Shown one piece after another: positions 1 to 64,000 of a stretch of DNA of 64,000 nt (its first letter is position 1; each line of letters starts with the position of its first letter). A model generated the notes under the pieces. That model searched no databases, had not been told where the DNA came from, and saw nothing but the letters and a program-made list of their open reading frames with translations. Where the stretch lies: positions 1 to 64,000 of IMG/VR virus record IMGVR_UViG_3300032214_001486. One strand, given 5' to 3'. This DNA is from a virus. The translations under genes were made by a program, and so were the position numbers.

Positions 1-1
1 C

Positions 2-175
2 GCCGCGCTCGCGGCCGGTGTCGAGGACGCTGACGCCGACGAGGACGGCGAGGACGACGGCGACGAGGACAGCGCCAATTATGACGACGACGAGGACGGC
101 GACGAGGACGACGGCGACGAGGACGACGATGACCTCGATGATCTGGACGAGGACGACGACGACGGCGAGGAATAA
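2..175 (+). CDS. 3' end of a protein with a very acidic tail (partial)
   Basis: Open frame from the window edge encoding a D/E-rich tail ending DDGEE-TAA. Confidence 0.75.
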   Translation, partial: AALAAGVEDADADEDGEDDGDEDSANYDDDEDGDEDDGDEDDDDLDDLDEDDDDGEE

Positions 176-213
176 GCTGTAAGGCGCCGGCTGCAATAAT
201 GCCGGCGCCCGCA

Positions 214-246
214 GCTTAGCTTAGCTTAACTTAGCTTAACTTAGCT
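214..246. repeat. (G/A)CTTA pentamer tandem repeat
   Basis: gcttagcttagcttaacttagcttaacttagct. Confidence 0.8.
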
Positions 247-251
247 GGGCT

Positions 252-288
252 GGGGCTGGGGAGTAATCCCCGGCCCCTTCTGTTTTTG
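252..288 (+). terminator. Rho-independent terminator
   Basis: GGGGCTGGGG/CCCCGGCCCC hairpin followed by TTCTGTTTTT. Confidence 0.7.
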
Positions 289-313
289 CCCCGCCTGCCC
301 CGGCAGACCCCCC

Positions 314-342
314 TTGACGAGCGGCAGAGCCCGTAATATACG
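314..342 (+). promoter_or_regulatory. Sigma70-like promoter, TTGACR-NN-CGGCAR family
   Basis: TTGACG AG CGGCAG ... TAATATAC. Confidence 0.6.
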
Positions 343-383
343 GATCGCCGACTCTACCCTACCCTATTTACGGGGGCTGCACC

Positions 384-821
384 GTGACTGACGCCGATGG
401 AATTGTCTATGACACCCCGGTTTATTCCGTCTACACCGACTGGACCCATGCCCGAGCGGCCCTTGTGGCTATTCTTCCACCCGCACAATCGCAGTCCAAG
501 GCACAAAAGAAGCTGATCAGGGTCGTGAGGCTAATCCAGACGAAAATTGAAGGATTGCAGCAACGGCCAACCTCGGCAGAAATTGCACATTGGCACGACA
601 CTGAGGGTCTTAATCTCGCCGAGATCACTGACAAAATCGAGGACCGCAAAGCAGCAATTGAAGTGTGGAATTGGTCTGCCGTCGTTATTCTGCAAAACCT
701 GTCCACACGAAACGACCGCCAAGTGCCCCGTCCGCGCCACCCGCGCGGTCTGCAAGTGTGTGACGCTGTTTTCGCTGATTTACGCGCGCTGATTTACGCG
801 CCCGACCCGCTACTCGGCTGA
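384..821 (+). CDS. Hypothetical protein
   Basis: ORF directly after a promoter, plausible composition. Confidence 0.6.
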   Translation: MTDADGIVYDTPVYSVYTDWTHARAALVAILPPAQSQSKAQKKLIRVVRLIQTKIEGLQQRPTSAEIAHWHDTEGLNLAEITDKIEDRKAAIEVWNWSAVVILQNLSTRNDRQVPRPRHPRGLQVCDAVFADLRALIYAPDPLLG

Positions 822-999
822 TCACCGCCGACGCCCGCCGCCGACGCCCGCCGCTGCGCGCCGTCCGCCGCCGCCGCCCATGCGCTGCGCTGCGCTGCGC
901 TGCGCGCCGTCCGCCGCCGCCGCCCCCCTACTACTGGCACCCGCCGCCCAGCCCACACGACGCGCAAAACGCTGTCCTGGGGGCTGCTCTCAACCTTTT

Positions 1000-1110
1000 T
1001 TCACTTTTCTTAGCCCCCCGCCCTTGTCGAGCGGCAGAGGGCGGGCTATCTGGTGGGGGCCGAGCGGCGCTGGCCGCCGACCCCCCACCCTCCCCACCCC
1101 TGGAGCCCCC
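1000..1110 (+). promoter_or_regulatory. Conserved early promoter/leader module, copy 1
   Basis: CACTTTTCT...TTGTCG AG CGGCAGAGGGCGGGCTATCTGGT...C-rich tract, GGAGCCC RBS; similar modules at 8158-8259 and 51077-51180(-). Confidence 0.7.
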
Positions 1111-1506
1111 ATGCTTTCGCACGACGAATATCTCAAAAACGAACGCGCGCGCCTTGCCTCCCGGCGTCAAGCCTGGGAAAACGCCCCCCTGGCCGTCCGC
1201 AAACAGGCCGCCGACGATTACGCCCATCTACTCTGCAACCCCGCGGCGCTCGCGGAGGGGCTGCGCTGGCTCCGCAGCGGCGATTACGGGGCGGCCGAAA
1301 AGGCCGCCGCAGACGAGATCCTGGCGAACCCGCGCCTCAACCGCCCCGCGGCGCTGGGGCAGCTTCTCGCTGGGGTCGAGTGTCAGTGTCCCGGTCGCGG
1401 CGCCGCCGCGGCCTACAAAAAGCTGACCGCGGCCGAGAAGGCCACCGCCGACGCGGTTTTTGCTGCGTTCATCGAGAACCCCGACCCCGACGACGACGGC
1501 GAGTAA
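1111..1506 (+). CDS. Hypothetical protein
   Basis: GGAG RBS before ATG 1111; ends DPDDDGE. Confidence 0.7.
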   Translation: MLSHDEYLKNERARLASRRQAWENAPLAVRKQAADDYAHLLCNPAALAEGLRWLRSGDYGAAEKAAADEILANPRLNRPAALGQLLAGVECQCPGRGAAAAYKKLTAAEKATADAVFAAFIENPDPDDDGE

Positions 1507-1583
1507 AATAGCCCCGGCGCCGGGCGCCGCCGCAAAATAGCGCCCCGCCCCCCGCCGCCCCTATCCCCCGCCTGGAGCCCCCT

Positions 1584-1829
1584 GTGTCCGACGCCAACGC
1601 CACCCCTGTCTTTGATCGCCGTTGGGCGATGATCGTGATCCAAAATGCGGGGCTGACCCCCCGCTCTAACTTCGACTCAATTCGGGACGAAATTACCGGC
1701 GCCCTGGACGCTGCGGGCGTCGGGGCGGCGCAGCTTTACGAAATGGGCGATGTTCTGGCCGTCGAAATTTGGGAGTCCCCCGAGGACTACGGGGGCTGCG
1801 ACGACGACCCCCCGCTGCCCGAATTTTGA
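1584..1829 (+). CDS. Small acidic hypothetical protein
   Basis: GGAGCCCC RBS then GTG. Confidence 0.65.
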   Translation: MSDANATPVFDRRWAMIVIQNAGLTPRSNFDSIRDEITGALDAAGVGAAQLYEMGDVLAVEIWESPEDYGGCDDDPPLPEF

Positions 1830-1950
1830 CCTGCCCTTGTCCGCAAGGCCCGCTCCCCCGCGTCTACCGGGTGAGTGATCGGTGCAAGCCCGATGCCCGA
1901 AAAGGGCGGTGCTCATGGACAATTCCCTGTCCTACTACTCTGGAAATAAA

Positions 1951-2727
1951 ATGACCTCGACCCTCCCCGCCCCCATCCTCGCCCTTGTGGGCACCACCCT
2001 CCCCCTCGCGGACGTTGCCTCCGCCGTGGCCGCCTGCGCGGCCCGTGCTGGCGACCACGACCGCGCCGCCGCCGCCACCTTCGCCGCCGAGTCCAGCGCG
2101 CTCGCGCACGGCTGGACCGGCGGTGACCTGGGCAGCCCCGCCGCCGCCGCGGACACCGCCGAGGCGGGCCCCGCCGCCTGGGATAAATGGGTCGCCCTGA
2201 TTAACAAAACGGCCGAACCCAGCCAATTCGCCATTATCCTCCCTCCCCCCGCCGGGAGCCCGCTTGCCTCCACCACCGGCACCGGCCGCAGCGTTTGGGC
2301 CGCGCTGCCCGGCGGGGCCCTGCTGCGCGTCACCACGCGCGCCGCGGGGTCTGACCTCGCGCACATTGTCGCGGCTGATATTTTCGATGCGGACAAAACC
2401 GAGCCCGCCGACAGCGCCGCTATTCTCGCGGAAAACCTCCGCGCCCGCCATTTTGACGAGCCCGACGACGACTGCTGGCTGAGCCTCGCCCTGCCCGGCC
2501 CGGCCGTGCTCGCCCGCCTGACCGGCGGGAAAATCACCCTGCGCCCCGTTGGCCGCCGGGAGCCCTCCGCTGTGGCCGAGGGTCGCCACCTGCTCCCCAC
2601 CGTGGCCGCCGTGCTGCGCCCCGCGGTAGAGGCTCGCCGTGTGCGGAAGGCCGCCGAGGCCGCCGAGCGTGAGCAAGAGAGCGTGCTGGCCGCCGTGCTG
2701 GGCCGCCCGATGCCCCGGCAGCGTTGA
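1951..2727 (+). CDS. Hypothetical protein
   Basis: Ala-rich ORF with GC3-biased codons, followed by a terminator. Confidence 0.65.
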   Translation: MTSTLPAPILALVGTTLPLADVASAVAACAARAGDHDRAAAATFAAESSALAHGWTGGDLGSPAAAADTAEAGPAAWDKWVALINKTAEPSQFAIILPPPAGSPLASTTGTGRSVWAALPGGALLRVTTRAAGSDLAHIVAADIFDADKTEPADSAAILAENLRARHFDEPDDDCWLSLALPGPAVLARLTGGKITLRPVGRREPSAVAEGRHLLPTVAAVLRPAVEARRVRKAAEAAEREQESVLAAVLGRPMPRQR

Positions 2728-2749
2728 CGGTCGGCAACGACCCGGTTAG

Positions 2750-2783
2750 GCCCCCGGCTCCACCTGGGGGCTTTCGCTTTTTT
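2750..2783 (+). terminator. Rho-independent terminator
   Basis: GCCCCCGG/CTGGGGGC stem then a T-rich tract. Confidence 0.55.
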
Positions 2784-4742
2784 ATGACCACGAAACACAC
2801 CGGCCCAAAACACACCCTCCCCGACGCTGCCCCGCCGCCCCCGGTCCCTGACCTCGACCTCGACCTCAATGGCCTGCCCGACCGCATTACGCCCGTGCCG
2901 GCCACCTTGTCTTTTGCAATTCCCCTGCTGTCTGAGGCTGAGTCAGACCGGCTGCGCGCATGGGCTCCCGGCGTCACCCTACAAAAGCGCCGGAATACGG
3001 AATATCTGACGTTGCGGGCGCCTAATCATGCCTTCGACCTGATGCTACCGTATTTCGCGGAGACACAATTAGCGGTCCTGACCACGCCCGTAAACCCCCG
3101 TCCCGGTGTCTACCCCGGCGCTACCGTGGGTTCTGCGACCTGGGAGAGTGTGTGTAAGGTGCTCGCCCACAACGGCGAAATGAAAATGTCCTACATAACG
3201 GACTTCATTCTCGACTATCAAAAAGAAGCCGTCTGCTTTGCCGCAACGAAGGTGGGCACCCTATTCCACCACCCTACCGGCTCTGGTAAGACCTTCGCCT
3301 CTATTGTCTGGTCCCTGCTCTACCCTGGCACCATTCTAATTGTGACGCGGGCTCCGACCCGTGAGCAATACGCCCGGCAGGTAGAGCGGTTCACCCACTT
3401 GCGTCCTTTTGTGTGCAAGCCTTCCAACGAGATCCGCAAGCGGGATAAATGGAAAACGCTGGCCGAGTACATGGACTGGACCCGCGAAAACAATCAGCGG
3501 GCCGTCGTCGTGGTCGGCTGGGAGGCCGTGCCCGATTGGGCTGCCCAATTGCTCCCGCTCGCCCCGAACACCGTCATTTTCGATGAAAGCCACACGGGGC
3601 GAAACAAGAAACGGTGGGAAGCCGTGGTCGTGCCCCCGAAGAACGCTCCAAACCGCAAGGAAGTCGAGGCAAAGATTAAGGCGCAGGGCGGCTCAATCAA
3701 ACCCGGCGATGATGGGGAGGACACCGGGTTCATTCCCCTGGAAAATGTCTCCTACTACGCATCTGAGATTAGCCGCAAGGCAATCCGCCGGCTGGCGACG
3801 ACGGCCACGCCCATTCCTGACCGGGTGCGCGGCCTGTGGGCGCAGCTTGATCTGCTTGAACCCTACTGCTGGGGCAGCTACAGGTTCTACGCCATTCGAT
3901 ATTGCGACGGCAAACCGGGGCAGTATGGCGGTTTTGACGATGCCGGGTCGTCTAACCTGACCGAGCTATCCTTCCGTATGCACTATATCAAGCACTACGT
4001 TTCCTCGGAAGTCTCCCGCAAAAACCTCCCCGCAAAGCGCCGAGAAGCGTGGTATATTCCGCCCTCTCAGCAAGTACAGACGACGGGTTGGAAGTCTCAA
4101 TGGAAAAAGGCGCAAGCGTTGGGTGCCCAGCACCAGCTTGAATTGGCGCTTGAAATGGCCGCGGCGGCCAAGCGACCGGCCGTTGTCTCCCGCATTATGG
4201 AACACGTTGAGAGCAAGCACAAGATCGTCGCTTTCACGGGCCGGCGAAAGGACTGCGAGGATTTAGCTGAGTCCATCCGTAGCAAGTCGCCGGAGCTACG
4301 GGTGTGGTGCGGCCACGGCGGCCAGAGCCAAGCCGAGCGGAACAAAATGCTGGCCGAGTACGCCGCCCATCCCGGCCCCTGTGTGCTGGTCGGCACCGGG
4401 CAAGCCCTGGGAACCGGCGTGGACGGGCTTCAATGCACCGACGCGGCATTTTTCGTGCTGCTACCCTACGATCCCGGCAGCTTAGATCAGTGGGAAGGCC
4501 GCTTCACCCGCCACGGTCAGGACCGCCCCGTGGTGATCTACTACCCGATTGCGGAAAAGACAGCCGACGAGCGCATAGCCGACATTCTGCTCAATAAGCT
4601 GCCCGCGGTTGAAAAGCTGGCCCACGACCCGAGCCTCAACGGTGCGGCGGAAGCCCTCATGGGCAAAATCGAGGACACCGAAGCCTTTGCTCGCTCCGTA
4701 CTGGTCGGGCTGGGCGACAATAACGATGACCTGTGGGGCTGA
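2784..4742 (+). CDS. SNF2-type superfamily 2 helicase
   Basis: Walker A HPTGSGKT, DESH, TATP, and helicase C-terminal motifs GTGVDGLQ and QWEGRFTRHGQ. Confidence 0.9.
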   Translation: MTTKHTGPKHTLPDAAPPPPVPDLDLDLNGLPDRITPVPATLSFAIPLLSEAESDRLRAWAPGVTLQKRRNTEYLTLRAPNHAFDLMLPYFAETQLAVLTTPVNPRPGVYPGATVGSATWESVCKVLAHNGEMKMSYITDFILDYQKEAVCFAATKVGTLFHHPTGSGKTFASIVWSLLYPGTILIVTRAPTREQYARQVERFTHLRPFVCKPSNEIRKRDKWKTLAEYMDWTRENNQRAVVVVGWEAVPDWAAQLLPLAPNTVIFDESHTGRNKKRWEAVVVPPKNAPNRKEVEAKIKAQGGSIKPGDDGEDTGFIPLENVSYYASEISRKAIRRLATTATPIPDRVRGLWAQLDLLEPYCWGSYRFYAIRYCDGKPGQYGGFDDAGSSNLTELSFRMHYIKHYVSSEVSRKNLPAKRREAWYIPPSQQVQTTGWKSQWKKAQALGAQHQLELALEMAAAAKRPAVVSRIMEHVESKHKIVAFTGRRKDCEDLAESIRSKSPELRVWCGHGGQSQAERNKMLAEYAAHPGPCVLVGTGQALGTGVDGLQCTDAAFFVLLPYDPGSLDQWEGRFTRHGQDRPVVIYYPIAEKTADERIADILLNKLPAVEKLAHDPSLNGAAEALMGKIEDTEAFARSVLVGLGDNNDDLWG

Positions 4743-5146
4743 CAGTGAAAAAGAAAGAAACAAGTACAACAAGTACAAGGTGCCACCGGGCAAACGCCCT
4801 GTGGGTTGCCGAATTCGAGGACGGGCGCAGCACGCCCAAGGAACCCATCTGGACGTTGTGCGCTTTTTTGGCCCGGAGCCCTGAGCTACAGGTGACCCGG
4901 CTACAAGCATTTTGGAAGGAAAGCACGACTAACTTTACCGTCACCGTACCCCACGATGGAGTCCCCTTCTCCGACCCCCCGCACCCCATCTTTGTCGAGG
5001 GGCACATCGTCTGCCGGGATGCAGAAACCCTGCTGATGCGGCGCCTATTAGAAATGGAAATAAAGGGGGCGGACCCCGTTGTACTTCGCCCCGACCCGGA
5101 GCCCGTAATTCGTGCCCGAGCGGCAGGGACGTTGCCCCAAGGTTGA
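4733..5146 (+). CDS. Hypothetical protein
   Basis: ORF coupled to the helicase stop; start uncertain. Confidence 0.55.
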   Translation: MGLTVKKKETSTTSTRCHRANALWVAEFEDGRSTPKEPIWTLCAFLARSPELQVTRLQAFWKESTTNFTVTVPHDGVPFSDPPHPIFVEGHIVCRDAETLLMRRLLEMEIKGADPVVLRPDPEPVIRARAAGTLPQG

Positions 5147-5226
5147 CGCTTGACAACCGGAGGCTATCAGGTTAGTCCCGCCCTGTCCTGTCCCCGCCCG
5201 TCTCCCACACGAGGAAATACCACGAA

Positions 5227-5721
5227 ATGCGTCACTTTATCATCCCCATGTTTGCTTTCACCCACCCCAAAGGGGCGTACACCACGAACATCGCGCTGGT
5301 CAACCGCAAGCGTGGGATGCCGCCCAAGCTGGCCCAATGGGAAGGGGCTCTGAGCCTGTTTGGCGGGGCGGCGCAGGAAGGGGAAACCCCGCGGCAGACG
5401 ATCCACCGGGAAGTGATCGTAGAGGGGGAATTGGGGCATTTGGCCCAAACCCCCGGTATCTACGCCGCCACCGCAGAGTACGCTGGGTTCACCGCTACCC
5501 CGTTCTTCTGTACCCAGCCCTGGACTCAGCAGCTCTATCGGGAATTCGCGGCGACCTGTGACGAGGGTATTCTCGATTGGGTTCAGGCGAATTCTACGGA
5601 CTGGCTCGCGGGCCCCTGGGGCTACCCGGATATGCTCGACGCCGTGCTTGACGCGATGGCGGGGTTTAGTCTGCACCAGAAGCACATGACCGAGTACGCG
5701 CTGCCGGGGACAAAGGAATGA
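5227..5721 (+). CDS. NUDIX-like hydrolase with a degenerate Nudix box
   Basis: LFGGAAQEGETPRQTIHREVIVEG; GAGG RBS; promoter at 5150. Confidence 0.65.
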   Translation: MRHFIIPMFAFTHPKGAYTTNIALVNRKRGMPPKLAQWEGALSLFGGAAQEGETPRQTIHREVIVEGELGHLAQTPGIYAATAEYAGFTATPFFCTQPWTQQLYREFAATCDEGILDWVQANSTDWLAGPWGYPDMLDAVLDAMAGFSLHQKHMTEYALPGTKE

Positions 5722-6131
5722 GCCTCCCGACGTTAACCTTTCATCCGTTCTCCCCCGACAGCCTGCCACCAAAAGACGAGATTATCTTAGTCCTGTGCCG
5801 CTCGATTGCGTCCACCCGGATTACGGGTATTTCTCGCCAGGGGCAAAATTTACGGGAGTGTCGAGTCTTTCCGGCAATTGCCGGGTTCGCACAAGATCCG
5901 TGGGGCCGGGACTACTTGGTTTCTCTCCATTTTGTGTCCCCCGCGACTATATGGACGGCAGAGTTGCCCGTGTTGCCCCCTGAATACGAAGGTAAACCCG
6001 CGTCCCACCCGGTTTTTGAGGGGGAATGGGGCCCCCTGCACCCCGATACCTACCGTGCGCGCTACCAAGGCAGTATTCAGGGCGATAATATTCTCCAATA
6101 CTGCGAGGGCTGGGCCGCGATTGCCCCTTGA
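5718..6131 (+). CDS. Hypothetical protein
   Basis: ATGA overlap with the upstream gene. Confidence 0.6.
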   Translation: MSLPTLTFHPFSPDSLPPKDEIILVLCRSIASTRITGISRQGQNLRECRVFPAIAGFAQDPWGRDYLVSLHFVSPATIWTAELPVLPPEYEGKPASHPVFEGEWGPLHPDTYRARYQGSIQGDNILQYCEGWAAIAP

Positions 6132-6200
6132 CAAGTGGGCGGCTATCAGGTTAGCTTCCGGGTGTCGCCGGCTGCCCCCGCTGGCCCCCCGGAGCCTCCC

Positions 6201-6431
6201 GTGCCCACCACGCCCCTGATCCGCACCCTGCATCGAGCGTACTGCGCCGCCCAAGAACGAGCCAAGAGCCCGTCCTGGGCGGCGCTTTGCGCGTCTGAGG
6301 TCAGCTTCCTCGGCTACCAGATCGAGGCCGAGAAGGCCCGGAAGGCCCGGAAGGCCCGGAAAGCGACCAGGGCCGAAAAGGCCCGGAAAGCCTCGGCCGT
6401 CCGGGCTGCTCACGCTTTTCTCTGGACCTAA
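6201..6431 (+). CDS. Small basic protein with KAR repeats
   Basis: GGAG RBS plus GTG; promoter at 6128. Confidence 0.5.
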   Translation: MPTTPLIRTLHRAYCAAQERAKSPSWAALCASEVSFLGYQIEAEKARKARKARKATRAEKARKASAVRAAHAFLWT

Positions 6432-6486
6432 GCCGTCCGCGCCCTGGCTATTCTACCACCCGCCCCGCCGCCCCCTGGAGCCCCCC

Positions 6487-7167
6487 TTGCCTCCGAAAAA
6501 GCAAAAGAAGCCGCTCGCCGCAGCCCCGAAGTCGGCTATGTCTGATTTTGACGAAATTGAGTGGTACACGAACCTTCTCGCTCTCTGCGAAGGCAACCGG
6601 GGCGGCGGCGAGGGCGAATGGGTTTGGGGCGGCCCGAAAAGCGGCAACCCGACGATCTATTGCTCCAACCTGAGCGTCGCCGCCGCCTGTGTCCGCCGCC
6701 GCGCTCCGCTGAAAATCCGCGTGCATGGCGGCTCGACACCGCACGCGCTGACCTTGCTCTACGAAGCCAAACACGTTCGCAAGCCGGAAACGCTGATCCG
6801 GCCGGCAAAAGACAAGGACGCCGGTCGCACGCCGAGCGCCGCCCTGGCAGAAATTGCCGCGCTCTGCGCCCACAAGGCCGGGTCGTCTGAGGCGGAATGG
6901 TCGATTAGCAAAATCAATGGTGCGCCCCGCGTGCAGTTTTTCACGGCAATCTTGTCGAGCGCCGGTCGCTTGATCTACCGTAACCCGGAAATTCTCGAAA
7001 ACCCCGAGCTTATCCGCATCGACGGGGAGCCCGACGCTTTTGCGGCGTGGGTTCCCTCCCCGTGGGTTCGCCGGCCAGAAACCTTGATCCGCCCGGATAC
7101 TGCCACAACCCCCGACGTTGACACTGACACCGACACCGACACTGACACCGACACGACGGAGGACTGA
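6487..7167 (+). CDS. Hypothetical protein with a DT-repeat tail
   Basis: GGAGCCC RBS; RxPETLIRP occurs twice; (GACACY)n tail. Confidence 0.65.
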   Translation: MPPKKQKKPLAAAPKSAMSDFDEIEWYTNLLALCEGNRGGGEGEWVWGGPKSGNPTIYCSNLSVAAACVRRRAPLKIRVHGGSTPHALTLLYEAKHVRKPETLIRPAKDKDAGRTPSAALAEIAALCAHKAGSSEAEWSISKINGAPRVQFFTAILSSAGRLIYRNPEILENPELIRIDGEPDAFAAWVPSPWVRRPETLIRPDTATTPDVDTDTDTDTDTDTTED

Positions 7168-7172
7168 AAAAA

Positions 7173-7952
7173 ATGGACACCACCCGAAGCCCAGGCGCAG
7201 GCATTAAACGGCTCGTGAACGCGGCAGAGAATAAGCTGACCGCACCCTATGTCCTACAGGTCATCGTCGCCTTCTGGAGCGAGACTGACCTGATCATCGT
7301 CGGGCTTTTGGGCCGTACCTGCCTGATCTTCCTGATTACTGAGAAAAACGGATTGCAGGCTCGAACCCGCCGGCTGCCTCTGGTCACGGCTTCTGGCGAA
7401 GTCATGGCGGTGATGCTCCCGCGGGAGGAGGACCGCGAAAAGGCTGAAAATGCCTATGAGTTCTGGTCGCCCGATAAGATCATGCCGGCAGTCAATGAGA
7501 TCATGCGTGGGCGGGCGCAAGAGTTGCGTCAGGATAGTTTTTGGACTAACTTCCCCCGTGGTCAATTCGCGCCCGCTTACCGCGGCGGGGACGTTGAAAT
7601 CTCCCTGATCGCCGTGCTGTATGGGAGCACGGGGGAGACAATGCACACCCTGCACAACCTTTTGACCAATTCCCCGTCGTTCCCGACCCCGCACACGATC
7701 CAAGAGGCGGAAGTAATACAGCACGCGGTCGAGTCGTCGGCGCACGCGCTCACCCTCACCCGTGAAATCGAGAATATCACGGTCACGCGCCCCGCCCCCG
7801 CAACCTTTTCAGACTCGCAGCGGGACGTTTTGGCCGAGATCACAAAATACTTGGCCCGCGATCTTGAACAGATCGGGCAAAAGCTGCGCGACAAAATGAA
7901 AAGCTCTATTGTGGGCCGCGCTTTTTACGACGATCCCGTCGCCGAGGCTTAG
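7173..7952 (+). CDS. Hypothetical protein
   Basis: 259-aa ORF adjacent to the upstream gene. Confidence 0.7.
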   Translation: MDTTRSPGAGIKRLVNAAENKLTAPYVLQVIVAFWSETDLIIVGLLGRTCLIFLITEKNGLQARTRRLPLVTASGEVMAVMLPREEDREKAENAYEFWSPDKIMPAVNEIMRGRAQELRQDSFWTNFPRGQFAPAYRGGDVEISLIAVLYGSTGETMHTLHNLLTNSPSFPTPHTIQEAEVIQHAVESSAHALTLTREIENITVTRPAPATFSDSQRDVLAEITKYLARDLEQIGQKLRDKMKSSIVGRAFYDDPVAEA

Positions 7953-8157
7953 GTCGGGCCGGCGCTGACGCGCAGCCCCGCCCTGATTTGTGGGCCCCGC
8001 TGGCCCCGCTGGCCCCGCCGCCCGCCGCCGCCCGACCAGCCCCGCCGCCCGACCAGCCCCGCCGCCCGCCGCCGCCCGACACGCTCTCTATAGGGCCCCG
8101 CGCCACGCCGGGCCCGATCCGCAAAAGGCCCACCACCACGTCAATGTGGGGGCCTTT

Positions 8158-8259
8158 ACACTTTTCTTTGCAGACGACCTTGACGCCCGGCAGAGGGCGG
8201 GCTATCAGGTGGGGGCCGGGGCGCTGAGCCCCCCCCCTCCCCACCGACCGGAGCCCGCC
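8158..8259 (+). promoter_or_regulatory. Conserved early promoter/leader module, copy 2
   Basis: CACTTTTCT...TTGACG CC CGGCAGAGGGCGGGCTATCAGGT...GGAGCCC. Confidence 0.7.
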
Positions 8260-8502
8260 GTGACCCGCCCTCCCCTCTCCCCCGGACAAATTGAGTCGGC
8301 CGCCGCCCTGGCCCGCGGGATCGCCGCCCTCGACGCCGCGGTTGACCTTGACACCATCCTCGACAGCGAGGACGCCGACCTGATCGGCGACGACGACTAT
8401 AGCGCCCTGCGGGCACACGCCCGGTCCCTGGGGTTTGATCTGGAAAACAGCGAGGACGGCGACATTTTCGCCGTCGATACCGAGGGAGACGGCGAGGAAT
8501 AG
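8260..8502 (+). CDS. Small, highly acidic protein
   Basis: First gene after the early module; D/E rich; ends EGDGEE. Confidence 0.65.
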   Translation: MTRPPLSPGQIESAAALARGIAALDAAVDLDTILDSEDADLIGDDDYSALRAHARSLGFDLENSEDGDIFAVDTEGDGEE

Positions 8503-8582
8503 CGCCCCCCGGCGACGGGCGCCGCCGTAAATGCGCCCACCACCGTCGCCCACCACCGTCGCCCACCACCACCGGAGCCCCT

Positions 8583-9829
8583 ATGACCACCCCCGCCGTT
8601 CGCTGGGCCATCGCGGTCTTTTGCCCCTATTCCGAGGTCTGGTTCGCCCGCCCCGCCCGCCCCCCCTCTGCCGAGGATAGGGGGATCGCGGCCGCCGAAC
8701 GGCACCGCCACGACCCGGAGGAGGAGGCGCGGGAATTGCCCCTCGGCTACCGCCCCCTGTCCGCCCCGCCGGGCGGGCGCGCCCCGTCCCGCCGGCAGCG
8801 AGCGGCGATTAAAAAGGCCCTCGGCCTTGCCCGGCGGCGCAATGTGGAATTTTCCGCCCGCTTTGACGCGGGTAACCCCCACACCCAGGAAGGCTGGGAT
8901 ATTCGCTGGCAGGCAACAAAGTGAAAGCCGCCCCCCACGACTTGACGCCGTTCTACGCGGCAGAACCCAAGGGCCGATACCTGTGGGAGAATTTCGCCGT
9001 CGTGGTGAAAATCCCCGGTCGGCCCCGGAAAAACAGCGCCACGCCACGCGCCGCCGGCTGGCTGCTTTTGAGCGGTCACGCCCTGGCGGACCCGGAACAC
9101 TACGGGCCGATCCGGCTTGTAGGGATTTTCCCCCGTTGGCTCGACGCCCACCTTGCGGCGTTTGATCAAATTGAAAGTAAGGAGCAAAAATGAACACCGC
9201 CGCCACCCCCCGCCCCACCACCATCACCCTCGCCGCGACTACGGTCGGCCGGCGCCCCGCCGAGGGCACCGACTGGCCCGTAAACGTGAGCCTGGACCGC
9301 TACGCCCCCGCGGGCCGGCGCCCCGTCTGGACCCTCACCGTCACCTGCCGCGGGATCGCGGAGGGCGCCCAAGGCTACAGCCGCAAGGTTGACGCTATGG
9401 CGGCCTATGGCCGCAAGGTTGCGAACCTGAGCGCCTACTACGCCGCCGGAGGCAAGTAAAATGCGCCCCTCCCCCATTCCCGTTATTTTCTTCCCTGACC
9501 CCGAGGGCGCCGCGTGGATCTCTGCCGCCGGCATTGAGCCTCGTCCCTTGCTCGCCGTGGCGCTGGATCTGCCCAGCGTCGGCGGCTGGGCCTGCCAGGA
9601 TGCCGCGGGGCTCTGGACCTTGCCGGTCCCCACCCGCGACATTGAAGCCCTGATCGATCTTGCCGCCGCCGCCGCCGACATAGAGCGGGTGCTGGCCGGC
9701 AACGAAGCCGAGCACCACAAATGCGCCGCCCACCTCCGCAATCTGCTGGAGGAATATGAATGGGCCGGGGAGGCGCACCCGGCGGCCACCGAAATCCTTA
9801 TGGAAATTGGTTGGGCGCTGACCCCGTAG
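8583..9829 (+). CDS. Run of four small coupled hypothetical genes (8583-8924, 8921-9193, 9190-9459, 9461-9829)
   Basis: Overlapping start/stop codons; GGAG/GGAGG RBSs. Confidence 0.6.
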
Positions 9830-9891
9830 CCCCGCTGGACCCCCGCTTGACCCCCTACCCCCGCCGGGATAACCCCCGCCGGGGGATTTTC

Positions 9892-10836
9892 ATGGCTACC
9901 GTATCCAACGCGCAGGACGACGCGAAGCTATTGTTCACGGGGCCCTCGCCCTTTGGTGGGCACCGTTACGATCTATTCGACCTGTGCCCCCGGCGATATG
10001 GGTTGACCTACGAAAAGAACCCGCTCCCCATTGTCGGGGAGGACGGCCAATTGGTGTCCTACACGCCGAGCGCCGTCCAAGACGATAGCGACGACGCCGA
10101 CGAGCCCCAGGAAATTGCATGGGCGCTTATCCGCGGCACCTACGTTCACACCGGCTTAGCCCATCATTACGCCATTCGCCGCGGGCAGCAGCAGGGTAAA
10201 CCCGCGAATATCTACCAGCCCGTTGAAGCGGTGCGGGCTCTGCATAGCTACGACTGCGACGCCGACCCTCACAACGCAGACATTTACACGGAAGCCTTGA
10301 AAGTAACAGAGAAGGTCGTCACCGCCTACATGGCAAAATATGCCTTTGAGCGGGCGAAGGTCATTGTAGTCGAGGAAGTATTCACTCTGCGCTTAGGGGA
10401 GAGCCAAGCCCCCTACACGTTCCGGCTGGACCTTGCGCTACAGGACAACGAAGGCAAGGTCTGGATGACCGACCACAAAACGACTTCTCGCCGATTGCGC
10501 GATCACGGCAAAATCTACGGTATCTCTACTCAATTCCAAGCCTACGCGGTCGGTGGGCAAGCTGTTTACGGGCATAATTATGGCGGGATTGTCGTGAATA
10601 TGCTGGAGATCCCCGAGGACAATAGCCCGATCAAATTCGACCGGCCTAAAACCCCTGGTGTTCCTGGCTTCCTGGCAGAATTTCCCGAGCGTATCGAGCG
10701 CATCTTCAAGTCCATGACAGCCTTAGTCTATTCCGGCTTGCCCGTGCAGCGATGGCCCCGGCGGACGGGGTACGGTTCTTGTTTTGCCTTCCGGCGCCCT
10801 TGTCCGTTCTATGAAACCTGCCGACACCAACCTTGA
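9892..10836 (+). CDS. PD-(D/E)XK exonuclease (Cas4/AddB-like, Fe-S cysteines)
   Basis: N-terminal CPRRY, RLDL...TDHKT, QFQAY, C-terminal C..CPFYETC. Confidence 0.85.
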   Translation: MATVSNAQDDAKLLFTGPSPFGGHRYDLFDLCPRRYGLTYEKNPLPIVGEDGQLVSYTPSAVQDDSDDADEPQEIAWALIRGTYVHTGLAHHYAIRRGQQQGKPANIYQPVEAVRALHSYDCDADPHNADIYTEALKVTEKVVTAYMAKYAFERAKVIVVEEVFTLRLGESQAPYTFRLDLALQDNEGKVWMTDHKTTSRRLRDHGKIYGISTQFQAYAVGGQAVYGHNYGGIVVNMLEIPEDNSPIKFDRPKTPGVPGFLAEFPERIERIFKSMTALVYSGLPVQRWPRRTGYGSCFAFRRPCPFYETCRHQP

Positions 10837-10973
10837 CACTGACGGGCAGCCTCTTTTCAGAAAAGTTTGACTATCGAGCCCTTCTCCCCTTGACGACTGG
10901 CAAGTAAGGGGATAGAACGTCGGGGCGGGAGCGAAAGCCCCGGCCCCTTGAAACCCGAATAAGCATGGCGGCT

Positions 10974-11056
10974 GCCCGGATGGTGGAAAGGTAGACACAG
11001 GGGCCTTAAAAGCCCCTTCCCGTCAGGGAGTGCGGGTTCGATGCCCGCTCCGGGCA
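10974..11056 (+). tRNA. tRNA-Leu(TAA)
   Basis: Cloverleaf, GGGGC-CTTAAAA-GCCCC, long variable arm, GGTTCGA. Confidence 0.92.
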
Positions 11057-11099
11057 CTTTTCAGCAATAACGACCCAAAACACAAGCCCACAAGCCTAC

Positions 11100-11392
11100 A
11101 AGCCTTGGTCCCGTGCGGGGTACGGTCCCAAGGTCCACCCATACACAAAAAGAAGAACACAAAACACAATGCGTTTATCGGTCGAGGCCGCCCAATAGGG
11201 CGGGTTACTTCCCCCTGCCGCCTCGCCACGAAGGCACAAGCGGACCTGATCAACCCGCGTGGAAGGACATAATGCTGCTGGATCGAGCAGCCCCCTTACG
11301 GTAACCGGCGACCGATAGAGCCGGCGGTAATCGGCACCCGAAGCGCCGAAAAAGGATTGGCCCACCTTGGCCTTACAGGTCAAACGGGCTAT
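11100..11392 (+). ncRNA. Candidate structured ncRNA A (unassigned)
   Basis: No convincing ORF; several hairpins; ends in the CCCACC-hairpin-AACGGG module. Confidence 0.5.
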
Positions 11393-11395
11393 TGT

Positions 11396-11467
11396 GGCCG
11401 CATAGCTCAGCGGGAGAGCGGCGCCCTTACAAGGCGCGGGTCGGGGGTTCGATCCCCTCTGCGGCTA
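11396..11467 (+). tRNA. tRNA-Val(TAC)
   Basis: GCGCC-CTTACAA-GGCGC with a complete cloverleaf. Confidence 0.93.
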
Positions 11468-11508
11468 CTTCCTACGCTTCCTTCGCTTCCTTCGCTTCCT
11501 ACGCTTCT
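11468..11508. repeat. 9-bp tandem repeat CTTCCT(A/T)CG x4
   Basis: Seen directly after tRNA-Val. Confidence 0.8.
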
Positions 11509-11509
11509 C

Positions 11510-11705
11510 TCCGGGTGTACGCACCCGCCCCCGGTAGCTGGATCTCGGTGCTTCACCGAATAACTTGGCGTTTCGCCAGTTAATGCCCAACCGCGTCGAG
11601 CCACAAAGCCTTGCGGCTCCCGCGCTGCGCGCTCCCCGCGGTTTCCTGCGGAATATAGCAGCTTCCGATGTAGAGAACCGACCCCCGGCGGATTACCGGG
11701 GGGAT
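11510..11705 (+). ncRNA. Candidate structured ncRNA B (unassigned)
   Basis: Serial hairpins CGGGTG/CACCCG, TCGGTG/CACCGA, TGGCG/CGCCA, CCCCCGG/CCGGGGG; no ORF. Confidence 0.45.
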
Positions 11706-11707
11706 AT

Positions 11708-11783
11708 TCCCTGGTAGCTCAGTTGGTAGAGCAAGCGGCTGTTAACCGCTGTGTCGCAGGTTCGATCCCTGCCCAGGGAGCCA
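11708..11783 (+). tRNA. tRNA-Asn(GTT)
   Basis: AGCGG-CTGTTAA-CCGCT; encoded CCA. Confidence 0.95.
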
Positions 11784-11792
11784 TTTTGTATT

Positions 11793-11865
11793 GTCCCCGT
11801 AGCTCAGTGGATAGAGCAACCGCTTCCTAAGCGGTGGGTCGCAAGTTCGATCCTTGCCGGGGATA
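11793..11865 (+). tRNA. tRNA-Arg(CCT)
   Basis: ACCGC-TTCCTAA-GCGGT. Confidence 0.93.
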
Positions 11866-11904
11866 CCCCAGGCTCTTAATTACTCTAACTCCGAGCACCT
11901 AACA

Positions 11905-12872
11905 ATGCTGACAGCCAAACAGATCGCAAACATCGGGGCGCAGACCCAAAAAGAGTTGGAAGCAGAAATCCAGCGATGCCTGGAGTACCTGCCCAAAAGC
12001 AAGACGAAGGCATACTGGGAAAAGAGCATGGACGACCGTCTGCTCAAAGCCTTAGACGAGGCGGGCGGGCGGCCTGGAGACCTGTTAGAGAATTTCTTAG
12101 TCGTGTCGGGCCGCGAAGTCGGTTTTGGTATGCTCTTTGAGGATCTGAGGGAGCTTGGGCTGGTGCATTTAGGCCGACCCGGCGTTGACCCGCCCTCCGT
12201 TTCTGATCGGTCTTATTGGATCGCTCACCGTGTGTTCCTCAAATGGCTGGAGGGATACAAACAAGAGTCGGGCCTAAACATCACCGTGACCACAAGGCGG
12301 ACAGATAACTTTCACCCGCTCCTTGAAACGAGCGTTGTGACGATTAAGCTGTACCCAATCTGAGGTAGATATGAGCCTTCGCATGACAGTCAAAGAGGGG
12401 GAAACCCCGAAACAGGCGATGCTCCGCTACGCTGCCGAGTACGGCGGCTTAGAAGATGAAGTCGAATGGGAATACCAAGAGAGCCTAAAGCAAGGGCTGA
12501 GCGAGCAAGCCGCAGCCTGGGCCGCCTTGTATGAGTGGGATCTGCTGGACTACGTTGACGAAGCGCCGGAAGCCGCGGAAGTCCCCGCTGTTTCCGTTGA
12601 ACCCCAGGCTGGATAGGGAGGCACCCATGCCGCACGACCCAAACGACCCGAGGCACCGCACCGGGTTCGACAGCTACCCCGAGGATTATGACTCGGCGGG
12701 CAATCTGACCAAGGAAGGCCGCGAGGCGCGCCGGTACTCTGGTGGCGGCAGCGGCGGGCTCCCGAGGAGCATCCACGACACCTACACGGGGCACATCGGG
12801 GGCGACCTTGGCGGGCGTGGTCCGGCCAGTCACTACCACCCGGACGGCACCAAGAAGTCCGGCCTGGACTAA
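11905..12872 (+). CDS. Three small hypothetical genes (11905-12363, 12371-12616, 12627-12872)
   Basis: Tandem ORFs; GAGG/GGAGG RBS before the 2nd and 3rd. Confidence 0.6.
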
Positions 12873-12962
12873 GCCCCGGCCGTACCGGGCCCCGGCCCAA
12901 GATATTGTGATCTTCCCGAGGCACAAAACCCGGCTGCGCCTATTCTGGTAAAGCCGAGCTAA

Positions 12963-13040
12963 GGGAGGTGGTGGAGGGCGGCGGCGCCAAACCGTTGCCC
13001 CTGGTCTGGTGCTGCGGACCTAAAACTACAGCACACCCCC
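12963..13040 (+). ncRNA. Candidate small two-hairpin RNA C
   Basis: GGGCGGCGG/CCGTTGCCC and GTGCTG/CAGCAC hairpins closed by GGGAGGTG/CACCCCC. Confidence 0.45.
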
Positions 13041-13043
13041 TTT

Positions 13044-13467
13044 GGGCGCGAAACGGCTTCGACAGGGCGGTGGAAAGGGAGATAGCGTCGTAGGCGTGGT
13101 CCCGGCCTTATACGGTACGCAGAGCAAACTGCCAACAACAACAACCACTTCGGTAACGCTGTCCCCGTCCTCGTGGCGGTCGCGGCGTGATTGAAGTCCG
13201 GGGACCATGTGAGCCCCGGTGCCAGCCCAAGAAGCTAACCCGCTCTTTGTCTGGTGTGCGCGCAGGGTTCTGATGGGGGAAGGGGAACACCACGCAGCCC
13301 CTACACCCCGCTAATCAGCCCGGATATTAGCTCGCCGGGGGGCAAAAGAGTGTGCGACACCCCGGAAAGACGGGGGACACCCGGCCCGCTGGGTTAAGTA
13401 CGGGCAGACGACGTAACTGTTAAACTGAAAGCTGTTCTGGACGCGGGTTCGACTCCCGCCGCGTCCA
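13044..13467 (+). ncRNA. ssrA: tmRNA; tag ANNNNHFGNAVPVLVAVAA at 13131-13190
   Basis: 5' GGGCGCG-AAACGGCTTCGAC; 3' T-arm GCGGGTTCGACTCCCGC; acceptor stem with G3:U; tag frame ending AA-stop. Confidence 0.93.
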
Positions 13468-13472
13468 CTCTT

Positions 13473-13710
13473 TGCGGGAACCCAAACCCGCGTTTAACCC
13501 AAGGTTCTGCTTGCGACCCGGCCGAAATTCGCCCGGAATGTCGCAGGACCGCCGGCTCTAAGCCGAAAAAGGAGCCCTGGGCTGTAGTCTACAGGTGCCG
13601 TCTGACGACGCGGGCTAATGGGAGCCCGCCGAGGACGGAAGCCCGCCGGTAGGCGAAAGGTCAGCCGAAAGGCTGCATGACCCGCGCCGTGGATATGCTG
13701 CACGGCACCT
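13473..13710 (+). ncRNA. Candidate structured ncRNA D (unassigned)
   Basis: Long-range AGGTGCCGT/ACGGCACCT helix enclosing several hairpins; upstream GGTTCTG..TGCGAC/GTCGCA..GGACC rod. Confidence 0.55.
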
Positions 13711-13713
13711 TTT

Positions 13714-13785
13714 GCCCTCGTCGTCTAACGGTCAGGATACCGGATTTTCATTCCGAGGACGCGGGTTCGACTCCCGCCGAGGGTA
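13714..13785 (+). tRNA. tRNA-Glu(TTC)
   Basis: CGGA-TTTTCAT-TCCG; Glu-type D arm GTCTAACGGTCAGGAT. Confidence 0.9.
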
Positions 13786-13794
13786 CTCACTACC

Positions 13795-14031
13795 ATGCCT
13801 AAGAAATATCCTAAAAACGCGCTGGCGAACGTATCTCTTTGGGCCCGGTTGGTGCGGGTCAACCCCGACCGGGGTTACGGTGACGGTCTTTTCGAGGTCA
13901 TGGCTGCGACTGACCGTGAATACACTCTCCGTCCCTACAAACGCCCAGGCCCGGACATTCAGATTTTCAAGGCACACACGACGCGAGCCCCGATTGAGGA
14001 AACCCGCGCTTACTTGGAGAAAGGAAGATGA
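13795..14031 (+). CDS. Small hypothetical protein
   Basis: 78-aa ORF between RNA genes. Confidence 0.5.
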   Translation: MPKKYPKNALANVSLWARLVRVNPDRGYGDGLFEVMAATDREYTLRPYKRPGPDIQIFKAHTTRAPIEETRAYLEKGR

Positions 14032-14039
14032 CTCCGCTG

Positions 14040-14236
14040 AACGCCGCTGAGCGTTGATGTTTCCCGGCCCGCGCGGCTCCGTATGCCGGCCGTCCCCTGA
14101 GACGCTAAATGAAGGCGGCGCCCCTCGCCGACACGACTACGCTGGCCTTTTGCGGGTTTGTATACCCAAAAAAGAGGCGGACTGGTCCGTTGGAAGGCTT
14201 AGCCCACCTTGGCCTTGGAAAAGCTGAACGGGCTCT
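14040..14236 (+). ncRNA. Candidate structured ncRNA E (unassigned)
   Basis: CGCCGC/GCGGCG rod; ends in the CCCACC-hairpin-AACGGG module. Confidence 0.5.
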
Positions 14237-14242
14237 TTGTAC

Positions 14243-14316
14243 GCTGGAATAGCTCAGTTTGGTAGAGCAGCGGTTTTGTAAACCGCCGGTCGTCGGTTCG
14301 AGTCCGACTTTCAGCT
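14243..14316 (+). tRNA. tRNA-Thr(TGT)
   Basis: GCGGT-TTTGTAA-ACCGC. Confidence 0.94.
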
Positions 14317-14329
14317 CTGTATCTCTGTA

Positions 14330-14597
14330 TCCCGGCTCGCAGGCCCGTTGTCTGCGCCTATGGGGGATGGCCCCCTGCTGGTCGCGTGCGGTAATCGCGG
14401 ATCGTCGCCTTAGCGAAAGTAATGGCTGGGTACTGCTGCCTGTTCCAGCGGAGGTCGGCCTTATTGACCTGCTTTGGCCCCCCAGAGGGTGACCAAAAGA
14501 ATAAGGATTAGGTGGGTCACCCAGGGCCCATAAGTGTTTCGACGCACGGGGGTCGGCTTCGCCCACCGAGCGGGAGGGATACCCGCGAACGGGCCCC
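14330..14597 (+). ncRNA. Candidate structured ncRNA F (unassigned)
   Basis: GGCCCGTT(14342)/AACGGGCC(14588), GGGTGACC/GGTCACCC helices; ends in the CCCACC module. Confidence 0.5.
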
Positions 14598-14602
14598 ATT
14601 TT

Positions 14603-14684
<82 letters not shown>

Positions 14685-14714
14685 CTAACACCAAAAACAG
14701 CAAGGTATTACACA

Positions 14715-15248
14715 ATGCTGCCCCCTAACTTGAAGATCAATAGCTCCAACGTCGCCAAGGTCGCGGAGCTACGGTCATTCTTAGGTGCCGACCTGCCCGC
14801 GACGAATACCGACCTGCGGGAACCCCAAGCCGATCTGCTGACCGTCGCGGTCAGCAAGGCCACACAAGCCGGTCCCGGCGTGTTGGTCGATGACGTGGCC
14901 CTCGACGTGAAGGACGCTGACCTGGGCGTACATATCAAGTGGCGCCTGTCCCTGCTGGCCCAATTGGTAGGCAGGAAGGCGATTTTCCGCGTCGCCCTGG
15001 CATACCAGAGCGAAAGGGGCCCGATCTACGTCTACCGGGGCTCTGTTCTCGGTCTTATTGGGCCGCCTCAGCCGGATGGCGGTTTTGGCTTCGATGCTTC
15101 GTTTATCCCGCTGGGTGCAACCGTACCCCTCTCTGTGGATAAGCCCCCGCACTGGAACCCACGAGCAATCGCCTGTCAAAATCTGCTCGACAACCGCCCC
15201 GTGGGTATCTTCCCTGCCCTGTCGTGGTCGGGCCCCTGGCAAAGCTGA
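14715..15248 (+). CDS. HAM1/ITPase-family non-canonical purine NTP pyrophosphatase
   Basis: SSNxxK, E-x-Q, VDD, GVHIKW, GFGFDASFIP; the usual SHR motif reads NPR. Confidence 0.8.
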   Translation: MLPPNLKINSSNVAKVAELRSFLGADLPATNTDLREPQADLLTVAVSKATQAGPGVLVDDVALDVKDADLGVHIKWRLSLLAQLVGRKAIFRVALAYQSERGPIYVYRGSVLGLIGPPQPDGGFGFDASFIPLGATVPLSVDKPPHWNPRAIACQNLLDNRPVGIFPALSWSGPWQS

Positions 15249-15285
15249 CGCCACCACCAACGCCATAGCCGACCTTGGAGAATAC

Positions 15286-16077
15286 ATGCACCCGTTGGAA
15301 CGAATTGGGGTAAATGTCCACATTAAGCCCTGGATGGATGCGGAGGCAGAGCGAGCCTGCCGGGACTTTTGGGGACAACGGGACTACGTTGGTGTGCGTT
15401 TTGAGCCCCCCTTGACGCCCGAGGAATTGCGAGATTTCCCGGTTTCGGGGTTTCCTGGGCGGCCTTATGTGTACTCCCACGCCAGCCCTCCGGCTTGGCG
15501 GTGGGACTGCACGGGCCCAAAGCATCGGCTCTCTGACGAAATCCAAGATCCGGCGCAATACGCCGACGTGTACTACCACAACCTAAGCTCCGCCCTGACC
15601 CTGGGGTTAAACAGCTTTGCGCTTAGCTCTGAGGGCGGGGCCCTGTTTGACTGGACCGGGGTTCAAGCCGCCGTGCAGGAGATTTTGACGATCTTGGGGC
15701 GCAGGGCGGTAGAGTTGTATATCTACGCCTCCGCGGGTTTTGCCGCCGAGAACGTCGATGCTGAGGGCAAGCCTGTTATGGAACCCAAGACGCATAGGGT
15801 GCTTTGCAGGGGGTACTCTGCCCCAAATTGCGAAACGGTGACCATCATGGAAACAGCCAACAGCCCAAAATCCAGCGACGACCCCGACAACGTGCTCGTG
15901 TTTGAGCTTCACTTCTGGGAACAGTGGAAGGCCGGGGGCGAAGATATGATGGAAGGCTTAGGGACATACCCGAAGCGGGCCTCAGCCTTCTTTCTCGGTT
16001 CCTTCACCGACACCGAGCAGGTACGGGGGCCATTGGAGGGTGGAACCCTTTTGCCCTTCCCGCCCGCGGCTGAATAA
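15286..16077 (+). CDS. Hypothetical protein
   Basis: GGAG RBS before ATG 15286. Confidence 0.65.
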   Translation: MHPLERIGVNVHIKPWMDAEAERACRDFWGQRDYVGVRFEPPLTPEELRDFPVSGFPGRPYVYSHASPPAWRWDCTGPKHRLSDEIQDPAQYADVYYHNLSSALTLGLNSFALSSEGGALFDWTGVQAAVQEILTILGRRAVELYIYASAGFAAENVDAEGKPVMEPKTHRVLCRGYSAPNCETVTIMETANSPKSSDDPDNVLVFELHFWEQWKAGGEDMMEGLGTYPKRASAFFLGSFTDTEQVRGPLEGGTLLPFPPAAE

Positions 16078-16085
16078 CGAATTAC

Positions 16086-16158
16086 GGGGCGGTAGCTCAG
16101 CGGTCAGAGCACCCGGCTCATAACCGGAGTGTCGTGGGTTCAATCCCCACCCGCCCTA
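16086..16158 (+). tRNA. tRNA with CAT anticodon (elongator Met or Ile2)
   Basis: CCGG-CTCATAA-CCGG; lacks initiator features. Confidence 0.9.
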
Positions 16159-16169
16159 CTCTCCTTTTG

Positions 16170-16370
16170 CGGGGCAAGTGAACGGGGTAGACTCCAAGGA
16201 TTTATTGAATTCTTGCGACGGCTCTGGCCCGTCGAAACGGCTGCGTGTCTCTGTTCACAGTTGACGCAATCTGCGCGCAGCACGGTCAATACGGCATGTT
16301 CCGTCACCTTTTAGTCGTCAGGGATTAGACAGAAAGGGTCAATCCCCAAAAGGGACGCCTTCACCCCCCA
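16170..16370 (+). ncRNA. Candidate structured ncRNA G (unassigned)
   Basis: GTGAACGGGG/CTCTGTTCAC closing stem around CAAGGATTT/GAATTCTTG and CGACGG/CCGTCG hairpins. Confidence 0.5.
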
Positions 16371-16385
16371 GCCAAAGAGGCAAAC

Positions 16386-16679
16386 ATGAGCAAGGAAAGC
16401 CGTCAAAAGAAGGAAGTACGCCGCGCCAAGAAGGCCCTGCGCCACGCGGTCAAGCGGAAGCGCAGCGAGTATATCCAGGCCCGGATCAAGCTGCACCTCG
16501 ATTGTGTGGCCGTCGGCAAGCCGCCGCCGGGTTCCTCGGAGCGGACGGCGAACCGCCGCTTGTCGCAAGAGCAGCAGCATCGGGCCGCGGCGATCAAGGT
16601 CGCGGCGGCACCCGCCGTCGCCGGCCCCAGCCCCGGCGGGGTCAAGATCGACCTGACGCAAGCGCAGTCGGCCCGATAG
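16386..16679 (+). CDS. Small basic hypothetical protein
   Basis: GAGG RBS; K/R-rich. Confidence 0.6.
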   Translation: MSKESRQKKEVRRAKKALRHAVKRKRSEYIQARIKLHLDCVAVGKPPPGSSERTANRRLSQEQQHRAAAIKVAAAPAVAGPSPGGVKIDLTQAQSAR

Positions 16680-16745
16680 GCCCGGACAGTAGCTCAGCGG
16701 CAGGCGGGGTACAGCCCTCCCCGAGAACAAAAGGGCTTTCCCTTT

Positions 16746-16818
<73 letters not shown>

Positions 16819-16821
<3 letters not shown>

Positions 16822-16869
16822 CTCCGCACCGCCGTTTCGCACCACTCCGCACCGCCATTTCGCACCACT
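16819..16869. repeat. 23-bp tandem duplication
   Basis: CCACTCCGCACCGCC(G/A)TTTCGCA x2 plus CCACT. Confidence 0.8.
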
Positions 16870-16880
16870 AAGGGGAGTCC

Positions 16881-17273
16881 ATGAGCCACGTTTTTGACGT
16901 GATGCTGGAAGGTATGTACGCTTACCCGGAAGAAACCTTCCGCTATTGGTCGAACACCAACCCGGACGAAATTTACAGGGTTTTGCAGGCCAACGGCTAT
17001 TGGCAAAAGTTCTACGAAGATGCCCTTCAGGTTATGCCGCGTGAGCGGGATTGGTTCTACGCGCTCAAAGACCGCAATCCTTGGTTCGACACAGACAAGG
17101 CCAAAGAATTGATCCGCTCCAAGGATGACTTGTACGTTGAGCGAGACTATATCGAATTCACCTTTCAGGTAGCCAAGGCGTTCATTCCGGGCTTATTGTG
17201 GCTGGACCTTCCGGTAGACACCGTGCCTGTTCTGAATTTCCACGCAAGCCAGCGGCTTACTGACGCTGTTTGA
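16881..17273 (+). CDS. Hypothetical protein
   Basis: GGGGAG RBS. Confidence 0.7.
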   Translation: MSHVFDVMLEGMYAYPEETFRYWSNTNPDEIYRVLQANGYWQKFYEDALQVMPRERDWFYALKDRNPWFDTDKAKELIRSKDDLYVERDYIEFTFQVAKAFIPGLLWLDLPVDTVPVLNFHASQRLTDAV

Positions 17274-17490
17274 CCCCGTACCCGGAGGCCCTATGGGCAG
17301 TTTTAGCTGGCGCCGCGGACACTGAGGTTGTTCTCTCCCCCTCTTGATCTCGGCCGCGCAAGCTACGCGGACGTACTCTCTTGACGGCTAACTGCGTAGG
17401 TCGGCGCCGACCCGCACAGACTCCGCATATTCAGGCCGCACCGTAGGGCGGCAGGCTTTGTCCCCACCTGAGAGCAACGGGGGCTTTTTC
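17274..17490 (+). ncRNA. Candidate structured ncRNA H (unassigned)
   Basis: GCAGTT..AGCTG/CGGCTAACTGC stem; CU-rich loop; ends in the CCCACC module plus a T run. Confidence 0.5.
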
Positions 17491-17587
17491 CGTTTTTGGG
17501 GGCGCCCCCGCGATTGACCGCTATCTACACGCGCGCCTGTCCGCGATGGGGGCCAACTGGCCTTTTTGACTTTTTCGTGCCGACCAC

Positions 17588-17616
17588 TTGACAAGCGGCA
17601 ACCCCCAGGTTATCCT
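17588..17616 (+). promoter_or_regulatory. Sigma70-like promoter
   Basis: TTGACA-17 bp (AG CGGCAA...)-TATCCT. Confidence 0.75.
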
Positions 17617-17690
17617 GTCGGGGTAGCCCGCGTTTGCCCCCTGTGCTCTCTCTGTTCACTCCGTCAACGCTCGGCAAACGCGGACTATAT

Positions 17691-17766
17691 TGGGGTGTAG
17701 TGCAATTGGCAGCACATCGGACTTTGACTCCGAATGTTCCAGGTTCGAGTCCTGGCACCCCAACCA
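17691..17766 (+). tRNA. tRNA-Gln(TTG)
   Basis: TCGGA-CTTTGAC-TCCGA; encoded CCA. Confidence 0.95.
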
Positions 17767-17813
17767 TTTCTACCTTGTCGGTACTGCGTGCTGATTGACG
17801 GGAGAGCCAGATA

Positions 17814-18188
17814 ATGTCTTGTTCCCTCTGTAAGCGCCGCGGACACAACAAGGCGACGTGCGCGCGTAACACAGAAAAAATCGCAAGCGATGAAAACAAG
17901 CACAAGGAAATACGGTCGGCGCTGGGCACTAAGCCGGACACCGAGATTGCGCGAGACTTTGGCGTTTCCCGACAATGGGTGTTCAGGTTGCGTCAACGGT
18001 GGAAGATCCCGTTATCGTTTGACGCAAGCAACCCGGAGCGGTATCATCCGGGGATTATGGCGCGGCTGGGCGTCGATCCAGATGCCGAGGTTGCGCGAGA
18101 CTATGGCATTTCTCCGCAACGGATAGCTCACCTGCGTCAAGAGCGGAAAATCCCGGCGCCCCCGAAAAAGCAAAAGAGCGAAACCTAA
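17814..18188 (+). CDS. CCHC zinc knuckle plus two HTH repeats
   Basis: CSLCKRRGHNKATC; LGxxPDxExARDxGxS repeats. Confidence 0.75.
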   Translation: MSCSLCKRRGHNKATCARNTEKIASDENKHKEIRSALGTKPDTEIARDFGVSRQWVFRLRQRWKIPLSFDASNPERYHPGIMARLGVDPDAEVARDYGISPQRIAHLRQERKIPAPPKKQKSET

Positions 18189-18244
18189 GCGCAATAGCAT
18201 AGCAGCAATAGCAGCACCAAATAGCAGACCCCATAGGTGAGAAG

Positions 18245-19141
18245 ATGCAAGCCCCAAAAGAGCGGATCAATCTGTGTTCCTCCTGCGGAGCGCGGGACCA
18301 CAATGCGTGGACCTGCACGCAGCGCGCGTCAAAGTACGCGCAGGCTCTCCCCCTGCTGGCTTCGCACACCAATCAAGAAATTGCGGAAAAGCTGGGCGTG
18401 TCGTTGTCTAACGTCCCTTGGTGGCGGAAGAAGGCGGGTATTCCGCGCCCGCAGCCGCCCCAGCCGCCCCAGCCGCGGCAAACGGCCTGCTCTGCCTGCG
18501 ACCAGCGGGGGCACAATTCGCGGACTTGCCCACAAGGCCCGACGAGATACGCGCAGGCTTTCCCCCTGTTCGCTTCGCACACCAATCAGGAAATTGTGGA
18601 TAAGCTGGGTATCCCGCTCTCCACCGTCGAGTATTGGCGTGGGAAGGCGGGTATTCCCCAACCGTTGCCCGTTAAGCCCCCGCCGCAGCTTACGGACTTG
18701 GAGAGTAAATACCCCGGCCTCGCGGCAAGGCTGGGCACGGAAGCCGACTCGGACCTGGGCCGCGCTTACGGGCTCAGCCGGCAGCGGATACAACAGCTTC
18801 GCCTACAGCGGGCTATCCCGTCTGTGGTCGTCCCGATCACCCCGGAGATCATCGCCCTGCTGGGCACCATCCCCGACACTGAGATCCACGAACGCTACCC
18901 GCAAATTTCCGTCTATCGGCTGCATCGTGCTCGGCAGGCCCGCAATATCCCCACGGCTGTCCTGCCTTATGAGCAAGCCGTCAAGGAGCGGCTGGAGAAC
19001 GCAAAGGATCAACTCGGGGTCGTTCCTGACAAGCGGATTGCGAAAGCCTTGAAGGTTCACGTCGAGACTGTGGCCCGCTACCGGAAAAAGCTCAATATCG
19101 CCCCCGTGCGGCGCGGAGGCAGGGCCCGTGCCCAAGCCTAA
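18245..19141 (+). CDS. Protein with two CCHC knuckles and multiple HTH repeats
   Basis: Duplicated CxxC...HN...C plus ASHTNQEI..KLG module; three LGxxxD repeats. Confidence 0.75.
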   Translation: MQAPKERINLCSSCGARDHNAWTCTQRASKYAQALPLLASHTNQEIAEKLGVSLSNVPWWRKKAGIPRPQPPQPPQPRQTACSACDQRGHNSRTCPQGPTRYAQAFPLFASHTNQEIVDKLGIPLSTVEYWRGKAGIPQPLPVKPPPQLTDLESKYPGLAARLGTEADSDLGRAYGLSRQRIQQLRLQRAIPSVVVPITPEIIALLGTIPDTEIHERYPQISVYRLHRARQARNIPTAVLPYEQAVKERLENAKDQLGVVPDKRIAKALKVHVETVARYRKKLNIAPVRRGGRARAQA

Positions 19142-20803
19142 CAAGCCCCTGGCGCTCGCCGCCGGCCGACTGCTATCTGCGGCTGAATTTGAGCAGCTAC
19201 GGGCAAACTATAACGAGGCGCACGCGCAGACCTGCGCCCGCATGGACGAATGGGCCGCCGTTAGTGCCCAGGCCGCGGAGGCTTTTAGGCGGTACTCCGA
19301 GGCCGCGCAGGTCCGCGACGCATTGTTTGATCAGCTTGAAGCCGCGCGGGAAGCCTTGGCCTTGGCGGTCTACGCGGAACAGCAAAGAATGAGGAAAGGG
19401 CAAGATGACCAAGAACAATAAGCGGCGTGAATTTCTCCCCCTGGTCCCCCTCGACACCCCGGAACAATGGGTAGCGCAGGCGATCCGCCTTTACGGCTTG
19501 ACCTACAATTTCATGTTCTCCCCAACCCCATCTGAGTACCGGCGCCTGGAAAAGAGGCTCGCGCAGCTAAAAATGAGCACACCGGAACAATACAAGACGG
19601 GCGTTCACCTCATCGGGCCCGGCGCGGCCCACCTGGGAGAAGATATTTTTGTGGCCGATGGTGTATTGACGCACTATATCCACCTTGATTGTCCTCGATG
19701 CAACAAAGCCGGTCTTATCGCCCGCGACAAGACTCTGTTCGCGGAGGCGGAGACAAAACGCTGGTGTACGAAGTGCAATCAATTTGTGTCGCCGTGGCCG
19801 CGGTGGAAGCCGACAGTGACGCTTCTACCGTTGTCGGAGGAGGACCATGAGCCGAAGTGACCGGAGTAATCTTCTCTTAGCCCTCACGGGGCTTTTCTTC
19901 TTCGCCGTACTGATCATTCCGGTCGGGGCCCTGACCGTAGCGGTCTATTCTGTGTCGGGTTCTGCTGGCTCCGTATTCCTACTCATTGTTCTCGCGGCGT
20001 TCCTGTTCGCATGGGTTTGGGCGTGGAAGGCGCCGATCAAGGGGGTCTAAATGACATTGGATCTAAACACCGTCCGCTTTGGGCGGGGCCTGCACCGCAA
20101 GCGGACTGAAATTACCGGCGACAGAGATATGTGCATCATGGAGGCTGTGGCCCTTTTTGCGGGCGAACCTTGGAGTGATTACCCCGCGTGCGCTTCGCCG
20201 GTTATCTCTGCGTTTCTTCGCTCTTGGCAGGATGAATTGTCAGACGAGGAACGAGATCGCCTTCTGCCCGCGTCCGTGTGGGTTCCCCGTTTGATTGGGT
20301 CGGCAAAAACTATAGGCGTAGAGCGGCAGCGGGGTTACATGCTGGCGGATTGGTTAGCCCGCATCTATACGCAAGCGTGGCTGAACACTGATCCAAGGTA
20401 TGCAGACTTAGGCCGGACCTTGCCGAAGGTTACTGACGGGCCCACTTGGGACGAGGCCATCGCTGTTCTTAGTGAGGCTTATCGCCAGATCACCGCGGCA
20501 CCGCCCCCCAATTCTCTGCCCTTGCCTGTTAGCGCAAGGCAAGGAATTTGGGGTGTGTGGGGGCGCACCGGAGTCAAAGCGGTGAAAAGCACACTAAACC
20601 GCTATGAATACCTGGGCCCGTCCCCGCATACCTTAAACGTCCCTACCGATCTCCAAGTACCGTTCATGGCTGCTGCCCTTGTTCCGGCCCCGCCGACCCC
20701 GGAAATGCCCCTGCCCCTGCCGGTTATCCCCGATCAGCTACTCCGGCCGTTGCAGGATAGTGTGCTCAACCTTCTGGATCGACTGCTGAACGTGCAGGAT
20801 TGA
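19128..20803 (+). CDS. Four hypothetical genes (19128-19421 coiled coil; 19405-19860 with two CxxC; 19847-20050 two-TM membrane protein; 20051-20803)
   Basis: Coupled ORFs; motifs read from translations. Confidence 0.6.
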
Positions 20804-20854
20804 CAACCGGCAACTCACGGGTTAGGGGTTTGTACTCCCACCACGAGGCCGTCT

Positions 20855-21403
20855 ATGGGGAATAATAAAATCCAAGTGTGCGATCAGGTTACCAACGCTG
20901 AATATCGGCGGTTCCGACCGGGCCATGTGTTCCCTTCGCACCACGAAAACAAGCCCGTGGTCAACGTCACTTACAACGACGCGATGGCCTATGCTCAATG
21001 GCTTTCCCGGTCCACCGGGGAGCAATACCGGCTGATCACTGAGTCTGAGCGGTTGGAGGCTGAGTCTACTTTTGTCGCTGATTTCTCAAAGCACCCGCTA
21101 CCTGAGATGCCCGACGTGGGCGCGTTTGGGCACAACGCCGAGGGGGTAACCGGGCTGCTCGGGGTCACCTACGATTGGTGCCTGGACCCGGAGGATATGC
21201 ACAAGGTACTTGCCGGATGGGCCGCCCTCCCGGCCCCGGCCCCGGCCCCGCAGCCCGCCGCAGCCCCGCAGCCGGCCGCGGGCTTTGCGGGCCCGTCCCT
21301 TATGTCCACTCTGCTTCGCTTGCGGGCTGAGCAGTCTAAGCTGACCGAGGAAATCGCCGCCATTGAAGCCGCGCAGGCTATTTGGGCAAAGTACAATGGT
21401 TAA
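20855..21403 (+). CDS. FGE-sulfatase (SUMF1/C-type lectin fold) domain lacking its C-terminal segment, plus PA linker and coiled coil
   Basis: VTNAEY, PVVNVTYNDAMAYAQWLS, YRLITESE, GLLGVTYDWC; no RGG(S)W or GFRLVR. Confidence 0.8.
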   Translation: MGNNKIQVCDQVTNAEYRRFRPGHVFPSHHENKPVVNVTYNDAMAYAQWLSRSTGEQYRLITESERLEAESTFVADFSKHPLPEMPDVGAFGHNAEGVTGLLGVTYDWCLDPEDMHKVLAGWAALPAPAPAPQPAAAPQPAAGFAGPSLMSTLLRLRAEQSKLTEEIAAIEAAQAIWAKYNG

Positions 21404-21680
21404 ACTTTGGCGAGTCCGTCGGGGCGGTGACGCGCTCAGTAACTTAATTGGCCGCCATCGCGGTTACTCAGAACCCACCGAGTGCAATTCGTGTACGGGT
21501 ATCCGTCTGGTCCGAAACAAAAAGACGAACAAGGGGAAAGCAGAGAAGGTAAAGCAACGCCCCAGCCGCGGTGGAGATTGGGTTAGCATGGATGCGAGCG
21601 TTGTTTACGGCCGCAGCTTGGAGGACGGGGCCTATGGGCTGCTGGGTATCCGGCTGGTCCGCGTTCTCCCCGACCCGTGA
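21396..21680 (+). CDS. Small protein made of two FGE C-terminal segments (RGG...GIRLVR x2)
   Basis: ATG overlaps the upstream stop (ATGGTTAA); RVRRGG..GIRLVR and RPSRGGDW..GIRLVR. Confidence 0.7.
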   Translation: MVKLWRVRRGGDALSNLIGRHRGYSEPTECNSCTGIRLVRNKKTNKGKAEKVKQRPSRGGDWVSMDASVVYGRSLEDGAYGLLGIRLVRVLPDP

Positions 21681-21689
21681 GCACGGCCC

Positions 21690-22283
21690 ATGAGCACAAT
21701 GTATCGGCACCATCGCGGGGGATACTACGCGAGTAGCCCTGAGATACAGCGGCACGCCGGCCGGAATTATAGCTCTCCTACCTACCGTTGGCCTAACTTG
21801 GGTATCCGGCTGGTCCGCGTTGTACCCGAACCCCAGGAAAACAAAATGACAATGAATACCGACACCACCACCGACACCACCACCGACACCACCACCGACA
21901 CCGACGCCGACCAAAACCCCTTTGTGTTTCAAGTCCCGGCCTGGGCTAACCGGAAAATGGGTGACCTGTCCGCAGCCGACGTGCTTGCGCGGGCGCAGGC
22001 CCTCGCCAGTTCTTACTACCCTCTCGCCACGCAGACGGGTATTCACTCCATGATCGAATGGTGTGGGGTCATGGGCGAGTACGTCAATATGCTGGGTGAC
22101 GCCCACAAATACCACGGCATTGACCCTCGGAGCGTTGATCAACACTCGGGGGAGGCGGTCCCGGCCCAGCCTTTCCAGATTGAGTACATCTGCGAAAAGC
22201 TGGGATGCCAGCTAAAACCCTTCATCCGGGCCAACAAGGACGTGTGGCGCCGGGCGATCAACCGTTGGTTTGAGGACAAATAG
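21690..22283 (+). CDS. Third FGE C-terminal segment fused in frame to a DTTT-repeat hypothetical protein (internal start 21846)
   Basis: RHHRGG..GIRLVR; AGGA RBS plus ATG at 21846; 12-bp GACACCACCACC repeats. Confidence 0.65.
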   Translation: MSTMYRHHRGGYYASSPEIQRHAGRNYSSPTYRWPNLGIRLVRVVPEPQENKMTMNTDTTTDTTTDTTTDTDADQNPFVFQVPAWANRKMGDLSAADVLARAQALASSYYPLATQTGIHSMIEWCGVMGEYVNMLGDAHKYHGIDPRSVDQHSGEAVPAQPFQIEYICEKLGCQLKPFIRANKDVWRRAINRWFEDK

Positions 22284-22284
22284 C

Positions 22285-24185
22285 ATGAGCACGACCGATT
22301 TAATCCATCGGTCCCCGTCTGCCGTGGTCCCCCAGGCGACCCCAGGAGAGGTATTAGACATACCGGGAGGGCCGACCTGGGAGGATGCTTTTCGCCTACT
22401 TGCTCGTCTAACGTGTGTGGGCCCCGTTTCGTCACGACAGGTAGAGCGTTGGGTCAGGGCCATGCGGGAACGCAACCCCGCGGCGGCCGACGTGATTATG
22501 GAAACCTTTAATACGCATAGAACCCAATGGGATCAAGATATGATGGGCTGATAGGCCCACCGGGGGGGAACATGAGCGATAAACAGGAAGTAAGGGCCCT
22601 GCTGGCCCAAGTGTCCCAATTGTGTACGGTGTATATGGAAGCCGGCGGAGATCCGGGCCTATTGGCGGACGGGCTGCGCGAGCAGGCGGATACTCTCTGC
22701 GGACAAGGGAAGGTCACGCCCGAGGCTGTGGCGCATTTTGGTGTCGTCCTCACGGGGCCGGATGCCTTGGTACGGGCAAAGGAATTGGTGGCGCGCGGGG
22801 ATCACCTTCTCGTCAGGGTAACGGACGAACGCGGTTATCTCTACGAGGTCCGGCGCTACGCCGATGGTGTCGTTTGCCGCCGTACTTCACCCCTAAAGGT
22901 GGGGGACCGGGTGCGCTACACCCAATACGGAGGGGCCACGGTCGAAGGTTGGGTGACTCACGTTACGCTCATGCCCCCCATCACGGAGCGGGAGGGCGAG
23001 TTAGCCTATCGGCTACACCTGAGCGCCGAAAACAAGGCAAAGGTGGGTCATCCGGTCACAATCCCGCATAGCCGGGTTGAGCTAATCTGGCCCGAGAAAG
23101 CCATCGAAGCGACGGCTTTTGTCTCGCTGCATGACGGGAAGCGCCTGGGCTGGAAAATCGTTCGCGGCGATCTTCGGGTTTGGTTCTCTTACAATCGTTA
23201 TTGTGGCGTCGGGGAGCAGCGGCCCCCCAGCGGGGAAGTCGAGATCCAGCGGCGGACGTTCGATAATTGGGAGGAAGCGGAGGTTTGGTGCGCGAGCTTC
23301 CCGGCGCACCCGGCTGAGGGGGGCTCGCCCCCAAAAGTAAGCCCAACCTACTATCCGGGCCAAATTTGGCCTTCGCAGCACAACCCCGTCGCGCCGGAAG
23401 GGGAAGCACCGGAAGGGGAAGCGCCGGAAGCGGAAGCAACATGAGCCGTCAGCGCCGGAATGTCGTTTGTACGGCCTGTGGCCGCCGCGGGCGGGTGTCA
23501 GACCCCACCAATACGGGCGGGCGGCCCCCCTGCTGCGGTGTGTGGGCCGACGCCGCGGCTGCTGCCCGGTGTGCCGCTTGCGGCGGCCCCGTGACGTTGG
23601 AAGGCCCCAGGCAGCCCCGCATCCCCCAACCCGCCGCTACTCCGAGGATTGACCGTGACCTTAAAGCCCCTTAATGTGCCCCCGCCCTACACCTTGACGG
23701 ACGCCGCCGGCAGTCCTCCGGCCTTGGTCCTTGCGACTCTCGTCCTTGACGGTACGCCAAAGGATTTACCAATAGTGCCTGTCATCGTGGCCCATGTGGT
23801 GAATTGCTTTGAGCGTCCGGGTGAACAGGCGCCGCCCAACGGCCCGATCACGATCACCGAGCGGGGGCGCGGCCTGCTTGATATGGCCTGTACCATTTAT
23901 GCTGAACCGGCCCTTGGTGCGCCCGACGAGGATCGTAGACGGGCACGCGCTTTTGTTCTTTTCCGGCGGGAATGGGCGAGCTACCTGTACGCCCTGCTTT
24001 CCCAGGCAGCCCAGGCAGCCCCGGCAGCCCAGGCAGCCCCCGAAGCCAAGGCAGCCCCCGAAACGATTGTATGCCCGGTCGCCAAAGCGAACGGTTACGG
24101 TAGGCTTATCGAGATCGACGCCCTGTTTTTGTTGGAGAATGACTATTTTGTGTTGCCTCGGGAATATCAAACGGGTCGTGGATGA
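22285..24185 (+). CDS. Four hypothetical genes (22285-22551, 22572-23444, 23441-23674 Cys-rich, 23649-24185)
   Basis: Tandem coupled ORFs. Confidence 0.55.
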
Positions 24186-24204
24186 CCCAAAGGAGTGAAG
24201 TGAC

Positions 24205-24774
24205 ATGACTGTAGAGCACCGCACCGCTACTCATTCTGCGGACACGGCCGCCCCGCCCGCCGCGACCACCAGCACCGGCCTCGCCGCGTCCAACCTTGGG
24301 CGTACATGGAGCCCCTTCAACCTGATCCCCGATCAGCTTGGTGCCCCCTTTAAGGCGGAGAGCCGCCGCGACGGCGAGGAACCCGACACCCTGGAAAGGT
24401 TCACCGTCTGGATTGGCGACGACCCGCGCGATGACCCGCACACGCACCCGTGGCCTTTCACCACCACCATCCTGACCGGCGGCTACACCGAGCGCCGCTA
24501 CCGCAAGGGCCCCGATGGCGAGTGGCGCGAGATCGGCGTGTATGTCCACCGGAAGGGGGCTGTGGTCGAAGTACCCGCAGGCGACGCCCATGTGGTCTAT
24601 GACGTGCTCCCCGGCACGACCACGCATATGAAAATCGGCAAGCTGACAGCAGGCTCGCGGGATTGGGGTCACTTGGTTCAGGCCGACTCGTCGGGCGAAT
24701 TGACCTACGTTCCGAATGAGTCCGACCCCTCGTTTCTCGGCCGCCTGCAAGCTCTGAACATCCGGCCAACCTAA
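24205..24774 (+). CDS. Cupin-like (double-stranded beta-helix) protein
   Basis: PHTHPWPF..ILTGGYTE...H metal-binding pattern. Confidence 0.65.
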   Translation: MTVEHRTATHSADTAAPPAATTSTGLAASNLGRTWSPFNLIPDQLGAPFKAESRRDGEEPDTLERFTVWIGDDPRDDPHTHPWPFTTTILTGGYTERRYRKGPDGEWREIGVYVHRKGAVVEVPAGDAHVVYDVLPGTTTHMKIGKLTAGSRDWGHLVQADSSGELTYVPNESDPSFLGRLQALNIRPT

Positions 24775-24894
24775 GCTGACTTGGGCCAACCTTGTCGATT
24801 GACAAACTAACCGTAGCCGGTTAGACCTGGGCGCCAGCGGTACTCCCGCTGGCGCTCGACTTTTTCAGCTATTTCCAAACAAAATGGAACGATA

Positions 24895-25392
24895 ATGACC
24901 GATCCGATGGACGCCCCGGCGGCCCAGGCCGCCTCTGCTGCTCAGCCCGACCCGGCGGCCCAGGCCGCCCCTGCTGCTCAGCCCGACCTTACCCCCCTGC
25001 ATGTTTTGGTACGCATTTATGTCGAGGGGGACGTGACCATACGAGCCGAGGACGACGGGGTTGGCTTCAATGAGTATCAAGGGATTGTGGGCTTTGACTC
25101 CGATCCCTACTATTCCGTCAAGTTCACCGGGGAGAAGGCTGAAACCTTTGTGTGGACTGAGCGCGTAGCCGCAGCGCACATGAAAGATATGGACGAATTT
25201 GTGGAGTACGCCGAAGCCTGGGAAGATGAAGTCGTAATTCAGGCCCCGGACGACTCCAATGCTGCTTTCCCTGTGTCTATTCAGCCCGGCAGCCTCCGCG
25301 TTGTGCAGAAGGTGGTTGATCCTTCCGAGCACGACTCCGACCACTTCTTCGTGACCTTTTCCGCCACCATCACCGTACAGGTCAAGGATTAA
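24895..25392 (+). CDS. Acidic hypothetical protein
   Basis: ORF after the promoter at 24799. Confidence 0.65.
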   Translation: MTDPMDAPAAQAASAAQPDPAAQAAPAAQPDLTPLHVLVRIYVEGDVTIRAEDDGVGFNEYQGIVGFDSDPYYSVKFTGEKAETFVWTERVAAAHMKDMDEFVEYAEAWEDEVVIQAPDDSNAAFPVSIQPGSLRVVQKVVDPSEHDSDHFFVTFSATITVQVKD

Positions 25393-25395
25393 GCC

Positions 25396-25713
25396 GTGAG
25401 CTACAGTATCATTTACGCTGATCCTCCCTGGGACTACAAGGGGCAAAAGCAGCACGGCGGCGAGGGGTCCGAGGATACCGGCGGGGCTGAGGTTCACTAC
25501 CCCACCGTCACCTTAGACCGGCTCAAACGGTTGCAAGTGAAGGCGGTCTGCGCGCCGGGGGAGCACAGCGCGAAACCCGAGGAAGTACGGACCCGCATCG
25601 AGCAGATGTTTCCCACGCAACGCAAGCTGGAATTGTTCGCCCGCAAACCCAGCCCCGGTTGGGACGTGTGGGGTAACGAAGTCGAGTCAAACGTCCTTAT
25701 CCCCTGGGGGTGA
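25396..25713 (+). pseudogene. MT-A70 methyltransferase with an in-frame internal deletion
   Basis: IYADPPW N-terminus joined directly to HSAKP...LELFAR...WGNE; the centre seen in 39075-39638 is absent. Confidence 0.7.
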
Positions 25714-25857
25714 TGGGTATGCCTGCCTATGTAGAGACTTGTCTGGTGTGTGGTCGGCGCTTTAACGCTTATGGGGAGAGCTACCACACGGCCTTGTTTT
25801 GTTCTGTGGGTTGTGCTGGCGATGCTGGCGAATGTGTTGACGCAAAGGGGGGTCAAG

Positions 25858-26415
25858 ATGGCAGCCCGACGAGCGCGGTGGGCCCTTCCGGCCCTTCCCA
25901 GGAAAGCCCGGCTGTTGGCGGAGGAGCTTCACGCAGGGCAGAGGTACGGCCGCGATACAAAGTTTAGTCATGTGCGGGCGGTTCACGACCTAATCGAGCT
26001 TTACTTCCCCGACGATACGGAGCTTCAATGCGCTGCTTTTTTGCATGACGCCGTTGAGGATGCCCCGCCGGGTGTAGACGCGCGGCAGATGATCAGGGCT
26101 CGTTGTGGCCCTGGAGTCTTGGCTCTGGTCGAAGCGGTGTCGGACAAACTGGGGGCTACGCGGGCGGAAAGGAAGGAAGGTACACTGGAGAAAATCGCCG
26201 CTGCTGGTTGGAGGGCCGTGGCGATCAAGCTGGCAGATCGCCTATGTAACACCCGGTATTCCGCTCGCGGAACGGGCACAAAGGACGCAAAGAAGCTGGC
26301 GATGTATCAAAAAGAGTACCCTGAATTTCGCTCTGTTTTGTTCCCTGCCTCTGAGGATAACCCGCAGCTTGTCCCTTTGTGGCGGGCTTTGGATAGGGAG
26401 AGCCAACGGGCTTGA
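25858..26415 (+). CDS. HD-domain small alarmone hydrolase (Mesh1/SpoT-HD-like)
   Basis: HAGQRY, H..V, AAFLHDAVED, IKLADRLCN. Confidence 0.85.
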   Translation: MAARRARWALPALPRKARLLAEELHAGQRYGRDTKFSHVRAVHDLIELYFPDDTELQCAAFLHDAVEDAPPGVDARQMIRARCGPGVLALVEAVSDKLGATRAERKEGTLEKIAAAGWRAVAIKLADRLCNTRYSARGTGTKDAKKLAMYQKEYPEFRSVLFPASEDNPQLVPLWRALDRESQRA

Positions 26416-26469
26416 CTTCGGCCCTTGACGCTCGGCAAAGAACAGGTTAGGGCAAACGAGTGAGGTACA

Positions 26470-27405
26470 ATGTCCAACACACCAGCAAACGCCCAGGCCG
26501 CCGCTGCTGGCTCTCCGGCGGCTGCCGCTGCCGGGACGCCCCCAGCCAACACCCACACCGCCCCGTTTGTCGTCATCTACGGCAAATCGGGCTTTGGCAA
26601 AACTTCTGATGTGGGGGCTGCCTACCCAGGCGCCTTGTATATCGCAAGTGAGGGCGCGGTTTCTTCCATCCAGTCGTGGTACGGTGTCTCGGTTGCGAGA
26701 ACGCAGGTGCCGACCCTGATGGAGCTAAACAAGAACTTCCCGAATTGGATCAAGACCGGGAAGTACACCGCGCTCGTCATCGACGAATTCGATTTCCTCG
26801 CAGAAGAAACGATGGCCGCGCTTGAAAAGCGCGTGACCGGGTTTAAGCTCTTTGGGGCTTTGCGGAACGAAGTCGCCCTCACGGCGCGGATTGCGCGGGA
26901 CGCAAGCCTGCCGGTGATCTTGACCTCGTTGGAGAAGCCGCCCAAGATCAAAGAGGACGGCACGAAAACCCTGGGAGGCCCCAGCCTCACGGGTGACCTA
27001 CCCGAGAAGCTGCCCGGCATGGCCGATATTGTGCTCCGGGCCATTAAAGACCCCCTACGCAAGCCTTGGCCGGTCATTTACACACCGGACGGCGGCATGG
27101 ATTATGTGGGCAAGGATCGGTATTCCATCGTACCTACTCCGAGCCCGATGAACCTGGGGGAGATCCTTCGCCTCCGATTTAACGTCCCCCGCATACACCC
27201 GTGGCAGGAAGAACGGGTTGTGGAGCTACACACCGCACTAATCCAAGGAGATCCAAAAGATGACGTTGCCGTAATTACTGCATACTATCCCTACCTTTTG
27301 TCCCTCGGAATTCCGGCGCAAGCCGCCCGCTGGACTGTTCGTGATGGCTGGGACCGGACTCTGCTCGCGCGTGCAAAGCGAGCAAAAGAGGCCAGCTACT
27401 TCTAA
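26470..27405 (+). CDS. AAA_24-type P-loop ATPase (Sak4-like recombination protein)
   Basis: IYGKSGFGKTS, LVID, ADIV, KDR; next to an SSB-like gene. Confidence 0.75.
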   Translation: MSNTPANAQAAAAGSPAAAAAGTPPANTHTAPFVVIYGKSGFGKTSDVGAAYPGALYIASEGAVSSIQSWYGVSVARTQVPTLMELNKNFPNWIKTGKYTALVIDEFDFLAEETMAALEKRVTGFKLFGALRNEVALTARIARDASLPVILTSLEKPPKIKEDGTKTLGGPSLTGDLPEKLPGMADIVLRAIKDPLRKPWPVIYTPDGGMDYVGKDRYSIVPTPSPMNLGEILRLRFNVPRIHPWQEERVVELHTALIQGDPKDDVAVITAYYPYLLSLGIPAQAARWTVRDGWDRTLLARAKRAKEASYF

Positions 27406-27495
27406 GCGCACACTGAGCGCACACTGTCTGTCTCGTTTCCCCTGGCCGCAAGGCCGCATAGCCGGGCTTAGGCCCACAATCCGTAGGAGAACACA

Positions 27496-28266
27496 ATGGG
27501 TATCGGCTTTTTCAATTTCAGCGATATTGATCCCGCTAAGGTCGGCGATGGCACCGGCTCTGCCGTGGCGGACGGCTTTTACGTCGGTCGCCTCGTGTCC
27601 GCGCTGATCAAGCCCGCCAAGACGGGTACTCCGCAGTTGGAAGCGAAGGTCGCCGTCGTCGGCGGTGTCTCGGACGGCGCGGAGCGCACCGGCTGGCAGA
27701 CCCTCCCGACCGAGGGCATGGACGCGCAGAAGCGGCAGAACCTCCGCAACATTTGGGTGCGGATTTTCCAGAGCTTCGGCTTCACCCCCGAGGAGATCAA
27801 GAATTTCGGGGATCAGGTCACCGCCGAGAATATCCCGGCGGTGCTCATGGCGAAGGGCGGCCAGTGTTTCTTCCAATGGGAGAACGGTAACAAGGACTTG
27901 CAGGAGAAGGCCAACCTCAGCTTCGTCACCCAGGCGAAGTACCAGAAGGAGCAGGAGGCCGCCGCTGCTGCCGCCACGGCGCGGGTCGGTGCCCCCTCGG
28001 CGATCCCCGGCGTGTCCGTGATCGCTCCGGGCGCTGGCGCGGCCCCGGTCGTTCCCGGTATGCCGGCACCCGGCGCGGCCATGTTCGCGGCGGCCCCCGC
28101 TGCCCCCGCTGCCCCCGTCATGGCTCCGACCGCGCCGGCCGCCGGTTTCCCCTTCCCCGGCGCCGCGCCGGCCGCCGCCCCGGCCGCTGGCTTCCCCTTC
28201 CCCGGCGCCGCGCCGGCCGCTGGGGCGCCGAACCCGGTACTGGCCGCGATGGGTATTCGTCAGTGA
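27496..28266 (+). CDS. Putative phage ssDNA-binding protein with a Pro/Ala-rich tail
   Basis: DGFY...K.G..QLE OB-like N-terminus; position after the ATPase; AAGFPFPGAAP x2. Confidence 0.55.
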   Translation: MGIGFFNFSDIDPAKVGDGTGSAVADGFYVGRLVSALIKPAKTGTPQLEAKVAVVGGVSDGAERTGWQTLPTEGMDAQKRQNLRNIWVRIFQSFGFTPEEIKNFGDQVTAENIPAVLMAKGGQCFFQWENGNKDLQEKANLSFVTQAKYQKEQEAAAAAATARVGAPSAIPGVSVIAPGAGAAPVVPGMPAPGAAMFAAAPAAPAAPVMAPTAPAAGFPFPGAAPAAAPAAGFPFPGAAPAAGAPNPVLAAMGIRQ

Positions 28267-28305
28267 CAGCCCACGGGTAGGCTCGGCCTGCCCTGCTGCC
28301 CCGCA

Positions 28306-28340
28306 GCCCCGCAACCCCCACGGGTTGCGGGGTTTGTTTT
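28306..28340 (+). terminator. Rho-independent terminator
   Basis: CCCCGCAACCC/GGGTTGCGGGG plus TTTGTTTT. Confidence 0.8.
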
Positions 28341-28393
28341 AGTGTGAGCCCCCTATCGCGGGTGAGCCGCGGGTCGCGGGTCGCAGGCCGCCC

Positions 28394-28600
28394 TTATTCG
28401 CCGGACAGCAGGGCTTCGATATTCTCCACAGCCTCGGACAGCAAATCGTACATATCCAGCAAAATCTCGGGGTTTCGTCCTTTTGTGTTTGCTCCGACAA
28501 TAGCAGCTTTGATCCGTTCCAAGTGAGCATCCACGCTCGCCATGAACGGCGATACCGCGTCATTCGACGGCGAGCCGTTTACTGAGTCATTCGTTTGCAT
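28394..28600 (-). CDS. Small hypothetical protein
   Basis: GGAGG RBS and a promoter-like TTGCAA..TAAGCT upstream. Confidence 0.6.
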   Translation of the reverse strand: MQTNDSVNGSPSNDAVSPFMASVDAHLERIKAAIVGANTKGRNPEILLDMYDLLSEAVENIEALLSGE

Positions 28601-28915
28601 TACAACCTCCCTGGGTCCGCAAAGGCCCAGCGGGGGAGCTTAACCTGTTTTCTGAAACTTGCAACCGGGCGCCAAAGCGTAGGTCCATCCCCGCAAAGTG
28701 CCGACAGGTTGCGCTTGACACCGCATCAAAACGGGTTAGTACCCCAGCGTCAGTGAGGGCCGTCGCGGGCCGCCGCAGGTCGGCGCGGGCCGCCGCCCTT
28801 GTGGGGGTTCATCGTGCGTTTACGGGCGGTCTATGCTTTCGTGCCCCCCGTTAACCCCTATGGGCGCGCATGGGGCGCGAACGGGCAGCACTACAATAGC
28901 AGCCCCCAGCCGACC

Positions 28916-29119
28916 ATGACGATCACGCAATATGTGTCCCTCTCTGGGTACACAGAACAAAGAATTCGTGATCTCGGTCTGCACGGGACTTCCCTTGTTT
29001 GGGGCCACGTCGTCGAGGTCCAAGAAACAGAAGCCATTTTTATCACTACTCTCGGTCAATTAGAGCGCGTTCCTCTCCAGTACCTTGTCCTAATCGACTT
29101 CATTGAGCCGACCGTGTGA
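28916..29119 (+). CDS. Small hypothetical protein
   Basis: ORF overlapping the next start. Confidence 0.5.
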   Translation: MTITQYVSLSGYTEQRIRDLGLHGTSLVWGHVVEVQETEAIFITTLGQLERVPLQYLVLIDFIEPTV

Positions 29120-30315
29120 ACGGGGGTTTGCCCCGGCTGTTTAGGTACGGAGAGGAAGAAGTGTCCTTTCGCAATTTTGGCTTGCCTCCCAATTTTGGCT
29201 TGCCCCCCAATGGGCCCGCTATCGCCTCGGGTTACGGCTCACCCTTTGAGCCCCCGCCCCCGCCGCCCCCGCCGCCCATCACCGCCCAAGACCTTCAAGC
29301 AGCAATTACCTCGGCTGTACGTCCGTTAGAGCAGAGAATAGAGAGCCTAACCCATCAGATCAAAGAGCTAACGGAGGCCCAAATGCGAATGAATAACACA
29401 CCGGCCTTTCCCCCCGCACCGTCCGCGCCCACCCACACCCAAGCCCGCACCGTCCGCATACGGAAGCGGGTCATTATCGACCCACCCGATCAGGAGCCCA
29501 TTATGTCCACCAAAGCCGGCAACACCACCAACACCCCGGATACCAAAGTGACCACCAACGTAGAAGCAGAAGTCGTCGAAAACACCCAAATGGTCGCGGC
29601 GCAAAGTTTCCTGTCTGAGTTTGCGAAAGCCGCCGTACACGGCGGTCAGGTCGGCGCTGCCACTCAAATCAATTCGATGCTTGTGGATGGTGTGCTCAAA
29701 CTGTTCCCGGTGGACGGTATGACCGGCATGATCATCAACACGAACATCGGCCGGCAGGTGCTTCGGATCGCGCTGCCCCTGGGCCTGGGTACGGTTGCGA
29801 GCCTCGCGCCCAACCTGATGCCCAAGATGGTCGATGCCTCCCTGGTCCGTCAGGTTTGCTTGTATATGGCAGAAGGTGAGGCGGCGCAGATCGTTCGCCC
29901 GGCCCTTGAACGCATGGGTGATCTGCTGAAAGCCGTGGTCGCCGCGGGTGTGCGCTCGGGCATTGACTTGGCGGGTATTGACCCGAAAAGCCGGGACGAA
30001 GCGCAGCGGTGGGCCGAGGAAGCCGACCGCGAGGAGAAGAACCGGGCCGCCATGCGGGAGGAAGCCGAGAAGAACCGGGCCGCCATGCAACAGGCGGTCG
30101 AGGCAGCGGTACGCGCCGCGGTGCAGACGGCCCCGGCTCCGGCCCCGACCCCCGTCGCCGCCCCTGCCTCCCACAGCCCCGCGGCGATTGCAGAGCTGGT
30201 CAAGGCTGGTGTACTCACAAAGGAGGAAGCCCGCGCCCTGCTCGGTCAAACGCCGTTCGCGGCTGTTTCCGTGACCCCGGCCGATACGGACCCCAGCCCC
30301 ACGACCCAAAGCTGA
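29116..30315 (+). CDS. Hypothetical protein (Pro-rich N-terminus, hydrophobic core, coiled coil); possible internal start at 29503
   Basis: 399-aa ORF; AGGAG RBS before ATG 29503. Confidence 0.7.
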   Translation: MNGGLPRLFRYGEEEVSFRNFGLPPNFGLPPNGPAIASGYGSPFEPPPPPPPPPITAQDLQAAITSAVRPLEQRIESLTHQIKELTEAQMRMNNTPAFPPAPSAPTHTQARTVRIRKRVIIDPPDQEPIMSTKAGNTTNTPDTKVTTNVEAEVVENTQMVAAQSFLSEFAKAAVHGGQVGAATQINSMLVDGVLKLFPVDGMTGMIINTNIGRQVLRIALPLGLGTVASLAPNLMPKMVDASLVRQVCLYMAEGEAAQIVRPALERMGDLLKAVVAAGVRSGIDLAGIDPKSRDEAQRWAEEADREEKNRAAMREEAEKNRAAMQQAVEAAVRAAVQTAPAPAPTPVAAPASHSPAAIAELVKAGVLTKEEARALLGQTPFAAVSVTPADTDPSPTTQS

Positions 30316-30422
30316 ACCCCAGCCCCCCCGGTGGGCTGACTCCCCAGCCCCGTAGTGCGCGCGAGCGCCCTGCGGGGTTTCGTGTTATGCCTCCGCGGTC
30401 ATTCCCACCCGTAGGGGGTTCT

Positions 30423-31496
30423 ATGCCAAATTGGAAATACCCTGTGTTTGTCGGTAACTGTGTCGATCTCATGCGAAAGTGTCCCGCGAATAGCGTTGAC
30501 GCCATTGTTACCGACCCACCATACGGTCTGAAATTTATGAATAAGGAATTCGATAACTTGGGAGAAGGCGCGCAGCAACGTCAATGGCACGCGGCTTGGG
30601 CGAAAGAGGCGCTGCGCGTTCTCAAACCGGGGGGACATATTATTGCCTTTGGGGGAACCCGCACCTACCATCACCTTGCGTCGGCGTTAGAGGAAGTCGG
30701 TTTTGGGATCAGGGATTGTATTTCTTGGGTACATAGCCAAGGCTTTCCGAAATCGCTGGACGTATCCAAGGCGATTGACAAGGCGGCAGGTGCGGAGCGG
30801 GAGGTGATAGGACGGAGGACTGACCGGGCCGCAACGCCCAAACAAGACATTCGGGGCGGGCGGTTGATGAATGGCGTAAATGGCGGCATCGACTGTTCCG
30901 CGATTACCGCCCCCGCAACCGACGCCGCCCGTCAATGGAACGGATGGGGCACCGCCCTGAAACCCGCCGTCGAGCCCGCCGTACTGGCGCGCAAGCCGCT
31001 GGTCGGGACCGTAGTGGCGAACGTGCTGAAATGGGGGACGGGGGCGATCAACGTGGATGGGTGCCGAGTAGAGTCAGAGACGATAAATACCTGGGATGAC
31101 GGAGCAAAACCGTTTGGTGAGGGGGCAGGACACAAAGACACAGGGCGTACCGTGCGGGGTCGTTGGCCTGCGAACCTGATGCACGACGGGAGTGACGATG
31201 TGGTGGGCTTGTTCCCCGATATACAGGTGGGTTCTGCCTCCCGGTTTTTCTATTGTGCGAAGGCCAATAAGCAAGAACGGGGCGCAGAGAATAAGCACCC
31301 CACAGTCAAGCCCGTAGCTTTGATGGAGTACCTAATCAAGCTCGTTTTGCCACCAAGGGGCATTGTCCTCGACCCCTTCGCAGGGTCAGGCACAACTTTA
31401 CTTGCAGCCAAAAACTTAGGGGTCAGAGCTATTGGTATGGAGCTTGAACCTGAGTACGCAGAAATCGCAAAGAAACGCATCCGAGAGCTTAGTTAG
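30423..31496 (+). CDS. Beta-class N6A/N4C DNA methyltransferase
   Basis: VTDPPY, HPTVKP, DPFAGSGTT. Confidence 0.92.
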   Translation: MPNWKYPVFVGNCVDLMRKCPANSVDAIVTDPPYGLKFMNKEFDNLGEGAQQRQWHAAWAKEALRVLKPGGHIIAFGGTRTYHHLASALEEVGFGIRDCISWVHSQGFPKSLDVSKAIDKAAGAEREVIGRRTDRAATPKQDIRGGRLMNGVNGGIDCSAITAPATDAARQWNGWGTALKPAVEPAVLARKPLVGTVVANVLKWGTGAINVDGCRVESETINTWDDGAKPFGEGAGHKDTGRTVRGRWPANLMHDGSDDVVGLFPDIQVGSASRFFYCAKANKQERGAENKHPTVKPVALMEYLIKLVLPPRGIVLDPFAGSGTTLLAAKNLGVRAIGMELEPEYAEIAKKRIRELS

Positions 31497-31542
31497 TGGG
31501 TACAATCTGTTAGGAAAGCATAAATACAGGTGGTCTTTAGGC

Positions 31543-32369
31543 ATGAATGAAAAAAGCCCTCGGTACTTCACCGAACACAGAGAAAAAGAGCTTCCGCCCC
31601 TTCACCCCCAGCACGAGCGGTTGATCTCCGCTGTCCTCTCCGCGATCCCGCGGGTCGAAATCCGAGTGTGGGCTTGGTTGCCGTCTTTTGATAAGTACGA
31701 AAACCGCAGGATGATCCGCGTTCCGGGGCACGACTACGCCTTGGCTTGGGGCACACAGGAACAATGGCAGGAAACGGAGTGTCAGGCCCTCCGCCTACAA
31801 GTCCCGGTGTCTCGGGGCTTTGCTTGGTTTTGGGCCAAAGAGGGTATCGAACCCGAGGATATTCAACGGTTCGAGCACGAGTATACTCTCGCCTTAGACG
31901 CAGTACAGAATTGCCTTAAAGCGGAAGCGACACCACACCGCCCGGTCGAGCCAGATACCCACGCCGCTCTACCCTACCCCCCACAAGGCCCCAAGGCCCC
32001 GAGGACTGAATGACGACCACACCCCCTGATTTGTCAGCAACCTACGCTGCCTTTGGTGACCTTAGCGCGGCGGTTTCCGCCTTGCCAGAGGCGGAGCGGC
32101 TGACCCTTCAAGACCAGCTTGGAGAATTGGCGGACAGCTTAAACGCCTATGCGCGAGAAGTAGACCAGAAGCTAACGATAAGTAGGGTATTGTTTGCCCT
32201 TGCCGCAAAGCATTGGAGGGGTTATACAAGCCAACACACAACCCCCGCCCACCGTAGCGCGGCCGGGGAACACATGCACAAGCTCATGGGTGAGTTAGAG
32301 CAGGAAGCCAAGAGACACCCGCAACGCTTATCGGTGTCTGAGCGGTACGATTTCAGAAAAATAATGTAG
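31543..32369 (+). CDS. Two hypothetical genes (31543-32013, 32010-32369)
   Basis: Coupled ORFs. Confidence 0.55.
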
Positions 32370-32382
32370 CTTTGGGGACAGA

Positions 32383-35091
32383 ATGAAAGAGGAAGCCAAG
32401 GCCCGCGGCTGTAAGTGTGACGAATGTCCGCTAAAAAATCAGCCCGGCCCTGTGTTCCCTGAACCCCGACCCGTTGGGACGCCTCTCGCACTTATTGGGG
32501 AATTTCCAGGGGATATGGAAGTGAGTGAGGGGCGTCCCTTTGTCGGGCCGCAAGGGAAGCTGCTGGCGAAGGTACTGAAAAAGGCAGGTCTGGATCGAAA
32601 CCGCGCCCATATGACCCTGGCCGTGCTCTGTCAGCCGCCGGGCAACGATATGAAAAAGCTGCTGGCGCGGCTCCGCTCAGACAACGCCGCGAAAAAGAAA
32701 GAGAATACGAAGCGGTCGAAACAGGGACTCCCGCCCGTACCGTTGACCCCAAACCCGGTGGACTGCTGCCGGCCGAGGCTGGTCGCGGAAGTCGCAGCTT
32801 TTCACTATCTCATGCCGCTCGGAGGGTTAGCGGCGGGGACAATCTTAGGGGGCACACCCGCCATTGACCCTATCCGTGGCTCGCTCATGGACGGGTCTTT
32901 GATCTATGACGGGGAACGAAACGTGATGGGCCTCACCGATCCATCGGTGCCCGGTCACCCCGTCCGCATGATCCCCAGCCTGTCGCTTGCCCGCGTCCGC
33001 AAACAGCCCCGTTGGTTAGAGACATTCCAGGGTGATTTTGAGCGTATGGCCCGGTGGATGAACGGCCAATTGCGCTGGACAAACCCACAAGAGGCATATC
33101 ACCCCTCCGCGGACGCCCTCTATGCCTTCCTCTCGTCGGGCCAGCCCGCGTATACCTTTGACGTGGAAACAGACGGTATCGCCGCGCTGGCCTGCAATAT
33201 CCGCTGCATATCCATCGGCACGCCAACCCATGTGATGTGCATTGGCACCCGGCCAAAAGACGCGGACAAATCAGTACGCGGGGATGGGGGCTTCTACCCT
33301 CCCGCGGAAATGGAGCGGGTCAAAGAGGTTCTGCGCTGGTTTTTCACAAACCCCGCAATCCTGAAAGTCGGCCACAATGCCGGTTACTATGACCGTCTGG
33401 TGGTCCGTCAATGGCTCGGCATAGACCCACACCCGATCTTAGACACCATCCTGCTTCACCGCTTGGCAGAGAGCGAGCTTCCACACTCGCTGGGCTTTGT
33501 CGGCAGCAAGTACACCGACGTTCACGCTTGGAAAGCCAACCGGGCGGGAAAGAAGCTGGCGACCGACGCGGAAAGCGACCACGAATTGCATCACTACTGC
33601 AATCTCGACGTTGCGGTAACCGCCCGCGTGCTCGCCCCTCTATGGGCCGACGTAAACAAGGCCCAGCAGCAATCTCTGGTCGAAAAAGACCATCTGGTGC
33701 AGCGTGTGTGCGCCGACATGCACACCGCGGGTATGCGGGTCAATCAGGAGGCACGAAAGAAGGCCGAGGACGACCTGATCCGCTCTATTGTCAAGGTGCG
33801 GACTCAGCTACAAGAAATGTCGTCGGCTGACTTCAACCCCGGCTCTACCCACCAGTTACGCAAAATTTTGTTTGACGAATGGAAGCTAACGCCTCCGTTG
33901 GATGAAGAACTTAGGTACACCGAAACCGGCGACCCGAGCACGTCCGACAACATCATGCGGTCCCTGCTCAGCTTGGATCACCTGCCGGAGCACCCGCGGC
34001 AATTCATCATCGGCCTGCGGCGCTACCGGAAACTTACGAAGGAATTGGGGACATATGTAGCCAAGCTGCGGCCTATGTCCGAGGTCATCCCGACCGGGAT
34101 GGGCTTTGACGCAGACGAGGAGGAGGAAGTACGCAAAGAGCGGGAGGAACGCGGATACGAAAAGCGCGGGATTGTGTGGGCAGACGGCCGGATGCGTCCG
34201 GGCTATAACGCCCACGTCGCCCTGACTGGACGGCTATCGAGCAGCAGCCCGATCAACGCGCAGAATTTCCCCAAGCATCTACGCAAACTCATTATTCCGC
34301 AGCCCGGCCATGTGTTTGTCGGCGCCGACGCCGACCAGCTTGAATTGCGGATCGCCGCGGCCCGCTGGCAGCTTAAACGCTACCTTGACGCGCTTTTAGA
34401 GGGTATCGACCCTCACTCAATGGTGACCGCGCAAGCGATCTTCGGTGATGTATTTATGAAGTGTGCGGGCTGGCCGGGCCCCACGAACGGAAACAAGTGG
34501 TCGGGCGATGCGTATGACTACCGGCAGCTTGCGAAGATCATCCAGTATGCCTTTCAATACAAAGCGTCGGTCGAGACAGGCACCCGGATTATTCAGTCTA
34601 CCGAGGTCGAGGACAAAGACACCGGGCGTACTCGCCTGCCCTATGTCAAAAAGACTGTCCGAGAAGTCCGGCAGATGCGCGAAGCGTGGCTGCGCGGTGT
34701 CCCCGAGTTAGAGACGGGCTGGGAAAAGGAGATTGCGCACTATCGGCAATACGGTTATGTGCAGGAGCCTGTGCATGGTCGGCGCCGGTTCTGCAAAGAC
34801 GGCGAAAACCCTAACGAGATTGTTAACTTCCCGATCCAGGGGAGCGCGTCGGCCTTGATGAACAATGCCATGATCGCCATTTGGCAGGAGATCCCCCTGC
34901 ACAAGTGGGGTCCGGGTACGGGCCTTTTGACGCAAACTCACGACGCTTTGGTGGTGGAGTGCCCCATTGATCAGGCGGATTGGGTCAAGGCTGTAATCGA
35001 GCACTACATGAACCAGACCCACCCTTCGCTCCCTGGGGTGCGGTTCACCGCAACGGCCGATATTGGCTATAACTGGAAGGAGGTAGGCTGA
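32383..35091 (+). CDS. Family A DNA polymerase with an N-terminal family-4 UDG-like domain and a 3'-5' exonuclease
   Basis: CDECPL..GEFPG..E..GRPFVG; FDVET, HNAGYD, YCNLD; TGRLSS, DADQLELR, RQLAK...Y, NFPIQG, THD. Confidence 0.95.
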   Translation: MKEEAKARGCKCDECPLKNQPGPVFPEPRPVGTPLALIGEFPGDMEVSEGRPFVGPQGKLLAKVLKKAGLDRNRAHMTLAVLCQPPGNDMKKLLARLRSDNAAKKKENTKRSKQGLPPVPLTPNPVDCCRPRLVAEVAAFHYLMPLGGLAAGTILGGTPAIDPIRGSLMDGSLIYDGERNVMGLTDPSVPGHPVRMIPSLSLARVRKQPRWLETFQGDFERMARWMNGQLRWTNPQEAYHPSADALYAFLSSGQPAYTFDVETDGIAALACNIRCISIGTPTHVMCIGTRPKDADKSVRGDGGFYPPAEMERVKEVLRWFFTNPAILKVGHNAGYYDRLVVRQWLGIDPHPILDTILLHRLAESELPHSLGFVGSKYTDVHAWKANRAGKKLATDAESDHELHHYCNLDVAVTARVLAPLWADVNKAQQQSLVEKDHLVQRVCADMHTAGMRVNQEARKKAEDDLIRSIVKVRTQLQEMSSADFNPGSTHQLRKILFDEWKLTPPLDEELRYTETGDPSTSDNIMRSLLSLDHLPEHPRQFIIGLRRYRKLTKELGTYVAKLRPMSEVIPTGMGFDADEEEEVRKEREERGYEKRGIVWADGRMRPGYNAHVALTGRLSSSSPINAQNFPKHLRKLIIPQPGHVFVGADADQLELRIAAARWQLKRYLDALLEGIDPHSMVTAQAIFGDVFMKCAGWPGPTNGNKWSGDAYDYRQLAKIIQYAFQYKASVETGTRIIQSTEVEDKDTGRTRLPYVKKTVREVRQMREAWLRGVPELETGWEKEIAHYRQYGYVQEPVHGRRRFCKDGENPNEIVNFPIQGSASALMNNAMIAIWQEIPLHKWGPGTGLLTQTHDALVVECPIDQADWVKAVIEHYMNQTHPSLPGVRFTATADIGYNWKEVG

Positions 35092-35092
35092 T

Positions 35093-35657
35093 ATGTCGAA
35101 GTCTAATCAGACCCCGGATAACTGGGTTTTTTGCAGCCCGGATGGAAAGTACGGCGGGCTTCTGTTCAACGTGCCCCGCTCGGAAGTAGAGCAGGCGGCG
35201 CTGCTTGCGCTCGACGGCCTGAGCCCGGAAACGGACTACCAAGAGGTGAAGTACACCCGGTACAAGGGCTCCACCCTCGTTCTCGCGTTCCGCCCCACCG
35301 ACGAAGATGAGGGCGTCGCTGAGGTCATTTTGGGTGATATGGGCACCACGAAGGCCCTACACGAATTCGCAGAGTGGCCCATTAACTTCGACGAAGAATA
35401 AGGAGGACAACATGAAGTATTCGTACACCCTGGACGTGGACGTAACTCCGGCTGAGGTTGCCGAGCTTGTGCAGGTGGCAACACAATTGCCCAGCGTGTT
35501 CCGCGCGTTTGTCGGCGAAATGGCGGATATTCAGCGGGAAGTCGCTGACCGTGCGGCTGTCCGCGCCGCCGTGTCTCGCGCCCGCGCGAAGGCTGAGGCT
35601 GAGGCTGAGGCCGAGGCGAAAGCCAGTCGCCGCCGCGGTCGTCGTCGGCGCCGCTGA
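35093..35657 (+). CDS. Two small hypothetical genes (35093-35401, 35412-35657)
   Basis: Strong GGAGG RBSs. Confidence 0.65.
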
Positions 35658-35680
35658 TCTGCTGAGTCTGTACCGGAGGA

Positions 35681-36478
35681 ATGACCATGACAACAGACGG
35701 GCTGTATCCCCTGCGTGATGACCCTAAGCTGCTGTTTTGCTTGGGGGATACAGCCGCGGTCTGCGCTAAACTCCCCGAGGGGCGCTTTTCGCTTATTCAT
35801 TCTGATCTGCCGTTCAACACCGGCAAGGTCCAGAAGGGGAGAGCGGGCGCCTACGCAGACACCTTCGAGGATTTCCCGGCTTGGCTCACAACGCAAGTAA
35901 CCCGCTACAAGGCCCTTTTGGCGCCCAACGGGCTGCTTGCGTTGCAGTTAGACGACCGGGAACACTTGACGCTGCGAAACGTGTGCGATGCAGTCATGGG
36001 CCCCGATAGCTACAAAGGCACCCTGATTTGGCACTATGACACCGGGGGCGTGGCTAAGAATTGGTGGTCGATGAAACACCAATACATCGTCCTCTATTCG
36101 CTGGGAGAGCCGATCTTCCACCCCAACGCCGTGCCCACCCTGCCCCGCAAGTCCGCGCCCAAGCGGGTCATCAACGCGGCGGGCGAAGAACGGGTGTATG
36201 ACGGGGATAAGAAAATTTCGTCTGTCTGGAATATCAATTGGTCTACTACCGCACCGGAGCGGTGTGGATACCCGAGCCAAAAACCGATGGATTTGGCGCA
36301 GACGCTAATCTCGGTACACACCAACCCCGGCGATTGGGTCTTAGACCCGTGCTGCGGGTCGGGCACAACCGGCTTTGCGGCCCACAAGTTAGGCCGCAAC
36401 GCGCTGATCGTGGACAGGAACTCGGAAGCCTTAGAGGCCGCCCAGCGCCGGGCCGCGGGCGGGTATGACCGGCCTTAA
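35681..36478 (+). CDS. Beta-class DNA methyltransferase
   Basis: SDLPF (DPPF variant), YPSQKP, DPCCGSGTT. Confidence 0.85.
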   Translation: MTMTTDGLYPLRDDPKLLFCLGDTAAVCAKLPEGRFSLIHSDLPFNTGKVQKGRAGAYADTFEDFPAWLTTQVTRYKALLAPNGLLALQLDDREHLTLRNVCDAVMGPDSYKGTLIWHYDTGGVAKNWWSMKHQYIVLYSLGEPIFHPNAVPTLPRKSAPKRVINAAGEERVYDGDKKISSVWNINWSTTAPERCGYPSQKPMDLAQTLISVHTNPGDWVLDPCCGSGTTGFAAHKLGRNALIVDRNSEALEAAQRRAAGGYDRP

Positions 36479-37345
36479 ATGACCACCGACCTGCTACTCG
36501 ACCCTGCCCGTATCCCGCGGGTAGTGAACCAAAAGCACGCGCAATACACTGTTTACATCGGTCGCTCGGGCCGCGGGGCCTTCTCCGTTCTCGGCAACCC
36601 GGTTATTCGTGGTGATCTCTGCCCCGTCTGCGGGCAGGTTCACGACTACCGGGGCGATACCCTGCCCTGCTTTGAGCGATACGCTCGGGCCAGGATGGAG
36701 ACAGACAGCAGCTATCGGGCGGCGATCTTAGCCTTGACGGGTCAAGTCCTCGGCTGTTTCTGCAAGCCCGGACCCTGCCACGGGGATATACTAATCAAGT
36801 TATGGGGAGAGCTAATGGCACCAAAAGTAAGCTACACACCGCTGTTTTCGCAGGCGCAGGCCGCCGATCCGACCGTCAGCCGGGTTCTGGAACACTACGA
36901 ATTGCAGTTACAGGCAGCCCCCGCTTGGCTGGGTGATTTCTCGCTAAAGGTTTGGAGTACAGCCGATGCTCCCAGCCCCTTAAAGCTGCTTGCGGGCCGC
37001 ATGGTCGCAAAGGCGCGGGATTGTGTGTGGTCGCTGCCCCGGCAGGCGGAAACACTCGGCGGCTACAACACCCTGTATTTACAGCGGTATTTTGAGGGTC
37101 AGTCAGTTAAGCCCCACAAAGACCCCAAGAACAACCGCCACAGCGTCCTTTTGCTCTCCCTGGGGGACTTCGATCCCCCTGAGCACCTGTTTGACGGGGC
37201 GCCCCACCGCCTCCCAACGGGTACACTTCTGCATTTTTCAGCTTGGCTCGATACCCTCGGCGGCTCTTGGCTTAGCCCAGCCCATAGCGTCGGCCCGTTG
37301 CCCCGCGGCGAACGCTGGGCCCTCATTCTCACCCACAATGTTTAG
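36479..37345 (+). CDS. DUF4326-like domain fused to an AlkB-like 2OG-Fe(II) dioxygenase
   Basis: YIGR..LGNP..LGCFCKP..CHGD; then N..Y..HKD...H.V....R. Confidence 0.7.
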   Translation: MTTDLLLDPARIPRVVNQKHAQYTVYIGRSGRGAFSVLGNPVIRGDLCPVCGQVHDYRGDTLPCFERYARARMETDSSYRAAILALTGQVLGCFCKPGPCHGDILIKLWGELMAPKVSYTPLFSQAQAADPTVSRVLEHYELQLQAAPAWLGDFSLKVWSTADAPSPLKLLAGRMVAKARDCVWSLPRQAETLGGYNTLYLQRYFEGQSVKPHKDPKNNRHSVLLLSLGDFDPPEHLFDGAPHRLPTGTLLHFSAWLDTLGGSWLSPAHSVGPLPRGERWALILTHNV

Positions 37346-37357
37346 GGGGCAAACAAT

Positions 37358-37885
37358 ATGTCGGTAACTTGGACGTTGGCGGGACAACGACACAAAGAGA
37401 ACACCCGCGTTAGGTACTCGATACGGAGTGTTTCGCACGTTTGCCCTACCTGCGAGGGCTCGGGTCGGGTTGGAGAAAAAGTTCCCACCTGGGATTGCTG
37501 CCCCGGCTTCGTTGACGATGGGGGAGATTGGTATTCTTGCCCCTTCGAGGAAGCGCAAAAATTGGGCCCCATTACTTACCGCTTTGAGATTGAAGGCGAG
37601 GGTGACTTCGCTGCTTGCCTGCATTGTGGCCCAAAATACCCTGAACCCGTGACCATGAAAGAGAAGATAGAAGCCCGGCTACAGGGCTCTGAGTCTTGTA
37701 CGGACTGTTCTCGTAACGGGCAATCCTTGGGGAAGATCGTCCACTTTGAGCTTGTTCTGCTGTTTCCGGTCGGGGCTCTAACTGACCAGGGGGCGGACTC
37801 TATCGTTTTAGCTACAGACAAGTCTCGGTCAGCCCTGCAAAGAGCGTGTTTAAGCCTCTATCTAACGCAGAACCGGCTAACCTAA
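37358..37885 (+). CDS. Cys-rich hypothetical protein
   Basis: CPTCEGSG, CLHC, CTDC. Confidence 0.6.
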   Translation: MSVTWTLAGQRHKENTRVRYSIRSVSHVCPTCEGSGRVGEKVPTWDCCPGFVDDGGDWYSCPFEEAQKLGPITYRFEIEGEGDFAACLHCGPKYPEPVTMKEKIEARLQGSESCTDCSRNGQSLGKIVHFELVLLFPVGALTDQGADSIVLATDKSRSALQRACLSLYLTQNRLT

Positions 37886-37898
37886 CGGGGAGAACACC

Positions 37899-38525
37899 AT
37901 GCTGGAAGTCATCACAGGCTGTATGTACGCAGGCAAAAGCTCGGAGCTATTGCGCCGGGTCCGCCTCAGTCAGATCGCCGGGCTTAGGTGCATGTCTTAC
38001 AAGCACAGCCTGGATCAAAGGTATTCCCCCACACACATCGCTACCCACCCCAACCCTGCGGCGGCCTCGACCGGGCAGCAGCAGCAGGAATTCGGGGAGT
38101 GTGTGCTGGTGCGGAACGAATGGGAGTTAGGGCAGGCGCTCACAGACGCCCTTGAAGCAAAGGCAGACGTGATCTCTATTGACGAAGTGCAATTCTTCGG
38201 AAAGGAAGCCCTGCACGACATTTTCGCGGCGGCCGACCGGGTGCGTGTCATCGTCGCGGGGCTCAGCCTTGACGCTTACGGTGTGCCTTTCGACATTATG
38301 CCCGAGCTATTGGCAGACGCCGACGAGATTAAGCGCCTGCACGCCGTTTGCACAAACAAGGTCCGGGGCCCCCTTGGCGTAGAGGCACTCTGCGGCAAAA
38401 AAGCATCGCGTACCGTCGATCTCGACCCCAAGGGAGAGCAAAATCAAGGTAAAACCCCGCTTGTAGCCGTGGGTTCCTATGGAAAGTATGCTGCCCGTTG
38501 CCGTCATTGTTGGACTTGGGGCTGA
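37899..38525 (+). CDS. tdk: Thymidine kinase
   Basis: GCMYAGKS, IDEVQF, VAGL..D, YAARCRHC. Confidence 0.93.
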   Translation: MLEVITGCMYAGKSSELLRRVRLSQIAGLRCMSYKHSLDQRYSPTHIATHPNPAAASTGQQQQEFGECVLVRNEWELGQALTDALEAKADVISIDEVQFFGKEALHDIFAAADRVRVIVAGLSLDAYGVPFDIMPELLADADEIKRLHAVCTNKVRGPLGVEALCGKKASRTVDLDPKGEQNQGKTPLVAVGSYGKYAARCRHCWTWG

Positions 38526-38592
38526 ACCCTAACCTTGACGAGCGGCAGGAAACGCATTATGGCCCCTGGGCAACGCCGGGGGCCCTTTTCGT

Positions 38593-39087
38593 ATGTTTCC
38601 AAGCATGTATCCAGTCTTAGGCGTATATTCTATCTTTCTGGCACACCCTTCCTCTGCGACCTTACCCGACATTGACTCTTGGGCGCAAACAATTGTGTCC
38701 TTCTACCCTCAAATGAGCGTAGAGGCGGTCGTACCCGCCCGTGTCTCGATGCGGAACCACCTGGGCTCGGTAGGCGGCTGGGAGGCTTGGTATCGGTGGG
38801 TTGCCGGGGCAAAGGACTTGGCGGGCCAGCCCGTCTACTCAGTGATGATTTGCCCTAAACAGTGGGTAGGCAAGCGGACGTACCGCTTGGTCGAAGAATT
38901 CCTACGGGTAGGCAAGCCCGTCTACTTTATCGACGGTGACGGGTTAACCCCCGTCGTCGAGGTGAAGATAGATGACGGGGCTGAGCGTGACGCCAACGGG
39001 GAACCGTTGAATTGGTCATCGTCTTGGGTACTCTGCCCCGCCGCGGAGCCCGATGGGGCATGGGAGAACGGCACATGGAACCCGTAA
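38593..39087 (+). CDS. Hypothetical protein
   Basis: ORF after the promoter at 38535. Confidence 0.6.
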   Translation: MFPSMYPVLGVYSIFLAHPSSATLPDIDSWAQTIVSFYPQMSVEAVVPARVSMRNHLGSVGGWEAWYRWVAGAKDLAGQPVYSVMICPKQWVGKRTYRLVEEFLRVGKPVYFIDGDGLTPVVEVKIDDGAERDANGEPLNWSSSWVLCPAAEPDGAWENGTWNP

Positions 39088-39638
39088 ACAGCTTGACTCC
39101 GGCCTTACCGGCAGACCCGGCTCATTTTCCCTGCATCCTCATGGACCCGCCCTGGACAGAGAACGGGGGCGGCAAGGTCAAGCGGGGCGCGGATAGGCAC
39201 TATCCTACGCTTCCGGTGCGGGAGATCCTGCCCGTGGTGCTCAAAAGCCCATTGTGGCGCCCCGATCCGGCCGGTTGTGTCCTTTGGTGCTGGGCCACGA
39301 ATAACTACCTACCTGACGCTCTTTGGCTAATTGATGCGCTGGGCTTCCGGTACATCACCAACGCCGTGTGGGTAAAGCAGGGGCGGGCGGGCTTGGGTCA
39401 ATGGCTTCGCGGCCGGCATGAATTGCTGCTGCTCGCCAGTCGAGGGGAGAGCCCGGCGAGCACGGTGCGGACAAATCGAAAAGACCTGTCCACCCTTCTA
39501 ATCGCGGAGCGGGGCGCCCATAGCGCCAAGCCTGAGAGGGCATACAAGTTAATCCAAGAGCGTTGTCGGGGCCCTTACGCTGAATTGTTTGCACGAAAGC
39601 CGCGGCCCGGCTGGTCTGTGTGGGGGAACGAAGTATGA
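39075..39638 (+). CDS. MT-A70-family adenine methyltransferase
   Basis: MDPPW, WATNN, WVK..GLG..LR..HE, HSAKP, ELFAR, WGNE. Confidence 0.9.
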   Translation: MEPVNSLTPALPADPAHFPCILMDPPWTENGGGKVKRGADRHYPTLPVREILPVVLKSPLWRPDPAGCVLWCWATNNYLPDALWLIDALGFRYITNAVWVKQGRAGLGQWLRGRHELLLLASRGESPASTVRTNRKDLSTLLIAERGAHSAKPERAYKLIQERCRGPYAELFARKPRPGWSVWGNEV

Positions 39639-40364
39639 GTATGAGCAGGGCGTGGACGGATCAACCGATTGATCACAGCGGCTTAGAATTCACACCCGAT
39701 CAGATGATTTGGGTAAAGGAGGCGCAAGCCTACTACACCCAGGTTTTCATTCACGACGAGGCCGGGACTGAAACGGTCGCAGAGTTAGGCGAAAGGGTGC
39801 GGGCTACGGTGCCCATTGAGCTAACGTGCGGCGACTACTACTTAGGTCGGTTCGGGTTTTTGGGGCAACAGGTCTACTTGTTAGGTGGTGTACCTACGGT
39901 GGGCTCTTTGTCCCCATGCTCAGTTTGCGGCGAGCCGCAGACGTTTGAGCGAAACAGTCAAAAGTATTGTGTCCCCTGCGGGGGTTATGTAGGGGGAAAT
40001 GATGGAGGCTGACAACACACGGTATCCCATTCGTCCGGCAAAGCTGGTGACCATCCTCTCGGATGGCGGGTACTCTCCGACCCAAGTGAGCCAGATGTTA
40101 GGGGGCCGCATCAGTTTTCGCGCCCTCTACAGGTGGCGAAACGAGGAGGCCATGCCCCAGCGGTATGCTGATTATGTGGATGTTTTGCAGTTAGCTACCG
40201 GCTTAGGTCTGCTCGGCGCGCTGCCTGAGCAGGCAGAAACCGAGGAACAGCCGGTGTTCCCGGCGTTGGCCCCTGAACCCGATGTAGATGACGCAGATAC
40301 AGCCTCCGCAGAAACAGACCCCTATGCGCTCGACGTGGACGGGGACAGCGACGGCGAAGAATAA
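39635..40364 (+). CDS. Zn-ribbon protein (39635-40012) and HTH protein with an acidic tail (39999-40364)
   Basis: CSVC..CVPC; SPTQVSQMLG..SFRALYRW; ends DGEE. Confidence 0.6.
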
Positions 40365-40446
40365 CAGCCCCTTGACGAACGACAAAGGGTAAGCTAAGGG
40401 GGGACAGCTTTGCGTACCCCCCACAACACAAGGAAATGAGTGAAAA

Positions 40447-42267
40447 ATGCTGTTCATTGAACGGGTGATTGGTAACGTCAAGGGCGGCGCCGATGTGAAG
40501 ATCGGCCGCTGCACGCTGATCTCTGGCCCAAACGGGTCGGGGAAGTCCACCGTGGTCAATATCATTGAGCTTGCCTTGATGGGCTATGCCTCCGATATTG
40601 TCGGCCGCCCCGAGGTACGCAAAGGGGTAGACCTGATCACGCTGGCGCCGGAAGGCGAGGCCCTAAAGGCCGAGGTCTACACGACCGAGAACGACCGGGC
40701 ACACTTCACCATCGAGCGGAACGGCCCCGGCAAAACGAAGGAAGCCGAGCATGTGGGCCTTGCGGATATTGCCGTGGTGTGGCCCATTCGGGAGGCGGTT
40801 ACCGCGCTGCGCGGGTCAACCGCCACGGCGCGGTCCTTTGTGCTGCGCCACGGCGGGTTGAGCGTAGCTGAGGACAGCATTTTGGCCCGGTTTGGCGACG
40901 AGCAGACCCGGACCCTGTATCAGACCCTTGCGGCCGGCGTGGTGGCCCAGGCAAAGACCGATCTCGACACGGTGGACGTGCTTTTGGGCGTACAGGACGC
41001 CGCGAAGGTGGCAGAACGGACGATCAAGGCCAAGGCCAAGGGCGCAAAAGAGATCATCGACCAGACCAGCGCGACGCTGACGGTTGATTTTGCACCCGAG
41101 GCAGAAAAGGAAGCCGAGGACAAGATCAACGCCTTGAACGAAAAGTTGGCGAACCTGCGCGTTGCTCGCAAGCCCCCGCCGGCTAAGCCTGCGGGTCTGA
41201 GCAAGGCTACGTTTGAGGCCAAAATCAACGCTTTGGTGGATACGATCAACAAGGGGGAACAGCACCTTGCCGACGTGGCCGGGCAGTACCAGAAGTTGAG
41301 CGAGGATTTGGCTAATCCTGGCTTGACCACCCCGCCGGCCCGCACCATCGACCCGGCGCAGGTCGAGGGGGTCATCGCCGCGGACGGAACCTATGCCTTC
41401 CACCAGCAGCACGCGGAATTGGCCCATTGTATTGTGTGCTGGCAGCCCTGGCAGCCGGGGAGCGAGGTTTTGGCCGCCCGGCGTCAGACCATTTCCGGTC
41501 TGCTGACTGCGTACCGCGAGCAAGAACAGAAGATTAGTGATCAGGCGAGTTGGGTCCAGACCGCCAACACCCGGATGCAAGAGCTTATGCGGCAGGGAAA
41601 CACCCTGCACCAGATGAACGTAGCCAATCGAGCCGCGGCGGAAGCCTTCGCAGCGCAGTACCAAGCTGCGGGCGAGGAAGAACAAGAGCAGCCCGTTGAC
41701 TTTTCCGAGATCGACCGGCAGATCAACGAAGTTATGACACAATTGGCTGATGCCCGTAAGGGGCTGACGGAAATTCAGCAGACCCGCGCGAGTTGGGCCC
41801 TGGTACGCAAGGCACAGAAGCAAATCATCGAAGCCAAGCGGGAGTCCGAGGCTGCGAAGAATTTGGCCGAGGAGGCGGGTTCTGTCGCCGATGCTCTGCT
41901 CTCGCAGGGTCGCGCCGGGTTTGTTAGCCGGGTTCAAGCCTTCCTGCCGCCGGACGATGAATTCGACGTGGTGCTCAAAGACGGCAAGCGTTCCGTCTGT
42001 ATGTTTGGGTTCCGGCGAAACGGGGTGCTGCACACGGCGTTGTCGGGCGCGGAATGGGCCCGGCTGACGATTGCGTTGGGCGCCGCCATCATCCCCACCG
42101 AAGGGCGGGTACTGGCTATTCTTACACCCGAAGAACGGGCGTTTGACGCCGATACGCTGGGCGAAGTCATGGAAGCCTTGAAAGCAGCCCCCGGCCAAGT
42201 TATCCTCACCTCGCCAGTAGAGCCCCCGAGCCCGATTGAGGGCTGGACGATGCTTAGACGCGGGTAG
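40447..42267 (+). CDS. Rad50/SbcC-like ATPase
   Basis: GPNGSGKS, long coiled coils, central CIVC hook, LSGAE signature. Confidence 0.8.
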   Translation: MLFIERVIGNVKGGADVKIGRCTLISGPNGSGKSTVVNIIELALMGYASDIVGRPEVRKGVDLITLAPEGEALKAEVYTTENDRAHFTIERNGPGKTKEAEHVGLADIAVVWPIREAVTALRGSTATARSFVLRHGGLSVAEDSILARFGDEQTRTLYQTLAAGVVAQAKTDLDTVDVLLGVQDAAKVAERTIKAKAKGAKEIIDQTSATLTVDFAPEAEKEAEDKINALNEKLANLRVARKPPPAKPAGLSKATFEAKINALVDTINKGEQHLADVAGQYQKLSEDLANPGLTTPPARTIDPAQVEGVIAADGTYAFHQQHAELAHCIVCWQPWQPGSEVLAARRQTISGLLTAYREQEQKISDQASWVQTANTRMQELMRQGNTLHQMNVANRAAAEAFAAQYQAAGEEEQEQPVDFSEIDRQINEVMTQLADARKGLTEIQQTRASWALVRKAQKQIIEAKRESEAAKNLAEEAGSVADALLSQGRAGFVSRVQAFLPPDDEFDVVLKDGKRSVCMFGFRRNGVLHTALSGAEWARLTIALGAAIIPTEGRVLAILTPEERAFDADTLGEVMEALKAAPGQVILTSPVEPPSPIEGWTMLRRG

Positions 42268-42278
42268 AGGATTGTGGG

Positions 42279-42587
42279 ATGGATACGCTTGACGCGCTTA
42301 GGTTGATCGGAATTTACAGACTAAGCGAGTCAGGCCGCGAAGATACCGCGATACTGCGCCTTCGGGATTTAATCTTAGAGAGCGTAGAAGATCAGCGCAC
42401 CGACGCCATTGAGGGGATAGACCTAAGCCGTCTATCCCCTCCGATTTTGTTTTGGCTATTGGCTTTCCTGCCCAGCGTAGGGTTAAAACGGAATGTCATC
42501 TATGCACGGGTCCAGGGGCAGGTATTGAATTTCCCCCGCCCCCGCCGTGTCCTCCCCTTCACCCTCGCCGTCGTTCCCGCCCCCTAA
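42279..42587 (+). CDS. Hypothetical protein
   Basis: GAGG RBS. Confidence 0.5.
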   Translation: MDTLDALRLIGIYRLSESGREDTAILRLRDLILESVEDQRTDAIEGIDLSRLSPPILFWLLAFLPSVGLKRNVIYARVQGQVLNFPRPRRVLPFTLAVVPAP

Positions 42588-43031
42588 CCGCCAGCCGCAG
42601 ACGGCGTGCTCGGCCCACCAGCGATCTGTTTTCAGCACGCGGAGCGCCCACAGGACCGCCCCCCGGCTCCGGTAGCCCCCGCCCTCGCCGTTCGCGCTCC
42701 GCACGAGCCTAACCCCGTCCTCCCAACGCAAGCCAAAACGGGAGGATTTGTAGCGGGCACCACAAACGCAGTTATCCCCGTCCACCCAAGGTCCGGGCGA
42801 ACGGGGCAAAGGCAGCAGCGCGTTAACGCTGCCCCGGCGGCCTAAACGGGAAGCCACATCGCCAGAAACAAAAGAGCCATGAAAAGGGCCACCCCGGCCG
42901 CGTCCTGCACGTCTTTCACGCTCACGCTCACTCCCTGGCCCGGTGGGCCCCGGCCCGGCGGGGGATTGCCGAGCGACAACACCCACCTATCAAGCCCCCG
43001 CTGACCTGTCAAGGGGGGAAGGTAAAAGAAC

Positions 43032-43466
43032 ATGAGCGCCCCCGCAAAACAGCGTCGGCAAGCAGCTTTTGAGGCCCTGGTCCGCAAGCGGGTCACGCAG
43101 GCGGGCGCGGCCTTCCCCGACTTGCCGCTGCGCGTGTCGGTGTCGCTGGGCGATCCCGCGGAATTTCCAGAAGATCGTAACTACGCATATTCTGCCTGGG
43201 ACGGGGACTCAGCTTCTATCGTTTTCTCGCCAAAGGTGCTCGACGCGGACGCGGAGCAGCAGGACGCGCTATTGCGGCATGAATTGTCGCACGCGGTTTT
43301 GCAGCACGCCGGGCTCCCCCACAGCGAAAGGGACTGCGACGACGCAGCAGAGCGTATTTTTGGTGACCCTCTGTATTATGATCACCGGGACGTGCAGACC
43401 TTGAACCCCCGCGCCCCCGGCGCCCGCCGGCCGCGGCCCGCCTATCTGCCGACAGGGGAGGAATAA
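43032..43466 (+). CDS. Zincin-like metallopeptidase
   Basis: LLRHELSH...E..CD. Confidence 0.7.
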   Translation: MSAPAKQRRQAAFEALVRKRVTQAGAAFPDLPLRVSVSLGDPAEFPEDRNYAYSAWDGDSASIVFSPKVLDADAEQQDALLRHELSHAVLQHAGLPHSERDCDDAAERIFGDPLYYDHRDVQTLNPRAPGARRPRPAYLPTGEE

Positions 43467-43927
43467 TGGTAATTGATCGGGATAGCGATGCGGGCGCTGC
43501 CGCGGGGAGCCTGGGCGGCCTGGGCGGCCTCGACACCCTGGGCGGCATTGAGCCTAACCTTGACTTTTTGGGCGCGGAGCCTGACAGCGCGGAGCCCCGG
43601 CCCGCGGAGCCTGTCTACGCCCTTGTGCAGCATGGGCCTTGCCCTGCCGTTGGTGTACCCGTGGGGGAGAGATACCGGAATTATCTCTTTCCGCAGGCTG
43701 TCTGCGCCGATCTGAGGCTTAGGGGGCAAGTGGGGGAGATCAAGTATGGGCACGGGCTGACCGTGGGCTGGAACGCAGCAGACACCGCGCTATATCAGGA
43801 AATTTTGGACGGCTGCCAGTATGCAGTCGCGGGGCAACGGGTTATCCTCGCCCACGTCTTAGCGTGGCTGGCTTTTTGGCTTCGATTTAGCCTGCACCAC
43901 GCTTGGCTTAGGGGGAACGGTGGGTAG
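43466..43927 (+). CDS. Hypothetical protein coupled to the recombinase
   Basis: TAATG coupling; overlaps the recombinase start. Confidence 0.55.
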   Translation: MVIDRDSDAGAAAGSLGGLGGLDTLGGIEPNLDFLGAEPDSAEPRPAEPVYALVQHGPCPAVGVPVGERYRNYLFPQAVCADLRLRGQVGEIKYGHGLTVGWNAADTALYQEILDGCQYAVAGQRVILAHVLAWLAFWLRFSLHHAWLRGNGG

Positions 43928-44753
43928 TGACGGCGAAAAGTTGGCCGGTTTTGACGATTATCTCAGGGACCGCGGGTTGAGCGCAAACACCCGCCGCAGC
44001 TACTTAAACGTAGCCATTCAAGCGGGGCAAGAACCAGAGGCGACGCTGCGCTGGTATACCGGCTTGCTTGCGAAACGGGCGCCCATCGGCACAGTCCAGC
44101 AGGCTCGCTCTGCGCTGGCCCGCTGGTACACCTACCTTAAACAGCCCGAGCACATCGTCGCTCTGCCCCCAGCCCGCGGCAAACAGCGGGAGCATCGCCA
44201 AGGGCTCACCGATGGTCAGTTAGGGCTATATTTATCGGAAGCAGACAAGCAAAAAGAGCCTGCGCGCACCATTCTCGCTCTACTGCCCCGGACGGGGTTG
44301 CGTATCTCAGAGATATGCCAATTGCGGTTAGATCAAGTCAAAAGTACCGAGGAAGTTCACTACTTTAGCTTCCGAGGCAAGGGGGATAAGCCGCGCGTTG
44401 TGCCGCTCGGGGCAGAAGGCTTAGCCGTGCTGCGGGCTTACCTTGACTGGCGGGCCAAGCGAAAAGCCCTCGCCGCGTCGCCCTTCCTGTTTCCCGGCCG
44501 CGGAGGCTCGCACTACCGGCCCAATACCATCCGTAGGGTCTGCGCAGATATTCAGCAGGGTTGTCCTGACCTTGATGGTCTGTCCCCTCACGTTCTGCGC
44601 CACACTTACGCCACCAGGGCCGTTGTCAACGGGGTCGATTTGGCCCGCCTCCAAAAACTTTTGGGTCACGGCTCTATCCGTACCACTGAGCGTTACTTGC
44701 ACCCGACCGTGCAAGACCTCTCGGCGGCGGTTACAAAGGTCGCGGGACTTTGA
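43920..44753 (+). CDS. XerC/XerD-like tyrosine recombinase
   Basis: TGLRISE, GKGDKPR, PHVLRHTYAT, LLGH, TTERY; 277 aa with no N-terminal arm-binding domain. Confidence 0.93.
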   Translation: MGSDGEKLAGFDDYLRDRGLSANTRRSYLNVAIQAGQEPEATLRWYTGLLAKRAPIGTVQQARSALARWYTYLKQPEHIVALPPARGKQREHRQGLTDGQLGLYLSEADKQKEPARTILALLPRTGLRISEICQLRLDQVKSTEEVHYFSFRGKGDKPRVVPLGAEGLAVLRAYLDWRAKRKALAASPFLFPGRGGSHYRPNTIRRVCADIQQGCPDLDGLSPHVLRHTYATRAVVNGVDLARLQKLLGHGSIRTTERYLHPTVQDLSAAVTKVAGL

Positions 44754-44768
44754 TTAGAGGGGGGTAAT

Positions 44769-45554
44769 ATGTCAAAGGCAGAAAAGGTACGCGCTCTATT
44801 CCGCACCGCGGCTGATTTTGGGGCGACTGAGAATGAGCGGCAGGTAGCGGAACGCTTTGCGTGGGAGCTACTGCGAAAGGACGAAAGCCTAATCCAAGAA
44901 ATTGCGGCCTCTGTGTTGCAGGAGGCCCAAGATCAGGGGCGGGAGCCTCAGTGGCCCTCACCGTTGTTCTTCGACGTGTGGACCCGTACCCAGCAGGCCA
45001 AGGCGGCCCAGGCATCCGAGGCCCGCCGGCAGGAGCAGGAGCGCAAGCAAGCTGGCGCCCGCGCTCGCGCACAAGCTGCCGCTGACGCTCGCGCGGCGGG
45101 GTTGCGGGCTGCCGCGGCGGCTGCTGCTGCCTCCGCTGCCGCTGCCGCTGGGCCCCCGCCGGGTTGGGTGCCGCCGGGTCTGCCGCCGGGGCCGCCGCCG
45201 GGCCCACCACCGGGACCGCCGCCGGGTTGGGTGCCGCCGGGTTGGGCTCCGCCGGGTTGGGCCCCGCCGCCTGCTGAAAATCGGTGGGAGCGGCTGAAGA
45301 ACGTGGCCGCGGAATGGATCGGGGACACCTTAGAGGAAGTCGCGGACGGGCTCAACCTTGTCGAGCAGATCAACGAGGAAGTAAACGTCAGGATTTCCGA
45401 CACAAGCAAAACGGTGACCGTCAAAGTCACCTTCCCCGTTGAATTGGTGCGGGAAATCTACGAAGAACATGGAAATTTAGATGAATTCTCCCGGCTTGTC
45501 GGGGTGAAGATGGGCGAGGATCTGGCCCAGGCTTTCCGCGACTCGGGGTACTGA
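44769..45554 (+). CDS. Protein with a DUF2786-like N-terminus and PPG/WxPPG repeats
   Basis: EKVRAL...ATENERQVA; (PPG)n. Confidence 0.6.
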   Translation: MSKAEKVRALFRTAADFGATENERQVAERFAWELLRKDESLIQEIAASVLQEAQDQGREPQWPSPLFFDVWTRTQQAKAAQASEARRQEQERKQAGARARAQAAADARAAGLRAAAAAAAASAAAAAGPPPGWVPPGLPPGPPPGPPPGPPPGWVPPGWAPPGWAPPPAENRWERLKNVAAEWIGDTLEEVADGLNLVEQINEEVNVRISDTSKTVTVKVTFPVELVREIYEEHGNLDEFSRLVGVKMGEDLAQAFRDSGY

Positions 45555-45583
45555 CCAAAATGTAACCGACGTGTCATCGGGGG

Positions 45584-45937
45584 TTATGGCGGGGTGTCGC
45601 CGGTCGAGTTGACAAATTGAATGGACAAGATCGGCGTACCCGCCCCGTTGTTTTTGACCCGCATGACGATAGAGCTAATGCCCCCAAAACGTCCACAGGG
45701 GCGATACTTTGCCGTGCCAATTCTCAGCGTGACAGCCGAGCCGGGAGGCACGATGACAGAATTTGCAGTCGTAAGCGCCGTGGCGGTGCTCACAAAGCCA
45801 AAGAGGGCCGAGTTTGTACCGTCCTCGTTGTAAACAATGACGGTGTGGCAGTTGTCCGAGGGTTGTGTCCCCACGGTCGCGGTTGCCGCCCCCGTTGTGA
45901 CTTCAACCGTATCCATCAGGTTCGTACTTAAAGCCAT
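45584..45937 (-). CDS. Probable virion structural (beta-rich) protein
   Basis: T/G/A/V-rich; GAGG RBS. Confidence 0.5.
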   Translation of the reverse strand: MALSTNLMDTVEVTTGAATATVGTQPSDNCHTVIVYNEDGTNSALFGFVSTATALTTANSVIVPPGSAVTLRIGTAKYRPCGRFGGISSIVMRVKNNGAGTPILSIQFVNSTGDTPP

Positions 45938-45992
45938 GTTGAGCCCTCGACGGGAGAATGATAGGCATAGCACACCCTTGGAGGCCGCCGCT

Positions 45993-46442
45993 ATGCACAA
46001 CGAAGATCAAAAAGTCGGTCAAGGCTCCGAGGGCGTTCTCGGGGCGACCCGCAAGCCAATGTATCACGGGGGACTAAAAGAGCGCAAGGGCAAGGTTTTC
46101 CCGGCTAAGACCCTGGAACAAATGCGTACCGACCTTGATCTGACCGTGGAGGACTTCGCGCGCCTGCTCGGGTTGAGCTTCATGGCGGTCTACAATTGGG
46201 AACGGGGCGGCGGCATGGTGGAGGTGTCCGACCTTCAATCCCGCATCCTGACCGCCCTTAATCACATGACCGTGGCGCACCCGGACCTGTATTGGGCCGA
46301 CGACGTGAGCAAGGCTGTGGTCAATCAGGGCGGTCTGTACGGGCTCTACAAGCTGTTGACGCACTACTACCGCTCCCTCGCCCAGCAGCAAGCCCAGCGT
46401 CGGGCCGCCCAGGCGCAAGCCGCCCTCGCGGACGCCCCGTAA
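45993..46442 (+). CDS. XRE-family HTH regulator
   Basis: MRTDLDLTVEDFARLLGLSFMAVYNWERG. Confidence 0.8.
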   Translation: MHNEDQKVGQGSEGVLGATRKPMYHGGLKERKGKVFPAKTLEQMRTDLDLTVEDFARLLGLSFMAVYNWERGGGMVEVSDLQSRILTALNHMTVAHPDLYWADDVSKAVVNQGGLYGLYKLLTHYYRSLAQQQAQRRAAQAQAALADAP

Positions 46443-46556
46443 GCCACGTAAGCCCTTGATTTCATGGGTTTTTCGATATGATCGGGGCTTGAACGGTGCG
46501 TGCTGCCGGCGCGGTGTGCGCCGACGCTCGGGCGCTGCGTTCACACCCCGATCATC

Positions 46557-46591
46557 GTGTATGGCGATAATGTACCCTTATCACCACACAC
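46557..46591. other. lox/dif-like tyrosine-recombinase core site
   Basis: GTGTATGGCGATAA-TGTACCC-TTATCACCACACAC; 14-bp arms match at 12/14. Confidence 0.65.
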
Positions 46592-46752
46592 CAGAATAGG
46601 CTGCTGGACGCTATTCTCGCACTTTCGATCCGTGATCGGGGCTTGAACGGGGCCGCCCTGCTCAGCCGGCGTGCGCGGTGTGCTGGGCGCGGTTATGCGC
46701 TCGGGTCAAGGCCCAACGTACAGAGCGTTCAAGACCCGATCATGGTGCAATT

Positions 46753-47154
46753 ATGCCAAAGAAGAAGCCCTCAGCCACCACGTCGGCCACCACGTCGGCC
46801 ACCACGCCAGAGAACAATCCGGGGGCGTGGGTGCTACGGGCCCCAGACTGGACCGGGGATGCGGAGGCGATCCGAGCGGACGGGTTGATCGTGGACGTGC
46901 GGGAGCGCGGGGCTCAGCTTACGCTTAAATCCCCCCTCGGGGACGTTGTACCCTTGACCCCTAAAGACGTAGCCGGGTTGGAGGCTTGGTTAGGGGGGCC
47001 TTTCGAGCCTTTGTTCCCCCCGGATATATCTACCCCCTGCTTCTACATTCCAGCGAAATACTACACGTCCTCCGCGCAGCTACGGGCCAAGTTAGATCAG
47101 CTTATGCCTGCCCCCCTTCGGGTGTGGGTAGCAGGCCGCGCCTGGGGTGCGTAG
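46753..47154 (+). CDS. Hypothetical protein flanked by 22-bp direct repeats
   Basis: AGCGTTCAAGACCCGATCATGG at 46724 and 47175. Confidence 0.6.
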   Translation: MPKKKPSATTSATTSATTPENNPGAWVLRAPDWTGDAEAIRADGLIVDVRERGAQLTLKSPLGDVVPLTPKDVAGLEAWLGGPFEPLFPPDISTPCFYIPAKYYTSSAQLRAKLDQLMPAPLRVWVAGRAWGA

Positions 47155-47200
47155 CCGGGCGTAGCCGGGTGCGTAGCGTTCAAGACCCGATCATGGGGAA

Positions 47201-47239
47201 GTCAGCCAAAATGAGCCACGAAAGCCCACTTTGGCTGAC
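47201..47239. terminator. Hairpin between convergent gene blocks
   Basis: GTCAGCCAAA/TTTGGCTGAC. Confidence 0.5.
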
Positions 47240-47248
47240 CGTGCCCAT

Positions 47249-47671
47249 TCACTGACCAAAGTAGAAGCCGACCGCCGTGGTAAACGCGCCAATGAGCGCG
47301 GTGACTGCGGGGATCACAATGCTGCGTACCCGTAGCTCCGTGAGTTGGGCCCCGCGGGCTTCCCGCTGCTCGTCGAGCTTGATCCTGCGCTCCTCTAAAT
47401 CGTTCCGCCGCCGTTCCTGCTCAGCCATGCGCTCCAATGCCTCCGTTGTCCGCTCCATCAGCGGTTTGAGGCTCAGCAGATTTTCCGCGGTACGTTCCTC
47501 CGCGCTGCGGCTCGCTGCCATGCTTTCGACCACTTCGCGGACAAGGGCGGTCCACGCTTCCTCGACTGATAGCTGGTCGATATGCCCCTGCAAGAGCTTT
47601 GTTTCTTCTGGAAACGCAGGTTTCATGCGTTCCAGAATGAGCGCCACGTCCACGGCTTTCATGCGGGTCAT
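47249..47671 (-). CDS. Coiled-coil protein with a C-terminal TM segment (holin-like position)
   Basis: Hydrophobic C-terminus; coupled to the endolysin-like gene. Confidence 0.55.
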   Translation of the reverse strand: MTRMKAVDVALILERMKPAFPEETKLLQGHIDQLSVEEAWTALVREVVESMAASRSAEERTAENLLSLKPLMERTTEALERMAEQERRRNDLEERRIKLDEQREARGAQLTELRVRSIVIPAVTALIGAFTTAVGFYFGQ

Positions 47672-48255
47672 GCGCGCTCCCCGACAAGCAGCGTGTACGA
47701 AAACGATTTCCAGCCTCGCTTGGCTGTTTGTTGCCGGCAAAGACTCAGGAAGTGTTCAAATTCCGCGTCCTGCGCCCACACTTGGCAGCCGGCTGACCAT
47801 TTATCGACGTTGGTGGAATTCGTACCCGCCCGGTGAAGGTTAATGCCGAATAGACCTGTCTCTGTTTGTCTCGCGTTCATATCGTGCTGGTTGTCTTTGT
47901 CGGCGTCCCGGTATACCGTCACGGGTTTGACCTGTACCAAAGCTGGCTTTTCGCCCTTGTGTAGACCCAATTGCCAGCAGCCCCGATACTGACCTTCCTT
48001 TAGAATGGCGGTCCCCGCAACCCGTCCAGGGTTCTGTAGCCAGAACGTGCCGGGGTCCGTCGTGATGGTGTAACGGTAGACCTTCCACGTCCCGCTGTCA
48101 TCGCGGTATACTACATAGCAGCAGTCGTCAAACTTGTTTGGCTCCCCGTTCTCTTTGCGGAAACCGACGATATTCAAGTCCCAATTTCCGTTGCGGAACG
48201 CCGTGAAACCTTCACGTTCGACACGGGCTAACACTTGCTCGGCTGTCAAGGGCAT
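47668..48255 (-). CDS. Putative endolysin, YkuD/L,D-transpeptidase-like
   Basis: TTDPG, GINLH, WSAGCQV (His/Cys catalytic pattern). Confidence 0.7.
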   Translation of the reverse strand: MPLTAEQVLARVEREGFTAFRNGNWDLNIVGFRKENGEPNKFDDCCYVVYRDDSGTWKVYRYTITTDPGTFWLQNPGRVAGTAILKEGQYRGCWQLGLHKGEKPALVQVKPVTVYRDADKDNQHDMNARQTETGLFGINLHRAGTNSTNVDKWSAGCQVWAQDAEFEHFLSLCRQQTAKRGWKSFSYTLLVGERA

Positions 48256-48342
48256 ATTACACCTCGCCTGATGGGGTTGTGACGCCCGAGAGTGTACCCC
48301 AAATGCTCGCCCCCAGGCAAGGGCGGCAGAGGCGCGAGGACA

Positions 48343-48825
48343 ATGAACATGACCACGGTATTTTGGGTCGCTTTGATTATCGGCGTCACCGCGGGCGGCG
48401 CGACCGGCTTTAGCGTAGGCAAGCACCGCGGGAAGGTGGAGGCAGAAGCCGATCTTGCAGCGGCGACTGCAAACGCAGCGCAGATTGCCAAGGCGGTTGA
48501 AGGCAATACACTGGCAATTGCGGGGCTCACAGAAGCGGCGCAGAAGCCCGTCGTGCTCGACGCGGAAACGCGGGCGGCCCTTGCATCGGACGTTCCTACG
48601 GGCTGCCGGGATGAAAAAAGCAGCCTCAGCGCCGCTTGTCTCACCGCTCAATGCTGGCGTTTTCAGCAGGGCAACGGCGGTCGGTCAGACGCAAAGACGT
48701 GTGCAGAATTGGCCGATGACGCCCGTATTCATGCCTGGGTCCAGCTTTGCGCGCAGCCTGACCGGGCGGGCCCCGATTGGGATTGTGTCGCCGCGGGCAT
48801 AAAAGCAGCGCGGGAACAGGACTAA
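48343..48825 (+). CDS. Membrane-anchored or exported Cys-rich protein (possibly spanin-like)
   Basis: N-terminal TM segment, Ala-rich helix, six Cys. Confidence 0.5.
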   Translation: MNMTTVFWVALIIGVTAGGATGFSVGKHRGKVEAEADLAAATANAAQIAKAVEGNTLAIAGLTEAAQKPVVLDAETRAALASDVPTGCRDEKSSLSAACLTAQCWRFQQGNGGRSDAKTCAELADDARIHAWVQLCAQPDRAGPDWDCVAAGIKAAREQD

Positions 48826-48880
48826 CCCTGCCCCCGCGCCCTTGCCGCGGCTGTCCACCGTGGGTTGCCGCCGGCCGCCC

Positions 48881-49762
48881 TCAGTCCCGGTAGACCTTTT
48901 CACCCCGCTTGGGCTTGTAGTCGTCATCGACCTGATAGTAACGGCCGATCTTGTATTCTTCGCCGTCATCGGTCATTTTGATCACGGTGCCGGAGAAGTA
49001 GCTATCGCCGTTATGGCCGTTCCAGTCGCGGCCCATCCCTGAACCGGACAGCCGCATAAAATCGCTCAGGTGCATGTACTCGTTCTTGTACTTCACCCAC
49101 CCGTCCGCCTTGGCGTCATCGTCCAGCCAGTCATAGGCAGCGAGCACCTTTTTCGGGACTTCGTAATCATACAGAAACGGCTTAAACTTGCCGTCGCTCG
49201 ATACTACAATAGCCATCGTGGGCCTTCCTTTGCACCTTAGCGCCTTAGTAGCCGTGGGCGGCTTCTTCTAACTGACGCACAATATCTCGGGCCAATTCGT
49301 CAGAATTGCTGCTCGACTCGACCTCGACCACCGCCCAATGCGGATACAGGTAGGCGCCTCCCGTGAACGAATTGTCCCCGGTCTGGAAACTCCACGACTT
49401 CCGGCCCTTGCCGTCCGCGCCCACCGTTAGGGTGATCGCACCCTCCCCGTAGCCGCGAACGTCCTTTTTGACCTCTTTGATCAGGTCGGCAAGGTTGGAA
49501 ATTGCGGGGAACACCATTTTGCCTTTCGCCATTGCGGGCCTTCCTTTGCGCCTTAGCGCAGCTTTTTGGCTACAACGTAGCCCAGGGTGTAGAGCAGGGT
49601 CCGGGTGACCATCGGCTGATTATTCAGCACCGGGATTTTGCGGGTCGCTTGCGCGAGCCCGAACCCGACCAGGGCCACCAGGGCCAATTCAGGCAACGGG
49701 GGCAGGTATTTTGTGACGGCAGACAAGGGGCCTCCGGGGATAGACAGAGAAAGCCCGCTCAC
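48881..49762 (-). CDS. Three small genes (48881-49216, 49245-49532, 49553-49762)
   Basis: The first two share a duplicated leader CTAAGG(C/T)GCAAAGGAAGGCCC. Confidence 0.65.
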
Positions 49763-49795
49763 GTTACCGCAAGCGGGCTCTGCCCGTCAACCCCC

Positions 49796-51076
49796 TTACT
49801 TCCCCGCCGATGGGGGCGCGGGTATTTCGTGCCGGGTGCCGTCCTTTAAGGTCGCCTCCACCCTCCCGGCACGGGCCGCGGTCATGCCCGCAATTTCCGC
49901 CGGGTCAACCCCGTGCTCCATGACCGCCGCTTGCCAGTCCAGCACGCGGAGCAGCTTTTGCATTTCCGCGATCTTGGCCTGGATGGTGCCCACCAATTGC
50001 CGGGTAGCCCGGCCACGGGCGGGCAGGTCCAGCGGGGCGTCGGGGTCACCAGCCATCGGGGCCGCCGTCGTCGGGGCCATCGTCGTAACAACCCCCGTAA
50101 CCCCCGTCCTCGTCGTCGATGGGCTCGTCGGCCTCATACCGATCCCTAATGTCGGGCCGGAATTGGGCCAATTTCTCGTCCTCACAGTCGGGGCAGACCC
50201 GGCAGAGAGGAATTCCATACCCGTCCTTAATCCAGTAGGTTGAAAGGGTGCTGATTTTGCCGCCGACACACTTATGCTCTTGCTTGGGCGGGGCGGGGGG
50301 ATCGTAAAGGTGAACGATGGTGGACATTATTTCTCCTCCGTGTAGCCGTCAAACCACGGGCCGCGCTTTTGGGTGTAAGCGCGGGCCTTCGCCGTCGTCG
50401 CCGTCTTGGACGACGTTTCGGGGTCACTACAATGGGCCTGCGCTTCCGCCAGCGTCAAGCCGGTCTTGACTGTGCGCTTGCGCGAGCCATTGTAGAATTG
50501 TCGGACGATCTTATACACCTTCCGCCTCCCATGCGGCCTCAGCCGCATCGTTTTCAGCTTCCTCGGCCTCGACCGCGGCCCACACCAGGGCCTCAACCTC
50601 GGACCACCCCGCCTCGTCGTCGCTCAGGCCAGGGTCGGCGCCCTCGGCCCACACGACGGCCCCCAATTCGGGGCCTTCGGGGGGCTGCCAGTAATTTCCG
50701 GGGTGACCGGGGCCGTATTCCGCGACCCCCCGGACCTCGACACCGCGGACGGTGCCGGAAAATTCGACCCGGCGGGCCATTATTTCTCCCCGGCGGGCTC
50801 GGAGGCGGCGGCCTCAGCGGCGGCGGCGAGCTGGGCGGTGGGCTGGGCGGCGAGCTGGGCGTCCAGCCACGCCGTATAGAGCGGCAACATTTCCGCCGCG
50901 GTGCGGGCTTTGAGTCCGCTGACTTCTTTCGCCGCGGCGAGCGCGCTGCCGTTGCGGGCTACCCGCATACCGGCAGCCTCCAAGCGGAGCGCGCTTTTGA
51001 TCGTCACACACCGGTATAGGATCACGTCGGCGCCTGTGAAAATCACGGTGCCGTTGGGCTTTCTCTCGATAGCCAA
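49796..51076 (-). CDS. Five small early-type genes (49796-50056, 50046-50327, 50327-50518, 50511-50780, 50780-51076)
   Basis: Overlapping start/stop codons downstream of promoter module copy 3. Confidence 0.6.
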
Positions 51077-51180
51077 GGGGGCTCCTGGGCGGGGCGTGGG
51101 GGAGAGGGGAGGGGGCCGCCGCCGACACCAACCTGATAGCCGCCCCCCTGCCGGTCGTCAAGGCTGGACCCTCAACTTTT
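51077..51180 (-). promoter_or_regulatory. Conserved early promoter/leader module, copy 3
   Basis: Reverse complement TTGACG AC CGGCAGGGGGGCGGCTATCAGGT...C-tract...AGGAGCCCCC TTG. Confidence 0.7.
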
Positions 51181-51256
51181 TGTGTGCTACGCTGTGGGCG
51201 CGGCCAGCGGCGCGTTTTGCGCTATTCCTGCGCCTTTACACACCAGGGGGCTTATC

Positions 51257-52759
51257 GTGTCGATTTATGCTTTTAGCGGAGTCAGCGCCGCGGGCGCTGC
51301 CGCCACGCCGGTCGTGATCGACGGGCCTCTCGGCGGTTTCGGCGAAGTATCTACGGAAATTCCCACGCCGGCCGCTCAGGTAGACTTCATCTATAACGTC
51401 AACGCCGTCGTTTTGGCGACCTACACCTACCTTGCGGGTGCAACGGTCGCGCAGAGCGCGGGGGAAGCCGTCGTTAGCTCAGGCACAAACGCGGCCGGCT
51501 ATTCTCGCCTTTTCGCGCGTCGGGTTATCCGGTATCGGCCCGGTCAGGGCTCGCTTATCCGCATGACAGCGCGGTTTTCGGCAGGCACCGTGGGAAACCG
51601 GCAGCTAATCGGCGCCTATAACGTCATCGCCGGCTATCAATTTGGCTACGTTGACGATGTTTTTGGTATTCTGCACACCAGCGCCGCGGGCGTTGAAATT
51701 CAAGCGTTGACCATCACCGGGTCGCCCGCAGCCCCCGGCAACGTGACAATTACCTTGGACGGCGGGACAGCAGTAACCGCCGCGGTAACGGCGTCAGGCA
51801 GCACCTCAATCTGCGCTTGGCAAATTAGTCAAGCAGATTATTCGCAGACCGCGGGCGGCTGGGATGCGATGGCGCTGGGCAACATTGTGTACTTTGTCCG
51901 CCGGATTGCGGGCCCCGCCGGGGCGTCTACCTTCGCTGCGGGGGCTACGGGCACGGTCGCGGCGTTCACGATCCCGACCATCGGCGTAGCTCCGACAGAA
52001 ACTTTCATCCCGCAGGCCGCCTGGAACGGGGACAAATTCAACGGAACCGGGGCGTCAGCCGTTACTCTCAACCCGCAGAACGGCAACATCTACGCCATTC
52101 AATTCCAATACTTAGGCTACGGGGATGCGTTCTTCTACATCGAGAACCCCAAGACGGGGCGGTTTGCGCTCTGCCACACCATTCAGAACGCCAACGCGCG
52201 GACTTCGACGGTGCTCCGCAACCCGGCGGCGTACATCACTTGGGAGAGCCGGAACACCGGGTCCACCACCAGCGTAGCTGTCCGGGGCGCGTCGGGGTCG
52301 GCCTTCACCGAGGGCGATGTGCGCTTCCTTGGGCCGCGGTTTGCCTACCCGGCGACGCGGGCCGTTGGGGCCGGCGTGCTCACGCCCCTAATGACCTTGC
52401 GCTCTACGCGGGTGTACCAGAACCAAGCGGCCACAGGGCAGCTTCGCCTCGACCGCCTATCGGTTGCCTGCGACGGCACAAAGTCAGTGGAGATCAGGCT
52501 GTATACCGGCGCAACCTTGACTGCTGCTCAATTCTCGCGGGTGTCTGCGGCTACGTCAATGACTGACGTGGACACCGCGGCGACCGCAGTATCCGGTGGA
52601 ACCTTGATCTACGCTTTCACCCTGGCAAAAACCGGAAACTCGACTGACGACCTATCCGACCTCGATATTGTCTTAGAGGCGGGTACTATCGTCACGGTGA
52701 CTGCATTTTCGGCCAACGCCAACGATGTGACCGCGACCGTAACGTGGGTCGAGGACTAA
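51257..52759 (+). CDS. Probable virion structural protein
   Basis: 500-aa A/G/T-rich, beta-rich ORF; YRPGQG, QYLGYG. Confidence 0.6.
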   Translation: MSIYAFSGVSAAGAAATPVVIDGPLGGFGEVSTEIPTPAAQVDFIYNVNAVVLATYTYLAGATVAQSAGEAVVSSGTNAAGYSRLFARRVIRYRPGQGSLIRMTARFSAGTVGNRQLIGAYNVIAGYQFGYVDDVFGILHTSAAGVEIQALTITGSPAAPGNVTITLDGGTAVTAAVTASGSTSICAWQISQADYSQTAGGWDAMALGNIVYFVRRIAGPAGASTFAAGATGTVAAFTIPTIGVAPTETFIPQAAWNGDKFNGTGASAVTLNPQNGNIYAIQFQYLGYGDAFFYIENPKTGRFALCHTIQNANARTSTVLRNPAAYITWESRNTGSTTSVAVRGASGSAFTEGDVRFLGPRFAYPATRAVGAGVLTPLMTLRSTRVYQNQAATGQLRLDRLSVACDGTKSVEIRLYTGATLTAAQFSRVSAATSMTDVDTAATAVSGGTLIYAFTLAKTGNSTDDLSDLDIVLEAGTIVTVTAFSANANDVTATVTWVED

Positions 52760-52770
52760 GCGAAGGCGGG

Positions 52771-53457
52771 TCAAGGCGCGAGCAGAGCATCCACAAACAG
52801 GTTTAGCGATTGCTGGCCTGCTTTGCTCTCTAACCATCGTTCGCAGAACGGCTTGTCTGCGCCCGGATGCTCAAAGTAGGGGTCGTTTGTCCGCTGCCAC
52901 ACAAAGGCCCCATTTTCCGTGGGTACTTGGAAGTGGAACCAGCGAAAGACCTCCTGTAAGTGTGTAGCCGCGGCGAGGGATTTCCAGTGTAGACCCGCGA
53001 CGATGACCCCACACCGCTTGCCGGTCATCGGGTAGGGCTCACCCCAGCTTGCGCCTCGGTTTTCCAGGGTGTCCATGCGCTCGATGATCTTCTGCATGAG
53101 GGCTGAGTGTGAACCCCACCGGGTTGAAGTCGCAAAAAGCACGGTGTCGGCCCACGCAAGGCCATCGTAGATCACAGGCATCTGATCGACGCCGCCGTAC
53201 TTCTTGGGGTTCTTCACACTTTCGTAGTGCGCCCAGCACCGATAGGGTCCAGACTCCGGGTTCGCGCAGTCCCGCTTGCCGTTGGCATAGCAGCTTAGGT
53301 TCTGCACAATGTGCAGGTCGTTCGCGTTGATGGTGCGGATAACCGCCTGGGGATTGCGCTCTTTGATGCGAAACAGGGCCGCCTCGGTCATCGCAACCGA
53401 CGTACTCAGCTTCGCGTCATGCGTCGTCGTGCTGATCGCAAGGACATTCTTTGCCAT
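52771..53457 (-). CDS. Flavodoxin-like NADPH-dependent FMN reductase / Fe-S flavoprotein
   Basis: Cys cluster, D.M..IYD.L.WAD..LFAT..RWG.S..MQK.IER, GK..G. Confidence 0.8.
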   Translation of the reverse strand: MAKNVLAISTTTHDAKLSTSVAMTEAALFRIKERNPQAVIRTINANDLHIVQNLSCYANGKRDCANPESGPYRCWAHYESVKNPKKYGGVDQMPVIYDGLAWADTVLFATSTRWGSHSALMQKIIERMDTLENRGASWGEPYPMTGKRCGVIVAGLHWKSLAAATHLQEVFRWFHFQVPTENGAFVWQRTNDPYFEHPGADKPFCERWLESKAGQQSLNLFVDALLAP

Positions 53458-53502
53458 TAGCTTGCTCTCCAGATACCCCAGGGGCGAGCGGCGGACGGGG
53501 CT

Positions 53503-54234
53503 CTACTTGCCCCGCACGGACTCCACGAGAGCAAGGGCCAGGGCGTACTCCAATAGGTGCTCATAGGACCATGCAAGATCGGACAGCGTTGCTTTTTGAG
53601 GCACCCCGTTGACAGACCAGCCGGAATTGCCTGTCTTTTTCTTGAACTTTAGGGTTTTGAGGCTGTTCACGAGGCCGGCGACAAGATATGCGTTGATCTC
53701 ACCCCATACTTCGGGTCCGTAGGACTGACCATAAGCCCGGATATTGCGGATTGTGCCCAAGGGGCCGGAGGAAACAGGGTCGGTAGAATGAACGTGGTCG
53801 TTGCTGAACAGCCGGACCATCAGCAGGTAGGTAGAATAGGTGCCTGGGTGGGGGTTATTCCACCGTTTTGTCGTGGGGTTCAGCGTTTGCGCGACAAACC
53901 GATACCCCTTGTTCTTTTTGTACTCCAGCCAGTACCGCATGAGCGTCCGGTGTCGCCCATAGGGGTAGTCCTCCACGACATACGCGGTGTTCTCGTCGGT
54001 ATGCCCATAGAGGACTTCGCCCTTTGGGTCAAATTCAAACGGGGCCCGTTCCCACAATAGCTCTGCGGTACGGATGGGGTTCGCCTCGATCCAGTCGAGC
54101 AGCCGGGCTTGCTCCGGGTAGGCGGCGAGCCAGTCTAATAGGTTCAAGTCGCTGCTGCCCCGCGCCGGGGTGAGCCGCCGCACAATCTTTTGGGCGGCCT
54201 TGTAGGCTAAGGGCTCGTACTTTTCGTCAGACAC
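53503..54234 (-). CDS. Hypothetical protein
   Basis: GTG start with a GAGG RBS in a duplicated leader. Confidence 0.7.
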   Translation of the reverse strand: MSDEKYEPLAYKAAQKIVRRLTPARGSSDLNLLDWLAAYPEQARLLDWIEANPIRTAELLWERAPFEFDPKGEVLYGHTDENTAYVVEDYPYGRHRTLMRYWLEYKKNKGYRFVAQTLNPTTKRWNNPHPGTYSTYLLMVRLFSNDHVHSTDPVSSGPLGTIRNIRAYGQSYGPEVWGEINAYLVAGLVNSLKTLKFKKKTGNSGWSVNGVPQKATLSDLAWSYEHLLEYALALALVESVRGK

Positions 54235-54348
54235 GGGATACCTCGGGGGTGTATGGGGGGAAAGGGGCCAGTCTACCCTTTAGCGGCAGGCGCAAGCAAG
54301 CACGGGGCTCACGTTCCTGCGGCCCGCGCCGGCAGAATACCTTAACAC

Positions 54349-55182
54349 TCAACGCTGAGCCCTTAACTGATTTACTACCTGCCTAATCACCCCCCAAAAC
54401 AGCAAGAGCTTAAATAGGTGCGCCCAAGAGTCATCGTACTCCCCAAAGTTTTCGAGGGGAAGCCCCTGCTTTTTTCTCCACATTTCTTGTTGAATTGCCC
54501 CAATTATGGGCTGGATATGGGCTGTCGGGGCAAAGTGTGCCCTCCAGACAGCAGTTTTGGGGTCATTGTCGAGGATGCACACCCCGCAATCCTGTAGGGC
54601 TTTAAGTAGACTTTCGGGGTCATGGGCATCGTACTCGACCAGCCAAGGGTCGCGGATAACACGAGTAGAACCAACACTGATTTCAACCCCCCTTAGTACA
54701 ACAAAATCTGCGGAGCGGTGAAGTTCGGTGGGGGGTTTTGTCCTTGGGTCCATATTGTCCACAACGTCACTGATCGACATCGTTTCGTGGTTGGGCCACT
54801 GAGACTGCAAAATCAAGAGAGACGGACTTTTGCGGGTTGCGGCTTTGGGTACAACCCAAATATCCTTTATGTTACCTACGGATTGGCCTCCTTCTATTTC
54901 TTCCGTTTCTTTCTTTGCCTTTTTGTGCCATTTGGGCCAAGTACTCACAGGGATGGCCCGCGGGTCCGAGGGAATGACAGGAGGAAACGCTCGAAGAAAC
55001 TCGTTTACGATCAAAGTCGGCCAGCGGTTTCTGGTTTTTTCGTGCCCGTCCCCGTTCTCGGGGCTACCCTCACCACCGGAGGCTATAAGGTCGGGCAGGA
55101 CAGCCTGAAACACAGGCAGGGGCATCTTATCCACAAAGAGATCAAGAGCGGCCCAAATTTTAGGGGGGCTACGGTAGGACAC
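54349..55182 (-). CDS. Hypothetical protein (start reassigned to GTG 55182)
   Basis: Same leader as at 54234. Confidence 0.65.
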   Translation of the reverse strand: MSYRSPPKIWAALDLFVDKMPLPVFQAVLPDLIASGGEGSPENGDGHEKTRNRWPTLIVNEFLRAFPPVIPSDPRAIPVSTWPKWHKKAKKETEEIEGGQSVGNIKDIWVVPKAATRKSPSLLILQSQWPNHETMSISDVVDNMDPRTKPPTELHRSADFVVLRGVEISVGSTRVIRDPWLVEYDAHDPESLLKALQDCGVCILDNDPKTAVWRAHFAPTAHIQPIIGAIQQEMWRKKQGLPLENFGEYDDSWAHLFKLLLFWGVIRQVVNQLRAQR

Positions 55183-55250
55183 GGGATACCTCGGGGGCGG
55201 GCAGGAGGAGAGGGGCCAGTCTACCCCTTGGCGGCGATAGAAAGCAAGGG

Positions 55251-56366
55251 TTAGAGGGGTTCGCCGGGGCCGCGCCATACGCCGCCATAGACCGGGCCCT
55301 CGGAGCCGTCCCAGGTGCCGCCGTAGATGACAGCACCGCCGCTAATTTCGGCGTCGCCCTCAACGATGGTATCATTGTAGAGCTTGCACGTCCCTACTTG
55401 TGCCCGGCCACCAACGTAAACCCGGTCGTGAAGCTGAGCATCATCATAAACCTGGGCTCCGTCGCACACTTGGCTATGGCCGTAAACGCAAGCACCGCCA
55501 ATGACGACGGCATTATCGCCTACATAGCTATCGTCCGTCACCAGGGCTTCGTCCCCGACCTGGGCGCTGCCCGATACCAGCGCCCGACCCGACACCGTAG
55601 CGGCCCCGGAAACCTCTGCGTCGCCCCTGATCTCAGGAGTACCCGCTAAGGTTGCGTTGTCCTTTACCACGGCATCATCGAACACAAACGGACCTGCGGA
55701 CGGGTCTAAGCCTTCAATATCGACCGTGCTCTCGATTACGCCCGCACCCTCAACGTAGCGCAGCCGGTTGAGTTTGGTATCGGTATTTTCCAGCTCGTTA
55801 AGGTACTGTAGGCATTTCTCCAAAAAATCGCCGTAGATGCTGTAGTCAACCTGTTTAGCCTTATACCCACGGCCAACTTTGTAATCTACCCATTTTTTGT
55901 GGGTGTAGGTCAAACGGGAAGCCTGATAGTCATACAATTCGTCTACGGTCTTGTCGATTGCCGCGGCTGCGTCTGCTCGGAAATCCTCGGCCCAACCCTC
56001 AGTGTACCCTTCTTCTCCTGCGGCCCAATCGAAGATATTGTCTACTTCGTTACTAATTTCGTGGTAGTCGTCGTGCTCAGACTTGAACCCCTGGATATGG
56101 GCGTTCACCTTGACCATGTATTGCTTGAACACGCCCAGGATGTAGCAGTAGGCGGCGATTGCATCCACCTTACCCTTCTGCCGCTCTTTGTCCCTCCGCT
56201 CAATCAAGCCCTTGGCGAGAAAGGCCCCGTAGTACAGCGGCTTGCTTTGGTACTTCTTGTCCTTTGGGCTGTTCGGCTTTAGCTTCTTTTGGATCTTATT
56301 TTCGCAAACGCCGTAGGCGCTGGCGCCCCGCTGAATGAGCACGCTTGGGTCTTGGGTGTAAGGCAT
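55251..56366 (-). CDS. Protein with C-terminal left-handed beta-helix hexapeptide repeats
   Basis: AxVxGx repeats; ends GGTWDGSEG. Confidence 0.75.
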   Translation of the reverse strand: MPYTQDPSVLIQRGASAYGVCENKIQKKLKPNSPKDKKYQSKPLYYGAFLAKGLIERRDKERQKGKVDAIAAYCYILGVFKQYMVKVNAHIQGFKSEHDDYHEISNEVDNIFDWAAGEEGYTEGWAEDFRADAAAAIDKTVDELYDYQASRLTYTHKKWVDYKVGRGYKAKQVDYSIYGDFLEKCLQYLNELENTDTKLNRLRYVEGAGVIESTVDIEGLDPSAGPFVFDDAVVKDNATLAGTPEIRGDAEVSGAATVSGRALVSGSAQVGDEALVTDDSYVGDNAVVIGGACVYGHSQVCDGAQVYDDAQLHDRVYVGGRAQVGTCKLYNDTIVEGDAEISGGAVIYGGTWDGSEGPVYGGVWRGPGEPL

Positions 56367-56395
56367 GGTGTGTGTCCTCTGGTCGAAAGCAGAAA

Positions 56396-58080
56396 TTAGC
56401 GCATAAGCATAGGCATTACCAGCATTAGCTGTTTGCCTGTGTCGGCGTCCAGTATGAGCAGCATTTCGCTTTTTGGTATCTGGTGTACTCGGAAACGGGA
56501 GTAACCCGCTTTTTTGAGCAGCGTGATAAGTTTGGCGCTTAGTGAGTATTGACCCAAGTTTATGTCTACGCTATCTCTTGTCGCGGACACGCCCCGCACG
56601 GGCTGAGGTTGGGATAGGCGGGCCGCCGCAATATTTTCCTGAGTCGGAGAAACAAGGTTGATCTGATCTTCTGCCTTTTTGCCCGTGCGGTTGTACCCCA
56701 GCGTCCGATCACAAGCGGGGTCGAACAGGTCTACCCGGTTGCCTCGGATCTTCTGGTAAACGTCGATAGGGATGATGTAAGAACCCGCCGCAACCGCGTT
56801 TTGCCCCATGTAGATTAGGGGGACTGACGTTCTTTCGCTTAACAGGTCAGACAGCTTTGCCCCAAAACCCTTTATATTTGTGCGTGTGGGCCAATTGCGG
56901 TAGAGATCGGCTACGTCTTTTTCAGCCTTGTCAAAGTAGTGCGCGATGGGGCCATTCAGATCCAGCACGCGGGGGGAGGCTTCTGCCTTGCGGATTAGAC
57001 TCGTTTGAGTAGCTCTATCCCGCCATTCTGTGAGGACTTCTCGCCCTACGTCGGTGAGTACAGCTTGTGTCTCGCTTAGATCGTACAAGGCTGATAACTG
57101 TTCTTTCGCGGCCTTTTCTTCCTTTCGTGTTGCTCGGGGAGCATAGGTACGGAAGGCAGACAGTAATTCCTCTGTTTTGATCGGTTCTGTTAAACCCCGA
57201 ACGTACAACGCAAGTAAAGCGGTGTAGTTTCGATCTGTGCTGGCTGCGAACAAGGCCCGCATGACCCGTGCCCGTGTAGTGTCCTCGTTGCGCTTGACTT
57301 CCTCCCAGGCGAGGGCCTTTTCGACCATATCGGTTAGGTCGAAGTCACGCGCGGCGGGGAACCGGGCATTGACTTCTGCGATGACCCTTTGGGGATCAAT
57401 GTTTTTGGGGGCGACCACGGCGTACCTCGCAGGGAAAAGCCCCGCCAGTATAGCACAGGCGGGGCCGGGTTGTCGAGCGCAGTTTTCGCCCGACCCTAAT
57501 CGTCAACCTTTGCCTTCCTCCGCTTGCTTGTCACCGGGTAGTGCTTATTCATCCAGGCTTTCACGGCTCCGTAGCGTTCACCGTAGGGTATCTGCCCGTA
57601 GTCGTGCGCGACATACATATCCTTTAGGTATTTCGCGGCGTCCTGACTCCAGATGCGACGGGCTTCTTCCTGCTGTTCGATGGTAATGGCGCCCGTATCT
57701 GCTCGGTCTGCGAGTACCCGTTGAATGTCCGAGACAAACATTCGCTTTACGAAGATGCCCTGTAGGGCGCCGTAGAAGTCTGCCGCCAAGCTACCGGGGG
57801 AAGGGGCCGAGCCGCGCACAAGGAACCCGCCATCGCCCCTTTCAGGGTAAGAGCTTTGTGCCCACGCTGCGATGTTCTCCCGCGTCGGGGGCAGCCGTAG
57901 TCCCGGCTGGGCCTCAACCGCAGCGTAGATCAGCCGGGCGGTCTTGCTTTCGTTCTGGTCTACCCATTCGCGCAGACCAGGGCTCTCCCGCTCCCGCAGC
58001 GTGATCTCCCGGTCTACCAGCCGCCACAACGCCGCCGCTTTCAGCCGCAACGCAAATTCTGTGTCTCGGTCTGTGGTCAT
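56396..58080 (-). CDS. Two hypothetical genes (56396-57418, 57496-58080)
   Basis: GAGG RBSs. Confidence 0.65.
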
Positions 58081-60539
58081 GTCGTCCTCGGTCCTTGTAG
58101 CTGCTCGTCGGTGAAGGTGCCTTCTTCTTCGCCGTTAACGTACTCAACGTACAGGCCGGGCAAGTTTTTACTTATGCGTGTCGATCCTACGCTGACCCGA
58201 TAGAACCCCAACCCGTCGTCTGTCTTGTCACCTTCGGCCCCTCTGTTCTCGTCGGTGTTATCGTCGTCGTCAGACCTGTACTTTTTGCGAAACCCAATAT
58301 CTGTGTGCCACGTTACGGGTTGCTCTGACAAAAGCTGTGTCATTCTGTTCGCATAGCCATCGCTGCCCGGCAAGTAAGGCCAATATGCCCGCCGTAGGAA
58401 GTAGTCGCTTTGGTCCTCTACGGATTGTGTGGGGAGAACCCTTCCAAACGCCTTAGTGAAGTCCGCCGCATCAGCGACAGCCCAAGAGGGTGTGTAGCGG
58501 GTCGTGTCCCGCCGCATTGAGTCAAACCGGCGTTTAAGGTAATCTGCGATATTCTCTCCCCCCTCTTTCCGGTCACGCGCACCCCGAGCTTTCTTATACA
58601 CTTCGTCTTGGATGCCGTAATACTTATGGATAAATGTTGCGAAGGTGTAGTACATATTCACGACGAGCAGAGCCAAATACTTGGCCCATCGACTACGGAC
58701 GCTTTTGACCTGTTCGACTACATCGGAAGGCAGCAGATTTTCGCACAGCAGCACATCGGGGTTGACGATCCAACCGTCCTTAGAAACGCAGAATTTCGCA
58801 AAAACATCGGCCACGACTTGCAAATCGTTATCCAGGGCCCCAAGGCGACCCGCGGCTGTATCGACACCAGACGAAAATAAGCAAGCGTCGGCCTGTCTGT
58901 AATTCAGGGCCCCCCGGCTTTCTTTCACAAGCAGGTCAAGGCAATCATTGACCTTCCGCGCTGCGGCTTGATACTCCGCGAGTAGCTGGGGGTTACAGAA
59001 AGAGAAGGGCTGGATATTCCCCCTAAAGTTCTTTGCGTACAGCCGAGCAAAGGGGTCGTTACGCCACGTTTGCTCGTCAAGATCGTAGGAGAATGGGCCC
59101 AGCAGCAATTCATTGAGGCGGTGGAAGGCATTGAAGAACGTGTGTGGTGTCTCCCGCAAAGGATCGCCGGGTTTGGCCTTGGAGCCTTGTAGCGGGGGGT
59201 GTACGAAGTCAATAAGCACCACAGACTTCCGCTTTTTGGCTTCCTCAGACGCCCTCTTGTAGAATTCCTCGCTCCGATAATTGTTAGGGGCGATCATAAA
59301 GGACAGGCGCAGCGAGGGTAGCCCCCGCTCCAAAGCGAGGCGATCAACGTGGTCTAAGCCCTTAGAGAATTTCTCTTTAGCGTCCTGCCGGAGCATGGGC
59401 CCAAAGTAGTAGTGAGCGGCGCCCTGCTTCCCCTTGAATTCATTTTGCCAGGAGAGCAGAGGGTTTGCACGGTAGCCGTTGGCCCGCGTTTTCGATTGCG
59501 TGTCGGGGGCGACCTTGCGGAAGCCACTATCCCCCTCATAAGGGATGAATTTCTTGTCAAAGAGGTTAGGTAGGTCCAGCCGGATACGGTAGCCCGACTT
59601 CGTGGCCTTTGTCGCTTCGATGACACCGCAAATCTGCGCTTCGGTAAATCCACCAAGTCTCTTAATGACAGCGCAGACGCGATCTCCGGCCGCTATCCCC
59701 TGACTCGACATACGCCCCGCGATCTTGTCTTTGTGTTCTTGCAGGTAAGCGTTGATCAGCAGGTCAATCTTGGTTTGGTTCTTTTCAAGGAATACCTTGT
59801 ACTCAGGGCTGCTTAGGTACTGATTGCGTCCGCCATATTCCTCGTATTTCCCCTCCATGTAGGCTAAGTATTCTGTGTAGGACTGTAGGCTCGGCTGTTT
59901 TTCCGGTATGACACCGGGTACACCTGGGCGCAACCGTTCTTCTGTGAACCCAGCATTGAAGGCAGTATACTGATCAATTGAGGTGCCGGCCGTGAATACC
60001 ACGCAGGGACCGCTGGTGAGGCGGTCTATTGCGATATTCTGAGCAGGAACGTGAGACAGACCCGCCTTGCCGGACAGGAGGCCGATTTCGCGCGCAGCCC
60101 GTTTCGTTTCATCCAGGCTGAGCTTGCCTTGGGGTGTGACCGTAGCAGCGAGGGTGTTCACCAGCATCTTTAGGTCAGCAGCTAAGCCTTTGTACTGGCC
60201 CCGAGCCGACCCCACAGACCACTCCCTGTTTCCCAGGATCAAGGTGCGGCCCGCCTTGCCATCCCGCATGACGCTGGGCGGGTTTGGGATGAATTCGTAA
60301 AGGCCGTCTGCCTGCGGGTCTGGACTTAGGTCCACACCATAGGCCAGCAGGACCGGGCGCAGCAGCAGAGGCAGGAACGGGTCAAGCCCTACAGCATCCC
60401 GCGCGTCCAAGGCGTCTGCGATTAGATCAAAGGTACGGGGTATATTTTGATCTACCCACGCTTTCAGCGCAGGTTTACCCTTGATCTTGGTCGATAACCG
60501 CCTGTAGACGCGGCCTTGTGTTTCGTTGACGGCTTTCAT
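58077..60539 (-). CDS. Large multi-segment hypothetical protein (820 aa)
   Basis: CGAGGACACCGACC-ATG leader. Confidence 0.75.
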   Translation of the reverse strand: MKAVNETQGRVYRRLSTKIKGKPALKAWVDQNIPRTFDLIADALDARDAVGLDPFLPLLLRPVLLAYGVDLSPDPQADGLYEFIPNPPSVMRDGKAGRTLILGNREWSVGSARGQYKGLAADLKMLVNTLAATVTPQGKLSLDETKRAAREIGLLSGKAGLSHVPAQNIAIDRLTSGPCVVFTAGTSIDQYTAFNAGFTEERLRPGVPGVIPEKQPSLQSYTEYLAYMEGKYEEYGGRNQYLSSPEYKVFLEKNQTKIDLLINAYLQEHKDKIAGRMSSQGIAAGDRVCAVIKRLGGFTEAQICGVIEATKATKSGYRIRLDLPNLFDKKFIPYEGDSGFRKVAPDTQSKTRANGYRANPLLSWQNEFKGKQGAAHYYFGPMLRQDAKEKFSKGLDHVDRLALERGLPSLRLSFMIAPNNYRSEEFYKRASEEAKKRKSVVLIDFVHPPLQGSKAKPGDPLRETPHTFFNAFHRLNELLLGPFSYDLDEQTWRNDPFARLYAKNFRGNIQPFSFCNPQLLAEYQAAARKVNDCLDLLVKESRGALNYRQADACLFSSGVDTAAGRLGALDNDLQVVADVFAKFCVSKDGWIVNPDVLLCENLLPSDVVEQVKSVRSRWAKYLALLVVNMYYTFATFIHKYYGIQDEVYKKARGARDRKEGGENIADYLKRRFDSMRRDTTRYTPSWAVADAADFTKAFGRVLPTQSVEDQSDYFLRRAYWPYLPGSDGYANRMTQLLSEQPVTWHTDIGFRKKYRSDDDDNTDENRGAEGDKTDDGLGFYRVSVGSTRISKNLPGLYVEYVNGEEEGTFTDEQLQGPRTT

Positions 60540-60555
60540 GGTCGGTGTCCTCGAC

Positions 60556-61611
60556 TTAGGCGGGGCGCTTGGCCTTGTGGGCTTTCAGGGCGGCTTGTGC
60601 TGCTTGGTACTGCTGCGTAGCCGATTGTAATTGTTGCTCTAAAGCCCTATACTCTGTCATGCTTTTTTTGTGGCTCCTGTCCGGCCCCCCAACTCTATCC
60701 CAAGCCTTGAGTCTCCCGTGTAGTGCTGACCGGGTGCGGTCAAGCTCGCGGGCCTGCTCTTGGAGTCGCGTAAACTCTGCCTCCCAAGCCGTGTTTGCCT
60801 CGGGTGCGGGGGACTCTACTCGTTTGGTCGGCAGCATTTCGCGTAAGCCTGGGAGTAAGACGGCGTTGAGCCAATTTTGGGCTTCCGCCCGCGTCGGGTT
60901 GTCTTGTAGCTTCCCGCACAAAAAGGAATAGTTCATATTCCAATTAGAAAGGGTTGGGCCTCCGTACTTCCCTGGGGGGAGGGCTAAGTATGCGGTTTGC
61001 ATCGCCACCACCTCGGGGTGCTTAGGTAGGGCCCCCCAGGCAGCATTTAGCCGGTCACGGTTGTACCGATCAACGCCGGGGGGCAGCGGAGGCGGCCAAT
61101 CGCTTGCGTCTGTCTGAGGCAAAAGCAAGGGGGCCGGGGCAGACCGGGTGTGCGCCCACCGGGGGCTAAGGGCATTAGACACCAGCGCCCCGGCAAAACG
61201 GTCCCGTACCGCTTTGAGAATGACTTGATCTTTGAGTTGATTAGAGGGAGAGTAGATTAGGCTGGGGGGATAGTTGTCAAAGATTTTGATGATAACGGTG
61301 TCTGTGTATTCTGTCGGCTGGATAAACCGATCAGCAGGCACCGTTACTCCCGGTACTTTGCGATAAACGGTCACGGGGCTACCGCTGTAAGTGTTGGGAT
61401 GAAAGGGGGCTTGTGCGGGCAGATACCAGAGCTTCGTCTGCACGGCGGGAAGTGGGGCTGTCTCCAACCCAATTCCGCGGCGTCTTAGCTCTGTTTCAAC
61501 CCAGCCGAGTAGAATGTCCTTGGGGGGAACAGTCTCCCAGCCTAATTTGTGGTCTATGTGTTTAGCGGCATTGGCAAGAACGTGGGCTAAGTACAATTTG
61601 CGCGTCGTCAT
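60556..61611 (-). CDS. Hypothetical protein with a C-terminal coiled coil
   Basis: Identical CGAGGACACCGACC-ATG leader. Confidence 0.7.
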   Translation of the reverse strand: MTTRKLYLAHVLANAAKHIDHKLGWETVPPKDILLGWVETELRRRGIGLETAPLPAVQTKLWYLPAQAPFHPNTYSGSPVTVYRKVPGVTVPADRFIQPTEYTDTVIIKIFDNYPPSLIYSPSNQLKDQVILKAVRDRFAGALVSNALSPRWAHTRSAPAPLLLPQTDASDWPPPLPPGVDRYNRDRLNAAWGALPKHPEVVAMQTAYLALPPGKYGGPTLSNWNMNYSFLCGKLQDNPTRAEAQNWLNAVLLPGLREMLPTKRVESPAPEANTAWEAEFTRLQEQARELDRTRSALHGRLKAWDRVGGPDRSHKKSMTEYRALEQQLQSATQQYQAAQAALKAHKAKRPA

Positions 61612-61638
61612 GGTCGGTGTCCTCGGCGGGTTTGGGCC

Positions 61639-62229
61639 TTAGCGGCGTTGTCCGTTTTTGCGTTCCAGCGTCGGGTAGGGGGAGCGGGGGCCGAGCCAGC
61701 GCCCCGACGTGACCTCCCCTTCGGAGCCATCCCAGGTGCCCCCAAGGATCACGGCTGTACCCCCGATCTTTGCTTTGCCTGTGATGCGGGCGCGCCCGCC
61801 GACGTGGGCCTCTCCTGACACAATCGCGTGTCCGCCGACCTGAGCGACCCCTTTAACGGTTGCCCGCCCGCCAACGTGCGCGTTATCAGCGACGATAGCT
61901 TGCCCGCCGACGTTGGCTTGATCGGTGACCCGAGCGTTGCCGTAGATTTGGGCCCGCTCCAACGCGCGAGCGTTGCCGTCAAGGGTTGCAGCCCCGTAGA
62001 TTAGGGCTTCTCCCTGCGTGGTTGCGTTGCCCTTCACGGTGCCCCGTTCCCACACATGGCGGAAGCGGGAGATCCCTAATGCCCGGCGGATCTCCCGTTG
62101 AACCCAATAAAACCTACGGTATGCGTACTGCCACAACCGGGGGCGGCCGGCTAACTTCGCCCCCAGGGCTTCCCAGGCGCGCACGTCCCGGTCATCCTCG
62201 GGGGCGAACGGGGTTTTGATCGAAGGCAT
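61639..62229 (-). CDS. Left-handed beta-helix hexapeptide-repeat protein
   Basis: GxAxV repeats; GGTWDGSEG. Confidence 0.75.
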   Translation of the reverse strand: MPSIKTPFAPEDDRDVRAWEALGAKLAGRPRLWQYAYRRFYWVQREIRRALGISRFRHVWERGTVKGNATTQGEALIYGAATLDGNARALERAQIYGNARVTDQANVGGQAIVADNAHVGGRATVKGVAQVGGHAIVSGEAHVGGRARITGKAKIGGTAVILGGTWDGSEGEVTSGRWLGPRSPYPTLERKNGQRR

Positions 62230-62277
62230 CCATCACCCTAAACAGCGTGAGCGAGCCTGCGAGGGCCAGCGCGGTAT

Positions 62278-63139
62278 TTAGCGAAGCCAAGCCCAGCCGG
62301 CTTCTGCGTTGCGCCAGCATAGCACAGGGCCGTTGGTGCTGATCCAAATTTCTTCTGTTGTCCCCCCGTTCTTGTCGGCCCAGGTATCGCAGCGGGCTTT
62401 GAGGCCGTCCAAGTATTCCGGGGTCAAGGCCGCTTTTAGCTCAGAGAACCGACCCTGACAGTCTCGGCAATAGAGGCGGCCGTCCTTTCGCCAAGTCAAA
62501 ATCAAGCGGGCCATCTGCGGGGCGTGCGTTTCGACAATCTCCCGCGCCTTTGCCTCCACCGTTGGGCCGCTCAATCCATGCTTACGGCTCATTTTCTGCG
62601 CGAGCAGTACAGCAGCGTTGGGCGCCACACCGAAGGAGACAAAGGGCTTGGGATCATACATTAGGCACCTACGGGCCCACGGGGCCGGGGAGAGGGGCAG
62701 GGGCAGAGTCAGGAAGGGGGGATAGCCGCCCGCTATGCGGGTAGGACGCGGCGATCAGGACACCGGGGGGCGAGGGGAAGCTAAGCGGTTGATCGTGCAG
62801 AACGATCAAAACGCGGCTCTCAGCGAGATAACCGATACACCTCCCCTGGTAGCGCGTAATTGTGTCGATCACCCGGTCCACCGGGCTCGGCCGGTCATCG
62901 TCCCAGGCCAGCAGAAACCGGCTTTGATATTCGTGAATTCGTGAGATTGTGCGGATCGCGTGGTCCTTGTCTACTTCAATCACGTCGCCCACATGGACGC
63001 CGTGAACCTCGGCGTTGAGGGCGTTTTCGCTAAAGAGCACCAGCACAAAGTTACCGTCTAAGCGCAGGCCGGGGAACACTTCACCCCCGCAATAGACGTT
63101 GACCTCGGCGTTTTCGCGGGGGGATACGGACTCAGACAT
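62278..63139 (-). CDS. Two hypothetical genes (62278-62661, 62669-63139)
   Basis: Tandem ORFs. Confidence 0.55.
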
Positions 63140-63207
63140 AACGTGCGCTCCGGGTATTGTCAAGCGACAATAGGTTAGTGTAAGGGGGCGAGCGGGGCAG
63201 GGCGGGA

Positions 63208-63999
63208 TCAAAGGCGCTTTGCGCGCAATACCTTGGGTTTAACCTTGCGGTTGGAGAGAACGGACACCCCGCGCCGCTTGCGCTCGGCCCGGACCAGACG
63301 CATACGGGCGGCTGCATCGGCGGTGTTCAACGGCTTGCCGATCTCCAAAATAATACCCTCGGCCAGCTTCACCCGGCGAATGGTGTTGGGGGCAAAGCTG
63401 GTCAAGCTACGCACGATGATCTGCATGACATTGTTCTGTCGGTTGATCTTGCGGGTTCTGTATCTATTGCGGCGTAGGTGGCGCTGTAGCGCGTCAATCG
63501 GCCATCGGGTAGCGTCGAAGATGACGCTACGGACGATCTTCTCGTTGTCCGGTAGCGGAGGCAGGTCGAGCGCCGCCTTGGGGTTGTGGCTCACCAGGGG
63601 TACACCCTTGGATAGCTCTTTGATCTTCCGCCAGACGCTCAGTGTCTCGGGCGAGGATTGGTGCTCAATCGTCGCGGTCCCGATATGCTGGGCCACCAGC
63701 GTCCGCTTGCGCTCCACAATATCAGTGATCCGGTCGTCTAAGGTGCCCTCGGCGTGCAGATACCAGATGGTCGTCGGCCGCTTCTGGCCCAACCGACGAA
63801 TTCGATCTTCTGCCTGTTCCTCCGCAGCCGGGGTCCACCAGCGTTCCAAAAAGAGCAGGTTCGCGGCCCGCACCAGCGTAATGCCTTCCGCCGCGGCGCG
63901 GGAACCGATGAATACATCGACCTGCCCGGACTTGAAAGCATCGACTGACGCTTGCCGCTGTTCCGTGCTCGATGACCCGTCAAGGCGGGTGTAGGTCAC
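63208..63999 (-). CDS. C-terminal part of a second SNF2-family helicase (5' end outside the window)
   Basis: LDGS...RQ..VD.F, AEGITL, WTPA.EEQAEDR..RLGQ. Confidence 0.9.
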   Translation of the reverse strand: MTYTRLDGSSSTEQRQASVDAFKSGQVDVFIGSRAAAEGITLVRAANLLFLERWWTPAAEEQAEDRIRRLGQKRPTTIWYLHAEGTLDDRITDIVERKRTLVAQHIGTATIEHQSSPETLSVWRKIKELSKGVPLVSHNPKAALDLPPLPDNEKIVRSVIFDATRWPIDALQRHLRRNRYRTRKINRQNNVMQIIVRSLTSFAPNTIRRVKLAEGIILEIGKPLNTADAAARMRLVRAERKRRGVSVLSNRKVKPKVLRAKRL

Positions 64000-64000
64000 A

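Follow-up and report, generated by a model that had tools for sequence, protein, structure and literature searches.

A probable split FGE-type lectin module with separately encoded tips in a freshwater phage

Introduction

How is a lectin-like binding domain to be read when one gene encodes its constant body and the missing binding tip is encoded separately, in three versions? This question is raised by a locus in a freshwater phage. The window analyzed here comprises 64,000 nt of record IMGVR_UViG_3300032214_001486, the full record measuring 104,974 b (85% complete). An initial annotation of this DNA offered two readings, the completion of one scaffold in trans by alternative peptides and a cassette library shuffled by recombination; the data presented below lend more support to the first, while programmed shuffling of cassettes found none. 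We consider it reasonably probable that the locus encodes a split FGE-type C-type-lectin binding module of diversity-generating retroelement (DGR) descent, in which a constant body is completed by separately translated, exchangeable tips. No published description of such a split system was found in the literature. The locus lies among DNA-metabolism genes rather than in a tail module, and the target of the binder may therefore be intracellular. The neighboring genes at 20051-20803 and 22527-23444 have no match in Pfam or PHROGs.

Results

The scaffold gene ends before the last segment of its fold

The scaffold gene comprises the following parts.

20855-21403, + strand: scaffold gene, 182 aa; FGE-type C-type-lectin core without its last segment, then linker and helix
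20855-21229, + strand: lectin-fold core, residues 1-125, ending ...GVTYDWCLDPEDMHKVLAGWAAL; holds most of the invariant columns of alignment A1
21230-21298, + strand: P/A/Q-rich low-complexity linker, residues 126-148
21299-21400, + strand: C-terminal amphipathic helix, residues 149-182, conserved in the scaffold family

The scaffold protein matched the Pfam FGE-sulfatase profile (PF03781) with an E-value of 2.5e-12 and 47.4 bits, above the cut-off of 23.3, and covered only positions 63-121 and 167-192 of its 255 positions. A six-frame search of the record with the same profile gave 38.6 bits, or 47.3 when neighboring in-frame matches were counted. The whole FGE-sulfatase domain was not found in one polypeptide at this locus, the C-terminal RGGSW...GFR segment being encoded by separate genes, and the truncation point is common to 18 scaffold homologues of 162-247 aa. 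The core stops after the equivalent of GNVWEW and is followed by linker and helix, in agreement with the initial annotation, which had described FGE motifs up to this point followed by a PA linker and a coiled coil. Linker length differs between samples, with indels at 21234-21262 and a 4-aa insertion in P0001/L005, and in the helix residues L156, L163, E171, and A173 are invariant in the scaffold family. The equivalent stretch of the relative P0002 was modelled as a helix (H218-241).

The missing segment recurs three times downstream

The missing last ~40 residues of the fold (RGG...GIRLVR) were found three times directly downstream of the scaffold gene, twice in 21396-21680 and once opening 21690-22283.

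21396-21680, + strand: gene 2, 94 aa, two tandem cassettes; its ATG overlaps the scaffold stop (ATGgTTAA)
21408-21515, + strand: cassette 1, residues 5-40, WRVRRGG...CTGIRLVR; cassette profile E 1.5e-14
21516-21566, + strand: basic linker between cassettes 1 and 2, NKKTNKGKAEKVKQRPS
21567-21677, + strand: cassette 2, residues 58-94, RGGDW...LLGIRLVRVLPDP; cassette profile E 3.6e-15
21690-22283, + strand: gene 3, 197 aa; cassette 3, T/D repeat linker, and a domain of a widespread phage family without assigned function
21690-21833, + strand: cassette 3, residues 1-48, ...HRGGYY...NLGIRLVRVVPEP; cassette profile E 2.9e-21
21835-21848, + strand: AGGAA motif resembling a Shine-Dalgarno sequence, with an internal ATG (21846) at which separate translation of the downstream domain might begin
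21858-21917, + strand: 12-nt tandem repeat (repeat family D1) encoding TDTT units, the linker of gene 3
21918-22280, + strand: gene 3 C-terminal domain, phrog_37280-like; PHROG match at 5.9e-11 over residues 92-174

The P/A/Q-rich and basic linkers and the Shine-Dalgarno-like motif were read from the sequence. When the whole 104,974-b record was searched with a profile of 17 cassettes, taken from the window and from its relatives, exactly the three places that had been claimed were returned, with E-values of 1e-14 to 3e-21; these values are inflated, as the profile includes the window cassettes. The window cassettes did not match Pfam FGE-sulfatase by themselves and are linked to it only via the family profile. 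Each cassette opens with the constant motif R-x-x-R-G-G and closes with L-G-I-R-L-V-R, and the interiors are dissimilar and not alignable (alignment A3), as had also been noted. On recheck, all statements of the initial annotation about the split FGE core and the three downstream terminal segments held, and the boundary given as 21845 for the internal ATG after cassette 3 was corrected to 21846.

Gene 2, which had no match in Pfam or PHROGs, is also present in L005 and P0244/P0252, and the cassette 2 interior is strongly different in the near-identical P0252. For the C-terminal domain of gene 3, 71 homologues were identified, stand-alone for the most part and mostly 118-145 aa without a cassette; cassette 3 was found upstream of this domain only in the window and in P0169 (95% identical). 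The in-frame reading of cassette 3 into the next gene may represent a lost stop codon without function. At the TDTT repeat, length variants occur and many unrelated contigs stack.

The split layout is shared by other samples and by divergent relatives

The initial annotation would have been overturned by a layout unique to this record, arising from decay or misassembly. The layout is not unique, and neither of these accounts for it. Contigs of four other samples each connect neighboring parts in the window's order, and relatives with scaffolds ~50% identical (GC 0.45-0.60) share the layout, each with 1-4 mini-genes located 5' or 3' of the scaffold: a two-cassette homologue of gene 2 lies 3' of the scaffold in L008, two mini-genes accompany it in L006 and four in L011, and three lie upstream of it in L009 and L013. 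The mini-genes of relatives are intact, separate ORFs; every one starts at an ATG of its own, and overlaps between neighbours are frequent. They consist of 41-59 codons or of two cassettes in tandem. Their peptides cover positions 204/212-254 of the 255 in the FGE-sulfatase profile (L009:900-1067, E 5.9e-5); since the scaffold spans positions 63-192, the split pieces are complementary. Natural one-chain forms were also observed in every order, namely scaffold-cassette (P0022, P0030), scaffold-helix-cassette (P0021), and circularly permuted cassette-scaffold fusions (P0002/4/5/8, P0020, P0027). No scaffold relatives were found in viral and genome contig collections, and the loci were obtained only from metagenome contigs.

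Small proteins consisting only of cassettes are widespread and formed 191 clusters at E <= 0.01; among the best 120 of these, 55 carry two cassettes and 51 carry one. In a related virus fragment (G001/L020, 75.7 kb, 50% complete), six tandem cassette mini-genes occur with no scaffold or FGE core in that part, indicating that scaffold-cassette adjacency is not universal and that the cassettes might have another partner. Cassette peptides could accordingly work without a neighboring scaffold, either with another FGE-fold protein of phage or host or as free peptides, and cassettes do outnumber scaffolds at every locus. However, G001 is just 50% complete, cassettes adjoin a scaffold gene in nine other loci, natural fusions join both parts in one chain, and in complex-model controls in which the scaffold was swapped for an unrelated protein the cassette pLDDT was 28 and the score 0.00. 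We therefore regard a scaffold-independent role as quite improbable.

A complex model supports docking of the gene 2 cassettes into the scaffold

A complex model of two scaffold cores (residues 1-126) and one gene 2 protein reached an ipSAE of 0.82, compared to 0.00 for the best of three controls. The score shows the pieces to be complementary and not that they bind in the cell, because separate halves of a familiar fold are prone to pass through their resemblance to intact FGE structures already solved. The mark applied to this score is attained for 58 of 80 solved complexes, compared with 2 of 110 mismatched pairs; in part, the score may come from the model's prior exposure to intact FGE folds. 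Runs agreed in at least 92% of contacts, with partner pLDDT of at least 66, and scaffold pLDDT was 86-87 with gene 2 versus 47-50 with unrelated partners. Each cassette was placed on a scaffold copy of its own (1 on the first, 2 on the second), at the same scaffold surface (residues 5-12, 34-43, 46-50, 56-66, and 102-108), and the linker joining the two cassettes lies mostly outside the contact residues.

In AF2 models of fused relatives, the G-x-RLV strand was placed at pLDDT ~80-90 and the cassette interiors at pLDDT < 50, a low confidence at which the binding surface is not describable. The model of the intact fusion P0022 matched only FGE-fold structures (PvdO 5hha at 2.6e-5, FGE 6muj, and TvpA 2y3c at 7.8e-5). 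For the permuted fusion P0002, model quality was low (pLDDT 68) and the Foldseek matches were weak, the best being 1.5e-2 to PvdO. Docking of the gene 2 cassettes into the scaffold is thus supported by the modelling, and scaffold and cassette may together give the complete fold, as the initial annotation had proposed. The broader claim of trans completion by alternative peptides draws on the conserved layout, the fusions in every order, and the complex model.

The complex model, with a pair of scaffolds on a single gene 2 chain, would also suit a docking device that glues proteins together instead of presenting alternative binders. In such a device, a pair of scaffolds, perhaps also oligomerizing via the C-terminal helix, would be cross-linked by the two-cassette protein, and the phrog_37280-like domain would be anchored to the scaffold through cassette 3. 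The similar frequency of two-cassette and single-cassette proteins (55 vs 51, above) and the in-frame joining of cassette 3 to an unrelated domain in the window and P0169 are consistent with this idea. A pure tag, however, should keep its interior, and here variation is greatest in the interiors, among paralogues as well as among near-identical strains; the DGR signature in the interiors of relatives (below) fits ligand recognition, and the phrog_37280-like fusion is limited to the window/P0169 lineage. A docking device is therefore an unlikely, though not negligible, explanation.

Relatives carry a DGR codon signature that the window cassettes lack

An AAC-to-NNC codon pattern has been described for mutagenic retrohoming (Wu et al. 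2017, PMC5758913), and the cassettes of the relatives L009, L013, and L020 show this mark of DGR adenine mutagenesis. NNC codons make up 40/52 codons in the L009 cassette interiors versus 59/192 in the scaffold gene (p 2e-9) and 55/81 versus 29/93 in L013 (p 1e-6), and cassettes 1 and 5 of L020 also carry the signature. The constant codons of the relatives' cassettes are the same at synonymous sites across phages. In the window cassettes the signature is absent (28/72 versus 62/182 in the scaffold, p 0.28), so that the link to DGR variable regions drawn by the initial annotation stands for L009, L013, and L020 but not for the codons of the window itself. Cassette 3 nonetheless keeps the 34-codon skeleton of the relatives' fresh variable regions, with the same residue at 13 of 19 constant codons. 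We read the window cassettes as descendants of DGR variable regions that are now frozen and vary between strains mainly in their interiors.

The absence of a reverse transcriptase from the window was confirmed and extends to the rest of the 104,974-b record (85% complete), in which RVT_1 had no match; none was found in G001 or, by Pfam scan, among ten long ORFs of L007 and L008. The Avd-type family PF05635 had no match in the record at E <= 1. The cassette profile found no template repeat in the record and no GIRLVR cassettes beyond the three, whose interiors are unalignable, and a template-like pattern (AAY at variable codons) returned nothing in the viral contig collection. Matches to the variable-region pattern in a Lysobacter genome and a Solirubrobacterales MAG were taken as chance in GC-rich DNA, since both fall outside any cassette-like reading frame.

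The cassettes look functional

In contigs of four other samples, the cassettes are free of stops and frameshifts. A search for RNA runs containing this stretch returned none. Cassette dN/dS relative to L005 was ~0.3, from few changes, and differences between near-identical strains cluster in the cassette interiors while the ends are invariant. By these signs in the sequence the cassettes look functional; their translation, ligand binding, and biological role are inferred.

The missing retroelement could instead mean that the cassettes are what is left of a one-time DGR target locus, now decaying and no longer functional. The record lacks reverse transcriptase, Avd, and template repeat, the NNC signature is missing in the window, and broken copies do occur in relatives, the middle cassette of L009 being frameshifted and the upstream cassette of L010 carrying stops. 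Against decay, five independent assemblies carry the three window cassettes intact, the constant ends stay unchanged while interiors change, the layout has been kept across ~50% sequence divergence, and dN/dS is below 1, albeit from few changes. We consider decay highly improbable.

The conserved 3' DNA ends do not mark a recombination site

The initial annotation had pointed to conserved DNA at the 3' ends of the cassettes, at 21497, 21644, and 21800, with 23 nt identical between copies 2 and 3, and these observations were reproduced by repeat search.

21497-21514, + strand: conserved 3' end of cassette 1, GGGTATCCGTCTGGTCCG, encoding GIRLVR
21644-21661, + strand: conserved 3' end of cassette 2, GGGTATCCGGCTGGTCCG
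21800-21817, + strand: conserved 3' end of cassette 3, GGGTATCCGGCTGGTCCG, 23 nt shared with copy 2

The repeat GGTATCCGKCTGGTCCG occurs three times versus 0.08 expected by chance, and no further copies with <=1 mismatch were found in the record. This DNA identity is not general in relatives, where synonymous sites differ between cassettes of one array, which argues that the conserved end reflects a protein-level constraint; a dedicated recombination site was rejected on the same grounds. The window contains no acceptor site and no inverted repeats, the conserved ends being direct repeats, and no rearrangement joints between cassettes were found in Logan contigs of four samples, in which rare forms can be missed. 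The flanking inverted repeats and DNA rearrangement of shufflons and invertible segments were thus not found. Programmed frameshifting joining the scaffold to gene 2 was also rejected: there is no slippery site, and the cassettes of relatives occur in all frames, before or after the scaffold.

Taken by itself, the 18-23 nt identity at the 3' ends would suit silent DNA donors, moved into an expressed gene by recombination in the manner of pilin or shufflon systems. The scaffold-fused cassette of P0005 is exactly the free-standing second of three cassettes in L013, which fits a deletion between G-V-R-L-V repeats. Nevertheless, the scaffold gene holds no resident cassette to be replaced, every cassette across relatives keeps its own start codon and frame, and the direct orientation of the repeats, the lack of cassette-cassette joints, and the loss of 3' identity within relatives' arrays all speak against donors, which we judge very unlikely. 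What remains of the proposed recombination-shuffled library is occasional evolutionary turnover, as in P0005/L013; its programmed form was not borne out.

Discussion

In DGR variable proteins, the terminal segment holds both the ligand-binding variable region and a final strand that pairs with the first strand of the fold. In the mechanism that we favor, the scaffold gene would provide the constant three quarters of this fold together with a linker and helix. The missing last segment would come from cassettes translated separately from it, of which gene 2 carries a tandem pair and gene 3 a single one at its N-terminus. The constant cassette ends would dock into the scaffold and the free interior would form the binding surface, and therefore one body could carry any of the three tips, and the two-tip protein two bodies. 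In the window phage the DGR would be gone, the frozen tips being altered by ordinary mutation.

A more far-reaching version, which we advance only tentatively and regard as doubtful when all of its steps are taken jointly, is that, in phages of this group, binding diversity is stored in heritable form as a set of tips that attach non-covalently. A resident or borrowed DGR would write new variable regions into tiny stand-alone genes, and duplicates that escape rewriting would form an archive of past specificities. Tips would then compete for one scaffold to give mixed binders in each infected cell, bivalent ones included, and the window phage might represent an end state in which the writer was lost and the archive kept.

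DGR variable proteins are the textbook case of a single chain with a rewritten tip. If the tip is instead a separate gene completing the fold in trans, several specificities could be presented at once on one scaffold. The DGR survey of Roux et al. 2021 (PMC8144416) starts from the reverse transcriptase and sets aside targets < 300 nt; surveys of this design would miss the class proposed here, and public data contain at least 191 clusters of cassette-only small proteins. Modular binder design could also profit from a lectin fold that would be split by nature and take exchangeable tips of 40 residues. The position of the locus among DNA-metabolism genes, unlike that of a tail-fibre tip, raises the question of what the binder recognizes.

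Among known systems, FGE-type DGR proteins such as Treponema denticola TvpA (PDB 2y3c), which was matched by the P0022 model, and the FGE-sulfatase-type targets of Wu et al. 2017 (PMC5758913) belong to the same fold family, and the cassette corresponds to their variable-region segment RGGSW...G-x-R-L-V at the domain end. Tandem DGR targets, up to eight, are also known (PMC5758913) and resemble the cassette arrays. Here, however, the variable segment lies outside the target protein, in a separate gene, the scaffold gene ends where the segment should begin, with linker and helix at the breakpoint, and the window lacks the reverse transcriptase, Avd, template repeat, and codon signature of these systems. 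The Bordetella phage BPP-1 DGR (mtd, avd, TR, brt; PMC2408619) likewise diversifies a phage lectin-fold protein, Mtd, whose C-terminal variable region is the ligand-binding surface, but Mtd is a single chain that sits at the tip of the tail fibre and that a resident retroelement rewrites (PMC2408619), whereas diversity in the window consists of three fixed, separately encoded tips in a DNA-metabolism module with no retroelement.

FGEs themselves (human FGE 1y1e, bacterial FGE 6muj/2q17, PvdO 5hha) are the best structural matches of intact P0022, and the scaffold scores above the Pfam cut-off for this family, but the segment that holds the catalytic C336 and C341 in human FGE (PDB titles 2aft, 2afy) is the variable cassette here. 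Sequence inspection found no catalytic cysteine pair between RGGS and GFR; cassettes 2 and 3 have no cysteine, and in cassette 1 a C-N-S-C immediately precedes GIRLV, away from the FGE cysteine position. The domain is also half the size of FGE. In shufflons and invertible tail fibres (R64 Rci shufflon, Mu Gin, P1 Cin), segments are joined in DNA at inverted repeats by a site-specific recombinase. These systems share with the present locus the side-by-side arrangement of alternative C-terminal segments for one constant N-terminal part, but here the repeats are direct, each segment has a gene of its own, no joints were seen, and the joining is proposed to occur at the protein level.

Scaffold and cassette genes

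The locus comprises three neighboring genes, all on the + strand, within a linear IMG/VR virus record of 104,974 b that is 85% complete and whose first 64 kb form the window.

20855-21403, + strand: scaffold ORF, 182 aa, Pfam FGE-sulfatase match at 2.5e-12
21396-21680, + strand: gene 2, 94 aa, two RGG...GIRLVR copies with a basic linker between them
21690-22283, + strand: gene 3, 197 aa, third cassette copy, joined by a TDTT repeat linker to an unrelated domain
21918-22280, + strand: C-terminal domain of gene 3, phrog_37280-like, about 120 aa

The scaffold match is limited to positions 63-121 and 167-192 of the 255-position FGE-sulfatase profile, and the core ends after GVTYDWC, the GNVWEW equivalent, followed by a P/A-rich linker and a C-terminal helix; no signal peptide was found in the scaffold. 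Its stop is overlapped by the ATG of gene 2 (ATGgTTAA), and nine bases separate the gene 2 stop from the gene 3 start. The 17-nt word GGTATCCGKCTGGTCCG occurs three times, compared to 0.08 occurrences expected by chance, with no further match (<=1 mismatch) elsewhere in the record, and a stretch of 23 bases is identical between cassette copies 2 and 3. A cassette-profile search of the record returned only the three known places, and the scaffold is its only FGE core. The partial Pfam match, the three cassette copies, the repeat counts and the profile search therefore confirm in full the initial annotation's observation of a split scaffold with three copies of its missing terminal segment downstream.

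Conservation of the layout

The initial annotation had also considered that the layout might be unique to this record, through decay or misassembly. Contigs from four other samples, each covering parts of the locus, display the same order of parts and together span the junctions between scaffold and cassette 1, between cassettes 1 and 2, and between cassettes 2 and 3. They contain no stops, frameshifts or rearrangement joints in the cassettes, and their indels are restricted to the P/A linker and TDTT repeat. The same genes are present in L005, a 96% identical relative, and all 18 close homologues of the scaffold (162-247 aa) share the truncation point, linker and helix. This common order in four samples, together with the same design in relatives' loci spanning a GC of 0.45-0.60, rules out decay or misassembly. 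The P/A linker, at 21234-21262, has lost 18 nt or gained 12 nt between samples, so its length is not constrained. The TDTT units are encoded by a 12-nt tandem repeat (21858-21917) whose length differs among samples and which draws many unrelated contigs (depth about 60 versus about 6 elsewhere).

Among the related loci, the scaffold is accompanied by a two-cassette gene in L008, by two mini-genes in L006 and by four in L011, while three mini-genes lie upstream of the scaffold in L009 and L013. These mini-genes have 41-59 codons, each with its own ATG, in differing frames and often with overlaps of a few bases. Their peptides match the extreme end of the FGE-sulfatase profile (positions 204/212-254), the best at E 5.9e-5, right at the gathering score. 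In L009 (1050-1075), the acidic-tail codons GAG GAA after RLVE occupy the expected Shine-Dalgarno position for the next mini-gene, and adjacent mini-genes of L013 overlap by 14 nt (590-600). Broken cassettes were also observed, one in the middle of L009 (L009:1067-1216), which begins MTNKK and then shifts frame, and one upstream in L010 (L010:1-191), which contains stop codons. Six tandem cassette mini-genes (L020:2426-3400) lie on a related virus fragment, G001, in whose 75.7 kb (50% complete) no scaffold, FGE core or reverse transcriptase (RT) was found. Public data contain many small proteins made up of cassettes alone (191 clusters at E <= 0.01); among the best 120 of these clusters, two cassettes are present in 55 and a single one in 51.

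Natural fusions and predicted structure

The scaffold family is small, with 15 representatives at 1e-30 or better in an exhaustive profile search, and fusions of scaffold and cassette exist in all orders.

Fusions of scaffold and cassette among homologous proteins
Scaffold directly followed by cassette, like a normal domain: P0022, P0030
Scaffold, helix, then cassette in a single chain: P0021
Cassette followed by scaffold, a circular permutation: P0002, P0004, P0005, P0008, P0020, P0027
Scaffold with two cassettes: P0060, P0070

The permuted forms still have an AGGAG motif and an ATG ahead of the scaffold part; several gene calls begin at this point, so free scaffold might be produced as well.

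A model of gene 2 together with two copies of the scaffold core (residues 1-126) yielded an ipSAE of 0.82, versus 0.00 for the best of three controls; solved complexes reached this mark in 58 of 80 cases and mismatched pairs in 2 of 110. Contact agreement between runs was at least 92%, with a partner pLDDT of at least 66. Cassette 1 (residues 10-43) and cassette 2 (55-91) each docked on a scaffold copy of its own and contacted the same scaffold surface (residues 5-12, 34-43, 46-50, 56-66 and 102-108), which includes many of the columns invariant in the family. With gene 2, the scaffold reached a pLDDT of 86-87, versus 47-50 with unrelated partners. Because the modeled chains are halves of a fold for which many intact structures have been solved, the pass may stem from likeness; the predicted complex shows that scaffold and cassettes are complementary, not that they bind in the cell. 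A permuted fusion and the intact relative P0022 were modeled with AF2; in both models the G-x-R-L-V strand has a pLDDT of about 80-90 and the cassette interior is of low confidence. The P0022 model matches only FGE-fold structures at E <= 0.001, namely PvdO, bacterial and human FGE, TvpA and PorK.

Variation and shuffling of cassettes

The few changes relative to L005 give a dN/dS of about 0.3 in gene 2 and of 0.17 in the scaffold core. Nearly all differences among four near-identical gene 2 versions fall within cassette interiors; the RGG and GIRLVR ends are constant in all four, and scaffold differences are limited to 2-3 of 182 positions. One of these versions, P0252, has an identical cassette 1 but many changes in cassette 2, among them an insertion of two residues. 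In one sample, cassette 1 carries 8 changes in 52 nt versus 5 in about 540 nt of scaffold. Such a pattern would be expected if diversifying selection acted on a binding surface set in a constant frame. Scaffold position 7 is K or R, and the residue following RLV is E, in every relative; the window lineage has Q7 and an R after RLV in all three cassettes, a single event that provides a weak hint of co-evolution.

The alternative that the cassettes are a library shuffled by recombination is supported only as occasional turnover during evolution. The cassette fused to the scaffold in P0005 is an exact copy of the free second-of-three cassette in L013, indicating that recombination between conserved cassette ends occurs over evolutionary time. 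A programmed switch is unsupported: the cassette-end repeats in the window are in direct orientation, no joints were seen in the contigs of the four samples, and conserved ends within relatives' arrays differ at synonymous sites. The 23 nt shared by two cassettes in the window most likely stem from a recent duplication or local conversion.

Connection to diversity-generating retroelements

The initial annotation had linked the cassettes to diversity-generating retroelements (DGRs). When the cassette DNAs of L009 and L013 are aligned, they match column by column; constant codons are identical even at synonymous sites and all variable codons are NNC, the expected outcome of mutagenesis on AAC template codons (PMC5758913).

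NNC codons in cassette interiors and scaffold genes
L009: cassette interiors 40/52, scaffold gene 59/192, p 2e-9
L013: cassette interiors 55/81, scaffold gene 29/93, p 1e-6
Window: cassette interiors 28/72, scaffold gene 62/182, p 0.28

L020, found with a pattern built from the constant codons, lies in a virus fragment of 38.5% GC; its cassettes 1 and 5 have a high GC (0.57) and many NNC codons (21/26 and 23/29), and the other four mini-genes have drifted toward genome composition, so arrays contain newly written variable regions alongside fossil ones. The link thus stands for relatives; the signature is absent from the window cassettes, neither RT nor the accessory protein Avd was found in the window's record, and none of the fragments examined yielded an RT or a template. 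Cassette 3 nevertheless retains the 34-codon skeleton of fresh variable regions, with the same residue at 13 of 19 constant codons (35/57 bases matching) versus 15/45 bases at variable codons. We read the window cassettes as probable frozen descendants of DGR variable regions.

Gene 3 and genomic context

The C-terminal 120 residues of gene 3 belong to a widespread phage family (phrog_37280, 5.9e-11), whose 71 homologues are mostly 118-145 aa and lack a cassette; the family core is conserved (...HSMIEWCGVMGEY...). Cassette 3 precedes this domain in frame only in the window and in P0169 (95% identical). An AGGAA motif and ATG at 21846 could provide a separate start for the domain. Either the fusion is used, which would tether the domain to the scaffold, or cassette 3 is a mini-gene that has lost its former stop.

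The locus, on the + strand, is set among DNA-metabolism genes: a helicase (2.7 kb), an exonuclease (9.8 kb), a Sak4-like annealing protein (26.5 kb) and a methyltransferase (30 kb). No virion protein appears before 51 kb, and by position the locus does not look like a tail-fibre tip. The stretch 18245-19141 encodes an internally repeated protein of 298 aa that combines two CCHC zinc-knuckle-like motifs with several helix-turn-helix units (HTH_23, 1.9e-11, three stretches), and a 124-aa ORF (17814-18188) is its apparent shorter paralogue. About 2.5 kb downstream of the scaffold, a 189-aa protein (24205-24774) weakly matches the cupin of a 'cysteine dioxygenase' PHROG (phrog_4786, 1.1e-9). Relatives' contigs encode a VWA-domain protein and an AAA_5 (MoxR-like) ATPase (L007:4007-5356 and L008:14861-15946), and in L007 a 3D-domain protein is immediately upstream of the locus.

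A proposed split binder related to DGR targets

With moderate confidence, we consider the locus best explained as a split binder that alternative tips, once written by a DGR, would complete in trans. The scaffold would serve as a putative binder body and the cassettes as alternative tips completing its fold, presumably once written by a DGR and now frozen in the window phage. The initial interpretation is partly supported, more for completion in trans than for shuffling by recombination. The DGR papers found by our searches describe multi-target DGRs and FGE-type targets, and no split target or stand-alone variable-region genes; the largest DGR survey excluded targets under 300 nt from target-family clustering (PMC8144416). 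The proteins described here are of the same kind as known DGR-type lectin-fold variable proteins, but differ in that the protein of the window and its relatives is split and sometimes permuted.
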